The notes beneath the pieces are model-generated. The model did no database searches and had not been told where the DNA came from. It worked only from the letters and a program-made list of their open reading frames with translations. DNA of 64,000 bases from Candidatus Bathyarchaeota archaeon (GTDB lineage: Archaea > Thermoproteota > Bathyarchaeia > Bathyarchaeales > Bathycorpusculaceae). The DNA lies in the NCBI GenBank assembly GCA_963717465.1, contig OY970340.1:1184001-1248000 (forward strand). The letters run 5' to 3'. Made by a program: the position numbers and the translations under genes. This document shows, piece by piece, positions 1-64,000 of the stretch (position 1 is its first letter; every line of letters starts with the position of its first letter).

Positions 1-2
1 AT

Positions 3-119
3 CCGTTCTCAACTAATTTCCTCTTGTTACTCATTATAATTGTCATCATAGCGGTCATAGTGATCGCCGTCGCAATTACGTTGTCAAGAAGAAAGCCAAA
101 AGTAACCAACACAAGTTAA
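3..119 (+). CDS. 3' end of a membrane-anchored protein (partial)
   Basis: Frame 3 reads ...LLLLIIIVIIAVIVIAVAITLSRRKPKVTNTS*, a TM helix plus basic tail. Confidence 0.6.
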   Translation, partial: PFSTNFLLLLIIIVIIAVIVIAVAITLSRRKPKVTNTS

Positions 120-246
120 AAAACAAACGTTAATAAAAATTAAGACACAATTTAAATGATTTTTCAATCATTTTATAATCAGCGGTATAGTTTTGAAGCG
201 ATAGATAAATAAAGGATATTGTGGCTCAAAAAGTTGGAAATTAACG

Positions 247-1056
247 ATGTCAATGATTTATGTGCAACCCAGAATATGGAAATCCCATGGAATATCCGAG
301 CATGCGGAATACTGTTTTGACGATTTTCTAGTTTTCGCAAAGGAACATGGTTACAACCTTGAATTGGGAACATTCGCTTACGCTGATGCATTGGACAGCA
401 ATTGGCGGCGGGTTGTAAAAGGTCATCAACGTGCCCTATCAGGTTTCAATGGCAAGTTATCGCTTCATGGAGTTTTTCAGGATATCTGTATTCATAGTAA
501 CGATAGCAAAATCGCCAAAATTTCAAAGCAGCGAATCCTCAGAAACATGGATATTGCTCAATCTCTAAATGCTAAATACGCAGTGTTTCATGCAAACTTT
601 AACCCTTATATTTCCAGCGGACTCTACAAGAACAACTGGATTGCAAGAAACGCTAGTTTCTGGTCTGAAGTCCTAGACGAATACGAGGCTACTGTTCTCT
701 TGGAAAACTTTTGGGAGCCTTCACCTGAAATCTTCAAGACGCTCTTAGAAAATGTGAACAATTCCCGCTTAAAGGTGTGCTTAGATACTGGTCACATAAA
801 TGCTTTCTCCAAAGTGCCCTTTGAAGAATGGATAACAAAACTAAATCAGATGATTCCTTACATGCATTTAAGCGATAACATGGGCACATCGGACCAGCAT
901 TTAGCAATAGGTTGCGGCACTACCAATTGGCAAGCGTTTACTGCCATCGTAAAGAAAAACAAATTTTATCCGGAAATTGTGCTTGAAACTGAAACGCTAA
1001 AGAAAACCATTCAATCATTGGATTACCTACAAAAAAACAATGTTTATCCATTTTAG
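247..1056 (+). CDS. Sugar phosphate isomerase/epimerase, xylose-isomerase-like TIM barrel
   Basis: LLEN, CLDTGH, HLSDN..DQHL metal motifs. Confidence 0.8.
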   Translation: MSMIYVQPRIWKSHGISEHAEYCFDDFLVFAKEHGYNLELGTFAYADALDSNWRRVVKGHQRALSGFNGKLSLHGVFQDICIHSNDSKIAKISKQRILRNMDIAQSLNAKYAVFHANFNPYISSGLYKNNWIARNASFWSEVLDEYEATVLLENFWEPSPEIFKTLLENVNNSRLKVCLDTGHINAFSKVPFEEWITKLNQMIPYMHLSDNMGTSDQHLAIGCGTTNWQAFTAIVKKNKFYPEIVLETETLKKTIQSLDYLQKNNVYPF

Positions 1057-1140
1057 ACTAACTGCAGATATTTCATTTTTGTAGTCTTAAGCTTATGCAA
1101 GCATCTTGATCAAAACCAACTTGTTAATGAGTGAAATCAA

Positions 1141-2541
1141 TTACTGACTCACTTTTAAGTTAGGTGTTGATTCGTAAACGAGAGCTCCCACTCCTGTTTT
1201 TGAAGGGTTAACAGTTATTTCTATAAAATAATAATCGTAATAGTTCGGCTTACTTTTCCCGTTGACATCGTTTTCCCAACCAGCCATTAGGAACTTGTCT
1301 TGTCCTAACTCAATAGTGGAGTATGCTTCTGTATACCCATTTTGTTCAATTGTGCGGCTCCATTGAAGTGTTCCATTGTCGTCGAGTTGGAATATCCAAA
1401 AGTCTCTTTCGCCTTTTCCATAAGATGTTGACCATCCTCCGATGATGTAGCCGCCGTATTGTGAAGCGATAATTGAAGTTGGCATGTCATAGTCGGTGCC
1501 GCCTACCGTTTTGTCCCATATTAGGGTGCCGTTTAAATCAACTTTTAAAATTAGGGCATTACTGGCTCCTGATCCGAAAGATAACGTGTTGCCAGCAACA
1601 AGGTAGCCTCCCGGAACACTTATGATTGCGCTAGCCATGTCCGCTTTTGATCCGCCGTAAGTGTGGAACCAAAGCATGTTTCCTGAAGAATTAACTTTCA
1701 TAAGCAAGAAATCGTAATCGCCGGCCCCCGTGGAATTCGTGTAGCCCGCTATTATAAAGCAATTATCAGGTGTCGAAGTTATTGCTGTTCCTACGCCATC
1801 ATCTGACCAGCCATACGACTCATTCCACAACAAATCTCCAGCGTTATCGATTTTTGCAAGCCATACGCTTGACTCATCTGCCGTGTTAGAATAAGAGTTA
1901 GTTAATCCAACCATTAATGCGCCGTCTCCTGTACTCATAGCAGAGAATAAGCGGTCCACTTTTTCTCCACCAACCGTCGTATTCCATATCACATTACCCT
2001 GATCATCTATCTTAACGATAAGTCCATTTACACTCCCAGACGGCCAAAATACGTTTCCAACAAGCAAGAAACCGTCATTTACGTTAATTGCATATCTGAA
2101 CTCCGTGCTGATTCCCTCAACGAAAGACATGTTCCAGACAGGGTTTCCGTTTGTATCAAGTTTTAAAACCCATGCGGACATTTGACCTTGAGTGAATGAG
2201 GATGAGGAACCTACTGCCAAGTAGCCATCTTCTGTTGGCAAAGTATAGTAAAGTTTATCGTCTCCCGACCCGCCGTATGTTTTTTCCCAGCTTACGTTTG
2301 CTTGCTGATTGCTCACCGAAGATAAACTAGGCGTAAGAGCAGCGGAACTTTCAATGACAATAACGATTGCGGCCACAGCAATGATTACGGCAAATAGAAG
2401 AGCAAGTGCTGAACGTTTTTTTCTCACTTTTTTCCGTTCATTAATTTTTTTTTGTTGTTCCTCTACTTTTCTGATTTTTTCTTGTTCATTGACTTTTTTT
2501 CTTTGTTCCTTGATTTTTTTTCGCGTTGATTTCAATTTCAT
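1141..2541 (-). CDS. Membrane-anchored beta-propeller-like repeat protein
   Basis: Basic N-terminus, TM helix, repeated 'KxDxxGNxxWxxTYGG' units. Confidence 0.7.
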   Translation of the reverse strand: MKLKSTRKKIKEQRKKVNEQEKIRKVEEQQKKINERKKVRKKRSALALLFAVIIAVAAIVIVIESSAALTPSLSSVSNQQANVSWEKTYGGSGDDKLYYTLPTEDGYLAVGSSSSFTQGQMSAWVLKLDTNGNPVWNMSFVEGISTEFRYAINVNDGFLLVGNVFWPSGSVNGLIVKIDDQGNVIWNTTVGGEKVDRLFSAMSTGDGALMVGLTNSYSNTADESSVWLAKIDNAGDLLWNESYGWSDDGVGTAITSTPDNCFIIAGYTNSTGAGDYDFLLMKVNSSGNMLWFHTYGGSKADMASAIISVPGGYLVAGNTLSFGSGASNALILKVDLNGTLIWDKTVGGTDYDMPTSIIASQYGGYIIGGWSTSYGKGERDFWIFQLDDNGTLQWSRTIEQNGYTEAYSTIELGQDKFLMAGWENDVNGKSKPNYYDYYFIEITVNPSKTGVGALVYESTPNLKVSQ

Positions 2542-2717
2542 TATTTTTTAACCTTTTAGTTATGCTGCCTATTTTCGCTTGGAGCATATTTTAAGACTAT
2601 TAAGTTTAAATCATGATTTGAAATCCATAATTTCACGTTTCACGCAGTTAATTGACCTAGGGACGATTTGCTTATATTATATGCAGGTTCCCCCTAACAG
2701 GGAAAGAAGGGTTCTGC

Positions 2718-3745
2718 ATGAAAGACGCCAAAAATCTCTTAACGCCTGTAAGTAATTTTGACGAGTTTTCTTCACTAATTCAGAATTCAACAGAAGGCTT
2801 AAAACGGTACAATTTGCTGATGACCGCTTGGAACATAAAATTATTTGATTACACTATCAAACCTAAAACAGCACATGAATTAGCTGAGGCTTTAGGTTAC
2901 TCTGAAATCATGGTTCAGTTGTTTTGTGAAGCTTTGACTGAAATTGGTCTATTGGAAAAAACAAATAACGCGTACACGAATTCATCGATAGCTAGCAATT
3001 ATTTTAGTCGCTCTTCCCCTTATAGCATGGCAAATAAGCTTCAGATCATAATGGAGAACGCCAACCATTGGACTCAATTAACAAGCATACTCAAGAACGG
3101 TCCAATAACTGGAACATTTAAAGAGTTTTTTGGTGAAAGTCGGCTGATTAGCATCGCTGAATGGGCTGAAGGTTCAGCTACCGCAAATACTGTTAAAGCA
3201 GTGGCCGCTTGCCTTGGCATAAAGCAATGGAGTCGCCTCCTAGACATCGGTGGAGGACATGGTCTATTTGCTATAGCTTTTGCCGCATTTAATCCGCAAC
3301 TTGAAGCATTCGTTTTCGACCTTCCCAACATACTTCCAATCACGGAAAGATACATAAAAGAATACGGCGCAGAAAGAGTCCATCCTTTGCCTGGTGACTT
3401 TTACAAGGATGACATCGGTCATGATTATGACGCAATTTTCTCATCACTTAACCCCAGTTGTTATGATCCCACGCTTATTCCAAAGTTAGTCAAAGCGCTA
3501 AAGCCGAAGAGCTATCTTATATTTCGTAGATTCAAAGACAGCATCCGAGAAAGCGCATTAGAAACACTGGATTGGAACTTGTTTGCTTTCGAAGGGAAAA
3601 AAGTTGGAAGCAAGCTCGTACTTCAGGCGATGTTTTAGACCTAAAAGCCTACCTTAACCAGTTAAAGTTGTCAAATCTTGACATATTAGACATAGTTAAG
3701 CAAGATGATTGTGATCTAATTATTGCACGCAAACTCTTAAAATAG
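2718..3745 (+). CDS. SAM-dependent O-methyltransferase family (frameshift near 3612)
   Basis: N-terminal wHTH/dimerisation region, LLDIGGGHG, GDFY; another frame continues ...DLIIARKLLK* to 3745, a typical C-terminus. Confidence 0.75.
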
Positions 3746-3873
3746 CGCAGGAATATCCAACAATAACTTACTGATTTGGTAGTAAGTCAACTTGCAGATG
3801 GTAAAAGTTTACAAGATTAGAGTTAAAGTGATTAATATGAAAGGCGTTAATCAGAAGATAAGCGTATCGAACG

Positions 3874-4449
3874 GTGAACAAATTGAATAGGAAAGACGAA
3901 ACTGAATTCAAGACGTATATTAAAGAAGTCGGCGATTACCATGGGCACGTATGCTTTGGAATTATAATGGGCACAAAAATGGCGTTAGTAGCTATGAAAT
4001 ATTTCGGATTAGACCCTCAAGTTAAGAATAAGGACTTGATTGTTTATACTGAAATTGACCGATGCATGACAGATGCATTGCAGGTTATTACTGGTTGCAC
4101 GCTGGGTCACCGAACGCTAAAATTTGTTGATTATGGCAAATTCGCCGCTACCTTTGTGAACCTAACAAGTGGTAAGGCAATAAGGGTCACCATACGAGAA
4201 ACTTTTGAAATAAAAGGCTCTCCCGAAGAAGTAATTGAAAAAATGACTATAACTCCTGAGAACCAAATTGTAAATATTCAAAAAGTTGAAGTAAACATTC
4301 CAGAAACAGATTTACCTGGAATGCCGAAAAAACGGGAGTTTTGCTCAAAATGTGGAGAAAGAATTAGTGACGGCCGAGAAGTCCACCGCGACAATAAAGT
4401 ACTCTGCCGAGCATGCGCTAACGGCAAATACTACGTTGAATTAAACTAA
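3874..4449 (+). CDS. FmdE/FwdE family protein with C4 zinc finger
   Basis: YHGHVCFG, CMTDALQVITGCT, CSKCGE...CRAC. Confidence 0.85.
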   Translation: MNKLNRKDETEFKTYIKEVGDYHGHVCFGIIMGTKMALVAMKYFGLDPQVKNKDLIVYTEIDRCMTDALQVITGCTLGHRTLKFVDYGKFAATFVNLTSGKAIRVTIRETFEIKGSPEEVIEKMTITPENQIVNIQKVEVNIPETDLPGMPKKREFCSKCGERISDGREVHRDNKVLCRACANGKYYVELN

Positions 4450-4503
4450 TTAAGAGTCACTAAATATTTAGGCAATAGCCGCAAAAAAGATGGCTGGGTA
4501 AAT

Positions 4504-5307
4504 ATGGCAAAGCGAATAGTTGAAGATGCACTAGAAAGAATTAAAAATGAAATACCTGAACTTAATAAAATAACCGCTGATAAAGTTATTTTAGGATTAG
4601 GTTACACTGCTGTAAAATTAAGCAGCGGGCACTCAGGAATCTGCTATACTTTTCAAGATGAAATTGCCCACGCCACAAGTCACTGTCAAGTCTCAGACTT
4701 AGCAGGAACTTTAGCGGGTTCAAACGCTTTTAAGCTAGCTGAGAAGGCAAAATCGTGGGAAATCAGCGAATGCGTAATCGGCTTCGCATCTCTTAATGCG
4801 CTATCCCAAATAATATTGGAAAAAAATCCCGAAAATTACACTATCACTTACGGCGACGCTTTGGACCAGATAAAACTTACAAAAAAAGACGTAGTGGCTA
4901 TGGTTGGTAATATTGGGCCTTTTGTCGACCACATAAACGCGAAAGCAAAAAAACTCTATATTCTCGAAAGAACGCCTGCGAGGCGACATGAAGGCGTTTT
5001 TCCAGATGTGGCATGCGACCAAATTTTGCCAATGGCTGATATAGTTTTGATTACTGGGACAGCGATAGCAAACGGAACGATAGATCATCTGCTTGATTTA
5101 ACAAAGAAGGCAAGAGAGGTTGCAATAGTAGGAGCTTCAGCTGGAATCCTTCCAGACGTTTTATTTGAGAGAGGTGTAACAATCGTCGGTGGAGTCAAAA
5201 TTACTGATGCTGAAAAAATGTTGCAAGTTGTGGCAGAAGGCGGCGGAACACCTGCGCTAAAAGCCGTTGCGGAATTCATAAACATCAGACCAAAGCAAAA
5301 GAAGTGA
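4504..5307 (+). CDS. DUF364 / Rossmann-like family protein
   Basis: VAMVG, ITGTAIANGTID, VGASA motifs. Confidence 0.75.
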   Translation: MAKRIVEDALERIKNEIPELNKITADKVILGLGYTAVKLSSGHSGICYTFQDEIAHATSHCQVSDLAGTLAGSNAFKLAEKAKSWEISECVIGFASLNALSQIILEKNPENYTITYGDALDQIKLTKKDVVAMVGNIGPFVDHINAKAKKLYILERTPARRHEGVFPDVACDQILPMADIVLITGTAIANGTIDHLLDLTKKAREVAIVGASAGILPDVLFERGVTIVGGVKITDAEKMLQVVAEGGGTPALKAVAEFINIRPKQKK

Positions 5308-5385
5308 TTGCGTTTTCGTGCAAAGGCTCGTTAAGAAAAGCCTTCAGGTAAAGTTTTAAATTTAACCTAAGAATGGTTTCTTGCT

Positions 5386-6621
5386 ATGTGGCGTTTAGGT
5401 TTCTTCTTTCACGATATGGCGTTCGGGTTGCTAACAGTTTTCATACCCCTTTACGTCATAGCTTTTCCACTAAACGATACAAGCATTTTAGGTGGGCCGC
5501 TGCTTGCAGTTGGGATCATGACATCCATTGCTATATTCTGCTCTATTCCCGCATCTTTTCTTTGGGGCTACCTCTGCGACAAAACACGCCACTACAAGAT
5601 TTTTATTCTTCTTTCTTTTGCTTCCATAGCCACCATTCTTTTCCTTATGACTTTTCCGTTCGCTAAAAACCTGCTTGTTTTTGTCGGGTTATACATTGCA
5701 ATGCAAATGCTTCATGTGGCTCACGAATCACCGAAAAACGTGCTCGTCACTGAGCATTATAGTCGAAATCAGTGGGAATATTCTTTTGGATTCTATGAGG
5801 GGCTCACAGAAATTGGCACAATTATTGGCTTAGCTTTGGGCATAGTTTTGTTTGTGTTTGCGTCAAGCCTTGGTTTCTCTGCTTTATCAACCTACACGTT
5901 TTATATCTGCAGCGGATTAAACGTGATAGGGTTAGTTCTAGGAACATTTTTGATTGCGGATCCTTTGATGATTTTTGAGAGACGCTTGGTCGGTATTGAA
6001 AATAAAGTAGATTATACTAGCCGTGCAGTTGAAGGCTCTTCCAGAGTATTGGATGGCTTGTCTTTGAATGGTCCTATTAAACAGGACAATTTTGCGGGCT
6101 TCGCGTTAGCGATAATCTTGTTTGCACTCGCAACTAGCCTGTTCTTTACGCCTTTGCCCATCTTTCTCAAGTCTGGTTTAGACTTGTCACCAAGCATGGT
6201 ATATGTAGGTTATATCTTAAACTCTATCGGGGGAACAGCAGGTTATTTCTTGATTCGCGGCAAAGCTCAATCAATGGATATAAGGAAACAGATGCCTCGT
6301 TTCATCCTTTTACGAAGCGTGCTTATTTTTGCACTTGTCGGCGTCATCTGGTTGGCCATTTCAGAAACAATTAGCACATTTATTCTTTTGATGTTTATCG
6401 GCTTTGCCTATGCCATGTATTACATTATGATGCTTTCCCTTTCAATGGAAGTTATCCCTCAAGGCAAAGCTGGTTTATTTGACGGCTTTGTTGGTTTAGG
6501 CTCAGCCTTGGGTGCTTTTCTGGGGCCATTTCTTGCGTTTAAACTCTCTTATGTCCCAATGTTTGTCATTACCGCTGTTGTTTTTTTAGCTGCCTTCCTA
6601 GCTCTAAAACTACTCCGCTAA
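5386..6621 (+). CDS. MFS transporter
   Basis: About 12 TM helices, WGYLCDK loop motif. Confidence 0.8.
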   Translation: MWRLGFFFHDMAFGLLTVFIPLYVIAFPLNDTSILGGPLLAVGIMTSIAIFCSIPASFLWGYLCDKTRHYKIFILLSFASIATILFLMTFPFAKNLLVFVGLYIAMQMLHVAHESPKNVLVTEHYSRNQWEYSFGFYEGLTEIGTIIGLALGIVLFVFASSLGFSALSTYTFYICSGLNVIGLVLGTFLIADPLMIFERRLVGIENKVDYTSRAVEGSSRVLDGLSLNGPIKQDNFAGFALAIILFALATSLFFTPLPIFLKSGLDLSPSMVYVGYILNSIGGTAGYFLIRGKAQSMDIRKQMPRFILLRSVLIFALVGVIWLAISETISTFILLMFIGFAYAMYYIMMLSLSMEVIPQGKAGLFDGFVGLGSALGAFLGPFLAFKLSYVPMFVITAVVFLAAFLALKLLR

Positions 6622-6695
6622 GATATTAGCTCCTGTTGAACGTTTGAGCGTTTTTGGTTTTTGAAAATTAAAGGAAAGACTTGCTTTTTGTGGAT

Positions 6696-8138
6696 TTATT
6701 CAGTGTGTACTCTGAATAAGTCTATGTCTTCTCGCATGCTTGGTGTTAACTCAAGGAAGTTTCTAACTGCTCGTTCTACGTCTTTGGACTGTGTCACATA
6801 CCTGCCTACAATGACTATATCAGCGCCTTTCTCTAATGCTTCTTTTGCGGTTTCTGGCACTATTCCGCCTGCAACAGCAATGAGGAATTTCTTATCTTGG
6901 TATGCTTGGCGAATTAATGGTATTCGTTCTAGTCCGCTGGAACGTCCTGTTTCTTGGTCAATGCCTCTGTGCAGAATAACGATATCTGGGAAATTCTTCA
7001 AAGATTTGAGTTTACCCAGAACATCATCAACATTCATCATGTCGATGACACCGTATATTCCGAGACGCTTAGCTTCATGAACGAATGCATCAATCGTTTC
7101 TGGCGCTGCCAATCCTGAAACAACTACCGCGTCTGCAGTGTCCTCGTAAGCTATGTCAACTTCGACTTTTCCAACGTCCAAAGTTTTAAGGTCAGCAACC
7201 ATGAACACGTCCTTTGCCACTTGCCTTAATTCACTGATTACCTTTGTTCCATAACGTTTGATTAGCGGTGTTCCAGCTTCAATTATTATTCTATCGCTTC
7301 CTGGAAACTTTGATATTATCTTCTTCTGTTGTTCAAGTTCTGGTACATCAAGGGAAATTTGTAAGTATGGTGGTCTCCATAAACGAGGAACTTTGAAGCC
7401 CATTATTGGGTGTTTTGCTCGATCTTTTTCATAAATCAGTTTATCAAGCGACGGATAATTCTTAAGTGCTCTTTGTAAAGCCATTTTTACTGCACCATAG
7501 TTGTATTGATATATTTTTCTGTAATCTTTAGCTTCAGGATGAATGAAAACGCTGCATACAATTACCCACTCATCAAGCTTCGATATTGGGATCACTCCTT
7601 CCTCAGTGGAATCAGCGATAGCTTTTGCAACTGCGGCTTGAGCAGGACCAAAGATTTTTCCCGAGTCCTCCATATTTTTAATTGTAACTTTGGGAACAAT
7701 TAGTGTCTGTGGTTTCGTTGGTAGGTTGGGTCTTATCACTGCGAGCAAAGGAGTGTGGCCAGCTGATGCGTTTGCCATGCCATTCGCAAATGCTTGCCCA
7801 ACGGGTCCATCTTTATTGCCAATCATTAAATCAATATGTGCAACCTCGTTTCCTTCTCCGACAAGTGATTCACCGATTAAAAAGGTGTTTCCTTCCTTTT
7901 GTCTATTTTCATCAACAATATCTGTCGGCATATTCTCTAAAACCTCCTTAAAATCGACATGAAACTCTTTTAACCACGTGTAAAGCGTATCACGATGAAT
8001 TTCCATTTCTTTAGCTGTTCCAATAATTGTCGGTTTTGCCGGCTTTCCCTTGGAATTCATTTCCTTCTTAGCGGCTTCAATCAACATTTTTACGAATTCT
8101 TCTTTTGTTTCTGGTTTTCTAACGTCATATCCCGACAT
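6696..8138 (-). CDS. fae-hps: Bifunctional formaldehyde-activating enzyme / 3-hexulose-6-phosphate synthase with N-terminal HTH-like extension
   Basis: Fae motifs GESLVGEGNEVAHIDL and FGPAQAAVA; Hps motifs EAGTPLIK, DLKTLD, VAGG. Confidence 0.9.
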   Translation of the reverse strand: MSGYDVRKPETKEEFVKMLIEAAKKEMNSKGKPAKPTIIGTAKEMEIHRDTLYTWLKEFHVDFKEVLENMPTDIVDENRQKEGNTFLIGESLVGEGNEVAHIDLMIGNKDGPVGQAFANGMANASAGHTPLLAVIRPNLPTKPQTLIVPKVTIKNMEDSGKIFGPAQAAVAKAIADSTEEGVIPISKLDEWVIVCSVFIHPEAKDYRKIYQYNYGAVKMALQRALKNYPSLDKLIYEKDRAKHPIMGFKVPRLWRPPYLQISLDVPELEQQKKIISKFPGSDRIIIEAGTPLIKRYGTKVISELRQVAKDVFMVADLKTLDVGKVEVDIAYEDTADAVVVSGLAAPETIDAFVHEAKRLGIYGVIDMMNVDDVLGKLKSLKNFPDIVILHRGIDQETGRSSGLERIPLIRQAYQDKKFLIAVAGGIVPETAKEALEKGADIVIVGRYVTQSKDVERAVRNFLELTPSMREDIDLFRVHTE

Positions 8139-8325
8139 TTATTTACCCTCTGGGCTTTGTTTAACATATCATATATAATGGTGTCGGAATTTAGCTTAAA
8201 GTTTTCGATCAACAAACAAAGCCCAGTCTTTACGAACTTCAATTAACAAAAGTCACAAATGTTCAGCGTTAAGTCTATATACTTTAAAAGAAACCAAGTT
8301 TTCATAATTTAAAGGATAGTTTCAT

Positions 8326-8538
8326 ATGTCTTGGACTGATTGGTTAATCTTAGGCATTGTTACAGCAGGATTCATAATGTTTCTTTTGGGTGCCAACGCA
8401 AGTTCTTTATGGAATCAACTGAACAATTATGATGCGACAGCCATAGGCTGGGCAGGAATTGTACTTTTCATAGGCGGAATCGTTTTCTACATCATCATTT
8501 TCATATACAGAGCTTTCAAGAGAAGCCCAGTTCTTTAA
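8326..8538 (+). CDS. Small 2-TM membrane protein
   Basis: Two hydrophobic helices, ATG with AGGA upstream. Confidence 0.6.
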   Translation: MSWTDWLILGIVTAGFIMFLLGANASSLWNQLNNYDATAIGWAGIVLFIGGIVFYIIIFIYRAFKRSPVL

Positions 8539-10127
8539 AAACCATAGAGTTCGCCATATTTGCTTCTTAGGTACTGCAGAAACATTTCAGAATCCAAGCT
8601 TTTTCCCGTTGCTTTTTCAATAAGCTCTTCAGGCTCGTATAAATCTCCTTGAGAATGAATGTTTTTGTTTAGCCAGGTGTTAACTTCCTTTAGCTTTCCT
8701 TGACTGAGTTGAATGCGCCAGTTCGGCTTTTCTTTTGTTATTGCAGCCTCGATTTGTCCACTGTAAATGTTGCCAAGAGTGTAGCTTGGGAAGTACCCGT
8801 ATAGCCCGCTTGCCCAATGAGTATCCTGCATTACACCCTCTGAATCATTTTCCACTTTTACTTTCAAGTAGTCATTGTACTTTTGGTTCCAGACTTCAGG
8901 AAGTTCTTTTACAGTTAATTTGTCTGCGAAAAGGTCTCGTTCGATCTCAAAGCGAACTATCACATGCAGACTGTAAGTCACTTCATCAGCTTCAATGCGA
9001 ATCTTAGATAACTCTACTCTGTTAACCGCACGAATAAACTGGTCTAAGTCCACAGTGGCTAAAGTAGGTGCAATCTTTTTTATCTTGGGCAAAGTATTCG
9101 TCCAGAATTCTCTTGAACGACCAATTATATTTTCACAAAAACGTGATTGCGATTCATGGATTCCAAAGGAACACGGTGAGCCTACTGGTTGAAATTTCCA
9201 TTTTTTATTGATGTTTTGTTCATAAAGTGCGTGTCCTGATTCGTGAAGCACAGAAAAGATTGAACTTGAATAATTATTTGGGTAATAATGGGTCGTGATG
9301 CGTACATCATCATAGTTGCCTGAGGTGAAGGGGTGCTCTGTTTCATCTATTCTTCCGCGTGCGGTTTGTGAAACAGTGTCGTAACCAAGGGTTTCAGTTA
9401 ATAGTTGAGCGATTTGTCGCTGATTTTCTACTGGCACAACCTGTTTAAGCAAACCTGAAGCAGGTTGCGTTTGATTTTCTTGAATTTTTTCTATCAGAGG
9501 CTTCAATCCGTTTAAAAGCTTACTAAAAGTGGCTGAAATCGTTTGAGTGGTCATTTTAGGCTCAAAATTATCAATCATTGCTTCATAAGGCGATTTGGTT
9601 TCTTTCACTTTCATTAATATCTCAGCTGCTTGCTTGCTTAAGCCTAAAAGCTTCTCTAAATCAGGTCTAAACAGCGAAAAATTTTTCTTAGCTTTCGCTT
9701 TCCTCCAAATGTTAACAGTCAATGCTTGTTGCTTAGCTAAATCAGCCACCAATTTTTCAGGAAGCTGAATTTGTTCATCATACGCCTTTTTTATCAAGTA
9801 AACATTGCGTTTTTCAAGTAAGCTTAACGTTTGATACGCGCTCTGAGTTTGAATAGATTCTAAAAGTTTTCCTATCTCCGGATTCGTACTCATTTTATGA
9901 TTAATACGACTAAGCAATTCAAGCTGCAAGCTTCTCTGGTTCACGGCTCCTCGCGGCATTACAGTTTCCATGTCCCAACTAACTAAGGACGAAACTGACT
10001 GCATTATCATTAAATCCCTGGCTTTTGCAAGAAGCTGCTTGTAATCTGAACTTATTTTGGAAACCAAATCATATTCGCCTTTACACTGGTTTAATGCTAG
10101 GCTTCTATTTACTCTTGCCCAAAACAC
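8535..10127 (-). CDS. Carboxypeptidase M32 (Taq type)
   Basis: HPF, HESGH, HESQS, IRIEADE, GYFPSYTLG; true start probably somewhat downstream. Confidence 0.92.
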   Translation of the reverse strand: MFWARVNRSLALNQCKGEYDLVSKISSDYKQLLAKARDLMIMQSVSSLVSWDMETVMPRGAVNQRSLQLELLSRINHKMSTNPEIGKLLESIQTQSAYQTLSLLEKRNVYLIKKAYDEQIQLPEKLVADLAKQQALTVNIWRKAKAKKNFSLFRPDLEKLLGLSKQAAEILMKVKETKSPYEAMIDNFEPKMTTQTISATFSKLLNGLKPLIEKIQENQTQPASGLLKQVVPVENQRQIAQLLTETLGYDTVSQTARGRIDETEHPFTSGNYDDVRITTHYYPNNYSSSIFSVLHESGHALYEQNINKKWKFQPVGSPCSFGIHESQSRFCENIIGRSREFWTNTLPKIKKIAPTLATVDLDQFIRAVNRVELSKIRIEADEVTYSLHVIVRFEIERDLFADKLTVKELPEVWNQKYNDYLKVKVENDSEGVMQDTHWASGLYGYFPSYTLGNIYSGQIEAAITKEKPNWRIQLSQGKLKEVNTWLNKNIHSQGDLYEPEELIEKATGKSLDSEMFLQYLRSKYGELYGF

Positions 10128-10245
10128 TTTCTAAAGAATCATGAGATTTGCTTTTGAAAAAAAAGCTATTATCGATAGACACAATTAACATTTTATTGAA
10201 GTAAAACTTGAATGAGTTGTATGGCGACAAGAATCCACAATTAAG

Positions 10246-11058
10246 CTATGACGACAAGAATCCGCCGTCAACAGCGACAAGCGCGCCTTCAACGTAGCTT
10301 GAAAGGTCGCTTGCGAGTACTAAAGCCATGCATGCTACTTCATCTGGGTCTCCTAACCTTCCAAGCGGAAGCCTTTGGCCATATCTAATGCCTGATCGAA
10401 TGATTTTAACATTAAATTTGAGGGCTTCCTTGGCTAAACTTTTAGTGCTTGGCGTTATAATGCCGCCTGGAATTAACGCGTTTATTCTGAAGCCATGTCT
10501 ACCATACTCAGCAGCGAGAGACCTTGTAAGAGTTATGATGCCGATTTTACTTAATCCATAGGGCACCAGGTCTTCTTTGAATGGCAAAAGCGCTTCAACT
10601 GATCCCACATTCACAATTACTCCTCCTTTTGCCATTCTACGCTTTATCATGTTCTGGCACATCCACAAAGCTGAATTTAAATTAATATCCAATACTTTAT
10701 ACAGAAAAGCCGCGTCTAATTCCAAAAAATTCTTCATCGGGTATATTCCTGCATTATTAACAAGAACATCCGGTTCTTTTCCATCAAGTTGAGTCCATAG
10801 CTGTTCTATTTCCTTTTTTTGGCTAAGATCAACTTTGAACGGATTTATTTTCACATTAAACTTTGAAAGTTCCTCACAGCAAGCTTTCATTTTCTCTTCA
10901 TCAATATCAACAAGTATTAAATCCGCGCCAGCTTCCGCAAACCTAGAAGCCATCGCTTTACCTATACCTGACGCAAAACCAGTTATCAAAACGGTTTTTC
11001 CCTTTAAAGAAATGAGTTCAGCCAAAGTTTTTCGATTCTTTGATTGACTTCGTAACAA
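10246..11058 (-). CDS. SDR family oxidoreductase
   Basis: TGFASGIG, NNAG, YGLSK. Confidence 0.9.
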   Translation of the reverse strand: MLRSQSKNRKTLAELISLKGKTVLITGFASGIGKAMASRFAEAGADLILVDIDEEKMKACCEELSKFNVKINPFKVDLSQKKEIEQLWTQLDGKEPDVLVNNAGIYPMKNFLELDAAFLYKVLDINLNSALWMCQNMIKRRMAKGGVIVNVGSVEALLPFKEDLVPYGLSKIGIITLTRSLAAEYGRHGFRINALIPGGIITPSTKSLAKEALKFNVKIIRSGIRYGQRLPLGRLGDPDEVACMALVLASDLSSYVEGALVAVDGGFLSS

Positions 11059-11316
11059 TTATGAAACCTCTATAGATACTTAAGTGCTTTTCATAAAAAG
11101 GTTTGTTGACAAAATTATTGTTTAATAACGTTGAATCATAGAAGGTTTTGCAGATTATATTCGAGAGTTCATGTGGTTGCTTGTCTCGCGAAATATTCGT
11201 GCATAAAGGTGTTCGCTGTCATTATCTTATTTTGTCTCATGATAATTTATGTTAGGCTTATATAGATCAACATTATTTAGTCTGATTTTGTTTAGAAAAT
11301 AAACAAGGCATGAAAT

Positions 11317-11886
11317 ATGGATGAAGTGGACAAGAAAATTTTAGCTCAACTTCAGCAAGATGGCAGAAAAACACTTCAAGATCTCGCCCAAGGAACTGGA
11401 TTTACGAGCATGGGGATAAAGAAAAGATTAGAAAAACTTCAAAAGAACGGCACAATTAAAATTTCAGCTTTAGTAAATCCTGATGCCTTGAAAATTCGTA
11501 CAGCACTCGTAATGTTGGAAATGGAAAGTTCTCAATCGATGCAAAAACTGCTTAATCTTTGGAAAGATTGCCCGCGGGTCGTGCAAATGTTCAAGGCTAT
11601 CGGTAGCTATAACTTGATAGCCATTATTGTTGCAGAAGACCAAGATACATTAGAAAGTACTTCGATGGAAAAGTGCTCTTTAAGATGCTGCGAGGGAGTG
11701 AGGCGTTCTGAATTTTACCCACTTAGCGAAATTTGCTATTCACCTTTTTTGCAGATAAGAGAAAGTCTTGCTCATAAAGAAAAAACTCTTACACCCTGCA
11801 AGGTTGAATGCGAAACGTGTGAACGATTTAAAATTAAGAAATGCGTTGGCTGCCCAACCATCAAGAATTACAGAGGTCAGCTGTAG
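11317..11886 (+). CDS. Lrp/AsnC family regulator with Cys-rich C-terminus
   Basis: MDEVDKKIL..LQQDGR HTH; C-terminal CxxxCxxC...CxGCP. Confidence 0.85.
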   Translation: MDEVDKKILAQLQQDGRKTLQDLAQGTGFTSMGIKKRLEKLQKNGTIKISALVNPDALKIRTALVMLEMESSQSMQKLLNLWKDCPRVVQMFKAIGSYNLIAIIVAEDQDTLESTSMEKCSLRCCEGVRRSEFYPLSEICYSPFLQIRESLAHKEKTLTPCKVECETCERFKIKKCVGCPTIKNYRGQL

Positions 11887-12095
11887 AGCACGTTGATGAT
11901 AGACTGAAATATTAACGACAATGGCTTTTCAAAAGGTTGCTTTCTTGACCATTTCCGTAATTCAAAGATTTTTCACTCTCAACTGATTCTCAGCTGGAAT
12001 ACTATTTCTATTTAGTCGTTTAGTTAATATGGGTTATTCAAGGAAAAAATCTTTTTCATAAGGGTAAGTTTTAATAGTCCAAAGTTTGAAGTCCA

Positions 12096-12127
12096 GTCAG
12101 TAAAATAATTTACTGACAAAATTGTCA
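12096..12127. promoter_or_regulatory. Overlapping inverted repeats upstream of the hydrogenase operon
   Basis: GTCAGTAAA-N4-TTTACTGAC (12096-12117) and TGACAA-AA-TTGTCA (12114-12127). Confidence 0.45.
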
Positions 12128-12236
12128 AGAGGCGTAAAAGTCAAATGTCAAAAATTAAGGAGAAATCCTTAAATGTTGATGTGAAAAGCTTATCGATATG
12201 CATCCATAAACATGTCGGGAAAGAGAGGAAAATCAT

Positions 12237-12566
12237 ATGCTCTTGGAAGCATTAATTGCATTTGCACTAATACTTATTTCAACAATCATAATTTACGCTT
12301 TAGGTAAGCGTTCAGCGCCTAAGACAACCATAAGCGAAAACGAACAAGCGTCCTACGCTTGTGGAGAAAAGGTTTCGTACAGCGGATTAAGAATAAACGT
12401 ATCCTTATACAAGTACATAATCTACTTTGTAATTTTTGATGCTGCCGTTTTGCTTGTTGCTTTTTCTTCTTTTTCGCTAGAAGCGACTAACCCTCTTTAC
12501 ATGTTTCTTTACCTGGGCATAATACTTGCCGCAGGTTTGGTTCTCGTAGAAGGAGGTAAAGATTAA
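12237..12566 (+). CDS. NuoA-like membrane subunit
   Basis: 3 TM, YACGE, YFVIFD. Confidence 0.85.
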   Translation: MLLEALIAFALILISTIIIYALGKRSAPKTTISENEQASYACGEKVSYSGLRINVSLYKYIIYFVIFDAAVLLVAFSSFSLEATNPLYMFLYLGIILAAGLVLVEGGKD

Positions 12567-13120
12567 TGCCTAATGCGGTAACATGGGCAAGAGTTAAGTC
12601 TCCTTGGGTTTTACATTTTAATTCCGGCGCGTGCAATGGTTGCGACATAGAAATAGTTGCTTTGCTTACTCCCAAGTACGATGTTGAACGCTTCGGAATA
12701 AAACTTGAACCTTCGCCACGCCATGCAGACGTCCTGCTCGTAACAGGTTGCGTCACTCAGCAGTGTGCAGACCGATTAAAACGAATTTATGATCAAATGC
12801 CACAACCCAAATTCGTCGTAGCTATTGGAGCTTGTGCATGCTCAGGTGGAGTTTTCGAAGGAAATTACAACGTAGTTGGAGGCGCAGATAAAGTTGTTCC
12901 AGTTACCGCTTACATACCTGGATGTCCGCCTCGTCCAGAAGCACTTGTGGACGGGGTAGTTAAACTTCTAAATGCGTTAAGTCCGCCTAAACAAAAGAAG
13001 TCTGCTAAAGAAGAAAAACCTGCTGAATTACCTAAGGAAGAAGCAAAAACACAGAAAGACCCTGCCTCACAAGAGTCAGTACGAACAGTTGAGGAGGTAA
13101 AAGCAGATGCCAAACAATAA
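12566..13120 (+). CDS. NuoB-like / group 4 hydrogenase small subunit
   Basis: CNGCDIE, SPRHAD, GACA, IPGCPPRPE. Confidence 0.92.
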   Translation: MPNAVTWARVKSPWVLHFNSGACNGCDIEIVALLTPKYDVERFGIKLEPSPRHADVLLVTGCVTQQCADRLKRIYDQMPQPKFVVAIGACACSGGVFEGNYNVVGGADKVVPVTAYIPGCPPRPEALVDGVVKLLNALSPPKQKKSAKEEKPAELPKEEAKTQKDPASQESVRTVEEVKADAKQ

Positions 13121-14684
13121 AGTCGACGTTGTTAAGGTAATTGAATCCAAACTAGGTGGCAAGGTTCAAATTCAACTAGGGCAACTTGGCAAAGCCGCCG
13201 TAGTTGCAAATAATGGTTTACATAGGGACGTGATGAAAGCGATGGTTGACGCTGACGAGTACACCGCCATTGCAGCAATCACGGGTTTGGACCTTGGAAC
13301 AAACTTGGGTGTTTTGTATCATGTTCGCACTTCAGACGGATTGGTAACGATACGTGCAGAAGTTCCCAAGAGCGACCCGAAGATTCAAACAATAAATGAT
13401 ATTTCTCCAAGTGCCACATTTCATGAATTAGAAGTGGCAGACCTCTTTGGTGTAGTCTTCGAGGGAAATCTACTCCCTGGTCACTTTGTCTTATCAGAGT
13501 ATTGGCCGCAAGGCGTGTATCCGTTAAGGAAAGATGTTAACGCAAGCACAGTGAAGCTCAACCCGCCACCACCGACTGAAGAAACAAAAGAGTCTGAAAC
13601 TGAAAGGGTTGTAAAAATTATAATAGGTCCCCAACACCCAGCGTTGCTTGAGCCAGAGAAGTTTGCAGTAACTGTTGATGGAGAAACAGTAACAAAGGTT
13701 GAGCCCCGGATAGGTTATGTTCACAGGGGTATCGAGAAGGCGGCTGAGTCACGCACCTACATACAGGATGTTTACTTAATTGAACGAATCTGTGGTATAT
13801 GCAACACAGTTCATGCCTGTAACTTTGTTGAAGCAGTTGAAAAAATATTAAAGACTGAAGTGCCCCCGAGAGCCAAGTATCTTCGAGTAATAGCTTTAGA
13901 ACTTAACAGGTTACACAGTCATCTTTTGACTTTAGGTCACGCAGGATTAGAAATAGGTTATGAAACTCTTTTCCAGTATTTCTGGCGAGACCGCGAACCA
14001 ATCATGGATCTAATTGAGTTAACTAGCGGTAACCGCGTTTACTCTTCGCTTATGACTGTAGGCGGCGTAAGACGTGACATAAGAGATAACGATATTCCTA
14101 AAATAAAATCAACCTTGAAAGATTTGAGAGGAAAGCTACCTTTCTACCGCAAAATCTACGAGGATGAGCGTTCAATAAAGGCACGCATGCAAAACGTAGG
14201 CGTACTCAAACGAGAAGACGCTTTAAAACTTGGAGTAGTTGGTCCAGTAGCCCGCGGCTCAGGCGTAGATATTGATGTGCGCAAGGATGAGCCTTACGAA
14301 GCGTACGCTGAAATTCCATTCAAACTAATAGTCTACAATAACTGTGACACATGGGCAAGGATGAATGTTCGAATGGACGAAGTCGAAGAAAGCATCAACA
14401 TAATCGAGTACGTACTTGATCATTTACCCTCAGGACCCTTCAGAATTAAAGTACCCAGAAACGTACCAGCCGGCGAGGCGTGCAACCGCGTCGAAGCTCC
14501 AAGAGGCGAACTATTCTGTTACGTCAAGGGCAACGGCACAACTTCCCCTGATCGGGTTAAGGTTCGTACTCCAACTTATGCGAACATTCCAGCATTCTTA
14601 AAGACAGCAATAGGAGAGAGCATAGCTGATGTTCCTCCGAATTTTGTCAGCTTAGACCCATGCTTCTCATGCACAGATAGGTGA
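13107..14684 (+). CDS. Fused NuoC/D-like group 4 [NiFe]-hydrogenase large subunit
   Basis: NuoC-like N-domain (PLRKD), GPQHP, HRGIEK, L1 ERICGIC, L2 DPCFSCTDR*. Confidence 0.88.
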   Translation: MPNNKVDVVKVIESKLGGKVQIQLGQLGKAAVVANNGLHRDVMKAMVDADEYTAIAAITGLDLGTNLGVLYHVRTSDGLVTIRAEVPKSDPKIQTINDISPSATFHELEVADLFGVVFEGNLLPGHFVLSEYWPQGVYPLRKDVNASTVKLNPPPPTEETKESETERVVKIIIGPQHPALLEPEKFAVTVDGETVTKVEPRIGYVHRGIEKAAESRTYIQDVYLIERICGICNTVHACNFVEAVEKILKTEVPPRAKYLRVIALELNRLHSHLLTLGHAGLEIGYETLFQYFWRDREPIMDLIELTSGNRVYSSLMTVGGVRRDIRDNDIPKIKSTLKDLRGKLPFYRKIYEDERSIKARMQNVGVLKREDALKLGVVGPVARGSGVDIDVRKDEPYEAYAEIPFKLIVYNNCDTWARMNVRMDEVEESINIIEYVLDHLPSGPFRIKVPRNVPAGEACNRVEAPRGELFCYVKGNGTTSPDRVKVRTPTYANIPAFLKTAIGESIADVPPNFVSLDPCFSCTDR

Positions 14685-15703
14685 TAAAAATGATCGATGC
14701 TTCGCTAATTTTACAAATACTAATCTTCCCAGGTTTTGTATTTATTTTACTCTTAACTTTGATCTGCGACTGGATTGAGCGGAAAATTGAAGCTCGCATG
14801 CAGAATCGTGTTGGTCCCATGGTTGCGGGTCGAGGGGGGATTCTTCAACCGTTTGCTGATTTCATTAAACTTTTGACAAAAGAGGATATTGAGCCAAGAA
14901 ATTCCAAAAAGATAATTTTTACCGCAGCGCCATTGATAGCTTTCGCCCTTATGGTTTTCGCAATGTGTTTTTTGCCTATAGATAGTCCAACCTCAATCTT
15001 AGGATTCAACGGTAGCTTAACTGGTGGGTTCAACGGCGACTTAATTGTTATCTTAGTGCTTGTTACAATTGCGAATTTTCTCTTGTTCCTTGCAGGATGG
15101 GCTTCATGCAATCCCTATAGCACTATTGGCTCAGCAAGAGTCCTGACCCAGTTTCTGGGTTACGATATACCGCTTTTCTTGCTCGCACTCGCACCGGCAT
15201 TCTTAGCTGGAAGCCTGCAAATATCCACGATTGCTGCAAGCCAAACTTTTCCATTCATACTTTTAGCACCATGGGCTTTCGTTCTTTTTATTATAACTAT
15301 GCAGGCAGAGCTTGAAAAAGATCCCTTTGATGTTCCACACGCAGAAAGTGAAGTAGTCGGAGGATTGTCAACTGAGTATACAGGAGCTAAACTTGCTTTT
15401 CTCCACTTAACAAACGATGTCCAAATTATTTTTGGCTCCGCCTTAGTTGTTGAACTGTTTCTAGGTGGACCATACGGGCCAGTATTCTTCGGTCTGCCAG
15501 CCTTTTGGTATACCTTATGGTTTATAATTAAACTCTTGATAGTCGTGGTGATTACCGAGTACATTTCGGTTCTATTTGCACGGTTGCGAATTGACCAAGT
15601 GTTATCATTTAATTGGAAAATAATTTTGCCTGCTGCCGTATTATCGTTGATGCTTACTTATGCGATGATATTATGGGTGTACCACCCATTCGGAGTGTTG
15701 TAA
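14681..15703 (+). CDS. NuoH-like subunit
   Basis: ERKIEARMQNRVGP, QPFADFIKLLTKE, PFDVPHAESE. Confidence 0.92.
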   Translation: MIKMIDASLILQILIFPGFVFILLLTLICDWIERKIEARMQNRVGPMVAGRGGILQPFADFIKLLTKEDIEPRNSKKIIFTAAPLIAFALMVFAMCFLPIDSPTSILGFNGSLTGGFNGDLIVILVLVTIANFLLFLAGWASCNPYSTIGSARVLTQFLGYDIPLFLLALAPAFLAGSLQISTIAASQTFPFILLAPWAFVLFIITMQAELEKDPFDVPHAESEVVGGLSTEYTGAKLAFLHLTNDVQIIFGSALVVELFLGGPYGPVFFGLPAFWYTLWFIIKLLIVVVITEYISVLFARLRIDQVLSFNWKIILPAAVLSLMLTYAMILWVYHPFGVL

Positions 15704-15705
15704 AA

Positions 15706-16086
15706 ATGACAAAGAAATCACGTCTATCTCCAATGTGGAAAAGAACTGTTTCGCACCTGTTTACGAAACCTGCCACAACCAAATACCCGTTTGTAAAAGC
15801 AAAGGTTGCTGATGATTTCCGAGGTGAACAAGTCTTCAACATTGACTTGTGCGTAAGTTGCGGTCTTTGCAGTAGAGATTGCCCAGCTAAAGCGATTAAA
15901 ATGATTGAAGTAAATGGCAAAAAACGACCTCAATTCTTGCTTGATAGGTGCATTTTCTGTTACCAATGTGCTGATAGCTGCCCTAAAAACGCAATAAAAA
16001 GCTCAACCCTATTCGAGCTAGCTACAACTGATAAATCATCGCTAGTTATAAATCCTAAAGCCAGTTCCAGCGGAGGCGCAAAATAA
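15706..16086 (+). CDS. NuoI-like 2[4Fe-4S] subunit
   Basis: CVSCGLCSRDCP and CIFCYQCADSCP; start chosen at ATG 15706. Confidence 0.9.
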   Translation: MTKKSRLSPMWKRTVSHLFTKPATTKYPFVKAKVADDFRGEQVFNIDLCVSCGLCSRDCPAKAIKMIEVNGKKRPQFLLDRCIFCYQCADSCPKNAIKSSTLFELATTDKSSLVINPKASSSGGAK

Positions 16087-16547
16087 TGTTATTTGAAATT
16101 TTATCAATTGGTTTAGTAATTTGCGCTTGCTTGGCACTCTTTTTAGATGAGGCTGTTTATTCAGTTGCAGCTTTAGCGGGCTGTTTCCTCTTTACAGCAT
16201 TAATTTATGGGCTAGAGGGTGCTGTTTACGCTGCCGTTTTCCAATTTGCTGCTGGTGTTGGAACCTGTGCAATATTATTCTTGTCAGGAGAACTTCTAAG
16301 CAATAAAGCCGCAAAGAAGACCTCCATAAACAAGGCGCTTGGCCTGGTTGTTGCAGGGTTTATTTTATCTTTGCCCGCTCTGTTTCTTTCAATTTCTGGC
16401 CCCACAACTGCAACCACAAATGTCTCTTTCGGCGACGCTTTGTGGAGCTTAAACGGGTTGGATGTGATTCTGCAAGGTTTAGTTTTGTTGACTGTGGCTA
16501 CAGGAATAGTCATTGTACTGTATGAAAAAAGGAGTGGTGGTAAATAA
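16086..16547 (+). CDS. NuoJ-like subunit
   Basis: Hydrophobic; position between nuoI- and nuoK-like genes. Confidence 0.75.
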   Translation: MLFEILSIGLVICACLALFLDEAVYSVAALAGCFLFTALIYGLEGAVYAAVFQFAAGVGTCAILFLSGELLSNKAAKKTSINKALGLVVAGFILSLPALFLSISGPTTATTNVSFGDALWSLNGLDVILQGLVLLTVATGIVIVLYEKRSGGK

Positions 16548-16882
16548 TGGGATTCGTCATATTTTCTGTTGACTTTGTCATACTATCTGTCGTATTGCTT
16601 GCAATAGGCATCTATGGGTTGCTTACTAATCGACAACTATTGAAAATTTTCATTTCTATTGAATTAATCGCTATTGCTGCAACTTTGAATTTTGTAACGC
16701 TTTCTTCCACTAACACTATAGGTTTAGGTCAAGCTTATTCGGTCTTGGCATTTTCAACTGACACTGCCGTGAGTGCAGTGATTTTAGCGTTGCTTGTTGT
16801 GGTATCGAAAAAGTTTGGAACAAGCGATGTCGGTCAAATCCTAAAGATAGCGAGTGAAGATAAAGACGAGGTTGAATCGTAA
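16547..16882 (+). CDS. NuoK-like subunit
   Basis: GIYGLL..R, SIELI, 3 TM. Confidence 0.85.
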   Translation: MGFVIFSVDFVILSVVLLAIGIYGLLTNRQLLKIFISIELIAIAATLNFVTLSSTNTIGLGQAYSVLAFSTDTAVSAVILALLVVVSKKFGTSDVGQILKIASEDKDEVES

Positions 16883-18828
16883 TGGTTTCATTTTATGATG
16901 TTTCTGCATGGCTTGTATGGGTCTTACCGCTTGTTTCAAGTTGTTTTGTTCCTCTTATCGCGAAGATCGGAGGTAAAGCAAGAGATGCCTTTGTGATTCT
17001 TATCTCTGCTGTTACTGCGTTTTTTGCATTTTCACTAATACCTAGCGCCTTATCGGGGACAACTTTATCGCAAATTCCATGGCTTCCAGGCATACAGGCA
17101 GGAGGCTTAGACGCGGGAGTGTACGTAGATTCACTCAGTGTTTTGTTTACTTGTCTTATCGCGTTCTTCGGGATAATCATTCTAGTCTACTCTTTGGGTT
17201 ACATGAAAAAAGAGGAAGGTTTAACAAGGTACTACTTCTACATGCTACTTTTCATAGGCTCAATGATAGGTCTTGTGATCTCGGATAACCTTCTCCAATT
17301 GTTCATTTTCTGGGAGATGGTTGGTTTATGCTCATACGCTTTAGTTTCATTTTGGTATAAACGAAAAGAATCAGTTAATGCAGGCAACAAAGTTTTTATA
17401 ATGACACGTATCGGGGACGCATGCCTTTTAGCAGCGATAGGATTACTTTACGCTGCACCTCTGGTAAATGGACAGCCCATTCTCTCCTTCAGCATACAAG
17501 ACATAATGGCTAAACTGTCAACAGCAACTACCGGAAACTTGAACGCTGGGCTTTTAGTTTTAACATTCTTTTTAATTTTAGGCGGAGCTATTGCTAAATC
17601 AGCTCAACTCCCATTATTCACTTGGCTATACAGTGCAATGGAAGCCCCAACGTCAGTTAGCGCCCTTCTGCACGCGGCTACAATGGTAAAAGCAGGTATC
17701 TACCTTCTCTCAAGATTCATATTAATTGCCACAGTGGCGACTCCTATAATCCTTGCACTTCAACCAGCCTGGTTCCCAGCGGTTGCTTGGATAGGTGTTT
17801 TAACAGCGTTTATCGGAGCTACACTCGCCATTACTACCACTGATATTAAAGGAGTACTTGCCTACTCAACCGTTAGTCAAATCGGCTTCATGATGGCTGC
17901 CTTAGGCAGTGCCATTGCGGGTTCAGCAAGCGTCGGCTGGTTCGCAAGCTTGTCCCAAATGGTAAGTCACGCTTTCTTCGAAGGTCTCGGATTCCTCCTC
18001 GCCGGAGGCATCATCCATGCGCTTGGAACTCGAGACATGCGTTCGATGGGCGGTTTAAGAAAAGCTATGCCCATATCCTTCATTTTAATGCTTATAATGG
18101 TCATAACCACTAGTGGTCTGCCACCGTTTGCCGCATTTTTCAGCAAAGGCTTGGTCATTTCAAGTGTAACAGACGTAAGCCTAATACAAGGAATAATACT
18201 TTACATCTCTGCAGCAATCACATTCGCTTACTGCATAAGAATGTTGTACTTGGTGTTTCTCGGCAAAGAATCTGCGCTTTTGCAAAAGCAGCATGTGCAT
18301 GAGGCTCCTTATATCATGCTTATCCCAGCTGCAATACTTGCGGCATTGTGCATTGTTTGGGGTTTAGCCTTGCCAGCAGTTGCTAGTTTTATGCAAGTAA
18401 GTAATACAGGATTAACATCGTTTAGTTCATTCATCTCTAGTTCATTCATCGGAACTGAAACGGGAATTTTTCTAGCAATTCTACTGCCCACTGCTTTGCT
18501 CGTCTACTTGGCTTACTGGAAGAACAACATGGCAATACGAAGTGTAGGCGGAGGCTCAAATCCAATTTCAAAATTACTAGGGCACGCTTACTTCTTTGAC
18601 GGTGCTTACTATGCTATTGCCGAAGGATTCATGAAGTTTTCAGACGGTATTAAAATTGTTGAGGATTCAAGCACACGACTTCTTGATTCATTTGGATCAG
18701 GTTTAGTGCATGTTTCCTCAAGGCTCAGAAAAGTGCCTTCAGAAACTTATCAGAATTTAATCGTTGCTGCCTTAATCGGCTTGGTTCTTGTCATCGTGCT
18801 ATTAATATTGACTGGGATAGGGGTGTAA
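16882..18828 (+). CDS. NuoL-like antiporter subunit
   Basis: FWEMVGLCSY, KSAQLP, AMEAPTSVSALLHAATMV. Confidence 0.92.
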   Translation: MVSFYDVSAWLVWVLPLVSSCFVPLIAKIGGKARDAFVILISAVTAFFAFSLIPSALSGTTLSQIPWLPGIQAGGLDAGVYVDSLSVLFTCLIAFFGIIILVYSLGYMKKEEGLTRYYFYMLLFIGSMIGLVISDNLLQLFIFWEMVGLCSYALVSFWYKRKESVNAGNKVFIMTRIGDACLLAAIGLLYAAPLVNGQPILSFSIQDIMAKLSTATTGNLNAGLLVLTFFLILGGAIAKSAQLPLFTWLYSAMEAPTSVSALLHAATMVKAGIYLLSRFILIATVATPIILALQPAWFPAVAWIGVLTAFIGATLAITTTDIKGVLAYSTVSQIGFMMAALGSAIAGSASVGWFASLSQMVSHAFFEGLGFLLAGGIIHALGTRDMRSMGGLRKAMPISFILMLIMVITTSGLPPFAAFFSKGLVISSVTDVSLIQGIILYISAAITFAYCIRMLYLVFLGKESALLQKQHVHEAPYIMLIPAAILAALCIVWGLALPAVASFMQVSNTGLTSFSSFISSSFIGTETGIFLAILLPTALLVYLAYWKNNMAIRSVGGGSNPISKLLGHAYFFDGAYYAIAEGFMKFSDGIKIVEDSSTRLLDSFGSGLVHVSSRLRKVPSETYQNLIVAALIGLVLVIVLLILTGIGV

Positions 18829-18832
18829 TAAA

Positions 18833-20368
18833 ATGTCGTTTGCTCTTTTATCAGTATTTTTGATTCCAACTTTAAGCATACCATTCGTTTACTTAGTAGG
18901 AAAGAAATCAGCTAAAGCTGCAGCAGTATTCGTTTCTCTAATTGCTCTAGTCAACATAGCATTACTTTTAACGACTGTGCCAACTATTCTTAATAGCTCT
19001 AGCCACCAGTACATTGAATCCTACACATGGATTTCTGCAATTAACACATCATTTACTCTTTTCACCGATGGCATCAGCGTCTCCATCGCAACAGTCTGCC
19101 TATGCCTTATTCTAGCAGCCGCAATTTTCTCAATTTCGCATTTCGCAGGAAAAAAGAACCTGCCAGTTTACTACGCGTTGTTATGCATGCTTACCGTCGG
19201 CTCAGTCGGAGTTTTCCTAACATCCAACCTAATTCTATTCTACTTCTGCTGGGAAATGATGCTTATCCCCGCATTCTTCATCGTCGGAGAATGGGGAGGC
19301 AAAGACTCATACAAATCAGCATTTAAACTCTTCATATACACTCACATCGGAGCCGTTTTCGTCCTCTTAGGCATAGGCGCAACCTATGTTGCAACGGGTA
19401 CAACCGACATGTTTGCAGCCCAAGCTGCTCTACTATCAGCGAGTCCAACACTTGTCGAATGGATTCTCATATCCTTCACAGCAGGGTTCGCCGTTAAAAT
19501 GGCTGTTATACCAGTTCATATGTGGCTGCCTGATTCCTACTCTAACGCGCCGCCAGCAATGTCAGCTTTGCTAGGTGGAGTTCTGAGCGCCGCAGGAGCA
19601 TACGCACTTCTACGCATTTCTCTTGGTATGGTCTTCCCCGCAGTTAGTTTAACATTCGCAACAGATTTCCTGTATGCATTGTGCATAATCGGAGTACTTT
19701 CTGCCTTTTTCGGATCATTCATGGCATTATCGTCTAAAGATATGAAACGCATCATCGCATACTCAAGCATCAGCCATATGGGTTACATAATGTTTGGGTT
19801 TTCGCTTTTTCCATTGAGCCCTGTCGTCGGAATTACCATAGCAATTAGTGGAACCGTGCTTCACATAATCAACCATTCTTTAAGCAAAGGTCTTTTCTTC
19901 CTCGGCGCAGGAGGAGTTGAAAACCAAACATCCGAGAGAGACATTGGCAAAATGGGTGGATTAGCAAGCAAGATGCCTTTCACAGCAGTTTCAACAACAA
20001 TAGCCGCCTTAAGCATAGGCGGAGTGCCTCCGTTCGCATGCTTCATCAGCGAATTTCTAATATTCGTCGGCGCTTTCCAAGTAATAGGCGGCTCCATAAG
20101 CAGCTTCTATATCATACCCACAGCGCTTATGCTAGTAGCAACAATACTTTCACTTGCTTATTCGCTAAGATTCACTTCGCAAGTTTTTCTCGGGCAGTCA
20201 CACGATGGAAGCGTTGAAGCTAATATTAAAGGAGAAAGTGAACGGAAAGTCGTTGACGTACCTAACTACATGAAATTGTCCTTTGCAATCTTAGTTGTAT
20301 TGGTAATTCTTGTTGGTATTTTCCCAACATTCTTCTTGAACTTAATTCAAACGGTGAAAATAATTTAA
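18833..20368 (+). CDS. NuoM-like antiporter subunit
   Basis: WEMMLIP, PVHMWLPD, AYSSISHMG. Confidence 0.9.
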   Translation: MSFALLSVFLIPTLSIPFVYLVGKKSAKAAAVFVSLIALVNIALLLTTVPTILNSSSHQYIESYTWISAINTSFTLFTDGISVSIATVCLCLILAAAIFSISHFAGKKNLPVYYALLCMLTVGSVGVFLTSNLILFYFCWEMMLIPAFFIVGEWGGKDSYKSAFKLFIYTHIGAVFVLLGIGATYVATGTTDMFAAQAALLSASPTLVEWILISFTAGFAVKMAVIPVHMWLPDSYSNAPPAMSALLGGVLSAAGAYALLRISLGMVFPAVSLTFATDFLYALCIIGVLSAFFGSFMALSSKDMKRIIAYSSISHMGYIMFGFSLFPLSPVVGITIAISGTVLHIINHSLSKGLFFLGAGGVENQTSERDIGKMGGLASKMPFTAVSTTIAALSIGGVPPFACFISEFLIFVGAFQVIGGSISSFYIIPTALMLVATILSLAYSLRFTSQVFLGQSHDGSVEANIKGESERKVVDVPNYMKLSFAILVVLVILVGIFPTFFLNLIQTVKII

Positions 20369-20380
20369 AGGTGAAAACTC

Positions 20381-21844
20381 ATGGTTGAACTAATAGACGT
20401 AATATCACCAATTCTTACCTTAGTTATTGCCGCGTTACTAACAATCCCTATACTACGAGCGATACGAACAACCTCTCATAAAACTGCCCTCACACTAGTC
20501 TGGTTCATAGCAGTCTTCGCCATCGCAGGCACACTAGTAGCAAACTTAGCCTCAAATTTCTACGCCTCACCAGGAACCATTACTTTGTCATTAACTAGCG
20601 GCGTCAACTACCTTTACTCAAGCACTTTTCTGGTAGACACAATATCAGTTTTCATGACAATACTCTTGATAACGATAAGCTCAGTAGTCGTAATTTACAC
20701 TGTATTCGCCGTGGGTAACAACGAAAAAATTTCAGAACGATATTTTGCAATAATGCTTATAATCACAGCCGCTTTACTTGGCGCTGTACTCGCAGGCGAC
20801 CTTCTAACGCTCTTCATATTCTGGGAAGTAGGATCGGTTGGTGCAGCCTTCTTAATGCTCTACAAGCGAAACGCCCTAAGCATAAATGCATTTTTAAAGT
20901 ATCTAATTATGATAACTATTGCTTCCGCTTTAGTAGTTTTTGGGCTGTCACTGATTTATGGTCTAACTGGAACGCTTAACTACTTAGCAGTTAGCCAACT
21001 CTTGCACACGATAGGTAGTAATGACGTTTTGGTATTGGCATTCATATCCATCTTTGCGGGATACGCTATTGAAGCTGCGGTTGTGCCTTTTCACTTCTGG
21101 CTGCCAGATGCATACACTGCTGCTCCAGCTTCATCAGCAGCCTTCCTGTCAGCGCTCGTTGACCAAGCCAGCTACTACATACTCATCAGAGTCTTACTTT
21201 ACATTCTGTTGCCCTCAACTCTTAACTGGACAATAATGTTAGCCATAATGGCTGCTTTAGCCATGATCATCGGCAACTTGTTTGCCCTAATACAAACCGA
21301 CATAAAACGTATGGTAGCATACATCTGCGTCGCTGACGTAGGCTACAACTTGGTAGCAATTACAAGCCAAACAGTACTCGGCTTAGAAGGAAACCTTTAC
21401 TTCCTTTTAATCGGAGGTATAACAACCGCTCTTGCATTCATGGTTGTCGGTGTAGCAAACAGTCAAGGATTCAAGAGTCTTGATGATTTTTCAGGCTTAG
21501 GCAAGAAAATGCCACTTGTATGCTTAGCCTTGGTAATGGCTGGATTATCGTTTGCTGGTGTTCCACCCTTTGGCGGGTTCACAGGCAAATTCCTAGTCTT
21601 CACAGCAGCGATAGAATCAAACCTAAGTTGGCTAGCAGTAATCGGCGTCTTAACAAGCGTCCTCCAAGCAGCAATCCTATTCAGGCTAACATGGGTCATG
21701 TACGGAAAGAAACCAAAAATCGAAGCAACAATAAAAGAATCAAAAAACCTTTTAATCCCAATCTTCATCTTAGCAGGCGCATTAATAATCCTAGGGATAT
21801 TCCCAAACATAGTCTTAAACCTCATCCACTCAGTAACAATATAA
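20381..21844 (+). CDS. NuoN-like antiporter subunit
   Basis: PFHFWLPDAY, GVPPFGGFTGK. Confidence 0.9.
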   Translation: MVELIDVISPILTLVIAALLTIPILRAIRTTSHKTALTLVWFIAVFAIAGTLVANLASNFYASPGTITLSLTSGVNYLYSSTFLVDTISVFMTILLITISSVVVIYTVFAVGNNEKISERYFAIMLIITAALLGAVLAGDLLTLFIFWEVGSVGAAFLMLYKRNALSINAFLKYLIMITIASALVVFGLSLIYGLTGTLNYLAVSQLLHTIGSNDVLVLAFISIFAGYAIEAAVVPFHFWLPDAYTAAPASSAAFLSALVDQASYYILIRVLLYILLPSTLNWTIMLAIMAALAMIIGNLFALIQTDIKRMVAYICVADVGYNLVAITSQTVLGLEGNLYFLLIGGITTALAFMVVGVANSQGFKSLDDFSGLGKKMPLVCLALVMAGLSFAGVPPFGGFTGKFLVFTAAIESNLSWLAVIGVLTSVLQAAILFRLTWVMYGKKPKIEATIKESKNLLIPIFILAGALIILGIFPNIVLNLIHSVTI

Positions 21845-22148
21845 CCCAAGACGAAATAGCAAAGATTCAACTAGCGCTGAGACATTAACGAAGCCGGGAA
21901 GCCATTAATTACATTACTTTTTAACTCTAATTTCTTGAATTAAAAGGCCAGCTGAATTTAGTTGCTTTCTTTAAGATGGACTGGTATGCACCTCAAATCA
22001 GAATTCGCTTTCTAAAAAATTTTGATTACCTCTATACTCAAATGTCGTGTTTTCCTACTAAGAATTAGACTAATAGAATTTTGCTGCCTGGCTAATTCAT
22101 CTTTCTGAAGGATTTTAAGCAATGTTTTTGTTTTTTTCGTGCGCGTAT

Positions 22149-22255
22149 ATGTGTCTTGTAAGCTGATTTTATTGCAATTTTGTAAACGTAGTTTAATGAA
22201 ATGCCCTATTTTGTGATAAAACATGAAACAGACTTAGAATTTAACCTTAAATATC
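22149..22255 (+). promoter_or_regulatory. Island regulon promoter, copy 1
   Basis: WTGTG, TGCAA(+24), TGTAAA(+32), TTGTG(+62), TTAAATAT(+98). Confidence 0.8.
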
Positions 22256-22291
22256 AATTAGGAACCACGTTATGTCGGAGTTGAAAAAAAA

Positions 22292-23866
22292 TTGAGAACT
22301 GGAGCAAATATAGCTAGAAGGTATACTCGCCCTATAGCAACGAGAGAAGAATTAATGACAATCCATACTGCTGCAATGTTTCTATTGGAAAAAGTTGGAG
22401 CCGGGGGTATTACTCCTAAACTTCAAAAAGTCTACAAGGATTTAGGCTGCACCATCGCTGACGAGAAGAAAGGAATCGTAAAGATACCTCAAAATCTTGC
22501 AGTTGAAGCAATAAATGCAATACCAAGTGAGCAGGTTTTGCCAGGTAGGACGCCAGAAAACGATATTCTGATGAATGCCGGAAGTGGAAGAACTTTCCGT
22601 GGAGGTTTCGGCATCATGGCTCTATATTCAAAGTTGAATACAGATAACTACCATTTTGAATTCAGAGACTGTGTTGACGCTGACAATTGGAGAGAACAGA
22701 AGATTGTTGAGTACTTCCCAGAGTACGACATGACAAGCCCAATTTTCCTGCCGATGGACTTGGCGGAAGCTGGTTTGCCCGTTGATACTCATGACCTTAA
22801 CAGCACTATTCAATGCAACACGAAGCACATTTGGCACATTGACGCGATTGACCACATCGAATGTTACACTGATTTGGCTGCTGAGGTTCTTGGAGGCATA
22901 GAAGAGCTTCAAAAGAGACCGTTCATTACTAACCATGGTGATACACCAGGTTTAGTTTATGGCCAAAAGACCAGTGACCGAATGAGTGGAACGTTGGAAG
23001 GTTGGGAAAAGGGTAGGCCTTTGCTTATAGATCATACTGATGTTTGCATACCTGGGTTCCAAGGTCCATGCACCTTAACTGGAGCTTACGCAGTGACTGT
23101 TGCCACATCCGCATCGATGGCAGTAGGTTTAGCCCTTGGAAAGAATGGAGTTGCAAAAGGACATATCCCTGTAATGACCTACGACCTAGTAATGCCTATG
23201 GATCCATACACTCAAATGCTATGCGCTTGTGCAGATTCATTCAGTAAAATGCTGGCTTTGCACGTAAACTTCTGGCACAACAACTATAATTTACCAAAAG
23301 CTACCATGTGGCCCGCATGTAACGTTGGAGGTACAGCAGCTGGTGGAGACACGCAAGCAGGCCTTCTAATTTACCATATGTTTAACGCCCACCAATCCGC
23401 TACGGATCAGTGTGGAGTTTGGTCCACAACTGTAGGTCCAAACGGAATCTGGCCCGACGGCTACGCGATAGCTGCTGAACTGCTTAAGATGCTTTCGTTC
23501 TATTTCAAAGATTTAGACTTTTCTCCCGAAGCTTATATGCAGGAAGGGTGGCTTGCTAAGGGTCCAAGAGGCGACTTCATGAAGGATAAATACACTCTAA
23601 CACATATGGTTGACACTGGCTTCTATCCTATGCGTCATGGTTATGGCTTATGGGAGTTGAGGCAATATCTGCGTTGGATCGAAGATAAACTTGGAATAAA
23701 TGACCGTGCACACGCTTTAACAAACAAGATCGTTAAGGAGTTCCCTGCCCCACTACCACCAAAAGATGTAGCTGACAGAATGCATGCAATAATCGCTAAA
23801 TACGACAAGATGTACCAGATTGGCGGCTACACAGTTGACAAAGTAGGAACTGGTGCAAGATTCTAA
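22292..23866 (+). CDS. Divergent MttB/MtgB-family (trimethylamine methyltransferase superfamily) methyltransferase, no in-frame TAG
   Basis: IHTAAMFLLEKVG, GPCTLTG, KGPRGDFM..TL; followed by a corrinoid protein. Confidence 0.75.
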   Translation: MRTGANIARRYTRPIATREELMTIHTAAMFLLEKVGAGGITPKLQKVYKDLGCTIADEKKGIVKIPQNLAVEAINAIPSEQVLPGRTPENDILMNAGSGRTFRGGFGIMALYSKLNTDNYHFEFRDCVDADNWREQKIVEYFPEYDMTSPIFLPMDLAEAGLPVDTHDLNSTIQCNTKHIWHIDAIDHIECYTDLAAEVLGGIEELQKRPFITNHGDTPGLVYGQKTSDRMSGTLEGWEKGRPLLIDHTDVCIPGFQGPCTLTGAYAVTVATSASMAVGLALGKNGVAKGHIPVMTYDLVMPMDPYTQMLCACADSFSKMLALHVNFWHNNYNLPKATMWPACNVGGTAAGGDTQAGLLIYHMFNAHQSATDQCGVWSTTVGPNGIWPDGYAIAAELLKMLSFYFKDLDFSPEAYMQEGWLAKGPRGDFMKDKYTLTHMVDTGFYPMRHGYGLWELRQYLRWIEDKLGINDRAHALTNKIVKEFPAPLPPKDVADRMHAIIAKYDKMYQIGGYTVDKVGTGARF

Positions 23867-23890
23867 GGAGACAAAGAAGAAGGAATCTTT

Positions 23891-24544
23891 ATGGTAACTA
23901 AGGCTGAAGTACTTGAGCACCTCGCTAAAGCAATTATTGATTATGATGAGGATAAGGCTGTTGTAGCGGCTAAAGAGGCTGTTGAGAATAAGCTGGAGAT
24001 TATGGATGCTATCGAGAAGGGCTTATCCGTGGGCATCAAAGAAGTTGGTGACCGCTTTGGCCGCTTCGAATATCCTCTACCCTACGTGATTATGGCTGCT
24101 AATGCGATGACTGCTGCAGTTAATTATCTTAAGGAAAAGTATCCCAAAGACAAGTTGCCAAAGGCAAAAGGAATAGTTGTAATTGGTACAGCGTTTGGTG
24201 ATATTCACAGTATTGGCAAGAACTTGATTGCTGATATGTTGCGTACTGATGGCTTTGACGTTTATGATTTAGGTGAAGAGATTCCGACTGAGGATTATGT
24301 GAAGAAGGCTGAGGAAGTTCATGCTGATATTGTTGCAATGGGCGCATTGATGACTAGCAGTATGTCCTATCAAAGAGCGCTGGTTGATACATTGGTTGAG
24401 CGTGGTCTTCGTAAGAAGTACAAAGTGCTTGTTGGCGGTACTCCGATGACTGATGATTTCTGCAAGCGGATTAAGGCTGATACTTGGGGTGCAGACTGCG
24501 GTGACGCAATCAAGAAAGCACGAATGCTCGTAGGCAAAACTTAA
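23891..24544 (+). CDS. Methyltransferase corrinoid protein (MttC/MtaC-like)
   Basis: Cap domain, GDIHSIGKN, DLG, VGG. Confidence 0.92.
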   Translation: MVTKAEVLEHLAKAIIDYDEDKAVVAAKEAVENKLEIMDAIEKGLSVGIKEVGDRFGRFEYPLPYVIMAANAMTAAVNYLKEKYPKDKLPKAKGIVVIGTAFGDIHSIGKNLIADMLRTDGFDVYDLGEEIPTEDYVKKAEEVHADIVAMGALMTSSMSYQRALVDTLVERGLRKKYKVLVGGTPMTDDFCKRIKADTWGADCGDAIKKARMLVGKT

Positions 24545-24614
24545 GCAAACCAACACAAACCAAAAAATCCAAAAACAAACATCTCTCCTCTTTTCTTTAA
24601 TGAAAAAAAATTAG

Positions 24615-25034
24615 GTGGGTAAAGTTATGTCGTATGAAGAAAAGCTGTTGAATTTCGTCTATAAGCTGTACTCTATGCTCGGCGATAGCCCAGCAGTTAG
24701 TGAGCCGTTAAAAGATCAAGAAAAAGATGTAGTGGTTGAACTTCGTATCGAAGATGTTCCTGATGTTGTATGGCAGATTGGTTCAAAAAATAAAAAGTGG
24801 CTTGTAAATAAAGGTGCAACCGATACGCCAAGTGCAGTCCTGCAATATCTTAAGGTGAAATACTTAAATGATTGGTGGGCAGGCAAAATGAACTCTGAGA
24901 CATTGTTCTCATCAGGAGCTATGCAGATCGTGGAGGGCTCGTTTGATGATCTTATGTTCATGGCACCTGTGGAAGAACCGTTGAAAGTTGCTTATCAAAA
25001 GTTGAAAGGCGAGTTTCCAGGTCTACCAGAGTAG
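24615..25034 (+). CDS. SCP2 sterol/lipid-binding domain protein
   Basis: Size and the pattern 'W.GKMN..TLF.SG.M.IVEG'. Confidence 0.6.
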   Translation: MGKVMSYEEKLLNFVYKLYSMLGDSPAVSEPLKDQEKDVVVELRIEDVPDVVWQIGSKNKKWLVNKGATDTPSAVLQYLKVKYLNDWWAGKMNSETLFSSGAMQIVEGSFDDLMFMAPVEEPLKVAYQKLKGEFPGLPE

Positions 25035-25134
25035 CCTGAAGGACTACAAATTCCCATACACTTTTTTTTTCTTTAACCAGCATGATTTATCTATCCACGA
25101 ATCAATAGGAAAGATCTCAAAATGCAGCAAGAAA

Positions 25135-25470
25135 GTGAGACCCAGTATGATAGAAATCTCGGGAAAGAAGATGATAGAAAATAAATGGGTAGAGAAAGAG
25201 GAAAATTTTAAAGTTTTGTTTTCTCTGATGTCGTTTGGCAATAAAAGTGATAGGGCGATTTCCAAAATATTAGGTTTTAATAACTCAATATTTTCTAAGA
25301 GAAGAAAGCTGGAGAAAATGGGTTATGTAAAAGAATATACTATAATACCCGACTTCTGTAAATTAGGATTCGAATTCGTCGTATTTACGTTAGCTTCAAC
25401 TACTAATGCTGTAAAATCAACGCAAATTGCTGAATTTTGTGCATTGACAAATAAACATCCTCAATGTTGA
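25135..25470 (+). pseudogene. Truncated paralogue of the adjacent wHTH regulator
   Basis: ENFKVLFSLM..KSDRAISK...KEYTIIPDF matches both domains of 25725-26882 but stops after KHPQC. Confidence 0.7.
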
Positions 25471-25724
25471 TGCAAAAATAGCCTCTATTAACGTCTAAAT
25501 TAGTGTGTGCCAAGGATGGTATAATAATACATGATGAGAACTATATCTACTTTTTAACGTGCATAGAACATGATTGATTGTATCATAATCAAATAAGCAG
25601 TTGCTGCAAAAGTCATCGATTTTTTATTTTAACTCGCAGAAATGGCAGACAAAAAAAAGACAAAAAACTTAAATATAGTAAGGGCTTAAGTATAAATACT
25701 TTACGAGTAGTCTGTTGGAATAAA

Positions 25725-26882
25725 ATGATACAATTTGACGGGAAGACGCAAGAAAACCTTAAAGTTTTGTTTGCTCTAATGGCGTTAGGTGGTAAGAGCG
25801 ATAGGGCGATTGCTAAAGCTCTTGGGGTAAGTAATACAGCATTGTCTAGAAGAAGGAGGAAGCTGGAGCAAGAGGGCTATATAAAAGAATACACGATAAT
25901 ACCTAACTTTCATAAAATGGGACTAAATGTTTTCGTATTCGCATTAGCCTCAACTACTATGTGCTTAAAGCCAGAGCAAGAAAAAGCATTTGCTGAATTG
26001 ATGCAAAAACATCCTGAAATAATCTGCATGCTAGAGGATCAAGGCTTAACAGGAACAAACTGGGCTGGCATAACAGTACACAAGAGTTACGATGGTTTTA
26101 TTGAAATGTATAAAGAATTGCAAAAAGAAGCGTCTAGTATTCCACAAGTGCCTCTCTCAGTGTATACAGCTGTTTTTAATTCTGGCAAACAACACCCAGT
26201 ACCATTTTCGTTACGAAACATGGAACCGCTATTTCCAGGTGTCAAACTACTTCCAACTATTACCCCATCTTTGAGCGAGAAGGATACCTCTGAAGAAAAG
26301 ACGCAAGATAACCTGAAAGTTTTGTTTGCTCTAATGGCTCTAGCAGGTAAAAGCGATAAAGTGATTTCCAAAACTCTGGGTATGAGTAACTCAGCATTAT
26401 CTAGAAGAAGAAACAAGCTAGAGCAAGAGGGCTATATTCAAGAATACACTATAATACCTGATTTCCACAAAATGGGACTGGAAGTTATTGCGATTACATT
26501 AACCTCAACTTCTGGTACGATAACACAAGAGCAACTTAGAAATGTTCGTGACTTGGTGAGCAAGCATCCTGAAGTATTGTGCGTCCTTGAGGATCGAGGC
26601 TTAGCAGGAACAAACTGGGCTAGTATAACAGTACACAAGAATTATGATGGTTTCATTGAATTGTATAAACAAGTGGAAGAAGAATTATTGGCTTTGCATC
26701 GGGGTCAACAAATACCTCCTTATGAAACGCATACGATGATGTTTCATACTAGCAAACTGGCTCCAAAACCCATCTCATTACGAGACATTGAATCAATATA
26801 CAATACTGTCATTACTCTTCAAACTGCCAAACAATCGCTTCGTGTTGGGACTAGGAGATTTGATAAAAATAAAAGCTGTTGA
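25725..26882 (+). CDS. Lrp/AsnC-like wHTH regulator with internal tandem duplication
   Basis: Two ~175-aa units, each LKVLFALMAL..KSD..LSRRR.KLEQEGYI.EYTIIP.F.KMG...GTNWA.ITVHK.YDGF. Confidence 0.8.
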   Translation: MIQFDGKTQENLKVLFALMALGGKSDRAIAKALGVSNTALSRRRRKLEQEGYIKEYTIIPNFHKMGLNVFVFALASTTMCLKPEQEKAFAELMQKHPEIICMLEDQGLTGTNWAGITVHKSYDGFIEMYKELQKEASSIPQVPLSVYTAVFNSGKQHPVPFSLRNMEPLFPGVKLLPTITPSLSEKDTSEEKTQDNLKVLFALMALAGKSDKVISKTLGMSNSALSRRRNKLEQEGYIQEYTIIPDFHKMGLEVIAITLTSTSGTITQEQLRNVRDLVSKHPEVLCVLEDRGLAGTNWASITVHKNYDGFIELYKQVEEELLALHRGQQIPPYETHTMMFHTSKLAPKPISLRDIESIYNTVITLQTAKQSLRVGTRRFDKNKSC

Positions 26883-27011
26883 TACTTAGAATGACCTGGC
26901 TGAATGACTTAATGTTCAGAATGTAGTTTTTTAATTTTTAAATTGATACTTGTTTGCGCTTTTCTCTTTTTTATTATTTAATTGAAAACCTAAAAAAGTA
27001 TGAATTTCAAA

Positions 27012-27118
27012 TTGTGTCTAAAAAACTGTTTTTCATGCAATTTTGTCAATGGCAATCGTTGAAAGCCTTATTTTTGTGTCGAAAGTCGAAGCTGACCTAC
27101 AATTTAACCTTAAATATC
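27012..27118 (+). promoter_or_regulatory. Island regulon promoter, copy 2
   Basis: Same boxes at +24/+32/+62/+98. Confidence 0.8.
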
Positions 27119-27174
27119 CATTAGACCGCATTTTTACTCTTGTGTTAGAAACACGTAAAAAATAGGGGATAAAA

Positions 27175-29490
27175 ATGAGTGAGGTTAAAATTGAAACAGA
27201 CCCAATGAAGTACGATGGAGTGCATAGATGCATTTGCGGTTTCTGCAGTACTGGAACTTGCTTATTGCTTGAGACGGTTGAAAACGGAAAAATAACTAAG
27301 GTTGAACCTGACTGGGAAAGCCCGTTTAATCCCGGGCCCTACTGTGTAAAATGGAAGTATGCTTTGGAATACATTTATCATAAGGATAGGCCGACCTATC
27401 CGCAAAAGAGAGTTGGTAAACGCGGTGAGGGCAAGTGGCAACGGATATCATGGGAACAAGCGTTCAATGAAATACACGCCAAGATAAAGGAAATAACTGC
27501 AAAGTACGGTGCCGAATCAATGTGTGGCTTCTTTGGCACCGGCCGAGCCGCACATTTAGGTCAGGGAATGTACCGATACTTTTACTTATCAGGCAGCCCA
27601 AACATTGCTTCTGGGCAGGTCGAGCACTGAGATGGACCCACGTTCGCAGCGTTAACGACAACCTACGGCGTGGGAACTACGAATCCAATGATGATTCCAG
27701 GTAAGACGAAAGGTATCTTTAATATTGGCTCGAATCCTATTGAGTCTTGGACGTTTGCGTGGCCAATATACCTTGCGGCCTTGGAGGCCGGCGCGAAAAT
27801 GCTCTGTGTCGATCCCAGATTTACGGAGACTGTGCGAAACAGTGAATTATGGCTAGCCATCAGACCGGGAACTGACACTGCTCTAATGATGGCCCTAATC
27901 AACGTTACCATTGAGGAGGACTTGTACGACCATGATTTTGTGGAGAAATGGTGCTTCGGATTTGACAAGCTCAAAGAACGAGCTAAGCAGTATACACCTG
28001 AGAAAGCTGCAGAAATAACATGGATTCCAGCTGAGAAGATCAGAGAGGCGGCAAGGTGGATAGCGAAAAATCATCCGTGTGATTTTCCATATGGTTACGG
28101 CATCGAATCATCAGGCAGGAACTCTATGAGCAATGTCCGATCAAAATACATTATGCCTGCGATAACTGGTAACATTGACATAGAAGGCGGCGATTACCTA
28201 CATGCAAGACCGAAACAACATAATGGTCTGGAAGCCATGGTACCATCAATAAATTTGACGGATCAAAGCATATTTCAGAAAATGATTGGGGCAGAAAAAT
28301 ACAGAGCCGGAACCTTTACGTTAATGGCTTTGCTTATGGAGGCAGGAATGGATAAAGGATATTGGAAGGGCTCTCCAGTTCCTGCGTTCTCGGGACCAAA
28401 TTGGCCCGCCACTATAGATACTATACTCACGGAAAAGCCCTATCCGATTAAGGTTATGATTGCTGGTGAAACAGGTCCGATGAGGTGTTATCCGAACATC
28501 AAAAAGGTATACGAGGCTATAAAGAAGCTTGATCTCTTCGTCTACATTGAAGACGCTCAAATGACACCCGAAGCAATGCTAGCAGATTATCTATTACCAA
28601 CCACCAGTCAATTTGAGAGACCTTCTGGCTATTCGACTATTACAAGTCAAGGCGCCATGGAATTTGAGATTGCAGGTGATCGCGCATTACCCAACAAAAT
28701 ACCCGGCTTGTGGGACCTTAAAGATGACTGGAACGTGTTCCGCGAACTCGCAGTGCGCTCAGCTCCTGAGAAAATTGAAGAGGCATGGCCTTGGAGAAAT
28801 TTGGAAGAAGCGCAGGATTGGTTCTATGAAAACACAGGCTATACGCGTCAGCAAATTGTTGAAGATTGGAAAGGTGTGGCACCATGGGAGCCCAGGTTTA
28901 AGAAGTATGCGGAGCCAGACCCAGAGACAGGTCAGCCAAGAGGCTTTGGAACATTTTCAGGCAAGGTTGAACTCTACAGCCAGATACTTGAAAAACTTGA
29001 CTATAATCCGTTGCCGTACTATACTGAGTGTGCTTGGACGCCGATCAGCGCTCCTGACATTGCTAAAGACTATCCATTAATCATGACTAGCGGAGCCAGA
29101 TTCCAGGAGGCGCATCATGGCGAACTACGACATATCAGCTTGATGCGAAAGCTACGGCCTGTTCCACGTGTCAAGATGCACCCACTGACAGCGCGTAACA
29201 TGGGCATTGGAGATGGTGAATGGGTTTATATCGAGACGCCACTTGGCAGATGCAAACAGACAGTACGGTACGATTTCGGAGTAAACCCGAAGATAATTGA
29301 TCCAGAGCATGGCTGGTGGAGACCCGAACTACCCGCTGAAGGACCAACACTATACGGCTGGCAAGACTGGAACATTAACGTCACCGTGCCTGATGACCCA
29401 GAGCATCTTAGCCCAGAGCTTGGTGCATGGTGCTTCAAGGCTAATCTTGCAAAAGTATACTCAGCAAAAGTTGGACCTACGGGGCCATAA
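27175..29490 (+). CDS. Mo/W-bisPGD (DMSO reductase family) oxidoreductase with in-frame TGA at 27628 (candidate Sec)
   Basis: N-terminal CGFC..C..C [4Fe-4S], RPTYPQKR, VDPR, RPGTD, ADYLLP, C-terminal HPLTA domain; both listed ORFs are in one frame separated only by TGA. Confidence 0.85.
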
Positions 29491-29670
29491 GAAGAAAAAT
29501 CATAATCTTCTTCTTTTTTTGTTCTTGGTTTTCAATTAATTGTTTACTAACAAATGAATAATAATATATTAAAAAAGAAACCCATAAATCAAATTCCAGC
29601 TATTTCTGTTTCTTACTTGAATTGAATTTTTTTCATAATATTCATAATACTCCCAAAAGTAGATTGTAAT

Positions 29671-29776
29671 TTGTGCTAAGGAAGATGCTTTTAACGCAAA
29701 AACGTAAATACTATTTAGTGAATTGCATAATTTTGTAAATATAGCTAAAACAGGTTAAAATCTAATTTTAAATATC
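29671..29776 (+). promoter_or_regulatory. Island regulon promoter, copy 3
   Basis: TTGTG, CGCAA(+24), CGTAAA(+32), TTGTA(+62), TTAAATAT(+97). Confidence 0.75.
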
Positions 29777-29851
29777 TATCGATCATATACAAGTTCAATT
29801 TTGAGCTAAGGAAAACAAAAAAGGAGTTTACAAAACTAGAAGGAATCTGAA

Positions 29852-31877
29852 ATGAGTGTAAAATTTAAATACCTTTTCTCCCCGTTGAAAATAGGGCCAG
29901 TGATAATTCCTAACAGAATAATGTTAACTGGCCACGCAAATGCACACGTTGAAACACCGTTAGAAGGCCCAACAGCTCCTGGTGAACATTTGGCCTACTA
30001 TCAGGCTGAAAGAGCAAAAGGCGGCTGTGGACTAATATGCTATGGATACATCTCAGTATGTCCATTTGAGAATGCGGACAGCAAGTTCCATCGCGCACGT
30101 CTTGGTGGTGCGAGAATACTTGGTGCATATCCAGCTGGTCCTGATCCTAAGGTTATTCCAGCTTTTAAGAGATTAGTTGACATGTGCCACCCTTATGGCA
30201 CAAAAGTCTTCGCCCAAATAGGTGCTAGCGGAGTTTGGGAAGGCAGATGGGGACCTTCCAAAACTGTAGATCCAGAAGACCCAAGAAAATCAAACGCAGA
30301 AATGACTGAGGAGCAAATTGAAGCTGTACTTGAAGGTTATAGATTAACTGCCCAGAACGCAGTGAAAGCAGGTTTTGATGGCATTGAAATTCATGATCAC
30401 GGTGGCATGGTGCATAATTTCATGTCTCCTTTAACGAATAGGCGAAAAGACAAGTGGGGCGGGAGCTTAGATAATAGGTTAAGATTCCTTTATGAAGCAA
30501 TCAAGAGATGCAGAGAAGGCATGAACAGTGATATGGCATTAATTACTAGGCTTTGTGTTGACGAATTCATTCCCGGCGGAATAGGAGTGCAAGATGGAAT
30601 AGAAGTCTCAAAGAGACTAGAAGACAAAGTGGACGGCCTTAATCTTGACATAGGAATCGAGCCTACAAGCCTTAACGTTATAGTTGCTCCACTGTTCATG
30701 GAGCCTGGTTATCAATTATACGGAGCTGAAGCAGTAAAAGAAGTCGTGAAAAAAATACCCATAGGTTGTGTCGGTCGAATTAACGACCCAGTGTTCGCTG
30801 AAAAAATCTTAGTTGACGGCAAGGCCGACTTTATAGGTATATGCAGAGGTCAAATAGCTGATCCTGAATTCGCCAATAAAGCCAAGGCAGGAAGACTCGA
30901 TGACATAAGACCATGTATCTATGAAAATGAAGGCTGCTTTAAATCAGGTGCTGTACAATGCACTGTAAATCCCACGTGTGGTGTTGAGAAGTACTTGGGA
31001 ATCGGAACCATCACGTCTGCCGAAAAGAAAAAGAAGATACTTAGTTGCTGGAGCTGGCCCTGCAGGATTAGAATTCGCCAGAATTGCAACTATCAGAGGT
31101 CATAATGTAACCGTTTACGAAAAGTCAAACGATATAGGAGGGGCTATTAATTTAGCCATGAAACTACCGGGAAGAATGGAATATGATGGCTTCAAGAGAT
31201 GGCTTAAAATGCAGTGTGACAAGTTAGGCGTTAAAATTGTCCTCAATAAGGAGGTTACACCTGAACTTGTTAAGAGCGAAAACCCAGACGTTGTAGTGTG
31301 CGCCACTGGAGCTGACCCCATGCGAGACGGTGATAACGCGGGCGTATATTGTGCTATTGAGGGTTGGAATCAGCCGAACGTATGCGTAGGCGAAGACATT
31401 ATTGAAGGCAAAGTTGACATGAGCAAACTTGGACCACGAGTGATCATTTATGATCAAATTGGCTATGATGAAGGTTTGGGAATTGCTGAAATGCTGGCTG
31501 ATGCAGGAAAAACTGTTGATATTAGGGCTGCAGCGCATTTCGTCGGTGGTAATGATGTATTCATGACTATGCAATTTGCACAACTATACGAACGCCCTAT
31601 GTCAAAAGGAGTAAAGTTCAGTCCAATGTCGATGATGACATACATAAATGGGAACAAAGCCGGGTTCATGAACGGATTTAGCCATGAAATGTTTGAAGTA
31701 GAAGCAGATTCTTTTGTGCTCTGTGTGTCTAAATCGCCAAATGATGACCTATTCAAGAAGCTAATGGCAGCAGGATACAAACACAACGGCAACCTATACA
31801 AGATCGGCGACGCCAATAGTCCGCACAACATCTGTGACGCTGTTTACTTCGGTCACGTTTTAGGAAGAGAAATTTAA
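29852..31877 (+). CDS. OYE/FadH (BaiCD/BaiH-like) flavin Fe-S oxidoreductase, frameshift at ~31042
   Basis: LFSPLKIG..NRI, AGFDGIEIH, TNRR.DKWGGS..NR; removing one T joins to ILVAGAGPAG FAD motif. Confidence 0.88.
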
Positions 31878-32119
31878 AAGTTCTCACTCTTTTTCTTTTT
31901 TTCCTTAAAATTGGCAAACTTGCTCACTATTTAATTATCTTCTATGTCCATTTTAACGACCACGCCCGTTATTAGTCGCCTCTGTTGTCATCGCAACTGC
32001 TATGGGTAATAGCATAGAAAAGTTCAATCATTCCCCTAATAGATTGCAATTTCGTAAGTTAAAAGAACTTATTTACTTAAGGATGCCAGATTCAGTAAAG
32101 CTAAAATGGTGATTTCATT

Positions 32120-32226
32120 ATGTGTCAGAAAAACTCTTTATTTTGCAAAAATGTCAACAGCAACTGCTAAAATGTCTTCTTTTGTGAGAAAAGCTTGAAA
32201 ATCATTTATAATTTATCTTAAATATC
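32120..32226 (+). promoter_or_regulatory. Island regulon promoter, copy 4
   Basis: Same boxes at +24/+32/+62/+98. Confidence 0.8.
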
Positions 32227-32311
32227 AATCGTGCTGAATAAATTTTCCGTTAAAGAAGGAAATTAGGTTTAAGAGTGTTTGATGACCGGTTCGCTGGGGG
32301 AGGTGAATAAC

Positions 32312-32698
32312 ATGGTGAAATTTGGAACATTGGAATACTATCAGGTACACGCTGACGTTTTAAACAAGGATCCAGACTGGATAAAGGGAGCCTTTACCAG
32401 TAATTTGCTTTATGTCTTTTCTGATGTGCTTGGTGCAGACGGGCAGCCGAAAGCTTTCCTTTTGAAATTTGATAAAGGGAAAGTTACAGCTAGTGAAGCT
32501 AAAGCTTCTGATATTAGTTCCAAGGAAATCGAGTTCGCTCAAACCGCAAATTATGCTATGCATGTAGGTATTGCTAAAGGTGAAATTAGCGTGCAGAAAG
32601 CTAAATTAAAGCTTAGCATGATAAAAATAATGAAGCACCAAAAGACTTTTATGCGAATACTTGAGACCGCGCAAACACTTAAAGATGTTGAATACTGA
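32312..32698 (+). CDS. SCP2 sterol/lipid-binding domain protein
   Basis: GGAGGTGA SD before ATG 32312; paralogue of 39771-40169 (KFGT.EYY ... DVEY). Confidence 0.7.
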   Translation: MVKFGTLEYYQVHADVLNKDPDWIKGAFTSNLLYVFSDVLGADGQPKAFLLKFDKGKVTASEAKASDISSKEIEFAQTANYAMHVGIAKGEISVQKAKLKLSMIKIMKHQKTFMRILETAQTLKDVEY

Positions 32699-32895
32699 GA
32701 TAAGAAGTCTTAAATTGATCCCCTTGACGGAACTTAGACGTTAACGATTGCGAACAGTCATCTCATCTTATAACATTTCTGTGCTCTTTTTGGAAATGTT
32801 GCCCAAATAGAATAAGATTTGAAAGTAGCAAATCAAAAATTGCCTTTTCTTTTTGCTTTAAGGTCGATCAAGTAAGTCCAAAATTACATTTCAAA

Positions 32896-33002
32896 TTGTG
32901 CTAAGAAAGACGTTTCTAGTGCAAAGATGTAAATCATTATAGAATCAATACTTCGTTTTGTTGCAAAAACTTGAGCAGACTCATAGTCTATGCTTAAATA
33001 TC
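32896..33002 (+). promoter_or_regulatory. Island regulon promoter, copy 5 (no convincing ORF downstream)
   Basis: Same boxes at +24/+32/+62/+98. Confidence 0.75.
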
Positions 33003-33096
33003 CACTAAAACGTGATAATTAAGAACAAAATAAATTCGATCAAAAAATTGAAATCATGACTTACCAGACATGAAGGTGCTCACGCTAGAAGTAACA

Positions 33097-33214
33097 TTTT
33101 CACCTTTAGATGGTGGCTATAGGGACGGACTCCCTCCTCCTATAGCCATCGGTAGTGGCTGTAAGGGAATCTCAAACCTCTGTTCCCTGCTCTCGTTCTC
33201 TTATAGCCACTACC
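33097..33214 (+). ncRNA. Putative structured sRNA with two conserved-stem hairpins
   Basis: GGTGGCTATAGG/CCTATAGCCATC (33112-33150) and GGTAGTGGCTGTAAGGGAA/TTCTCTTATAGCCACTACC (33151-33214). Confidence 0.55.
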
Positions 33215-33342
33215 AGCCGGGTTGTCTATTTTGTTTTATAAGAGAGTCTCTTTTTCTCAGAATTTGTAATTTAAAAACCTGTCACAGTTTATTTTTCTTT
33301 TGCTATTTAATTTTGAACGAAGCCTAAAAGTTGCTCTGTAAA

Positions 33343-33448
33343 TTGTGCCCAGAAGAGCATTTTTTTTGCAATAATGTCAATGATGATTAAATAAGTGCCT
33401 TGTTTTGTGTCGAAATACGAAAAGAGCTTGCAATTTACCTTAAATATC
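33343..33448 (+). promoter_or_regulatory. Island regulon promoter, copy 6 (no convincing ORF downstream)
   Basis: Same boxes at +24/+32/+62/+97. Confidence 0.78.
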
Positions 33449-33494
33449 AATCATGCAACTCCTTTAACGCGCTGTGATTCATCAAGTCTCGCGC

Positions 33495-33572
33495 AATTCA
33501 CCTCGGTGGTAGCTATAGGAAGCTTCGTAAAATCAATCTCCTATTATCTATCTCCTTCCTGTAGCTACTACC
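33495..33572 (+). ncRNA. Putative structured sRNA hairpin 3
   Basis: GGTGGTAGCTATAGGAAG/CTTCCTGTAGCTACTACC, 18-bp stem with a compensatory change. Confidence 0.55.
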
Positions 33573-33843
33573 CGCTTGATTGCTAATTCTTTTTAGAATG
33601 AACTTTAATTTAGAATTTGCGGTTTAAAGACTTCCAACATGGCTTTTCTTTTTGCTTTTACAGCACATTAAGGAAAGCCAAAAGTGGTTGAACACTTTTT
33701 AAGTGAATGCTCGTTTTACAGCTAGAACCAGACTAACTTGGTTTATCTAAATATCCAGTTAGGGAGAAGAAATATAGAACCTGAAAAATCAGCTTATGCT
33801 AACTTTATTACACTCTTGAACAAAGCCAAAAACCATTTTAATT

Positions 33844-33948
33844 TTGTGCTAAGAAAGATGTTTTATATGCAAAAACGTCAATCGTTACAAAATAAATACT
33901 TTGTTTTGTGGCTAATGTGAAAAGAACCTTGCAATTTAACTTAAATAT
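33844..33948 (+). promoter_or_regulatory. Island regulon promoter, copy 7
   Basis: Same boxes at +24/+32/+62/+97. Confidence 0.78.
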
Positions 33949-33980
33949 TGTAGCAAGACCCTCTAACGTGCGGCCGCTAT

Positions 33981-34035
33981 TAACCTTTAGGTGGTGGCTA
34001 TAGGATAGCCAAAGTCCCAACCTGTAGCCACCATC
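33981..34035 (+). ncRNA. Hairpin 4 (sRNA or 5' leader of the SDR gene)
   Basis: GGTGGTGGCTATAGG/CCTGTAGCCACCATC, 15-bp stem. Confidence 0.5.
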
Positions 34036-34066
34036 GCAAAAAGTGGAAAAAGAAGGCTTAAAAGTA

Positions 34067-34833
34067 ATGAAGAAATTAGAACAGAAAGTATCCATTATAA
34101 CAGGCGCTGGTTCCGGAATGGGGAAGGCAATCGCGTTATTGTTTGCTTTGGAAGGAAGTAGAATTGTAGCAACTGATATTGATCAGAATAGGCTAAATGA
34201 TCTTAAAGCTGAAATTAACCAGATAGGGGGAGAAGTAACCACTCTTCTTTCTAATATTGCGAAAAAAGAGGACGTGGAAAATATGATACAAGTGTCAACT
34301 GCGACTTACGGGACACTAGATATTTTGGTAAATAATGCTGGTGTTATGGATAGTTTTGGTGCTGTGCATGAAGTTGATGATGCTACATTGGAAAGGTTAA
34401 TGAAAATTAACTTTGAAGGTCCGTTTAGGGCGATGCGTGCAGCTATAAAAGATGTGTTTTTGCCAAAAAAATCTGGCGTTATTGTTAATATCTGCTCAAA
34501 AGCTGGTATTTGCGGGGGGCAGGCGGCGCGGCTTATACTGCAAGTAAATGGGCTCTAGTAGGATTAACGAAAAATACAGGTTTTCTATACTCTAATTCAG
34601 GTGTACGGTGTAATGGAATAGCTCCGGGCAGCGTTGTAACAAATATTCAACAATCAATAGATCCAGATAAAATGGGCATGTTTGCTGACGCGATGAACGC
34701 TGGATTAGTTATAAACCCAAGAGGAGGCGATCCTGAGGAAATAGCAAGAGTTGCCTTATTCTTAGCAAGTGATGATTCTTCATTTATAAATGGCGTAGTT
34801 ATTCCAGTTGACAGTGGCTGGAGCGCATACTAA
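34067..34833 (+). CDS. SDR oxidoreductase (HSDH-like), frameshift in G-run ~34514-34519
   Basis: TGAGSGMG and NNAG in the first ORF; YTASK and VDSGW in the second. Confidence 0.85.
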
Positions 34834-34919
34834 AATAATTCTTTATGCATGCGGAAGCTAACTCTTTTATTATTTTTAAATTGTGCTTCTTATTATCGGC
34901 TACGAAGTAACCAGAATGT

Positions 34920-35025
34920 ATGTGCTTATGAAGCTATTTTTCTTGCAAGACTGTGAATGAAAACTGCTGAGATACTTTAATTTGTGTCAGAAAACTAAGT
35001 GCGTTTTATAATTTAACATAAATAA
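34920..35025 (+). promoter_or_regulatory. Island regulon promoter, copy 8
   Basis: Same boxes at +24/+32/+62/+98. Confidence 0.75.
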
Positions 35026-35060
35026 TACTCTTCCTGAATAAAATTCGTCATTAAGATAAA

Positions 35061-35726
35061 TTGCATGATACTATGGGGAATTGGAAAACCTTGGAAATAG
35101 ATGATCTTAGAAAAGTAACAGCAGAAGTAAAAATGGAAGAAATGGAGAAATTAACCGACGAACTCATCAAGCAAGGCGTTGACCCCGTTAAAATACTGGA
35201 AGATGGCATAGTAAGAGGCCTCTACGATTTAGGAGAGAAATTTGAAAAACGAAAAGCATTCATCCCAGACTTAGTAAGAGGTGAAAAAGCAGCCAGAAAA
35301 TGCATTGAAAAACTCACAAAACTTCTTCCAACGGCGCAGTCTGGCAAAATTTCTAAAAAAATCGTTATTGGAACAATGCTTAGCCAACATAACATTGGCA
35401 AAAACCTTGTAAGCACCTTCCTATCAATCAACGGTTTTGATGTCATTGATATTGGCGAGAAGAAGGAGCCGTGGGATTTCTATGAAAAAGCCGAGCAAGT
35501 TCACGCAGACATGATTGCGGTCTCATGCATCTTTTTGCCATCCCTGACTAAGTTCCCAGAGTTGATCGACGTATTGAAGCAAATGAAAGTACGCGACAAA
35601 TACAAGGTCATTGTAGGCGGGACTTTAACCTCAAAGAAATGGGCTGAAGAAAACGGTGCCGACGGCTGGGGCTTTAACGCAAACGAAGGTGTACAAGTAG
35701 CAAAGAAACTTCTCGGCGTAGCCTAA
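35061..35726 (+). CDS. Methyltransferase corrinoid protein (variant B12 motif SQHNIG)
   Basis: Cap domain, HNIGKNLV, GFDVIDIG, VGG, GADGW. Confidence 0.88.
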   Translation: MHDTMGNWKTLEIDDLRKVTAEVKMEEMEKLTDELIKQGVDPVKILEDGIVRGLYDLGEKFEKRKAFIPDLVRGEKAARKCIEKLTKLLPTAQSGKISKKIVIGTMLSQHNIGKNLVSTFLSINGFDVIDIGEKKEPWDFYEKAEQVHADMIAVSCIFLPSLTKFPELIDVLKQMKVRDKYKVIVGGTLTSKKWAEENGADGWGFNANEGVQVAKKLLGVA

Positions 35727-36318
35727 TAAACCAATGAGTATCTGAATAAAGCTTGTGAAAAAAAAGGTTATTTGAATGTCATCAAACACAAAAGAAACAT
35801 CAACAAGTGAAATAAAAGAAAGCAAAGAAGCTGAAGAACTCAGGAAAAAATATTTAAAGAAAATTCGCAAAATGCCCGGAATTTGCTAATTCTCACTAAC
35901 AATCGAACAATTGCTTTTATTTGCTGCCTGTTTGCATTATCACGCGTGCAAACTGCTAGTCTGTATCGTAGCGTTGTCTAAACGCCGTTAGCCTAGTTGC
36001 CAAGAATAGAAACGTAAGTCCAAGCATACTTATTTCAACATGCAAATCTCAATAAAGCGATGGCTAATTAGGTCACATTTGTCTTAGGGGGAAGTGCTAA
36101 TTCTTTTTGCATAGCCACAACTGAGGACTTGCTTATTTACTCTTGAAACAAGAGATCTTTGATCCTGCCATTCAATTGAAAAGGGAATACTGAACTGCGT
36201 AACCTTTTGTAGCGGCTGTAAAGTCGGCTGATTCAGCAAAGCTGAACGAAACAGGATTATTCAGTTAAAAAGCATAAAGAATTTGCGGGTTCATTCTTGC
36301 TAAAAGTTCAAAATAAAA

Positions 36319-36424
36319 TTGTGTCTAAAAAATTGTGTTTCATGCAAATATGTGAATGACGATTGCCTAATTGCTTTATTTTGTGATGAAAGCCGAGAAT
36401 GGCTTATAATCTAACTTAATTATC
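36319..36424 (+). promoter_or_regulatory. Island regulon promoter, copy 9
   Basis: Same boxes at +24/+32/+62/+97. Confidence 0.8.
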
Positions 36425-36448
36425 ATCCAAATCGCATAACTTGAGCCA

Positions 36449-38173
36449 GTGATAGAAATGGTCGATAAAAATAATCCTAAGAAATGGGATATTGAAACTG
36501 ACGTTGTGGTGGTAGGGTCCGGGGCTGCCGGTTTATGTGCAGCTAACGTAGCAGCTACTGAAGGAGCGAAGGTTGTTGTGCTGGAAAAGACTGATCAGAT
36601 CGGTGGAGCAACAGCGTTGTCAGGAGGCGGATTGTGGGTGCCTAACAATAAATTTCTCAGAATGGGCTTCAAAGTTGAAGTTTATGATCCGGTTAAAAAG
36701 ACTTGGAGCTTTAAGCGTATCGATGGTGATGTAGGCAGAGAGATGGCTATAAGGTACTCAAAAAAGTGTTCAATGGGATATACAACTGATGAACTCATTG
36801 AAACTTACGTTGATAACGCATGGAAGATGACTGACTATCTTGAAGATCATACACGCGTAAGATGGGGTCATACGCGGTTTATGCCTGAATATTACCCAGA
36901 ATGGGATGGAGCGATAAAAGCAGGCAGAACCATAGAATCACTACTTGTTGATTGTAAACAGATGCCAATGGAACTTGTTGAAAAGCTTCGAATATCGCCA
37001 CAAGGCTTCCCAATGCTGATTGATGAAAATGACAAGTGGGGTGGACTTAACGCGATAGCCACTCCTGGCGCATGGGATATGGAAGCCTTACTTGAAAGGG
37101 GAAATAATCGATTAATTGCACTGGGACTTGGCTTGGTTGGATCGTTGGCTTGGTCGTGTAGAGATAAGGGAATCGACATTATGCTTGAGACTCCTGCAAA
37201 ACACTTAGCGGTTGAGAAAGGTCGAGTTGTTGGTGTAATCGCAGAGAAGAAAGGAAAAGAATTGGCAGTTCACGCTAAGAAAGGCGTAATCTTGTGCGCT
37301 GGAGGCTTCGAATGGAACCCGATAATGACCAAGAGCTTTACAAGAGGTCCGCTGTTTGGACCTATGTCTGGACCCGGTAATGCTGGCGATGGGCAACGTA
37401 TGGGAATGGAGATTGGAGCACAAATGTCGCAGATGCAGGATGCATGGTGGTTCCCAACAACTTACGTCGATGGAGATTCATATGAGGGTCATCCGTCTTA
37501 CAGAATGATTATGTATGATAAGTCTACTCCCGGAACAATATGGGTTAACAAGTATGGGAAGCGGTTCGTTGATGAAGCCATTAACTATAGAAGTGTTATG
37601 AGAGCATTATCCAATTACGATGCCCTCAAACATGACTGGTCAAATTATCCAGCATACATGATCGTTGATGAAGCCTGCCGCAAAAACTATATGGTTGCAC
37701 AATTTCCGCCAGGCGAAGAACTGAGATCACCTCCTTTTACAAAAGGCAATACACTAAGGGAGTTGGCTGAAAAGGTAGGCATAGACCCTAATGGATTGGA
37801 GGAAACAGTGAAGAACTTTAACAAGTTTGCTAAGGAAGGTAAGGATCCAGAGTTTCATCGAGGTGAAAGCTATTATGACTGGTTCTACGGAGACAAAAAC
37901 TTTAAGGGTCCAAGTCCATGCCTTGCACCTCTTGAGACACCGCCGTTCTATGCTATCGCGGTTCTTCCAGGGGTTCTTGGTACTGCGGGAGGCGTTGCGA
38001 TAAACACGAAGGCTCAGGTGCTTGATTACGACAACAAGATAATACCCGGTCTATATGCGGCTGGAAATAACACTGGATGCATTTTAGGCTGGGGTTATCC
38101 AGGTGGTGGATCTACAGTAGGGCCTGCTCTTACTATGGGATATATTGCTGCAAAAGAAATAGTTAAGGAGTAA
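36449..38173 (+). CDS. FAD-dependent dehydrogenase, 3-ketosteroid-delta1-dehydrogenase (KstD)-like
   Basis: GSGAAG, GGATALSGGGLWVPNN, G.DPEFHRGE..YD, LGTAGG, YPGGGSTVG. Confidence 0.8.
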   Translation: MIEMVDKNNPKKWDIETDVVVVGSGAAGLCAANVAATEGAKVVVLEKTDQIGGATALSGGGLWVPNNKFLRMGFKVEVYDPVKKTWSFKRIDGDVGREMAIRYSKKCSMGYTTDELIETYVDNAWKMTDYLEDHTRVRWGHTRFMPEYYPEWDGAIKAGRTIESLLVDCKQMPMELVEKLRISPQGFPMLIDENDKWGGLNAIATPGAWDMEALLERGNNRLIALGLGLVGSLAWSCRDKGIDIMLETPAKHLAVEKGRVVGVIAEKKGKELAVHAKKGVILCAGGFEWNPIMTKSFTRGPLFGPMSGPGNAGDGQRMGMEIGAQMSQMQDAWWFPTTYVDGDSYEGHPSYRMIMYDKSTPGTIWVNKYGKRFVDEAINYRSVMRALSNYDALKHDWSNYPAYMIVDEACRKNYMVAQFPPGEELRSPPFTKGNTLRELAEKVGIDPNGLEETVKNFNKFAKEGKDPEFHRGESYYDWFYGDKNFKGPSPCLAPLETPPFYAIAVLPGVLGTAGGVAINTKAQVLDYDNKIIPGLYAAGNNTGCILGWGYPGGGSTVGPALTMGYIAAKEIVKE

Positions 38174-38193
38174 AAAAGGAAAGGTGAAAAAAT

Positions 38194-39559
38194 ATGGGAT
38201 ATCTATTGTGGGAAGTCTTGGAAAGAACTAGAACTGGTCCAATCATGAAAGAAGACGAATTTGAGGTCACATATTTTCCGACGATACTAAAGAAGGTCAT
38301 CCAAGATTACAAGATCAAATGGGATGGCGAGCCAGTAATGGCAGATGCACAGATGGCTGATGCTATTTTTGAAGCTGGTATACAAGTGCTAGTTCAGTGC
38401 GGATTATACTGCAAAGATACTAAACACATAGTTAAATTCAATGAAAATGAACTGAGAGAAGTTGTCAAAACACGAAAGCATGAGGTTGAGTGGGGAACCG
38501 GCAGAGACGTGCTAAAGATGGGTATTAGAGGTCCTGAGGATAAGCAGCATCCATACTGCCTAAATGCGGGCGGAACAATGGGAAGCAACATACAAGAGTG
38601 GAGGGACGCTGTTTATCTCGCTGCTCGTGAACCGACGACAGATGGAATGATGACGGGAATACTTGAGGCGTCTTTTGGTCAGAAGTCAACGTATGCTACG
38701 CCTACTGAGTCGCTTGCTGTTCATGCTGAATGTGAGTTGATGACTGCTGGGGCGCGCGCTGCGGGAAGGCCTGGTATGTTGCTTGGTTTTCCTGAGACTG
38801 GTACGAGTATGGTTGCGTTGATGCAGGCTTTTGATCCTGGTTACTATACGCCTAAGGAACTGTATGATGCCAGTGCATATACTGCAGGACATGAGGGTAG
38901 TCGTTGATAGGCTTAATCTTGCTTACTTTGCTATGCAGCATGGGATTGTTCCGTGGCAGAGTTGTAGTCCTACGCTGTACGCTTATATCAGTAGTCCTGA
39001 GGAAGCGGCTGTTGAGGGAATGGCTCATTCGCTGGGTCAGATGGCTTATGCAGACGGGTCATTCACCCAGGCAATGAACAACACAATTGATAACCTATAT
39101 GTAGGTACAGATTGTTTTTGGACTAATTCAGCGATGGCTTTGGCTGCAGAAAGAAACATAAAGGTTCCTTGGATTTCCACCGGATTAGGATTAATGCAAC
39201 CTATGACTGACGCTGATTGGTATGCAACAGCATGTAGCTGCATTAATGCTTGTATATCTGGCATGGAAGGAATGTGGATGGTCGATGGTGGTTGCCCCGT
39301 TATCGGTGTAAGATTTGGAAGTGAATTCACACGAGCAGCTGCTGGAATAAAAGTAAGCGAAGGGACCAAGATAATAAAAGAGCTCACCAAGAAATTTGCA
39401 CCGGCTATAAAGGTATTTGACATTAGTCAAATAATGCGCAGTCTTTACTTGGACTATGACCCGGAAACTTTGAAACCTAGAAAGGAAACTGTGGATATGT
39501 ACAATAGGATGACGAAAGAGTTTAAAGACATGGGTTTTGACTACCCAACATGGGGTTAA
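38194..39559 (+). CDS. Pyrrolysine-free MtmB-family methyltransferase (EmtA-like), frameshift at ~38854
   Basis: R..TGPIMKEDEF, AD.IFEAG, AGRPGMLLGFPE (no TAG at the Pyl position), YLDYD.ETLKP. Confidence 0.8.
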
Positions 39560-39770
39560 TGAAGCCCCCATTTTTTTTGATCTAATTAATTTAAAATTAA
39601 AAAATTCTCTAATTCATTTAAAGCAGACATTATTTTCAAACACTAAGAGGGGAGCGTGCACGCGCGAGCAAGCACACATATTGATTCAGAGAAGATGGAT
39701 AACTAAGTGTGAATAGCTCACGCGGTAAGGAGGCACTTTAACCGTAGCCTTGATCTTGCTGTTTCAATAA

Positions 39771-40169
39771 CTAATATTCCACATCTGGAAGATTCTTTGC
39801 AAGCTCAGCCATTCGTGTTATAGTTTTAATGTTCTTCATCATCTTTGAGAATGGTCCTTCAATCTTGTATTTCCCAGTAACTGTTGCCTTCTGAGCATTA
39901 ATCGTTCCTTGCACAACTCCAGCCCATGTTACATAATCACCTAGGAATTTAAAGTCAACTGGATCATTCAGGTTTCCCTCTTTAACAGTAACATTCCCAT
40001 TGTCCCACGTAGCAATAAAAGTCAACGGAGTACCAAAATCAGTAATTTTGTCAGTAAAGACATACGCCCACTTCTCTGTAAGACTTCCCGCTTTCATGAT
40101 CGGATCATTACTCATCGTTTTCGCCCACAAGTCATAATATGCTTGTGTACCATACTTTACTTTCGCCAT
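39771..40169 (-). CDS. SCP2 sterol/lipid-binding domain protein
   Basis: DFKFLGDYVTWAGVVQGTINAQKA.VTGKYKIEG SCP2 pattern; GGAGGTGA SD. Confidence 0.78.
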   Translation of the reverse strand: MAKVKYGTQAYYDLWAKTMSNDPIMKAGSLTEKWAYVFTDKITDFGTPLTFIATWDNGNVTVKEGNLNDPVDFKFLGDYVTWAGVVQGTINAQKATVTGKYKIEGPFSKMMKNIKTITRMAELAKNLPDVEY

Positions 40170-40236
40170 CTTCTTGTCACCTCCTCATACTTTCCGTGTG
40201 CAGGTTTGTGAAGTTGAAAAACTATACTGTCTGATG

Positions 40237-40342
40237 AATATTTATGGTTGAATTATAGCAAGCTAATACTTCTAACACAAAATAAAGATATTTTGAGTTA
40301 CCTATTTACAAAATTGCATGAATAAAAGGTTTTTAAGCACAA
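40237..40342 (-). promoter_or_regulatory. Island regulon promoter, copy 10 (minus strand)
   Basis: Reverse complement has the same boxes at +24/+32/+62/+97, pointing to the SCP2 gene. Confidence 0.8.
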
Positions 40343-40774
40343 TTTGAATTGCACCTTTTTTTTGCTTTCAATCATAAAATTGTTAGCGAAAGGCGATGAC
40401 CGTGATAAAAATCACCAGTGTGCTCCAGAGCGTGTTCTGGGGTTAACTCAAAACCTCCATATCTTTTAAACTATTTTTTAATTTTTTACTTAACTAAAAA
40501 ATTGCCTTGCCATTATCCACAAAAAGAAACTTGGGCATTATCATCATTTTCTTTGCTGCTAATCGTTAATTTTTCTCACCTAGCATGAAATGGAAAGAAT
40601 TAAAATAAATTGGCAATCATCATACATAAAGACCGAAATTTGCATGCGCACTAACGCTTTTATTGCTTGGGTATTTTGAGCCAGCAAACTTGAGAATAAC
40701 GTTTCCAAGTATGGACGATGTGCAAAAATTGTTAAGAACACAAGGCTGGGCTAGATTTGCCGTGTCTTAATTAG

Positions 40775-40858
40775 CAAAAAGAGCTTAAAGGGTGACTATT
40801 CTGCGAAAGTTGGTGCTTCGGCCTAGTTCTATACTCGGGTTCTGACTCGGAAAACACG
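40775..40858 (-). repeat. Degenerate att-like copy of the tRNA-Glu 3' end with conserved flanks
   Basis: TGGTGCTTCGGCC (40811-40823); right flank near-identical to 44140-44177; left flank similar to 51890-51930. Confidence 0.7.
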
Positions 40859-40899
40859 CTTGATAGATTTTTGTTAATATCAATGAAATCGAATTCTGA

Positions 40900-40968
40900 T
40901 AGTGCGGAGGGTAAGGCTTTGAACCCTCATCACGGTGGGGATGTCACTCGCCCTTCACCATCTTTTTT
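40900..40968. repeat. tRNA-3'-like fragment plus hairpin/poly-T element, copy A
   Basis: AGTGCGGAGGGT..TTTGAACCC...GGGGATGTCACTCGC...TTTTTT. Confidence 0.5.
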
Positions 40969-41117
40969 GCAGTACTTTTAGTTTGTTTTCTACGCGTTAA
41001 AGTTGCTTGCTTTTGTGTTGCTCCATAGTTATAATCTTTAGAGTCTAACCTTTTTATTTGCAATGTGTAAAAAATTAGGGATTTATATTTTAAGAACTTT
41101 GTATCATTGGGTTAAAA

Positions 41118-41327
41118 GTGGTTGATATGTCTGCCAATCCATTAGCTTCTGACGAAGTACGAAGAAAAAAGAGAGTAGTTGGTGTAATTGCAATAGTTCT
41201 TTTGCTGTTTTTCACCGTTTTGGATATATTACGATTCATTTCGGTAATAGTGTGGATTATAGCAGATTTGGCTGTGGCGTTAATAGCGAATTTTCTGATT
41301 AGAAGAATTGGAAGAGTAAGCCTCTAA
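41118..41327 (+). CDS. Small 2-TM membrane protein
   Basis: Two hydrophobic helices flanked by basic residues. Confidence 0.55.
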   Translation: MVDMSANPLASDEVRRKKRVVGVIAIVLLLFFTVLDILRFISVIVWIIADLAVALIANFLIRRIGRVSL

Positions 41328-41544
41328 ATACTAATGTTTTGTCTGATGCCTTAAACGCTTGTTACCGCTGGCTAGACTTCATCTGGCTGTTGACGTTAGA
41401 AGTGATTTTGATAGCTGTTGAGGACGGTTTTGATCACGTCTGCGACTTCCAAGATGGTAACCTATTCAGAAAAAGAAAGTAACATGCTGGCGTATGGCAA
41501 CTGCGGGAAACAAGTTTTGCCACCCCTCGGCAATTTACTTATAA

Positions 41545-41609
41545 TGGTGCGCGGGGTGGGACTTGAACCCATGTCAGGGAGATGTCGCCCGCATCGTCTT
41601 CCCTTTTTT
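41545..41609. repeat. tRNA(Leu-like) 3' fragment plus hairpin/poly-T element, copy B
   Basis: Reverse complement of 41545-41571 is TGGGTTCAAGTCCCACCCCGCGCACCA (T-arm, acceptor, CCA); then GGGAGATGTCGCCCGCATC...CCCTTTTTT. Confidence 0.65.
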
Positions 41610-41678
41610 ATAGCGCATTTAAGGTGTCGGGCGATAAGAAATGATATTGGGCAGGGGGCGCATCTATACCTTTCGGCG

Positions 41679-43073
41679 TCAGGGATTGCCTATGTCTGAT
41701 GCTGTCGCGGCCGCCTTGATCAGCTCGCCGTCCTCGGCCAGCAAAAAGCCTGATTGTACAGCTGCATCAGTAGCCTTTCCTACAGCCTTTACATAAGTAT
41801 GGTGGTCGGGGTACAATTTTGAGAGTGTTACTTTATCAAACAGCTTAGTAGTTCCGTAAAGACCCAGGCCGGAAAGCCTGGCGACAGGTACATCGACAAA
41901 GGGGGTGCGGATGCCACCTTTCACATTGCCAAGCTCATCGAGCACAAGTTCTGGGGGATTACCAGCGATCTCGAGTCGGGCAGCGGCAGTCGGGGCAACA
42001 CCGGTGCACACCCATTTGTCGAGTTGGTGAATCGCCGCTCTTGTAATGAAATGCTGTGGTCCCGCATTTATCGGCAGATCGCAATCCGCAAAACCAGAAT
42101 TAGGTCTTGCTACCTCAACTACATTGGCAAACGATGGATCATTACCGGTGTCATCTTTACCTGTGAGCAGATAGAGATCAGCGTGTGCGGTACCCGCCAT
42201 TTCCCACAGCCGGATTTTATCCGTATCGTCCTGCCTTGCCTTATAATAACCAAGCAACATGAGATCCGTTTCCGACTCTAATATCAGAACGGGAACATTG
42301 ATGTCAGTGCGGATGAAAACCTGATCCATATCTGAAAAATCAATATTCTCTTTAGAATTGACCTCAGTTGAATTGTTTTCGAATAATGCGAAACCCGATC
42401 GGCCGTGTAAAAGAAATCCATCAAAGACTTGATCACGGAGCTGGATAGCATTGACATAGGAAGTGAGATGCATAGCGGATTGTGATTCGCCTACCGCCAA
42501 TATACGATCGGCATGGCATCCAGCGAGTAGATTGACGCTGCCCGGGCTACGAATGGCTCTGGCAGCTTGTGAATAAATATCATAGCAATATTCATCCCCG
42601 GGATGGGTTAGTGACCCATAACGTTGCGGATCAGCGGTTTTCAGATCCAATTTGACATTGCCTAATGAAATGGATGAGTGGCCTTCAACTCCTCCACATT
42701 GTGCCGACACGCCAATCCAGATATAACCCCGGCGGAGTAATTCGTTGTGCATAAATATCCAATCGGGTGCGTAATCGAGTCCGCCTGAAACGTTGAGCCA
42801 CTCCATTACAACGGTGCCGTTGAATTTGGCAACATCCAAGGGCTGGCAGACTATAATCCTGGTCTTATAGGCAGCAGATCCCATCGGTTCTACTTCCCAG
42901 ATGCCGTTCGCTGGTAATTCATTGACATTACGATATGATATAGCAGTTCCAGAGATGAAATATTCTTTTGTTTCGTATCCAGCGGCTGTTAGGACTTGAT
43001 TCGATGGTGTGCTCATCAAAAAAGGTACGCTGGGACCGGCGATGGGTCCCTCGATAATGGGAATACTGATCAC
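41679..43073 (-). CDS. Alpha/beta-hydrolase domain protein, GC-richer than its surroundings
   Basis: FNGTVVMEWLNV, GESQSA nucleophile elbow, EMAGTAH. Confidence 0.75.
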   Translation of the reverse strand: MISIPIIEGPIAGPSVPFLMSTPSNQVLTAAGYETKEYFISGTAISYRNVNELPANGIWEVEPMGSAAYKTRIIVCQPLDVAKFNGTVVMEWLNVSGGLDYAPDWIFMHNELLRRGYIWIGVSAQCGGVEGHSSISLGNVKLDLKTADPQRYGSLTHPGDEYCYDIYSQAARAIRSPGSVNLLAGCHADRILAVGESQSAMHLTSYVNAIQLRDQVFDGFLLHGRSGFALFENNSTEVNSKENIDFSDMDQVFIRTDINVPVLILESETDLMLLGYYKARQDDTDKIRLWEMAGTAHADLYLLTGKDDTGNDPSFANVVEVARPNSGFADCDLPINAGPQHFITRAAIHQLDKWVCTGVAPTAAARLEIAGNPPELVLDELGNVKGGIRTPFVDVPVARLSGLGLYGTTKLFDKVTLSKLYPDHHTYVKAVGKATDAAVQSGFLLAEDGELIKAAATASDIGNP

Positions 43074-43336
43074 GATGACACCCTCGCTCGTGCGGTTAAC
43101 TGCGGAATAATCTTGCTACCAATCAAATACAAACCCTCTTCAATTGGCATATTCATTTCTCCCCTTTCCTTCAAATTTGATAATAAAAGGTAAGCTCTAA
43201 GCGTATATTAGGTTAACTTTGGACGTAGTTCTTAACTTCAACTCAGTACTTTTGTGGCTAGTTGACTTTTGTTATTTAACAAGCAAATATACCTGCAGGT
43301 GCGTTGGATTCCACGCAACAGTAAATTGAACAGACA

Positions 43337-43388
43337 TGACTTAAACCCCCAGTTAAGTGGAGATTTCACCTGCAAAGCCCCCTTTTTT
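43337..43388. repeat. Hairpin/poly-T element, copy C
   Basis: ACTTAAACCC...GGAGATTTCACCTGCA...CCCTTTTTT. Confidence 0.45.
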
Positions 43389-43837
43389 CTTAAAAGCAAC
43401 CATTCTGACAGCTAGGACGAGCCCTTCGATACCAATTACTTCTACTTCTTTATCTTTTTCTATCCAGCTCTCCTTTGCCACGGCTTGCCAGAATTCACTC
43501 TTGACACGAATTTCCCCCTTCTGTTTTAAATCAGTAATAGCAATTCCTATTGCGCCAACTAGTATTCTGGACCTGCCTTGACATTGGCAAGCATATCCAT
43601 CCTAACTCCTCTGTAAAGACGAAACGCTCGGAAAGTTAATATCACAATACCGAATATGACAACCAAAACCTGAATTAGTAAACTAACCCTGAAAAAACTA
43701 AGACCTAAAACAATGAAAAACAAAATTAAACCCGGAATCAACGTCCAAAGAATAATCAGAAAAACCCACTCCAAAGGCTTGCTTAGATTCCTCCTTTCTT
43801 CGCATGCTAAAACAAAACCGCCATTCTTAAACCTCAT
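43353..43837 (-). CDS. NfeD-like protein (TM helices plus C-terminal OB fold), frameshift at ~43562
   Basis: After GPE the other frame reads VGAIGIAITDLKQKGEIRVKSEFWQA...VEVIGIEGLVLAV. Confidence 0.7.
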
Positions 43838-44110
43838 TTTTCACGCTACCCGTGTAAACTTGATTTTGATCCACATTGTCCAAAAGATAATCTAGATGAA
43901 GAGTTACTTAAATAGAAAGAAGGTGTAGTTGGAATCAAGTATTACGTGCGCTTTTAATCCCAAACATATAAACCGTCTTTTGCTTATTTTTTGGGGGAGT
44001 TTTATGCTTGCGAAGTAATAAACGAATTTTCAGGGAAAACAAGCGGCAAATACGCTTAAACTAAGCTCGATTTGCAACGCCTTAATTACCAAAAAAAGCC
44101 TAAAAACTGA

Positions 44111-44177
44111 CTATTTCGGGAAAGTTAATTAGTGCTCCGGCCTAGGTCTATACTCGGGTTTTAACTCGGAAAACACG
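44111..44177 (-). repeat. att-like direct repeat of the tRNA-Glu 3' end
   Basis: 32 bp at 44111-44142 identical to 51912-51943. Confidence 0.85.
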
Positions 44178-44337
44178 ATTTACATCTTTTTGTTAATTTG
44201 AATACTTTAAAGAAGAGGTTATCTCAAAAGAAGTGTTTAACATAATTTTACGTTTCATAAATCCAGTTTGATTAATTATCGCAACTTAAGCGGTTCCAAT
44301 CCCTAAAATATTTAAATCCAAGAGAATAATTGTATTC

Positions 44338-44799
44338 ATGGCTCAAGGCAGGAAAGAAGAACTAAAAAGCGCCGTTTTAGGAAAGAACGTCACAAAATTT
44401 GTTTTTAATCGTCCCAGCGCCAAAATTCTTGAGATATTTCAAAACAGGTACTCAAAACGTGATTATTTCATTAATATTGATATACCCGAGTTTACCAACA
44501 TTTGTCCGTTAACTGGACAACCAGACTTTGCGGTAATTCGCATACGCTACGTTCCCGACGAAAAATGCTTAGAGTCAAAATCGCTGAAAATCTACATTTT
44601 CTCTTATCGCAATTTTCCTGAATTTCATGAAGATTGCATTAACAGAATTTTAGATGATTGTGTAAAGGTATGTGCGCCTAGATGGATGCAAGTATCGGGC
44701 AAGTTTAATGCCAGAGGAGGCATTTCATTCACGCCTGTGGCTGAGTTCACTAAAAAGGGTTTCAAATTGGCTCAGCAGAGCGCAAAATTAGATTTATGA
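44338..44799 (+). CDS. queF: PreQ0 (7-cyano-7-deazaguanine) reductase, unimodular type
   Basis: PEFTNICPLTGQPDFA, ESKSLKIY, FHE, FNARGGI. Confidence 0.88.
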   Translation: MAQGRKEELKSAVLGKNVTKFVFNRPSAKILEIFQNRYSKRDYFINIDIPEFTNICPLTGQPDFAVIRIRYVPDEKCLESKSLKIYIFSYRNFPEFHEDCINRILDDCVKVCAPRWMQVSGKFNARGGISFTPVAEFTKKGFKLAQQSAKLDL

Positions 44800-45254
44800 T
44801 GCTCGCAAGAGTTGAGGATGCAAAGATGAAAAAATCTGAATTCGACAAATATCTCCAAGAAAGGTACAATGACCAAGTAAAATGGTATGACACCAAAGCA
44901 ATCCTTTACAAAAGATTGAATTACATATTCCAAATCCCAACAATCTTTGTTGCAGCAATTATTCCAATATTCGCTTTGCTTGAACAAAAATGGGTAACAG
45001 TAATCCTTTCAGCTACAATGGCTATATTTATCGGAATCCTGAACTATTCCAAATTCGAGGAAAAATGGCATAATTATAGGTTTACATGTGAAAGACTAAA
45101 GAAAGAACTCTTCTTTTACACAGGTAAAATTGACGACTATAAAAATGCAGAAGAACCAGAGAGCTTGTTTGTTCAGCGAGTTGAATCAATTACTTCCGAC
45201 GAACATTCACAGTGGGTCACAATTGAAAAAACCAAGAAGAAACAAAATCAATAA
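44796..45254 (+). CDS. SLATT / DUF4231 2-TM effector
   Basis: YL.ERY.DQ..WYD.KA, 2 TM, W.NYR.TCE.LK.E, FV.RVE.I. Confidence 0.82.
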   Translation: MMLARVEDAKMKKSEFDKYLQERYNDQVKWYDTKAILYKRLNYIFQIPTIFVAAIIPIFALLEQKWVTVILSATMAIFIGILNYSKFEEKWHNYRFTCERLKKELFFYTGKIDDYKNAEEPESLFVQRVESITSDEHSQWVTIEKTKKKQNQ

Positions 45255-45264
45255 GGCGATTTAA

Positions 45265-46254
45265 TTGCTTGTTGAAAAAAAATCACTTAGATCTTTTAAA
45301 ATTGAAGATTCTGGAAAATCATTTGAAACCCCTTTGTTTGTCCCTGCGACATCTAGTACAAAAGCAAATTGGACAGTTTTGCAATATATTGACTTAATAG
45401 AAAACGTCGGGTATCCGTCGTTTCTTGTCTCAGCTTATGATTATTGCAAGCTTGAAAAAAAGCAAAAAGAGGATTTTGAGAAGCTTTTGGGAAAATACAG
45501 AAAGAAAGGCACTTTTTTCTTTTTAGATAATGGTAACTATGAAGCTTATTGGTACAAAGACAAAAAATGGAATCTGGACGGATTAAGAGATGCTTTGGAG
45601 ACTGTTTGCCCAGACTTTTGCTTTTCCTTTGATGTTTTCTGGGAAAAAGACACAAAAACAGAATCATACATCAAAGATACTGTATCGGCTATTGCAAAAA
45701 CAGCAGGTTCGCAAAAAACAGGGTCAACTATTGCATTGTTTCATTCCAGGCCTGATTTATTTCCGAAAGTAGTTAGAAAAGTCGTTGATAGCATTAATCC
45801 CGAAATAATTGCTGTCCCTGAAAGGGAATTAGGATGTAGCGTTTTTGAACGTGCCCTATCAATTAAAAACATTCGAAGTGAACTTGATAAAGACGGAAAG
45901 TTGATACCAATGCATATTCTCGGCACAGGTAACCCACTTTCAATTCTTATTTACACATTGTGTGGAGCTGATACCTTCGATGCCCTTGATTGGTCAAGTG
46001 TATTTATGGACCCAAAAACTTGTCAGCAGGGTCATTTTTCACAGAAGGATTTGTCAACCTGTAGTTGCGAGGCATGTCAATTGAAACAGGTTCCATACGA
46101 TTACCAGGTCATGGCCCACAATCTAATCTTCTATCAAAGATTCTTGGAAAAAATCAAAAAATCTCTTGAATCATGTAAAGTTGATACGCTGCTCAAAGAG
46201 TATCTATCTGACAAAAACGTATTGGAAGTAAAGAAAATAGCGGTATTGAAATGA
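45265..46254 (+). CDS. TGT-like (tRNA-guanine transglycosylase fold) protein, Cap10-like
   Basis: ETPLFVP, LDNGNYE, HILGTG, GADTFD, CSCEAC...HNL zinc site. Confidence 0.8.
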   Translation: MLVEKKSLRSFKIEDSGKSFETPLFVPATSSTKANWTVLQYIDLIENVGYPSFLVSAYDYCKLEKKQKEDFEKLLGKYRKKGTFFFLDNGNYEAYWYKDKKWNLDGLRDALETVCPDFCFSFDVFWEKDTKTESYIKDTVSAIAKTAGSQKTGSTIALFHSRPDLFPKVVRKVVDSINPEIIAVPERELGCSVFERALSIKNIRSELDKDGKLIPMHILGTGNPLSILIYTLCGADTFDALDWSSVFMDPKTCQQGHFSQKDLSTCSCEACQLKQVPYDYQVMAHNLIFYQRFLEKIKKSLESCKVDTLLKEYLSDKNVLEVKKIAVLK

Positions 46255-46991
46255 CTGAACTTTGCTTGATTACTGAAAGAATTGAGAATACTATTATGAA
46301 GGTGTGCGACTTCGTCGATTCACAACAAACAACTGGCTCTTGTTGGAAAAACCTCTGCGAGGAAGAGCTTTGGCCAGAATTGGTGTCCTGTATATTGGGC
46401 AGTAGAGTTAGATATGAGACTGCGAAAGCATGTTCTATCCAGTTATTAAAAACTGGTTTGCTTGATATTTCTACTATTTTGAAAAATCCTAAGCGTGTTG
46501 AAAAAGCAATAACCAAGGAATTAGGCAGACCCATGTATCCGCCAATGAAAGGCCGCCTAGGTTCAAGATAGCGTTACCCGAAATCCAAGTCTAAATTTAT
46601 CGTAGACACCGCGGTTAAAATATACTATGAAGACAAAACTACGATAAAGGATATTCTAAATAGCTCTCATGATGGGATTGAAGCAAGAGCGACGCTGATT
46701 GAAAAATGCAAAGGTATAGGACCAAAACAAGCAAGTCTTTTTCTTAGAAACATAAGTTTTAGCAATGATTTGGCTATTCTTGATTGTCATGTTGACCGAT
46801 ACATGAGATTGCTTCGATTGAGCGATAGTTTGGACTTGATAGACAAGCAGAAAATGCATCCCTATTTTAAGATGGAAAATAAGTTGAGAATATACGCGAT
46901 ATCTAAAAAGAGATCGCTTGCAACTTTGGATATAGGCATTTGGACTGTTATGCGCCTAGTAAAAAAGGAGGATATAGTATGGCAGTTGTAA
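46251..46991 (+). CDS. OGG-like HhH N-glycosylase/lyase (Cap11-like) with in-frame TAG at 46569
   Basis: ELVSCILGS, R*RYPKSKS, KGIGPKQASLFLRN, AILDCHV, LDIGIW all in one frame. Confidence 0.75.
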
Positions 46992-47608
46992 GTTTAGTTT
47001 CTGGTGGAATTGATTCTCTAACTATGTCAAAAATTATTGTTGAACAAGGAGAAGAAATATTACCGATTTTTATTGACTATGGTCAATTAGCTAAAGACAA
47101 GGAATGGGCTGCCTGTCAACTGGTTTTCAAGGAATCTGGCTTGTCTGCCCCAATCAGAATCGACTTAAGCGGTTATGGCAAATTAATGCCGACAGGAATT
47201 ACTGACCCAAAAAAGGAAATACGTGATCAAGCTTTTCTTCCCGGAAGAAATCTCTTATTTCTTGTTGTCGGAAGTTCTTATGCTCATTTCAAAGGAGCTA
47301 GGGGAGTAGCAATCGGTTTGCTTACAGAAAAGTCACATATATTTCCTGATCAGACTGGCAGATTTGTTGTCAATACAAATATAGCTGTAAACGAAGCTCT
47401 GGACGATGATATTACTATATTGACGCCGCTGATTAATTTCTCCAAAAGCCAAGTAATCGAACTTGCTAAACACTACAAACTTCCAATAGAAAAAACATAT
47501 TCTTGTCACTCGGGTAACGACACTTATTGTGGGAAGTGTATTTCTTGCCTGGAGCTTCTCGGTTCAATTGGAAAAGACTTGCCACAATTTAAAGCTAAAG
47601 GTGTTTAA
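46979..47608 (+). CDS. queC: QueC-family PP-loop ATPase, Cap9-like
   Basis: SGGIDS, IDYGQ, PGRNLLFL, FPD, TYSC...CGKCISC. Confidence 0.88.
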   Translation: MAVVSLVSGGIDSLTMSKIIVEQGEEILPIFIDYGQLAKDKEWAACQLVFKESGLSAPIRIDLSGYGKLMPTGITDPKKEIRDQAFLPGRNLLFLVVGSSYAHFKGARGVAIGLLTEKSHIFPDQTGRFVVNTNIAVNEALDDDITILTPLINFSKSQVIELAKHYKLPIEKTYSCHSGNDTYCGKCISCLELLGSIGKDLPQFKAKGV

Positions 47609-47609
47609 T

Positions 47610-48131
47610 GTGGGTGGTTCACCGGTATACAGCGATACGGGTCATGGTGGAGCAACTGATACTGACAAGTTGCAGGATATCGCTCGAAAAGAGCTTGAAA
47701 AACCAGCTCCAGAATCTAGAAAGAAAGTTTTCCTCAGCTTCAAAGGAGAAGATAAGACCTATGTTGACTTATTCCGTGGTCAGGCAAAAAATGAAAATTC
47801 AGACCTTGATTTCATTGACTTTTCGCTCAGAGCACCTTTTAACAGCGAAAACGCCGAGTATATCAAAAGTGGGATCAGACAAAGAATTGAGCAATCTTCT
47901 GTTACAATTGTGTGCTTAACTGAAGACACTCACAAGAGCGAATGGGTGGATTGGGAAATCAAAGAAAGCATAAGGCTTGGTAATGGTGTAATAGGTGTAA
48001 AAATGAAAGATGATTCCTCAATAAAGACACCAAAAGCAATGGAAGAAAATGGTTGCAAGGTGGTCAACTGGAATCACGAAGAGATTAATCAAGCGATGAG
48101 TGAGGCGGATAAAAAGCGCAAAGAACAATAA
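47610..48131 (+). CDS. TIR domain protein (ThsB/DUF1863-like) with N-terminal MGGS extension
   Basis: GTG start 2 nt after the queC stop with an AGGTG SD; VFLSF, SSVTIVCL, SEWVDWEI with catalytic Glu. Confidence 0.85.
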   Translation: MGGSPVYSDTGHGGATDTDKLQDIARKELEKPAPESRKKVFLSFKGEDKTYVDLFRGQAKNENSDLDFIDFSLRAPFNSENAEYIKSGIRQRIEQSSVTIVCLTEDTHKSEWVDWEIKESIRLGNGVIGVKMKDDSSIKTPKAMEENGCKVVNWNHEEINQAMSEADKKRKEQ

Positions 48132-48272
48132 TCTTTGGCAACTAAACATCTAAGGGCTATGTATCTTCTTCTTTGCCCTCGTTTTCTATTCTCTTGTGCT
48201 TCTAAGCCTGGAAACTAAACTGTGCAGACATTGACTATGTGAACTCAACCATCAGCATTACACCAGAAAAAC

Positions 48273-48387
48273 TGGGAATTACACCCCAAGCAAATGGAGA
48301 CGTCTCCCGCAAAACTCCCTTTTTTTGGATCGGTGGGGAATTTGAACGTAGCCGATAGTGGAGATATCACCCGCATATCTCCTTTTT
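48273..48387. repeat. Hairpin/poly-T element, tandem copies D and E
   Basis: GGAGACGTCTCCCGCA..CCCTTTTTTT and perfect GGAGATAT-CACCCGC-ATATCTCC-TTTTT, each preceded by a GGGAATT..-like T-arm remnant. Confidence 0.55.
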
Positions 48388-48491
48388 ATTTCGGCCTTAA
48401 TTCGAGCTATTCTATTTTGCTTTTTAGATTAAAAAGGTTCAAAAATTTTTAACTACTGTTATAGAGATCAACGGGTCGTTTTGGCTTTCCC

Positions 48492-49622
48492 TCATAAAGT
48501 CCTTTTTTTGATTTCAAGCCAGACGAGTGGAATTCCTGATAAAAATGAGCCAACAATAAGAAAAACAAAAGTCAAAATAGTGACGTAGTTATTGCTGAGT
48601 TTGAAATATGTCACAATGTCATTGGGGAAGGTGGCTGCTATTCCTATGAGAAGGATTCCAGCGATCATAGATACTATAAGGGAGTAAACTTCAAGTCTCT
48701 TTGACATTAATTTATATGGAAGCTTGATCGAAGGCGTCTCAAAATTCTCATCGGATTCTGTAACAACTATTTCTGAGCTTTCGCTTGTAAGAGTTTCTTT
48801 GGTTTGAAAATCAAAATACTTGGTATATTTGTCCTGAGCCATTGGCAAATCAATCTCTGATGAGCCTACATGGGATATTAATTTATCATCAACGCTAATG
48901 GTAATTTTTTTGTTTGGCTTGTTGTTATGCTTCTGATGATCTGGATTAAAAGCACTCAAAGATACAGCATACGGTCTTCCTTGACTGATTTTAAAAGAAT
49001 GTTCTTCAATGGATAATTGGGACTTGAGCTCCGTTCTGAGAAGAATGTTGGTTCTGAAAAATATCGAATTACTAAATTGTTCTTGCCCTTTCAATCGGGC
49101 AATAGGGTCAGCTCTTGCCAACATTTTGGCTGTCTCTTCCCAAATCTCTTGTTGAGAGTTTGTGCTGTTTTGATTTCCAACTAAAGGGTCGGCGCCTTTT
49201 AACACAAGTTTTTGAAGATATTCATCACTATTTGGAGTGGCTTTTGATAACATTTTTTTTTGACTCAAAATAGTTCGGATATCATCGTTGAATTTCTTAG
49301 TGTCAACCGGATTTACGAAATCTTCCATGCTTAGAATAATCTGATAAGTTACCCCTATCGTAGGTGGTATGATTTCTGAAACTTTGCAACGTCTGATTGG
49401 ATAAAATTCTGCGTTCTGTTTTGAATAATCAAGGAAGATTACGAGACCAGATATATTTTTAGCTTTGTTCAAATTCAATTTAATGTCATCGGATAGCCAT
49501 TTTTCGTCATACTCGACAAATTGAATCAGGCCGTTTGGTAAACTGAGAATCGAAAGAATCTTCTGCCTGAAGTCGGGATAATAGGTTGATTTAAAGAAGA
49601 AAATGATTTCAGGTGTGCTCAT
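48492..49622 (-). CDS. Hypothetical protein with 2 C-terminal TM helices
   Basis: 376-aa ORF, probably co-transcribed with the radical SAM gene. Confidence 0.7.
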   Translation of the reverse strand: MSTPEIIFFFKSTYYPDFRQKILSILSLPNGLIQFVEYDEKWLSDDIKLNLNKAKNISGLVIFLDYSKQNAEFYPIRRCKVSEIIPPTIGVTYQIILSMEDFVNPVDTKKFNDDIRTILSQKKMLSKATPNSDEYLQKLVLKGADPLVGNQNSTNSQQEIWEETAKMLARADPIARLKGQEQFSNSIFFRTNILLRTELKSQLSIEEHSFKISQGRPYAVSLSAFNPDHQKHNNKPNKKITISVDDKLISHVGSSEIDLPMAQDKYTKYFDFQTKETLTSESSEIVVTESDENFETPSIKLPYKLMSKRLEVYSLIVSMIAGILLIGIAATFPNDIVTYFKLSNNYVTILTFVFLIVGSFLSGIPLVWLEIKKRTL

Positions 49623-49641
49623 TTATCCATTCATCTCTCTT

Positions 49642-50793
49642 TCAGAGCGGAACCTCACATCTGTATCTTCTTATCTCTGGCTCGCTATAAAAGCTTGGAA
49701 GAACACTTTCATACCACAATTGCGTAACAGTTTTCTGAAATCGCACAAATTTCGGAAACCACTCATCTGGACTTTCGTTATCGTGCCAAGGCAGTTTTCT
49801 TCCTTCTTTAAGGGCAGCGACCATATTTGGCTTCACAGCGGAATACGATTTAATTTGCAGCATGTTTGCCCTCAACGGAAGATTTGTATGAATTTGTTTG
49901 AGCCTACAACAACAAATATTCAATCTTCTTTTTAACTCGTCATTTTCAGCAAAAACCATCGGTATTAAATAGACATATGTGTCTGCCTTAAGTTCATTGA
50001 CCAAGAAATTCAAAACCTCAAATTGTTTTGCGAAGAATTCAGGCTGTGAATTAGTAATCTGAGAAAAATCTTCCGATCCTACTTGTCCGTCTCCAATGCC
50101 TTTCAAGCACCCGACTATCCCAAAATTGTGGTTGCCTATAGTTTCCTTTAGTTCATCCAACACTCTTTCCAAGTAATTGGTTGTTGACAAATTACAATCT
50201 GCCCAAACGTAGACACTGTTTGAAATGTTTCGTTTGTCAAGTTCCCTGTAAACGTCGATTATTAGTTCGGGAACTATAGTTGTTGCTTCTCCCCCACTAA
50301 TCCTAATAACATTCAGTTCCTCAGTGGTTGCCCTAAGTTTTTCGTACTCATCAATAATATCGCTTACTTTGAAGTATCGTCCTCTGCCAGCTTCAGGATT
50401 ATTCAAATCCCTGTCCACATAGCAATAGCTGCAATCATAATCGCAACCGTTGAGTTGGATCGTAAACGTATTGTTGTATTTTCGAGGATCACCACCCATT
50501 TTCTTCGCTGCGCTGTAAGGTGGATTCTGAAACTCTAGTTTTTGAAAACCGCCTTCAAGTCCTAGAAATTTCGGTGACCAGATTTCTGAGGTTGGAACAC
50601 TTGTCCACCATTGTGCATATAAATCTGACGGATCTCTGGGATCTATGTACGTTCTAGTCCGAAAATTTTTTTTAATGTCTTTACTATCCTTTATCTGGAC
50701 TCCTTGAGTAAAATCCGGAACAAAATAGCTGTTCGTAGCTGGGTCTCTCATTTGTTTTCTGCGTTTTGCTGCTATTTCTTCTGGATTTAGCAT
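49642..50793 (-). CDS. Radical SAM protein
   Basis: GCDYDCSYC and IRISGGE. Confidence 0.85.
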   Translation of the reverse strand: MLNPEEIAAKRRKQMRDPATNSYFVPDFTQGVQIKDSKDIKKNFRTRTYIDPRDPSDLYAQWWTSVPTSEIWSPKFLGLEGGFQKLEFQNPPYSAAKKMGGDPRKYNNTFTIQLNGCDYDCSYCYVDRDLNNPEAGRGRYFKVSDIIDEYEKLRATTEELNVIRISGGEATTIVPELIIDVYRELDKRNISNSVYVWADCNLSTTNYLERVLDELKETIGNHNFGIVGCLKGIGDGQVGSEDFSQITNSQPEFFAKQFEVLNFLVNELKADTYVYLIPMVFAENDELKRRLNICCCRLKQIHTNLPLRANMLQIKSYSAVKPNMVAALKEGRKLPWHDNESPDEWFPKFVRFQKTVTQLWYESVLPSFYSEPEIRRYRCEVPL

Positions 50794-51129
50794 ATTTCTT
50801 GATTGCGCCTTTGGTAGTATTTTAATTCTTCCTATTTAGGTCACATAGATCCTAATCAAGAAGTCAAAAACCATTGGAATTCAATTCAGCCCATTTCACC
50901 AAGTGGATTTGATTCTGGAACAAACGTCTTATTGTTAAATCAATACACTGCTGCCAGTGCCGGAGCTGATTTACTGATGGGTACTGGTGTGTTTGCCCTC
51001 ATCTGTATTGGTTGGTATGTACACAAGCAGTAGAGATATTACTTTCATCTATGTTCCCAAAGTCAACTGGTTTTTGAAGTTTTGAAATTTTACTAATGAG
51101 GCGTAAGCTTCCTGTTTGCTTACGCTTTA

Positions 51130-51753
51130 AAGGTTATGTATACACTCAACACAAAATTATCAACCCTAAAGAGTGTTCTGGCATTCTGATAAGGATAAAA
51201 AATGTGGCAATGGGGGAATGACAATTTCTCGAATATCCTTCAAACACTTATCAACTTTTCAGAAACTGGCTATCCGGTGAAATCTATATCGACCAAGGCC
51301 TTGAATCTGCGATGAGCATCAATCGAAGCGATTTTAAAATAACAAATCCGGATTACATCGCGCTCAAGAATTGGATTCATAATTTTTTGGATGACATCGT
51401 TTTCAAATATACTAACAAGCAATATTATCAAAAAGGACGGGAAAACAGAAAGAAAGAAGAAGAAACCGACAAATTTTCAACTCTGAACAGAATTGTAACC
51501 AATGAAATCGGAAACAATTATCGATTATGTTACCAAGAATTGCCTGAAAAAAACAATAGCGATAGACCAAAAACAAGAATAGGTAATAATAAACAATAGG
51601 CATCCGTTGTTTAGAAAGGTACCCAAACAATTTGAGAGTATTATTCAACAGATGTTTCTTTTGTTTAAGATAGCACAAGAGAAGAGTGGCGATGACGTAA
51701 AGAAATTAGAACTTCTGTTTGAAGAAGAGCTTGAGAAATGGATCACTGAGTAA
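51130..51753 (+). pseudogene. Fragmented C-terminal part of a GHKL/MORC-type ATPase
   Basis: Pieces KGYVYTQ..GILIRIKNVA and WLSGEIYIDQGLESAMSINRSDF..NPDY, interrupted by stops and shifts; no N-terminus. Confidence 0.5.
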
Positions 51754-51933
51754 TCAGACTGCATTTAAAGCCATCCTTTCTTTATAATATAAAACGCTTT
51801 TTCAGCGAATAATGGAGTAAGTAACTAACTACAAAATTGAAATGTCCACAGTGAATCAATTATTAGAATTGACCAAGTGATAATGCATACCAAAAAGAGC
51901 TTAAAAAATGGCTATTTCGGGAAAGTTAATTAG

Positions 51934-52008
51934 TGCTCCGGCCGGGATTTGGACCCGGGTCCGCGACTCGAGAGGCCGCTATACTTGACCGGACTATACT
52001 ACCGGAGC
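51934..52008 (-). tRNA. tRNA-Glu (anticodon CTC)
   Basis: GCTCCGG/CCGGAGC acceptor stem; anticodon arm GCGGC-CTCTCGA-GTCGC. Confidence 0.92.
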
Positions 52009-52268
52009 AGTTTTAGGCTTTAGCGTAAATACTGATTTAGCTTGTATTAATTTACTTTCCTCTTAAGGAATAAATCTGAAGCGTTCAAGTGTAAGTTCGA
52101 TTCTTTAAATTCTTTCTATGGAATTATTTAGTAAGCTTTTGCTAGCTACCCTTCTTGAAAGTTAGCCCTTGTTGCGATTAAGAATAATGCTTTAAGAAAA
52201 TTTAGGAAATGTTTAGTTTTTTGGTTACGGCTATTTAGGAAGTTTTAAAGAAAAATTAAGGGAGAATT

Positions 52269-53915
52269 TTATTCTTCAGGCATTCCGGGCATTCCGCCTG
52301 GTGCGCCGCCGCTTAATTTTGGTTTGGTTGCTTGTATTGTGTCGTCTATGCGTAGTATCATACATGCTGATTCTGCTGCTGATTTGATGGCTTGTTCTTT
52401 TACTACGACTGGCTCGATAACTCCGGTTTCTATGCAGTTTTGTATTTTTCCTGTGAATACGTTTAAGCCTTTGTTTTTGCCGTCTTCTTTATCGTGTGTC
52501 GAGCGCATTTCGACAAGTATATCTATTGGATCTAGACCGCCGTTTTCTGCGAGGGTTCTTGGGATTACTTCTATTGCGTCTGCGAAGGCTTCTACTGCTA
52601 GTTGTTCTCTTCCGCCGACTTTTGTTGCGTACTTTCGGAGTTCTTTAGCTACTTCGATTTCTACTGCTCCTCCACCAGCTACAATCTTGTTGTTTTCGAC
52701 GACGTCCGAAATGACTGATAATGCGTCTATCATTGTTCTTTCTGCTTCGTCCACCATTCTTTCAAGTCCAGCTCGGATAAGAATGGATACACTGTGCGGG
52801 TCTTTGCATTTTTCTACAAAGATCATTTTGTCTTCGCCGATTTTGCGTTCTTCTACTATTCCTGCCATGCCTAGGTCGCTTGCTTTCAGGTCGTCAATGT
52901 TTGAAACTACCTTTGCACCTGTTGCTTTAGCGAGCTTTGCCATATCTGATTCTTTTACACGTCTTGCTGCCATTATGTTTTCTTTAGTTAGGAAGTGTTG
53001 TACCATGTCGTCAATGCCTTTCTGGCAGAATAATACTTCTGCTCCTGAAGCTTTGATTTTTATAGCCATTTGTTTCATCATGTCGTTTTCTTGGTCCAAG
53101 AATGCTTTCATTTGTTTTGGATCTTTAATGCGAATTTCCGCGCTAATGTCTGTTTTCTCAATTTCAAGTGCCACATCCAATAAGGCAATCTTTGCGTTTT
53201 CTTTCATTTTTGGCATGCCTGGGCTTACGACTTCTTTGTCGACGATTATTCCTTGGATAAGTTGAGTTTCTAAAAGGCTCTTGCCAGCTTTCTTTACGAG
53301 TTGCACGTTATCAATGTCAGCAAGTGTTTTGTCTCCGCGCTGTTCAGCGATTTGTTTGACTGCGTCAATTGCTATTTCTGCAAGGTGGTCTCGTGCTGAA
53401 CCAACTGATTTGCTGCTTGTTGATGTCAATGCTACTTTAAGAAGTGTTTTGCGGTCATTAATGTCGACTGGCTCAGCAAGTTTGTATATGACCTCGATTG
53501 CTTTTTGAGCTGCTTTACGGTATCCGCTTACTAGTACTGTTGGATGAATGTTCTGATCTAAAAGCTCTTCAGCTTTTTTGAGAAGTTCACTTGCTAGTAT
53601 TACAGCCGTGGTTGTTCCATCGCCAACCATGTCATCTTGCGTTTTGGCGATTTCAACCATCATTTTTGCTGCGGGATGTTCAACGTCTATTTCTTTTAGA
53701 ATAGTTGCACCGTCATTTGTTATTGTTATGTCTCCTAAACTGTCGATAAGCATTTTATCCATGCCTTTTGGACCCAATGTGCTTTTCAGTACTTCGCCGA
53801 CTATCTGTGCGGCTGCAATATTATTTTTCTGGGCTTCTTTACCCTTGCTTCTAGTTGTTCCTTCTTTAAGTATTAGGACTGGCTGTCCTGAACCTGTAGT
53901 TGTTAAATACGCCAT
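52269..53915 (-). CDS. ths: Thermosome (group II chaperonin) subunit
   Basis: [27 protein letters not shown] tail. Confidence 0.97.
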
Positions 53916-54309
53916 ATACTATCATTCCCTAGAACGTGTTTATCGGAAATATGCAAAAATCAAACTGAAATATAAACCTTAACCTTAATTTTGGCATTGT
54001 CTTGTTGATTTTGATGTTTTAGGGCTAAAAAAGGAGGCGAGTTTCCTAATCGAATCTTAATTGGTTTTAGCAAGTTCCGCGATGCCAAGTTAATTTGAGA
54101 TTACTATGCGCTCGTCAAAAAAATTAATCAGGTAATTCTTTACGTCTTTTCACAGAAAAATACTTCGTAAATTAATGAGAATTGCATTTGATTAATTGTT
54201 GATCATTTAGCGTGACTTCTTCAGGAAGAAGGCTCTCAGAGGATTTTTGCTGATTTGTTTGGTAAAGGGTTAAATTTTAAGGTTTACATTCACTTGAAAG
54301 GTAACCTGT

Positions 54310-54918
54310 ATGTCATTTGTCGATAAAGTTGCTGAAGCCTTGTTTGAGTCAGGATGTATCAAGTTTGGGTCTTTCAAGATAAAGTCAGGAGCAACCAGCC
54401 CATACTACATTGATCTTGCCCGTTTGCTTTCAAAGCCAAAACAGCTTTGCATAATTGCTGACGCGGCCGCTGACGAGATCAAGAGCATAATGGCTTACGA
54501 TAGGATTGATAAGTTGGCTTCGATTGAGCTGAAGGGCGCGTTGATTTTGCCAAGTATCGCTTGTAAGGTTGATATGCCATGCGTCATAGTGCGAAAAGAA
54601 GACAAAGCCTACGGCGTAACAGGCAGAATCGCAGGAGCAGACGTCGCTCAAGGTGATAATGTCTTGTTTTTTGATGATGTCGTAAGTGAAGGATTATCCA
54701 AAATCGAGGGAATAAAACCGCTTCAAGACTTGGGTGCCCAAGTAAAGCACATGCTGGTTGTTGTAAATCGTGAACAAGGCGGCAAAGAAAACCTTGAAAA
54801 ACTTGGCTACCAAGTTCACGCTTTAGCTAAAATCTCACAGGTAGTTGATGCTTTAGTTCGCTCCAAAAAAATTTCTAAGGAGCAAGCAAAAATCGTCCAC
54901 GATTACATCAACATCTAA
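54310..54918 (+). CDS. pyrE: Orotate phosphoribosyltransferase
   Basis: F..KSGA.SPYYID, VRKE.K.YG, FDDVVSEG. Confidence 0.9.
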   Translation: MSFVDKVAEALFESGCIKFGSFKIKSGATSPYYIDLARLLSKPKQLCIIADAAADEIKSIMAYDRIDKLASIELKGALILPSIACKVDMPCVIVRKEDKAYGVTGRIAGADVAQGDNVLFFDDVVSEGLSKIEGIKPLQDLGAQVKHMLVVVNREQGGKENLEKLGYQVHALAKISQVVDALVRSKKISKEQAKIVHDYINI

Positions 54919-55030
54919 AAGCGCTCTCCTCACCTACCGTCGCATTGTCCAGTTATTCGCTTTTACAATTCTGCAAAGGATTAATTAAATCGTCTTAAGT
55001 TATGGCAATCTTTGTAGTCTGAAGATGTAA

Positions 55031-55264
55031 TTAGTCTTCCACCATTATCAAAGTTAGTGTTGATCTTACTTGATTGATTGAGCGGATTTTTTGCGTAACT
55101 GTGTTCTTTAAGTTTTCCATGGTGTCAGCTTTTACTTTTATGATAAGGTCGTAGACTCCGTATGAAACGTAAGATTCCTCTACAGTCTCAATATTCTTAA
55201 GTTGTTTCAAAACTTCGTCTTCTGAACCTGTTGCAACATTAAGAAGGACAAAGGCTCTAGGCAT
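55031..55264 (-). CDS. Stand-alone Lrp/AsnC ligand-binding (RAM) domain
   Basis: AFVLLN, YGVYDLIIKV, STLTLI. Confidence 0.85.
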   Translation of the reverse strand: MPRAFVLLNVATGSEDEVLKQLKNIETVEESYVSYGVYDLIIKVKADTMENLKNTVTQKIRSINQVRSTLTLIMVED

Positions 55265-55632
55265 TGAAATTATCCCTATCTTAATTATGTTTACGAAGTT
55301 AATTAATTTTTATCGAAGCAAAGTGATTCTAATTGATAAAAGTTCAGGATTTTTTGCGCTAAAAATGTAAATTATTAATTAAGCGACTTTACATGAAGTT
55401 TTTTTACATTACTGGGCTGTATTGCTTGGTTACTTTTTTGGACGTGTTTGCAGCTTGAAGAGAATTTTCTAGTTCACTTTGAATTATTGTCCAACATTGA
55501 GGTATTTATTTGAACGTTTAACTATTATGTTTTCTAATGGCTCTTCATATGGATAGGCTTTAATACTTCAATGTGCTAAATGCACAGCAAACAAGGTAAT
55601 TAAGTAACAATTGTCAAAAGAGGAAAAACCAA

Positions 55633-56922
55633 ATGTCTTTCAACTCTGGAGATATAGCATGGGTAATAACTGCAACAGCACTAGTCATGATAATGACGCC
55701 AGCCTTAGGATTCTTCTACGGTGGACTCGTACGCAGAAAAAACCTAATATCAACAATCGTTCAATGCTTTGCAATCTTCGCAGTGATAAGCATAGTCTGG
55801 ATGCTCTGGGGTTACATGGAAGTCTTCGGAACAAGCGTTAATGGCATCATCGGCTTTGATCCAGGATTAATAGCCCTAAACAATTTGGGCATAAACACTC
55901 CATGGAGCAGCGCTCCACAAATCCCTGAACTGTTGTACTTTGCATTTCAATTAAAATTCGCCGCAATCACCCCTGCACTCATCATAGGAGCAACCGCAGA
56001 GCGTATCCGCTTTAAGCCCCTGCTAATCTTCATGGTGCTTTGGTCAACATTAATTTATGGTCCTATCGCCTGCTGGGTATGGAACCCAACTGGTTGGCTG
56101 CATAGTCTTGGCGCTATTGACTTTGCAGGAGGCATTGTAGTGCATATTTCTGCTGGTATATCTGCCTTAGCAGCGGCACTAGTAGTCGGTAGGAGAAAAG
56201 GTGCAGGAATTCCTTGGAAAAATCACATGAAAGCTCTCGACCAAAAAGATAGTGCGTCAGAATTCAAGCCTACAAACATTCCTTATGTGCTCTTAGGCGC
56301 AGCATTGCTATGGTTCGGATGGTTTGGATTCAACGCAGGCAGCGCACTAGCAGCAAACGATATAGCTGTTTCAGCTCTAGTAACCACGAACATTGCGGCA
56401 GCCGCAGCCGGAGTAAGCTGGATGCTTGTTGACTGGACAAGGAAAGGTAAGCCATCCGCATCTGGCTTGGCAATTGGTGCAGTTGTAGGCTTAGTTGCTA
56501 TTACGCCAGCGGCAGGTTACGTTAGCGTTTCCTCAGCGCTGATTATTGGTTTAATCGCAGGCGTAATCTCAAACTTTGTAGGAAACTGGCGGGCAGCAAG
56601 AAGCCGTATTGACGATTCATTGGACGTTTTTGCCTGCCATGGTGTGGGCGGCTTGTGGGGTTCAATCGCAACAGGCTTGTTCGCTACGGCAGCTATCTCC
56701 ACAGCAGGCGTCACAGGAGTCAATGGAGCGCTATTTGGAAATCCTATGCAACTAGTTTATCAGTTAATAGCGGTTGCCGTTGTTGTGCCTTTTGCCTTTT
56801 TCGGATCATATGCCCTGCTTAAAGTAATAAACAAGTTCTGCCCGTTGCGAGTTAGTGAGGCAGCGGAGGATGCAGGATTAGATTTAAGTGAACACGGGGA
56901 AGAAGCGTACCAGTTAGAGTAA
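55633..56922 (+). CDS. amt: Ammonium transporter
   Basis: [38 protein letters not shown]. Confidence 0.95.
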   Translation: MSFNSGDIAWVITATALVMIMTPALGFFYGGLVRRKNLISTIVQCFAIFAVISIVWMLWGYMEVFGTSVNGIIGFDPGLIALNNLGINTPWSSAPQIPELLYFAFQLKFAAITPALIIGATAERIRFKPLLIFMVLWSTLIYGPIACWVWNPTGWLHSLGAIDFAGGIVVHISAGISALAAALVVGRRKGAGIPWKNHMKALDQKDSASEFKPTNIPYVLLGAALLWFGWFGFNAGSALAANDIAVSALVTTNIAAAAAGVSWMLVDWTRKGKPSASGLAIGAVVGLVAITPAAGYVSVSSALIIGLIAGVISNFVGNWRAARSRIDDSLDVFACHGVGGLWGSIATGLFATAAISTAGVTGVNGALFGNPMQLVYQLIAVAVVVPFAFFGSYALLKVINKFCPLRVSEAAEDAGLDLSEHGEEAYQLE

Positions 56923-57204
56923 ATCAAGCGCATTTTCAAAACGCTTTTTTTCTAATTGTTCTCCAAAATTAATGCCTATTTTCCAAAATTAATGTAGAAC
57001 AAATTAACTTTTTAATACTTGCTTATTTGAACAAAAATTGATTATTCGAGGATTATTTTAAACATATGTAAAGAAAAATTTTTGATTGTTTCTTGTTTTG
57101 GACATTTGTTCAAATTAACCCTTTCTAATTTCTCGAATGTCACATTTAAATATATGTTAAGTGCACAATAGAGAAGAATAATTCAGGGACAGGTATCGAA
57201 GCAG

Positions 57205-58501
57205 ATGTCACTAAACGCAGGAGACGTAGCGTGGGTTCTTACCTCAACAGCACTAGTAATGCTAATGACACCCGCATTAAGCTTCTTTTATGGTGGACTT
57301 GTACGCCGAAAAAATCTGGTATCCACCCTTAGTACAATGCATAATAATTTTCGCGGTGGTCAGCCTTATCTGGTTTGCCTACGGCTACGGCTTGGTCTAT
57401 GGTCCAAGCGTAGACGGGGTAATAGGCAACCCTTGGACTCTTCTAGGATTAAATAATATGACTTCATTCACAATGAGCTCTTATGCACCAGCAATACCGG
57501 AAGCACTCTTTTTTGCTTTCCAACTAAAATTTGCGGCAATAACACCAGCACTGATAATTGGTGCATGTGCTGAAAGGATTAGGTTTAAACCGCTATTGAT
57601 CTTTGTTGTTTTATGGTCTACGTTCATTTACTCGCCGATTGCTCATTGGATTTGGAATGCAAACGGGTGGTTACATGTTCTTGGAGCCGTAGATTTTGCA
57701 GGTGGATTAGTAGTGCATGTTGCAGCAGGTTTATCTGCTCTTGCAGCAGCTCTGGTCGTTGGCAGAAGAAAAGGAAACTTGTACTGGAAAGACCAATTAA
57801 AAGCACTAAATCAAAAAGGCACAGAAGCACCGTCACTTGGCACTGAATTTAAGCCAACCAACATTCCATACGTGATCTTAGGCGCAGGCTTACTGTGGTT
57901 CGGATGGTTTGGATTCAACGGTGGCAGTGCATTAGCAGCAAACGGTATTGCAGTTTCAGCACTTGTAAATACCAATTTAGCCGCTGCAGCGGCAGCGGTA
58001 AGCTGGATGATCGTGGATTGGATTACTAAAGGAAAGCCGTCAGCCGTCGGCATTTCAGTTGGTGCAGTATGTGGATTAGCTGCTGTCACAGCTGCCTCAG
58101 GCTACATCAATTTCTATGCCGCCGTGATAATCGGCTTAGCAGCAGGAGTAATCTCTAATTTGGTAGCTAATTGGCGCTCGGGAAGGTCAAGAATAGACGA
58201 TACGTTGGACGTGTTCGCATGTCACGGAGTAGGCGGAATGATTGGCGCTATAGCAGTAGGCTTATTTGCATCTGTAGCCGTGAACAATGTCAACGGTGTT
58301 AACGGATTGTTATATGGGAACCCATATCAGCTCGGTGTTCAATTGCTAGCAACGGTTGTTGTGTCAGCGTTCGCATTTTGCGGCTCCTATTTGCTTCTAA
58401 AAATCGTAGATAAAATTTCGCCACTAAGAGTAAGCCCTGAAGAAGAAGATGCAGGATTAGACATAAGCCAGCATGGCGAAGAAGCTTACTGTCTAGATTA
58501 G
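57205..58501 (+). CDS. amt: Ammonium transporter paralogue, frameshift at ~57330
   Basis: Same motifs; deleting one T restores STLVQC. Confidence 0.9.
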
Positions 58502-58633
58502 TTAGATTCAGTTCTGTTTTCTTTCTTATTTTTAATTTCAAAAAATTTACTAAACTGATAAACTCGGTGCAGAGATTTTGATAATTTTTTTGCAGATAGT
58601 TTATAACGCTAACTTGACTTAACAAATTAGCAG

Positions 58634-59230
58634 GTGACTAAAATGAAGGTTATCGCTTTTAATGGAAGCGGAAGAAAAGATGGAAACACCGCCATTCTAA
58701 TCAAGAAAACCCTACAAGCCTTAGAAGCAGAGGGAATACAAACTGAATTTATACAATTAGCAGGAGAAGCCATCCATGGCTGCAAGGCCTGCCAAATCTG
58801 TCGAGAAAAAAAGAACAAACTTTGCGCCCAAAACGATAAGGTAAATGAGTATTTGCCCAAAATCTGGGAAGCTGACGGCTTGATTTTAGGTTCACCAGTC
58901 TACTTCGGAATGATGACGCCCGAATTAAAAGCGCTCATTGACCGAACTGGCTACGTGTCAATGCGAAATGATGGTCTGCTGAAAAGAAAAGTCGGCGCAG
59001 CTATAGTTGTGAATCGAAGAGCAGGCGCCTTAGCCACTTTTAGCGCGATAAACAACTTCTTTTTAATTAATCAAATGATAGTTCCAGGTTCCTCCTACTG
59101 GAACATCGGCATGGGCAGAGAAAAAGGCGAAGTAGAAAAAGATGAGGAAGGCATGCGTGTAATGGAGGGTTTGGGAAAAAACGTGGCTTGGCTTCTAAAA
59201 CAGCTCGAAGCCGCCAAAAAAAATTCCTAA
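58634..59230 (+). CDS. Iron-sulfur flavoprotein (Isf)/flavodoxin family
   Basis: GSGRKDGNT, CKACQIC..C, GSPVYFG. Confidence 0.88.
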   Translation: MTKMKVIAFNGSGRKDGNTAILIKKTLQALEAEGIQTEFIQLAGEAIHGCKACQICREKKNKLCAQNDKVNEYLPKIWEADGLILGSPVYFGMMTPELKALIDRTGYVSMRNDGLLKRKVGAAIVVNRRAGALATFSAINNFFLINQMIVPGSSYWNIGMGREKGEVEKDEEGMRVMEGLGKNVAWLLKQLEAAKKNS

Positions 59231-59447
59231 ATTCTTTTTAATCCATTATTGCTTTAAAATCATCCCTGGGCAGTGCGGTTTTTGTCGGGGGAATTTTTTT
59301 TGGCATTTCTTGATATAATAAGCTAAGCAAGTAGGCAAATGTAACCTTGCCAATACAATTTTTATCAATTCAACACTTAATAATTAAATTTTAAGGCAAG
59401 AATTAAGAAATGCTTAACTGTTGCATGATAGATACTAATAGGGTTGA

Positions 59448-60029
59448 GTGGAGAAAATGCCACTATTCGACATATTCAGGAAACGTAAAAAGGAAGAAAA
59501 GCCAGTTGACAATTTGCCTCCTCAGGAGCCAGAAAAGCAGTCTGTAGCAGAATCGACTCAGGCAACGCAGGTAACATCGGAGCCTGAAAAAACAGTTGAA
59601 ACCAAAGCCGAATCTACGGCTGAAGTAGCTAAAGAAGTGCCCAAGGAGCCAGAACCAGCAAAACCAGTTGAACCTGTTCAAGAACTAAAAATGGAAACTG
59701 AACCAAAACCTGTTCAAGAACTAAAAATGGCAGCTGAACCGACTAAAACATACCTGAAAGCGATGCCTCTTCATGATCTATCTGATCTTGAGGCTATCAA
59801 GGCGGACATTAACAACGGAGTTATTCTTATTCTAAAAATGAGCCCGCTTGCAACCAAAAGCATTGAGGACGTGAAACGTGCGGTAAATGAACTTTCTGAA
59901 TTTGCTGGAGCAATCGGTGGAGACATTGCACGTTTAGGCGAAGAAAGAGTTGTGATTTGCCCGAAAAACATAAAAATTTGGCGTGAAAAAAAGTCAACTG
60001 CAAATGAGCCTGTGCCTACAGCAGCCTAA
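59448..60029 (+). CDS. sepF: SepF-like (DUF552) protein with long Glu/Pro-rich N-terminus
   Basis: G.ILIL, KRAVNEL, GGDIARLGEERVVICP. Confidence 0.75.
   Translation: MEKMPLFDIFRKRKKEEKPVDNLPPQEPEKQSVAESTQATQVTSEPEKTVETKAESTAEVAKEVPKEPEPAKPVEPVQELKMETEPKPVQELKMAAEPTKTYLKAMPLHDLSDLEAIKADINNGVILILKMSPLATKSIEDVKRAVNELSEFAGAIGGDIARLGEERVVICPKNIKIWREKKSTANEPVPTAA
59673..59730 (+). repeat. Coding tandem duplication (36-bp period)
   Basis: CCTGTTCAAGAACTAAAAATGG twice (PVQELKM). Confidence 0.75.
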
Positions 60030-61953
60030 AAGTCTCTAAATTCGCCGGAGCAACCGTGCTAATACCAGCTTTAATATCCAGAAAATTAGCGAAGTTAATT
60101 GTTTTCTGTTTTTCACCGTGGCAAACAAATATCCGCTCAGGCTTAGGAGTTAGATGAGTTAAGTAATTAATCAGTTGTCTTCTGTCAGAGTGACCTGAAA
60201 AGCCTTCAATTGAATCAACCTGCAGCTTAACTTGTAGAGCCACCATTTTGCCCTCATTATCCATCATGGTTACTTCATTAACGCCTTTCTGAACCCTTTT
60301 ACCCATTGTGCCTTCAATCTGGTAGCTGACAAAGATGATGGTGTTCTTTTCATCATTGGCCCAATTCTTAAAATACTCAATTACTGGTCCACCTTCAAGC
60401 ATTCCTGAAGTCGCAAGGACAATGCATGGTTCCCCATCCATAATGCTTTGTCTCACACTCGGATGCTCGACAATAGTAAAGTAATCCGATTGGAACGGGT
60501 TTATTTCTTCATGCAAAATGCTGTGACGAACTTCGCGTCCCAAGTATTCAGGGTACGCGGTGTGAATCGCAGTAGCTTCACTAATCATGCCTTCAATGAA
60601 AACAGGTGCTTCCTTTAGCAAGCCTCGTTTCATGTATCCGTCAATTATAAGCATTATTTCTTGTGCTCTTCCAACAGCTGGAACAGGAATGAGCACTTTC
60701 CCCCTTCGCTCCAAAGTCTGATTAACAACCTTCACTAAGCCTTCTTCAGCTTCAACTCTTGTCGGCATAATATCATCAACTCCACCGTAGGTGCTCTCAG
60801 TTATTACCGTCTCGATGCGGGGAAACTCAGTGGTGGCTGCTTCTAAAAGCATAGTTCGCGCAAACTTGTAATCGCTCGTATAAACAATGTTATGCAATCC
60901 TTCGCCTATGTGTAAATGTACCATTGCTGAACCAAGAATATGCCCTGAATTATGAAGAGTTAAGCGAATATCCGGTGCAATGTCGGTGACAACCCCGAAC
61001 CGCAAGGGAATTGTATGCAAAACGCATTCACGGACATCTTTTTGATCATAGTGAGGTGTAATGCCCTGTTTGCTTGCCACATCCAAATAGTCTAATTGAA
61101 GCATAGTCATTAGATTAGAAGTTGGCGCTGAACAGTAAATTGGGCCATCATAACCATACTTGTACAAAAACGGTGCCAAGCCACAGTGATCAAGATGTGC
61201 ATGGCTGATAACTACTGCATCCAAGGAATCAATCTGGAACTCTGGCGAATCAAACCTTGGGAATGCCTCAAAAGGCTTCTGTGATCCAGGATTTATTCCG
61301 CAATCCAAAAGAACGCTGCTTTCACGAGTCTTAACAAGAAATGCGGAACGACCGACTTCTTGTGCTCCGCCAAGTACTGTTATCGTTACGTTGCCTACAT
61401 CAAAGGTTTTTTGCCTGAAAATTCTTTCGCCAACTGTTCGAAGTATTCTTTCTCGTTCTTTACTTTCCGAATGAAGATAATGACGCATATGAGTGACGAT
61501 TTTTGATTTAATCGGTGGGCTTCTTAAGACGTGAGGACGCCACTTGGTTTTCTTGATAATTTCCTGCAAAACAGCGCCGTTTCTTCCGATAACCAGACCT
61601 GGCTTTTTTGTTTCAATTATTATCTCGCCAAGACTCGGGTCAAAATTAATATCTGTTATTTCCGCTTCCTGGGGAATTAGTTCTCTTGCGATTTTTTCTG
61701 CTTCTACTTCTGGAAGTCGAACCGAGGGGTCAGGGCGAATTACAATTCTTTTTCTAATAACACTGACGATTTCAGCTACAATACTGCTTTGCTCGACCAG
61801 AACTTCAGGTTTTTTTGTGTAAACGCTGAGCATCGGTCCTTCGTATTCTATTCGGGTAACTTCTGCTTCTCTTGGAACGTGCTGAAGAATATATTGGCTA
61901 ATTTCAACTTGGTCTTTTTCTTTTTCTTGGGTTCGAGCCACGATTTGAAACAT
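60016..61953 (-). CDS. fttA: aCPSF1/FttA KH-domain beta-CASP ribonuclease
   Basis: KH domains, HAHLDH, GHILG, FSGHSD, HGE. Confidence 0.95.
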   Translation of the reverse strand: MFQIVARTQEKEKDQVEISQYILQHVPREAEVTRIEYEGPMLSVYTKKPEVLVEQSSIVAEIVSVIRKRIVIRPDPSVRLPEVEAEKIARELIPQEAEITDINFDPSLGEIIIETKKPGLVIGRNGAVLQEIIKKTKWRPHVLRSPPIKSKIVTHMRHYLHSESKERERILRTVGERIFRQKTFDVGNVTITVLGGAQEVGRSAFLVKTRESSVLLDCGINPGSQKPFEAFPRFDSPEFQIDSLDAVVISHAHLDHCGLAPFLYKYGYDGPIYCSAPTSNLMTMLQLDYLDVASKQGITPHYDQKDVRECVLHTIPLRFGVVTDIAPDIRLTLHNSGHILGSAMVHLHIGEGLHNIVYTSDYKFARTMLLEAATTEFPRIETVITESTYGGVDDIMPTRVEAEEGLVKVVNQTLERRGKVLIPVPAVGRAQEIMLIIDGYMKRGLLKEAPVFIEGMISEATAIHTAYPEYLGREVRHSILHEEINPFQSDYFTIVEHPSVRQSIMDGEPCIVLATSGMLEGGPVIEYFKNWANDEKNTIIFVSYQIEGTMGKRVQKGVNEVTMMDNEGKMVALQVKLQVDSIEGFSGHSDRRQLINYLTHLTPKPERIFVCHGEKQKTINFANFLDIKAGISTVAPANLETFRLL

Positions 61954-61954
61954 C

Positions 61955-62590
61955 CTAGCTAAGAAGCTTGCTTTTTTCTTCTTCCGTTAATTCTCTGTAA
62001 CCATTCTTGTCAATTACAGTTATGTTGTAGCTGTTGCCGCTTGCAACGTCACGTTTCATCGCTGCGTTAACGGCCTTTACAATAGTAGGTAACAGTTCCT
62101 TAATCGTCATTCCTTCACGATACTTATCCTCTAATATGCCATAAGCAATAGGTGAACCTGAACCGGTTGAAACAGATTTTTCCTCCATTAAGCTTCCATA
62201 TGGATCTAAATTATACACGTGAGGACCAGTATCGTCAACGCCACCAACCAAAACTTGAGTTGACAACGGCAAATACCTGTTTTGGAACAACAAATTGGCT
62301 ACAAGTCTTGCTGCGGAGCTAACTGGCATTGGTCTGTTTAAATTTATTTTGTAAAGCTTCGCGTTGGCAATAAGTATGTCAACAACTTTTTGTGCATCCG
62401 CAACTGTTCCCGCGATTGTCATGCCCAAATGATCATCAATCTGATAGACTTTTTTTCCGAATTTATGCGCAACATAGTAACCCATAGTAACGCGAGTGTC
62501 CGAAGCTAAAATCACTCCGTCCTTGCAGACGACGCCTATTGTTGTAGTACCTTTCAAGACCAATTGGCTAGTTGCATTATTCTGTGACAT
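61955..62590 (-). CDS. psmB: Proteasome beta subunit
   Basis: KG/TTTIG processing site, GSGS, RDVASG; start chosen at MSQNN. Confidence 0.95.
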   Translation of the reverse strand: MSQNNATSQLVLKGTTTIGVVCKDGVILASDTRVTMGYYVAHKFGKKVYQIDDHLGMTIAGTVADAQKVVDILIANAKLYKINLNRPMPVSSAARLVANLLFQNRYLPLSTQVLVGGVDDTGPHVYNLDPYGSLMEEKSVSTGSGSPIAYGILEDKYREGMTIKELLPTIVKAVNAAMKRDVASGNSYNITVIDKNGYRELTEEEKSKLLS

Positions 62591-62720
62591 AGTTTTTGTT
62601 CTCCCTAAAACCAATTCAGGATGAATATCATCCACTATAGGAAGTAATTAACAAACATGTATTCGATACTGTGAACTTAATTAATATTACGGTTCACGGT
62701 TCTGTGAAGTTAGCGTTTGG

Positions 62721-63497
62721 TCATTTTTGCTGTGAAAATTCGTTTGGTGAAGCTTTAGATACGTTAAAATGTCTAAGTTCTTCAAATTTCCAGTTCATTA
62801 TGTCAAATAGTAAGTCGTCAAAAGGTCTAACGTTTTTGCAGTATTCAGCATGTGGCTTTCTTTCGTAGTCATCGAAAATTCTTGATTCTATTCCTCGGTA
62901 ACCTTGAGCCTCAGCTCTCTCAAAAACATGATAAAACGTGTCTATGTCAGTAACTATCCCATTATTCACTTGATCGTACTTCTTTATTATGTAGATTCTA
63001 TCCAAGAAGCACTCAAGCAGTTTTCGAGGTTTATTTCCAGTTTCGCATGTTTTAAGCTCTGACTGATTTTTTTGTCCATATCTATCCGCATCTTCGGTAA
63101 CAAGGACGTACTTGATTTTTTGAGGACGTACTAATTGTGCCCAAAAAAGGGCTTCTGTTTCTCTTGCATGAAACGAAACTTTACAGCTAACAATACAAAG
63201 AGGATGCCAAGCTTTGACTACATGGTTTACCTTATCCTCTTCTTTGTAAACAACAACAATATCCGTATCAGGTAATGTCAGAGATTGGTCTTGGGAACAT
63301 GAATTTTTAATTTCTACTTTGAGATAGTTCAATAGTTTCCTGTGAACACCATCCGTCTTTGCCCATCGTGAAATTTGCGAAACTGAGAAAGCTTCAATAT
63401 CTTTTTTGCTAAGTATTTGATTAAGAATTTTTCTAACATTGACTTCTAATTTTGACCCAGTTTCTTGTACACGTCTTTGCCTTTCTGATTCTACCAT
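62721..63497 (-). CDS. Putative type II restriction endonuclease
   Basis: PDTD...SCKVS..RETE (PD..SxK..E variant); directly downstream of a DNA MTase. Confidence 0.65.
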   Translation of the reverse strand: MVESERQRRVQETGSKLEVNVRKILNQILSKKDIEAFSVSQISRWAKTDGVHRKLLNYLKVEIKNSCSQDQSLTLPDTDIVVVYKEEDKVNHVVKAWHPLCIVSCKVSFHARETEALFWAQLVRPQKIKYVLVTEDADRYGQKNQSELKTCETGNKPRKLLECFLDRIYIIKKYDQVNNGIVTDIDTFYHVFERAEAQGYRGIESRIFDDYERKPHAEYCKNVRPFDDLLFDIMNWKFEELRHFNVSKASPNEFSQQK

Positions 63498-63500
63498 AAA

Positions 63501-64000
63501 TCATGCTTCCAATACTAATATTTCAGGTTGAATTCTTTTACATACTGTATCAACGGAAAGACTCATTTGGGGTTTACAGAAATTTTCCAATCTTTTAAGA
63601 GCTATTTCGCAATATTCTTTGCAAATATCTATGTGCACAAATTGTCGGTCATTCTTCATGGCAACGTAAGCTACTGTACCTGTGCCCCCGAACATGTCCA
63701 ACAATATGTCACCCTTGTATGTATAAAATTTTGCCAACCTGTAAATTAGTTCTTCTGGAAATGGGGCCGGATGACCGTTTCTAACTCTTTCCGCTGATAT
63801 GTGCCAAAATCCTTCATTATCAGGTTGAATCTGCCAAAAGCCATCAGAGTATTTTTCAAACTCTTCTGGTCTAATATCAGCTTGAGCTTTCTCTTCTATA
63901 TCGCCTTTTTTGCGTTTTGCATCAAGACGCCATTCATTCTTTGAAAAAACCATTACATATTCCCAAGATGGAATTATATGTGGGTTTGATGGACTTTGCC
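63501..64000 (-). CDS. N4C/N6A DNA methyltransferase, beta class (5' part outside window)
   Basis: WEYVMVF, HPAPFPEEL, LDMFGGTGT. Confidence 0.88.
   Translation of the reverse strand, partial: QSPSNPHIIPSWEYVMVFSKNEWRLDAKRKKGDIEEKAQADIRPEEFEKYSDGFWQIQPDNEGFWHISAERVRNGHPAPFPEELIYRLAKFYTYKGDILLDMFGGTGTVAYVAMKNDRQFVHIDICKEYCEIALKRLENFCKPQMSLSVDTVCKRIQPEILVLEA

Follow-up and report, generated by a model that had tools for sequence, protein, structure and literature searches.

Operon organization

The operon described here joins genes for QueF-, TGT-, OGG- and QueC-like proteins to genes for a TIR protein and a SLATT membrane protein, and the question it raises is whether the deazaguanine enzymes act on nucleic acid or on the TIR protein itself. 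It is found in the genome of a Candidatus Bathyarchaeota archaeon (assembly GCA_963717465.1, contig OY970340.1), and all coordinates refer to the whole 64,000-nt stretch of DNA that was analysed (the window). The six genes lie on the + strand in the order QueF, SLATT, TGT/Cap10-like, OGG/Cap11-like, QueC/Cap9-like and TIR. The features of the region are as follows.

44305..44317, + strand: A/T-rich, TATA-like box read by eye, a possible archaeal operon promoter, ca. 27 nt upstream of the queF ATG
44338..44799, + strand: QueF, unimodular NADPH-dependent preQ0 reductase (preQ1 synthase); Pfam QueF, 1.3e-32
44796..45254, + strand: SLATT/DUF4231 protein with two TM segments, presumed membrane effector; Pfam DUF4231, 2.5e-18, and SLATT_1, 1.6e-12
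45265..46254, + strand: TGT-like (Cap10-like) protein; PADLOC TGT, 3.9e-27
46251..46991, + strand: OGG-like glycosylase (Cap11-like) with one in-frame TAG; Pfam Ogg-HhH, 1.5e-19, in the C-terminal part
46569..46571, + strand: the in-frame TAG of the OGG-like gene, placed by alignment with relatives
46979..47608, + strand: QueC-family ATP-dependent ligase (Cap9-like); Pfam QueC, 6.6e-38, and PADLOC QueC, 7.1e-31
47597..47603, + strand: Shine-Dalgarno-like AAAGGTG, 6 nt upstream of GTG 47610
47610..48131, + strand: ThsB-type TIR protein, 173 aa; Pfam ThsB_TIR, 6.4e-23, and PADLOC ThsB, 4e-18
47610..47657, + strand: start codon and flexible Gly-rich tail of the TIR protein, residues 1-16, MGGSPVYSDTGHGGAT, with Gly2 as the predicted acceptor
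47658..47699, + strand: leader helix of the TIR protein, residues 17-30, predicted to be the element that docks on the QueC-like protein (structural model, co-fold and alignment A1)

The stop codon of queF and the ATG of the SLATT gene overlap (ATGA). No match to a CD-NTase family, or to the QatA ATPase, QatB or QatD TatD nuclease domains, was found for any of the six proteins in Pfam and PADLOC searches. The operon is a Thoeris system combined with the helper genes of type IV CBASS. Homology to its closest relatives ends at positions 44291 and 48119, and searches of 18 congeners gave no copy of the cassette. We consider it likely that the operon is a mobile antiviral unit of the Thoeris type, in which the TIR protein is controlled by type IV CBASS helper enzymes.

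The N-terminal tail of the TIR protein

The initial annotation of this DNA placed the start of the TIR protein, with the N-terminus MGGS, at GTG 47610, and this assignment is confirmed: the codon is preceded by the Shine-Dalgarno-like sequence listed above (GGAG or GGAGG at this position in relatives), and it opens a ThsB-type TIR frame extending to 48131, whose product begins MGGSPVYSDTGHGG. Two details had to be corrected. The distance from the queC stop codon (TAA, 47606-47608) is one nucleotide rather than two, and the leader comprises ca. 37-40 residues rather than ca. 35, since the Pfam ThsB_TIR domain starts at residue 41 (residues 41-135); only the first 14 residues of the leader are Gly-rich (5 Gly). 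Alternative in-frame starts are available upstream, at GTG 47529, TTG 47568 and GTG 47601. In the closest relatives (loci L045, L047, L048 and L051) an ATG-GGx-GGx start is located no more than two codons from an upstream in-frame stop, and a longer N-terminus is therefore impossible there.

According to the structural model, residues 1-16 are disordered (pLDDT below 50 at residues 1-4 and 6-16), residues 17-30 form a helix and the TIR fold begins at about residue 38. The best-conserved positions of alignment A1 include L21 of the leader helix (invariant), A25 (nearly invariant) and the invariant W112-V113-x-W115-E116 of the TIR domain. Structures matched by the protein in the PDB were 8fz9 (5.2e-20) and ThsB, 6lhy (5.7e-11).

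Conservation of the tail was assessed in 105 related loci, with other TIR ORFs from the same loci as controls. A QueC-like gene is located directly upstream of the TIR gene in 99 of them, and 96 of these 99 QueC-linked TIR proteins start with M/V/L-G-[G/S], the start being ambiguous in L002, L054 and L060. The M-G-[GS] start was present in none of the control ORFs (0/13 and 0/23 readable, 0/36 in total). In one further locus, L015, SLATT comes after a TIR that belongs to this clade; there is no QueC there, and the TIR has no leader. Aligning the TIR N-termini encoded next to queC thus upholds the conservation of Gly2, followed by G or S, on which the initial annotation depended, and yields a simple and testable rule by which substrates can be selected for study. 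The full series TGT-OGG-QueC-TIR, in that order, is present in 22 of 25 genome loci, and a SLATT gene was detected by blastp in 27 of the 105 loci.

The CD-NTase of type IV CBASS carries the acceptor motif M(G/S)G(G/S)GG with the N-terminal deazaguanylation (NDG) on G2, and defence was lost both in a G2D mutant and when the motif was deleted (10.1101/2025.04.06.647259). The tail encoded in the window, M-G-G-S-P-V, fits this motif at positions 1-4 and not at positions 5-6, and is poorer in Gly (MGGSPV vs. M-G-G-G/S-G-G); the family consensus of the QueC-linked TIR tail is MGGGGGGG. The departure after position 4 would be in line with a Gly-rich N-terminus that is an unmodified flexible linker or an artefact of start-codon choice. 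This explanation is hardly credible, however. Among the 73 distinct 16-residue leaders, G2 is present in all 73, and so is G or S at position 3; the frames of relatives are closed just before the ATG; and neither solved ThsB TIRs nor TIRs without a QueC link have a leader. Since QueC-like enzymes of bacterial type IV CBASS attach a 7-deazaguanine base to a Met-Gly-Gly tail, and the TIR protein starts with such a tail, its own tail, as judged from sequence and modelling, is probably deazaguanylated in the same way as that of the CD-NTase.

The QueC-like enzyme and its predicted complex with the TIR protein

If the tail is a substrate, the QueC-like protein would be the enzyme that modifies it. 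In alignment A2 the SGGxDS motif (S8, G9, G10, D12, S13) and the four Zn cysteines (C176, C184, C187, C190) are invariant, as is RN; the Zn cysteines and an SxGxDS pyrophosphate loop are features of Cap9. The motif Y34-G-Q36-LAKDK-E42 has no His and shows the Cap9-type spacing rather than the canonical one, Y-G-Q-(x)5-E being given for Cap9 and YxQxHxxE for canonical QueC (PMC13082051). The protein scored 124.6 bits against the canonical QueC model TIGR00364, below the cut-off of 150.3, while the housekeeping QueC of a congener passed it with 197.1; the NCBIfam QatC model was not matched at an E value of 0.001 or better. PDB matches were QueC structures (3bl5 and 2pg3) and Cap9 (9nto), and the family profile gave canonical QueC higher scores (99 and 90.5 bits) than Cap9 (74.3 bits). 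F122-P-D124-Q is invariant in the family, in contrast to YPDC of QueC and YxDC of Cap9; compared with the base contacts Y115-x-D117 of Cap9, an aromatic residue and the Asp are still present, and Tyr and Cys are changed. The protein is 209 aa long (the Cap9 chain has 191 aa) and is the only QueC in the host genome.

Co-folding of the QueC-like protein with the TIR protein, a check proposed together with the initial annotation, gave a complex in which the leader helix lies on the QueC-like protein, the ipSAE being 0.71 (runs 0.77, 0.61 and 0.71), vs. 0.00 for the best of three controls; the mark applied to this score was attained in 116 of 157 solved complexes, as against 2 of 215 mismatched pairs. 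At least 64% of the contacts agreed between runs, and partner pLDDT was at least 75. The predicted interface is formed by TIR residues 17-36 and residues 19-25, 111, 131-139 and 144-165 of the QueC-like protein; for TIR residues 1-16 the co-fold gave no confident contact. The leader helix is thus predicted to dock on the QueC-like protein, a result that may partly reflect likeness because a similar complex, Cap9-CdnD (9nto), has already been solved.

The TGT-like protein and QueF

Cap10 (9ntn, 3.9e-18) was the best PDB match of the TGT-like family profile. In Cap10 the base is read by D73/S74, D122 and K154, and H226/D248 are catalytic (10.1101/2025.04.06.647259). Equivalents of D73, D122, H226 and D248 are invariant in alignment A3. 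The S74 equivalent is Asn in the window protein (DNG for DSG) and Ser in the 16 other sequences (16/16), and K154 has no aligned column, falling in an unaligned insert. The window protein retains the zinc motif CxCxxC..H (CSCEAC...H), which is present in 10 and absent from 59 of the 69 loci in which the C-terminal part could be read; solved Cap10 is without the TGT zinc site (10.1101/2025.04.06.647259).

QueF scored 160 bits against NCBIfam TIGR03139 (cut-off 86.9) and matched PDB entry 4f8b with 2.1e-44 over residues 5-146, CP.TGQPDF, ESKSLK and FHED being aligned; the first of these holds the catalytic Cys, and the second belongs to the NADPH site. In its catalytic Cys, ESKSLK and FHED the protein resembles the unimodular QueF of the B. 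subtilis type; its setting differs in that its gene is part of a defence cassette and that the genome has neither QueA nor a bacterial-type Tgt, TgtA being the only TGT-family match. It is the only QueF copy in the genome, and none was found in the 18 congeners. QueF recurs with the cassette in 8 of 80 metagenome loci, in two gene orders, and was absent from the 25 genome loci at an E value of 1e-4 or better. In the QueF-bearing cassettes the TGT-like protein always has the CxCxxC..H zinc motif. QueF is a real and recurrent member of a sub-type of the cassette, and one that stands outside the published mechanism. Our literature search found no pairing of QueF with Cap9 or with a TIR domain. 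Publications that name QueF and CBASS together had titles on phage genomics.

These properties are relevant to the other answer to our opening question, that QueC, QueF and the TGT- and OGG-like proteins act on nucleic acid, by Dpd-like or tRNA-type insertion of preQ0 or preQ1, the TIR-SLATT pair being only a neighbour or a downstream effector. A QueF whose score and motifs mark it as a bona fide preQ1 synthase, a TGT zinc motif that solved Cap10 has lost (10.1101/2025.04.06.647259), a QueC-like profile that resembles canonical QueC more closely than Cap9 and the lack of another QueC in the genome would all suit such an activity. Yet the 59 loci without QueF and without the zinc motif keep the TGT-OGG-QueC-TIR order together with the Gly tail, which occurs on QueC-linked TIRs only; the QueC-like protein stays under the equivalog cut-off; tRNA is served by a separate host TgtA; and in the co-fold, whose controls were null, the leader helix is predicted to dock on the QueC-like protein. 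On this evidence we regard an action on nucleic acid as very unlikely, and proceed from the view that the TIR tail is the probable substrate.

The OGG-like gene and the supply of deazaguanine

OGG-like relatives are encoded by a single open frame of ca. 245 aa. The column of the alignment occupied by TAG in the window gene contains Tyr in 8 of 9 aligned relatives, encoded by TAT in the three whose DNA was inspected. Read-through of the TAG as pyrrolysine was considered and rejected: ARAGORN found neither tRNA-Pyl nor any tRNA with the anticodon CUA, and the best PylS match was 31 bits (cut-off 178). The MtmB-like gene 8 kb away that had prompted the idea is frameshifted and not interrupted by TAG.

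The source of the substrate is not apparent in the host archaeon, where no CDG pathway was seen. The genome, which is 88% complete by markers, gave no match to PTPS/QueD, and no tblastn match to the QueC-QueD-QueE cluster of a congener. A search for QueE across the genus with TIGR03365 returned generic radical-SAM matches only and was not discriminating; the best short candidate in the host genome is NrdG. A radical SAM gene on the opposite strand (49642-50793) was also rejected as QueE, with 19.9 bits against TIGR03365 and a location outside the region shared with relatives.

It could therefore be argued that the deazaguanylation cassette is decaying or idle in this archaeon, having been imported recently, with its Cap11-like gene broken, into a host that does not supply CDG. 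A TAG where relatives have a conserved Tyr codon, no Pyl decoding system being found in the genome, the failed searches for QueD and for the congener's cluster, the absence of the cassette from the 18 congeners searched and a second interrupted gene, the frameshifted MtmB-like one, are in line with this. The remaining five genes are nevertheless intact, with conserved motifs and coupled starts, and deletion of Cap11 left type IV CBASS defence unaffected (10.1101/2025.04.06.647259). Moreover, the TAG could be an artefact, because a single-contig assembly may carry base errors, and the evidence for a missing pathway comes from an incomplete genome in a setting where salvage of the base is conceivable. 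Decay or idleness is thus unlikely, albeit an explanation to be taken seriously, and we favour a cassette that functions in tagging the TIR protein.

Relation to known systems and proposed mechanism

The view of the initial annotation that the TIR protein is a new target class was not borne out: Thoeris operons with cap9, cap10 and cap11 have been reported, and ThsB was proposed to contact Cap9 and Cap10 as the CD-NTase does, with AlphaFold3 ipTM values of 0.62 and 0.79 (10.64898/2025.12.03.692087). As in those operons, a ThsB TIR and an effector are found here beside QueC-, TGT- and OGG-like genes; unlike them, as described, the window has QueF, a zinc-motif TGT, an archaeal host and an interrupted Cap11-like gene. 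In the main text of that report, "quef", "quec" and "tgt" occur 0 times each, and the passages considered here mention no N-terminal Gly motif in these TIR proteins. What is new here is the QueF-bearing sub-type with its zinc-motif TGT, the host without an apparent CDG pathway and the TAG in the Cap11-like gene.

The QueC-, TGT- and OGG-like trio is that of type IV CBASS (CdnD/Cap9/Cap10/Cap11), where, as described, the substrate likewise begins with a flexible M-G-G-(G/S) stretch, the helix behind it docking on Cap9 and Cap10, and where a 2TM-type effector is common (10.1101/2025.04.06.647259). Among the differences are that the signalling enzyme here is a TIR and not a CD-NTase and that QueF is present. 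The pairing of a ThsB-type TIR with a SLATT membrane protein resembles Type VII Thoeris, in which ThsB acts with the SLATT effector ThsH and a cADPR signal (10.64898/2025.12.03.692087; ThsH was compared by its description); that system, as described, has two genes and no QueC/TGT/OGG helpers. QatABCD is similar in that a QueC-family enzyme has been repurposed for deazaguanylation of a defence protein, QatC acting on QatB; unlike QatABCD, the window has no QatA ATPase and no QatD TatD nuclease.

The following scheme can be proposed. Removal of the initiator Met would expose Gly2, the leader helix (17-30) would dock on the QueC-like enzyme, and the flexible Gly tail would extend into its active site. 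The enzyme would activate 7-carboxy-7-deazaguanine with ATP and join it to the amine of Gly2, giving the NDG amide. The TGT-like protein may then bind the tagged tail and hold or prime the TIR protein, a step that the OGG-like protein may counteract. Upon infection, the TIR protein would make an NAD-derived signal, to which the SLATT membrane effector would respond by opening. The scheme starts from the genes observed, from the conservation of the tail and from the docking predicted by the co-fold, and for its chemistry, order of steps and signal it draws on homologous systems. The proposal made with the initial annotation, of a TIR Gly that is a QueC substrate and a TGT-like reader of the tag, is well supported as a prediction by comparison and modelling: by the tail, conserved in QueC-linked TIRs only, by Cap10 as the best solved relative of the TGT-like family and by the controlled co-fold.

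The QueF-bearing sub-type may run a deazaguanine chemistry unlike that of type IV CBASS, a prospect that we hold to be quite unlikely. QueF could clear or convert free preQ0, after which the tagged tail, and not a free base, would fill the pocket of the TGT-like protein; or the TGT-like enzyme, whose zinc site is of the nucleic-acid type, could still swap a base in a nucleic acid and link the TIR protein to that target. Since the host has no apparent CDG pathway, tagging and with it the arming of the TIR protein could depend on salvaged or virus-made 7-deazaguanines. If this is true, a viral DNA-modification pathway becomes the signal of infection. The sub-type with QueF and a zinc-motif TGT is the more useful lead, for with its free-base enzyme and its TGT feature of the nucleic-acid type it may reveal what the tag passes to or competes with. 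So far, a single CD-NTase has been shown to undergo N-terminal deazaguanylation, and related work concerns QatB; should TIR proteins be tagged likewise, the modification would be a general switch of nucleotide-signalling immunity, archaea included.

Organization of the cassette

The six genes of the cassette lie on the + strand, with coupled or near-coupled starts.

Genes of the cassette
44338-44799, +, QueF
44796-45254, +, SLATT/DUF4231 two-TM protein; start overlaps the queF stop as ATGA
45265-46254, +, TGT-like protein
46251-46991, +, OGG-like glycosylase; in-frame TAG at 46569-46571
46979-47608, +, QueC-like protein
47610-48131, +, TIR protein

An A/T-rich box ~27 nt upstream of the queF ATG could serve as an archaeal promoter. 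The genome, a single contig of 3.05 Mb, is archaeal (16S, 1474.8 bits on the archaeal model). The closest metagenomic relatives, with a TIR 82-85% identical, resemble the window only from 44291 to 48119, while their contigs extend several kb further on each side, so the six genes move together. Cassettes of relatives adjoin a transposase, a Schlafen/AlbA_2 protein, Cdc6-type ATPases and an Eco57I-type methylase. The cassette QueF was found in none of the 18 congeners searched, nor was any QueC more than 33% identical to that of the cassette. Just beyond the cassette, two genes on the - strand encode a 376-aa protein (48492-49622) that has membrane helices at its C-terminus and matches no family, and a radical SAM protein of 383 aa (49642-50793) whose viperin/NrdG-like matches are weak; neither is common to the cassette's relatives.

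The TAG in the OGG-like (Cap11-like) gene occupies a column that is Tyr in 8 of 9 aligned relatives (TAT in the three whose DNA was inspected). Both halves of the gene retain conserved motifs, so the TAG reflects either a recent nonsense mutation or an error in the assembly. A search of the genome for a pyrrolysine system revealed neither a tRNA-Pyl nor any PylS scoring above the cut-off. Elsewhere in the window, an MtmB-like gene of the monomethylamine methyltransferase family (38194-39556) carries a frameshift near 38900 and lacks an in-frame TAG where pyrrolysine is usually encoded; given that and the missing tRNA-Pyl and PylS, it seems to be a non-Pyl relative of MtmB that is either broken or mis-assembled. 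Two tRNA-SeC (anticodon TCA) were called by ARAGORN on the archaeon's contig (845695-845779 and 2829638-2829723).

The TIR protein and its Gly-rich tail

The queC-like frame is closed by TAA at 47606-47608, and GTG 47610, one base on, opens the TIR frame ending at 48131; a Shine-Dalgarno-like AAAGGTG is present at 47597-47603, 6 nt 5′ of this GTG. Three alternative in-frame starts lie upstream within queC (GTG 47529, TTG 47568 and GTG 47601). Since in the closest relatives the TIR frame is shut just 5′ of an ATG-Gly-Gly start, 47610 is the homology-supported start. The initial annotation, which had placed the start of an MGGS TIR here, is confirmed.

The product begins with MGGSPVYSDTGHGG. Its ThsB-type TIR domain covers residues 41-135 (Pfam, 6.4e-23), in accord with matches to PADLOC ThsB models (4e-18). 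In the AlphaFold2 model (alignment of 21 sequences, mean pLDDT 78.4) residues 1-16 are disordered and 17-30 form a helix, followed by a linker and a TIR fold starting at residue 38. Solved ThsB structures have no such leader and begin at the TIR strand.

Conservation of the tail was analyzed in 105 loci, 25 from species genomes and 80 from metagenomes (the best of 338 matches). A QueC-like ORF is directly upstream of the TIR in 99 of them, and the full TGT-OGG-QueC-TIR order is found in 22 of the 25 loci from species genomes. The start codon is followed by G-[GS] in 96 of the 99 QueC-linked TIRs, the other three being hard to read (L002, frame head GTA-GGG; L054, M-E-A start or internal TTG-G-S; L060, ATT-G-S). 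Among 73 different leaders of 16 residues, G is invariant at position 2, whereas position 3 holds G (69 leaders) or S (4 leaders); the first TIR strand lies at a median distance of 36 residues. As for the six remaining loci, five are broken by contig ends (two keep MGG, L025 and L087 are cut or too divergent, and L118 looks degenerate), and the sixth, L015, carries a TIR of the same clade followed by SLATT, without QueC or leader. Other TIR ORFs of the same loci served as controls, and an M-G-[GS] start was present in none of the readable ones (0/13 and 0/23); several start with M-G-L leading straight into the first strand. The comparison of N-termini upholds the Gly tail of queC-linked TIRs. 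A second, leaderless TIR gene (MAK... or MGLP...) stands beside the Gly-tailed one in L003, L005, L016, L017, L019, L024, L063-L092 and others.

Predicted partners of the tail

According to passages of 10.1101/2025.04.06.647259, in type IV CBASS the QueC-like Cap9 attaches 7-carboxy-7-deazaguanine to Gly2 of the CD-NTase, whose tail starts M(G/S)G(G/S)GG. The post-tail helix docks initially on Cap9 and subsequently on the TGT-like Cap10, which holds the tagged tail; the OGG-like Cap11 is dispensable for defence. The Cap9 cleft is lined by M29, L104 and S135, and its mutation abolished defence.

The QueC-like protein retains SGGxDS, the RN loop and four zinc cysteines, and shares the Y-x-Q-(x)5-E spacing given for Cap9 (PMC13082051). 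It scores 124.6 bits against a QueC equivalog cut-off of 150.3 (NCBI model), compared with 197 for a congener's housekeeping QueC. Against a Cap9-type assignment stand the family profile, which gives higher scores to solved structures of canonical QueC (99 and 90.5 bits) than to Cap9 (74.3 bits), and FPDQ in place of YPDC in canonical QueC and YxDC in Cap9.

Co-folding of the QueC-like protein with the TIR, each with its own alignment, gave an ipSAE of 0.71 (runs 0.77, 0.61 and 0.71) against 0.00 for the best of three controls, a pass that may partly mirror likeness, since the Cap9-CdnD complex is already solved. The ipSAE mark was attained by 116 of the 157 complexes with solved structures and by 2 of the 215 mismatched pairs; contact agreement between runs was at least 64% and partner pLDDT at least 75. 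Confident contacts join TIR residues 17-36 to QueC residues 19-25, 111, 131-139 and 144-165, while tail residues 1-16 make none. As counted by hand on the profile alignment, QueC 19-25 corresponds to Cap9 29-35, and residue 111 is two residues from the equivalent of L104. The docking predicted by the co-fold involves the leader helix region.

The best solved relative of the TGT-like family is Cap10 (3.9e-18). Equivalents of Cap10 D73, D122, H226 and D248 are invariant in the family; that of S74 is Asn in the window's protein, and K154 has no aligned column. The TGT-like ORF is ~475 aa long in about ten genome loci, with an N-terminal extension of ~150 residues. Two metagenome loci, L078 and L114, have the order TGT-QueC-TIR-SLATT with a longer TGT ORF and no OGG-like match, and may represent an OGG-less or fused form.

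The best-supported reading, resting on the conserved tail and the controlled co-fold, is that the N-terminal Gly of the TIR is probably a substrate of the QueC-like protein, with the TGT-like protein as reader. Comparison and modelling support this part of the initial annotation; its claim of a new target class does not hold, since Thoeris operons with cap9, cap10 and cap11 are reported in passages of 10.64898/2025.12.03.692087, which propose a similar mechanism from AlphaFold3 models (ThsB with Cap9, ipTM 0.62; with Cap10, 0.79) and describe type VII Thoeris as ThsB plus SLATT with cADPR as the signal. Those passages do not mention an N-terminal Gly motif of such TIRs. The cassette differs from type IV CBASS in that no CD-NTase was found (Pfam, PADLOC), and is not of the Qat kind (Pfam, PADLOC, NCBIfam).

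QueF and substrate supply

The window's QueF scores 160 bits on TIGR03139 (cut-off 86.9) and aligns with PDB 4f8b (2.1e-44) over the ESKSLK motif and the Cys that we take to be catalytic; by these sequence features it is a genuine preQ0 reductase of the unimodular type. It is the sole QueF of the genome, in which no QueA was found. QueF, with catalytic motifs retained, is present in 8 of the best 80 (of 338) metagenome loci in two orders, QueF-SLATT-TGT-OGG-QueC-TIR (L045, L047, L048, L051 and L062) and TIR-QueF (L054, L057 and L058; SLATT next in L054). QueF belongs to the cassette.

A search of the genome found no QueD, no tblastn match to a congener's QueC-QueD-QueE cluster and no QueC other than the cassette copy; within the genus, 13 of 18 genomes yielded a QueC and 7 of 20 a QueD. 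The host shows no apparent route to the tagging substrate, an absence of QueD, QueE and QueC that is not proven since markers put the completeness of the genome at 88%. The archaeosine tRNA transglycosylase TgtA is present (563 bits), which, with canonical QueC, QueD and QueE undetected, suggests preQ0 salvage.

A CxCxxC..H zinc motif is found in the TGT-like protein of every QueF locus whose TGT C-terminal part can be read (7 of 7) and of three loci whose contig ends hide their QueF status, and in none of 59 loci without QueF. Solved Cap10, in contrast, has no zinc site according to passages of 10.1101/2025.04.06.647259. Our literature search found no paper that connects QueF to either Cap9 or TIR domains, and "QueF" is absent from the available main text of 10.64898/2025.12.03.692087. 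The deazaguanylation mechanism for such TIRs is already predicted in print, and the window's cassette is a further member; it is also an undescribed sub-type combining QueF with a zinc-motif TGT, whose extra enzyme the published mechanism leaves without explanation.
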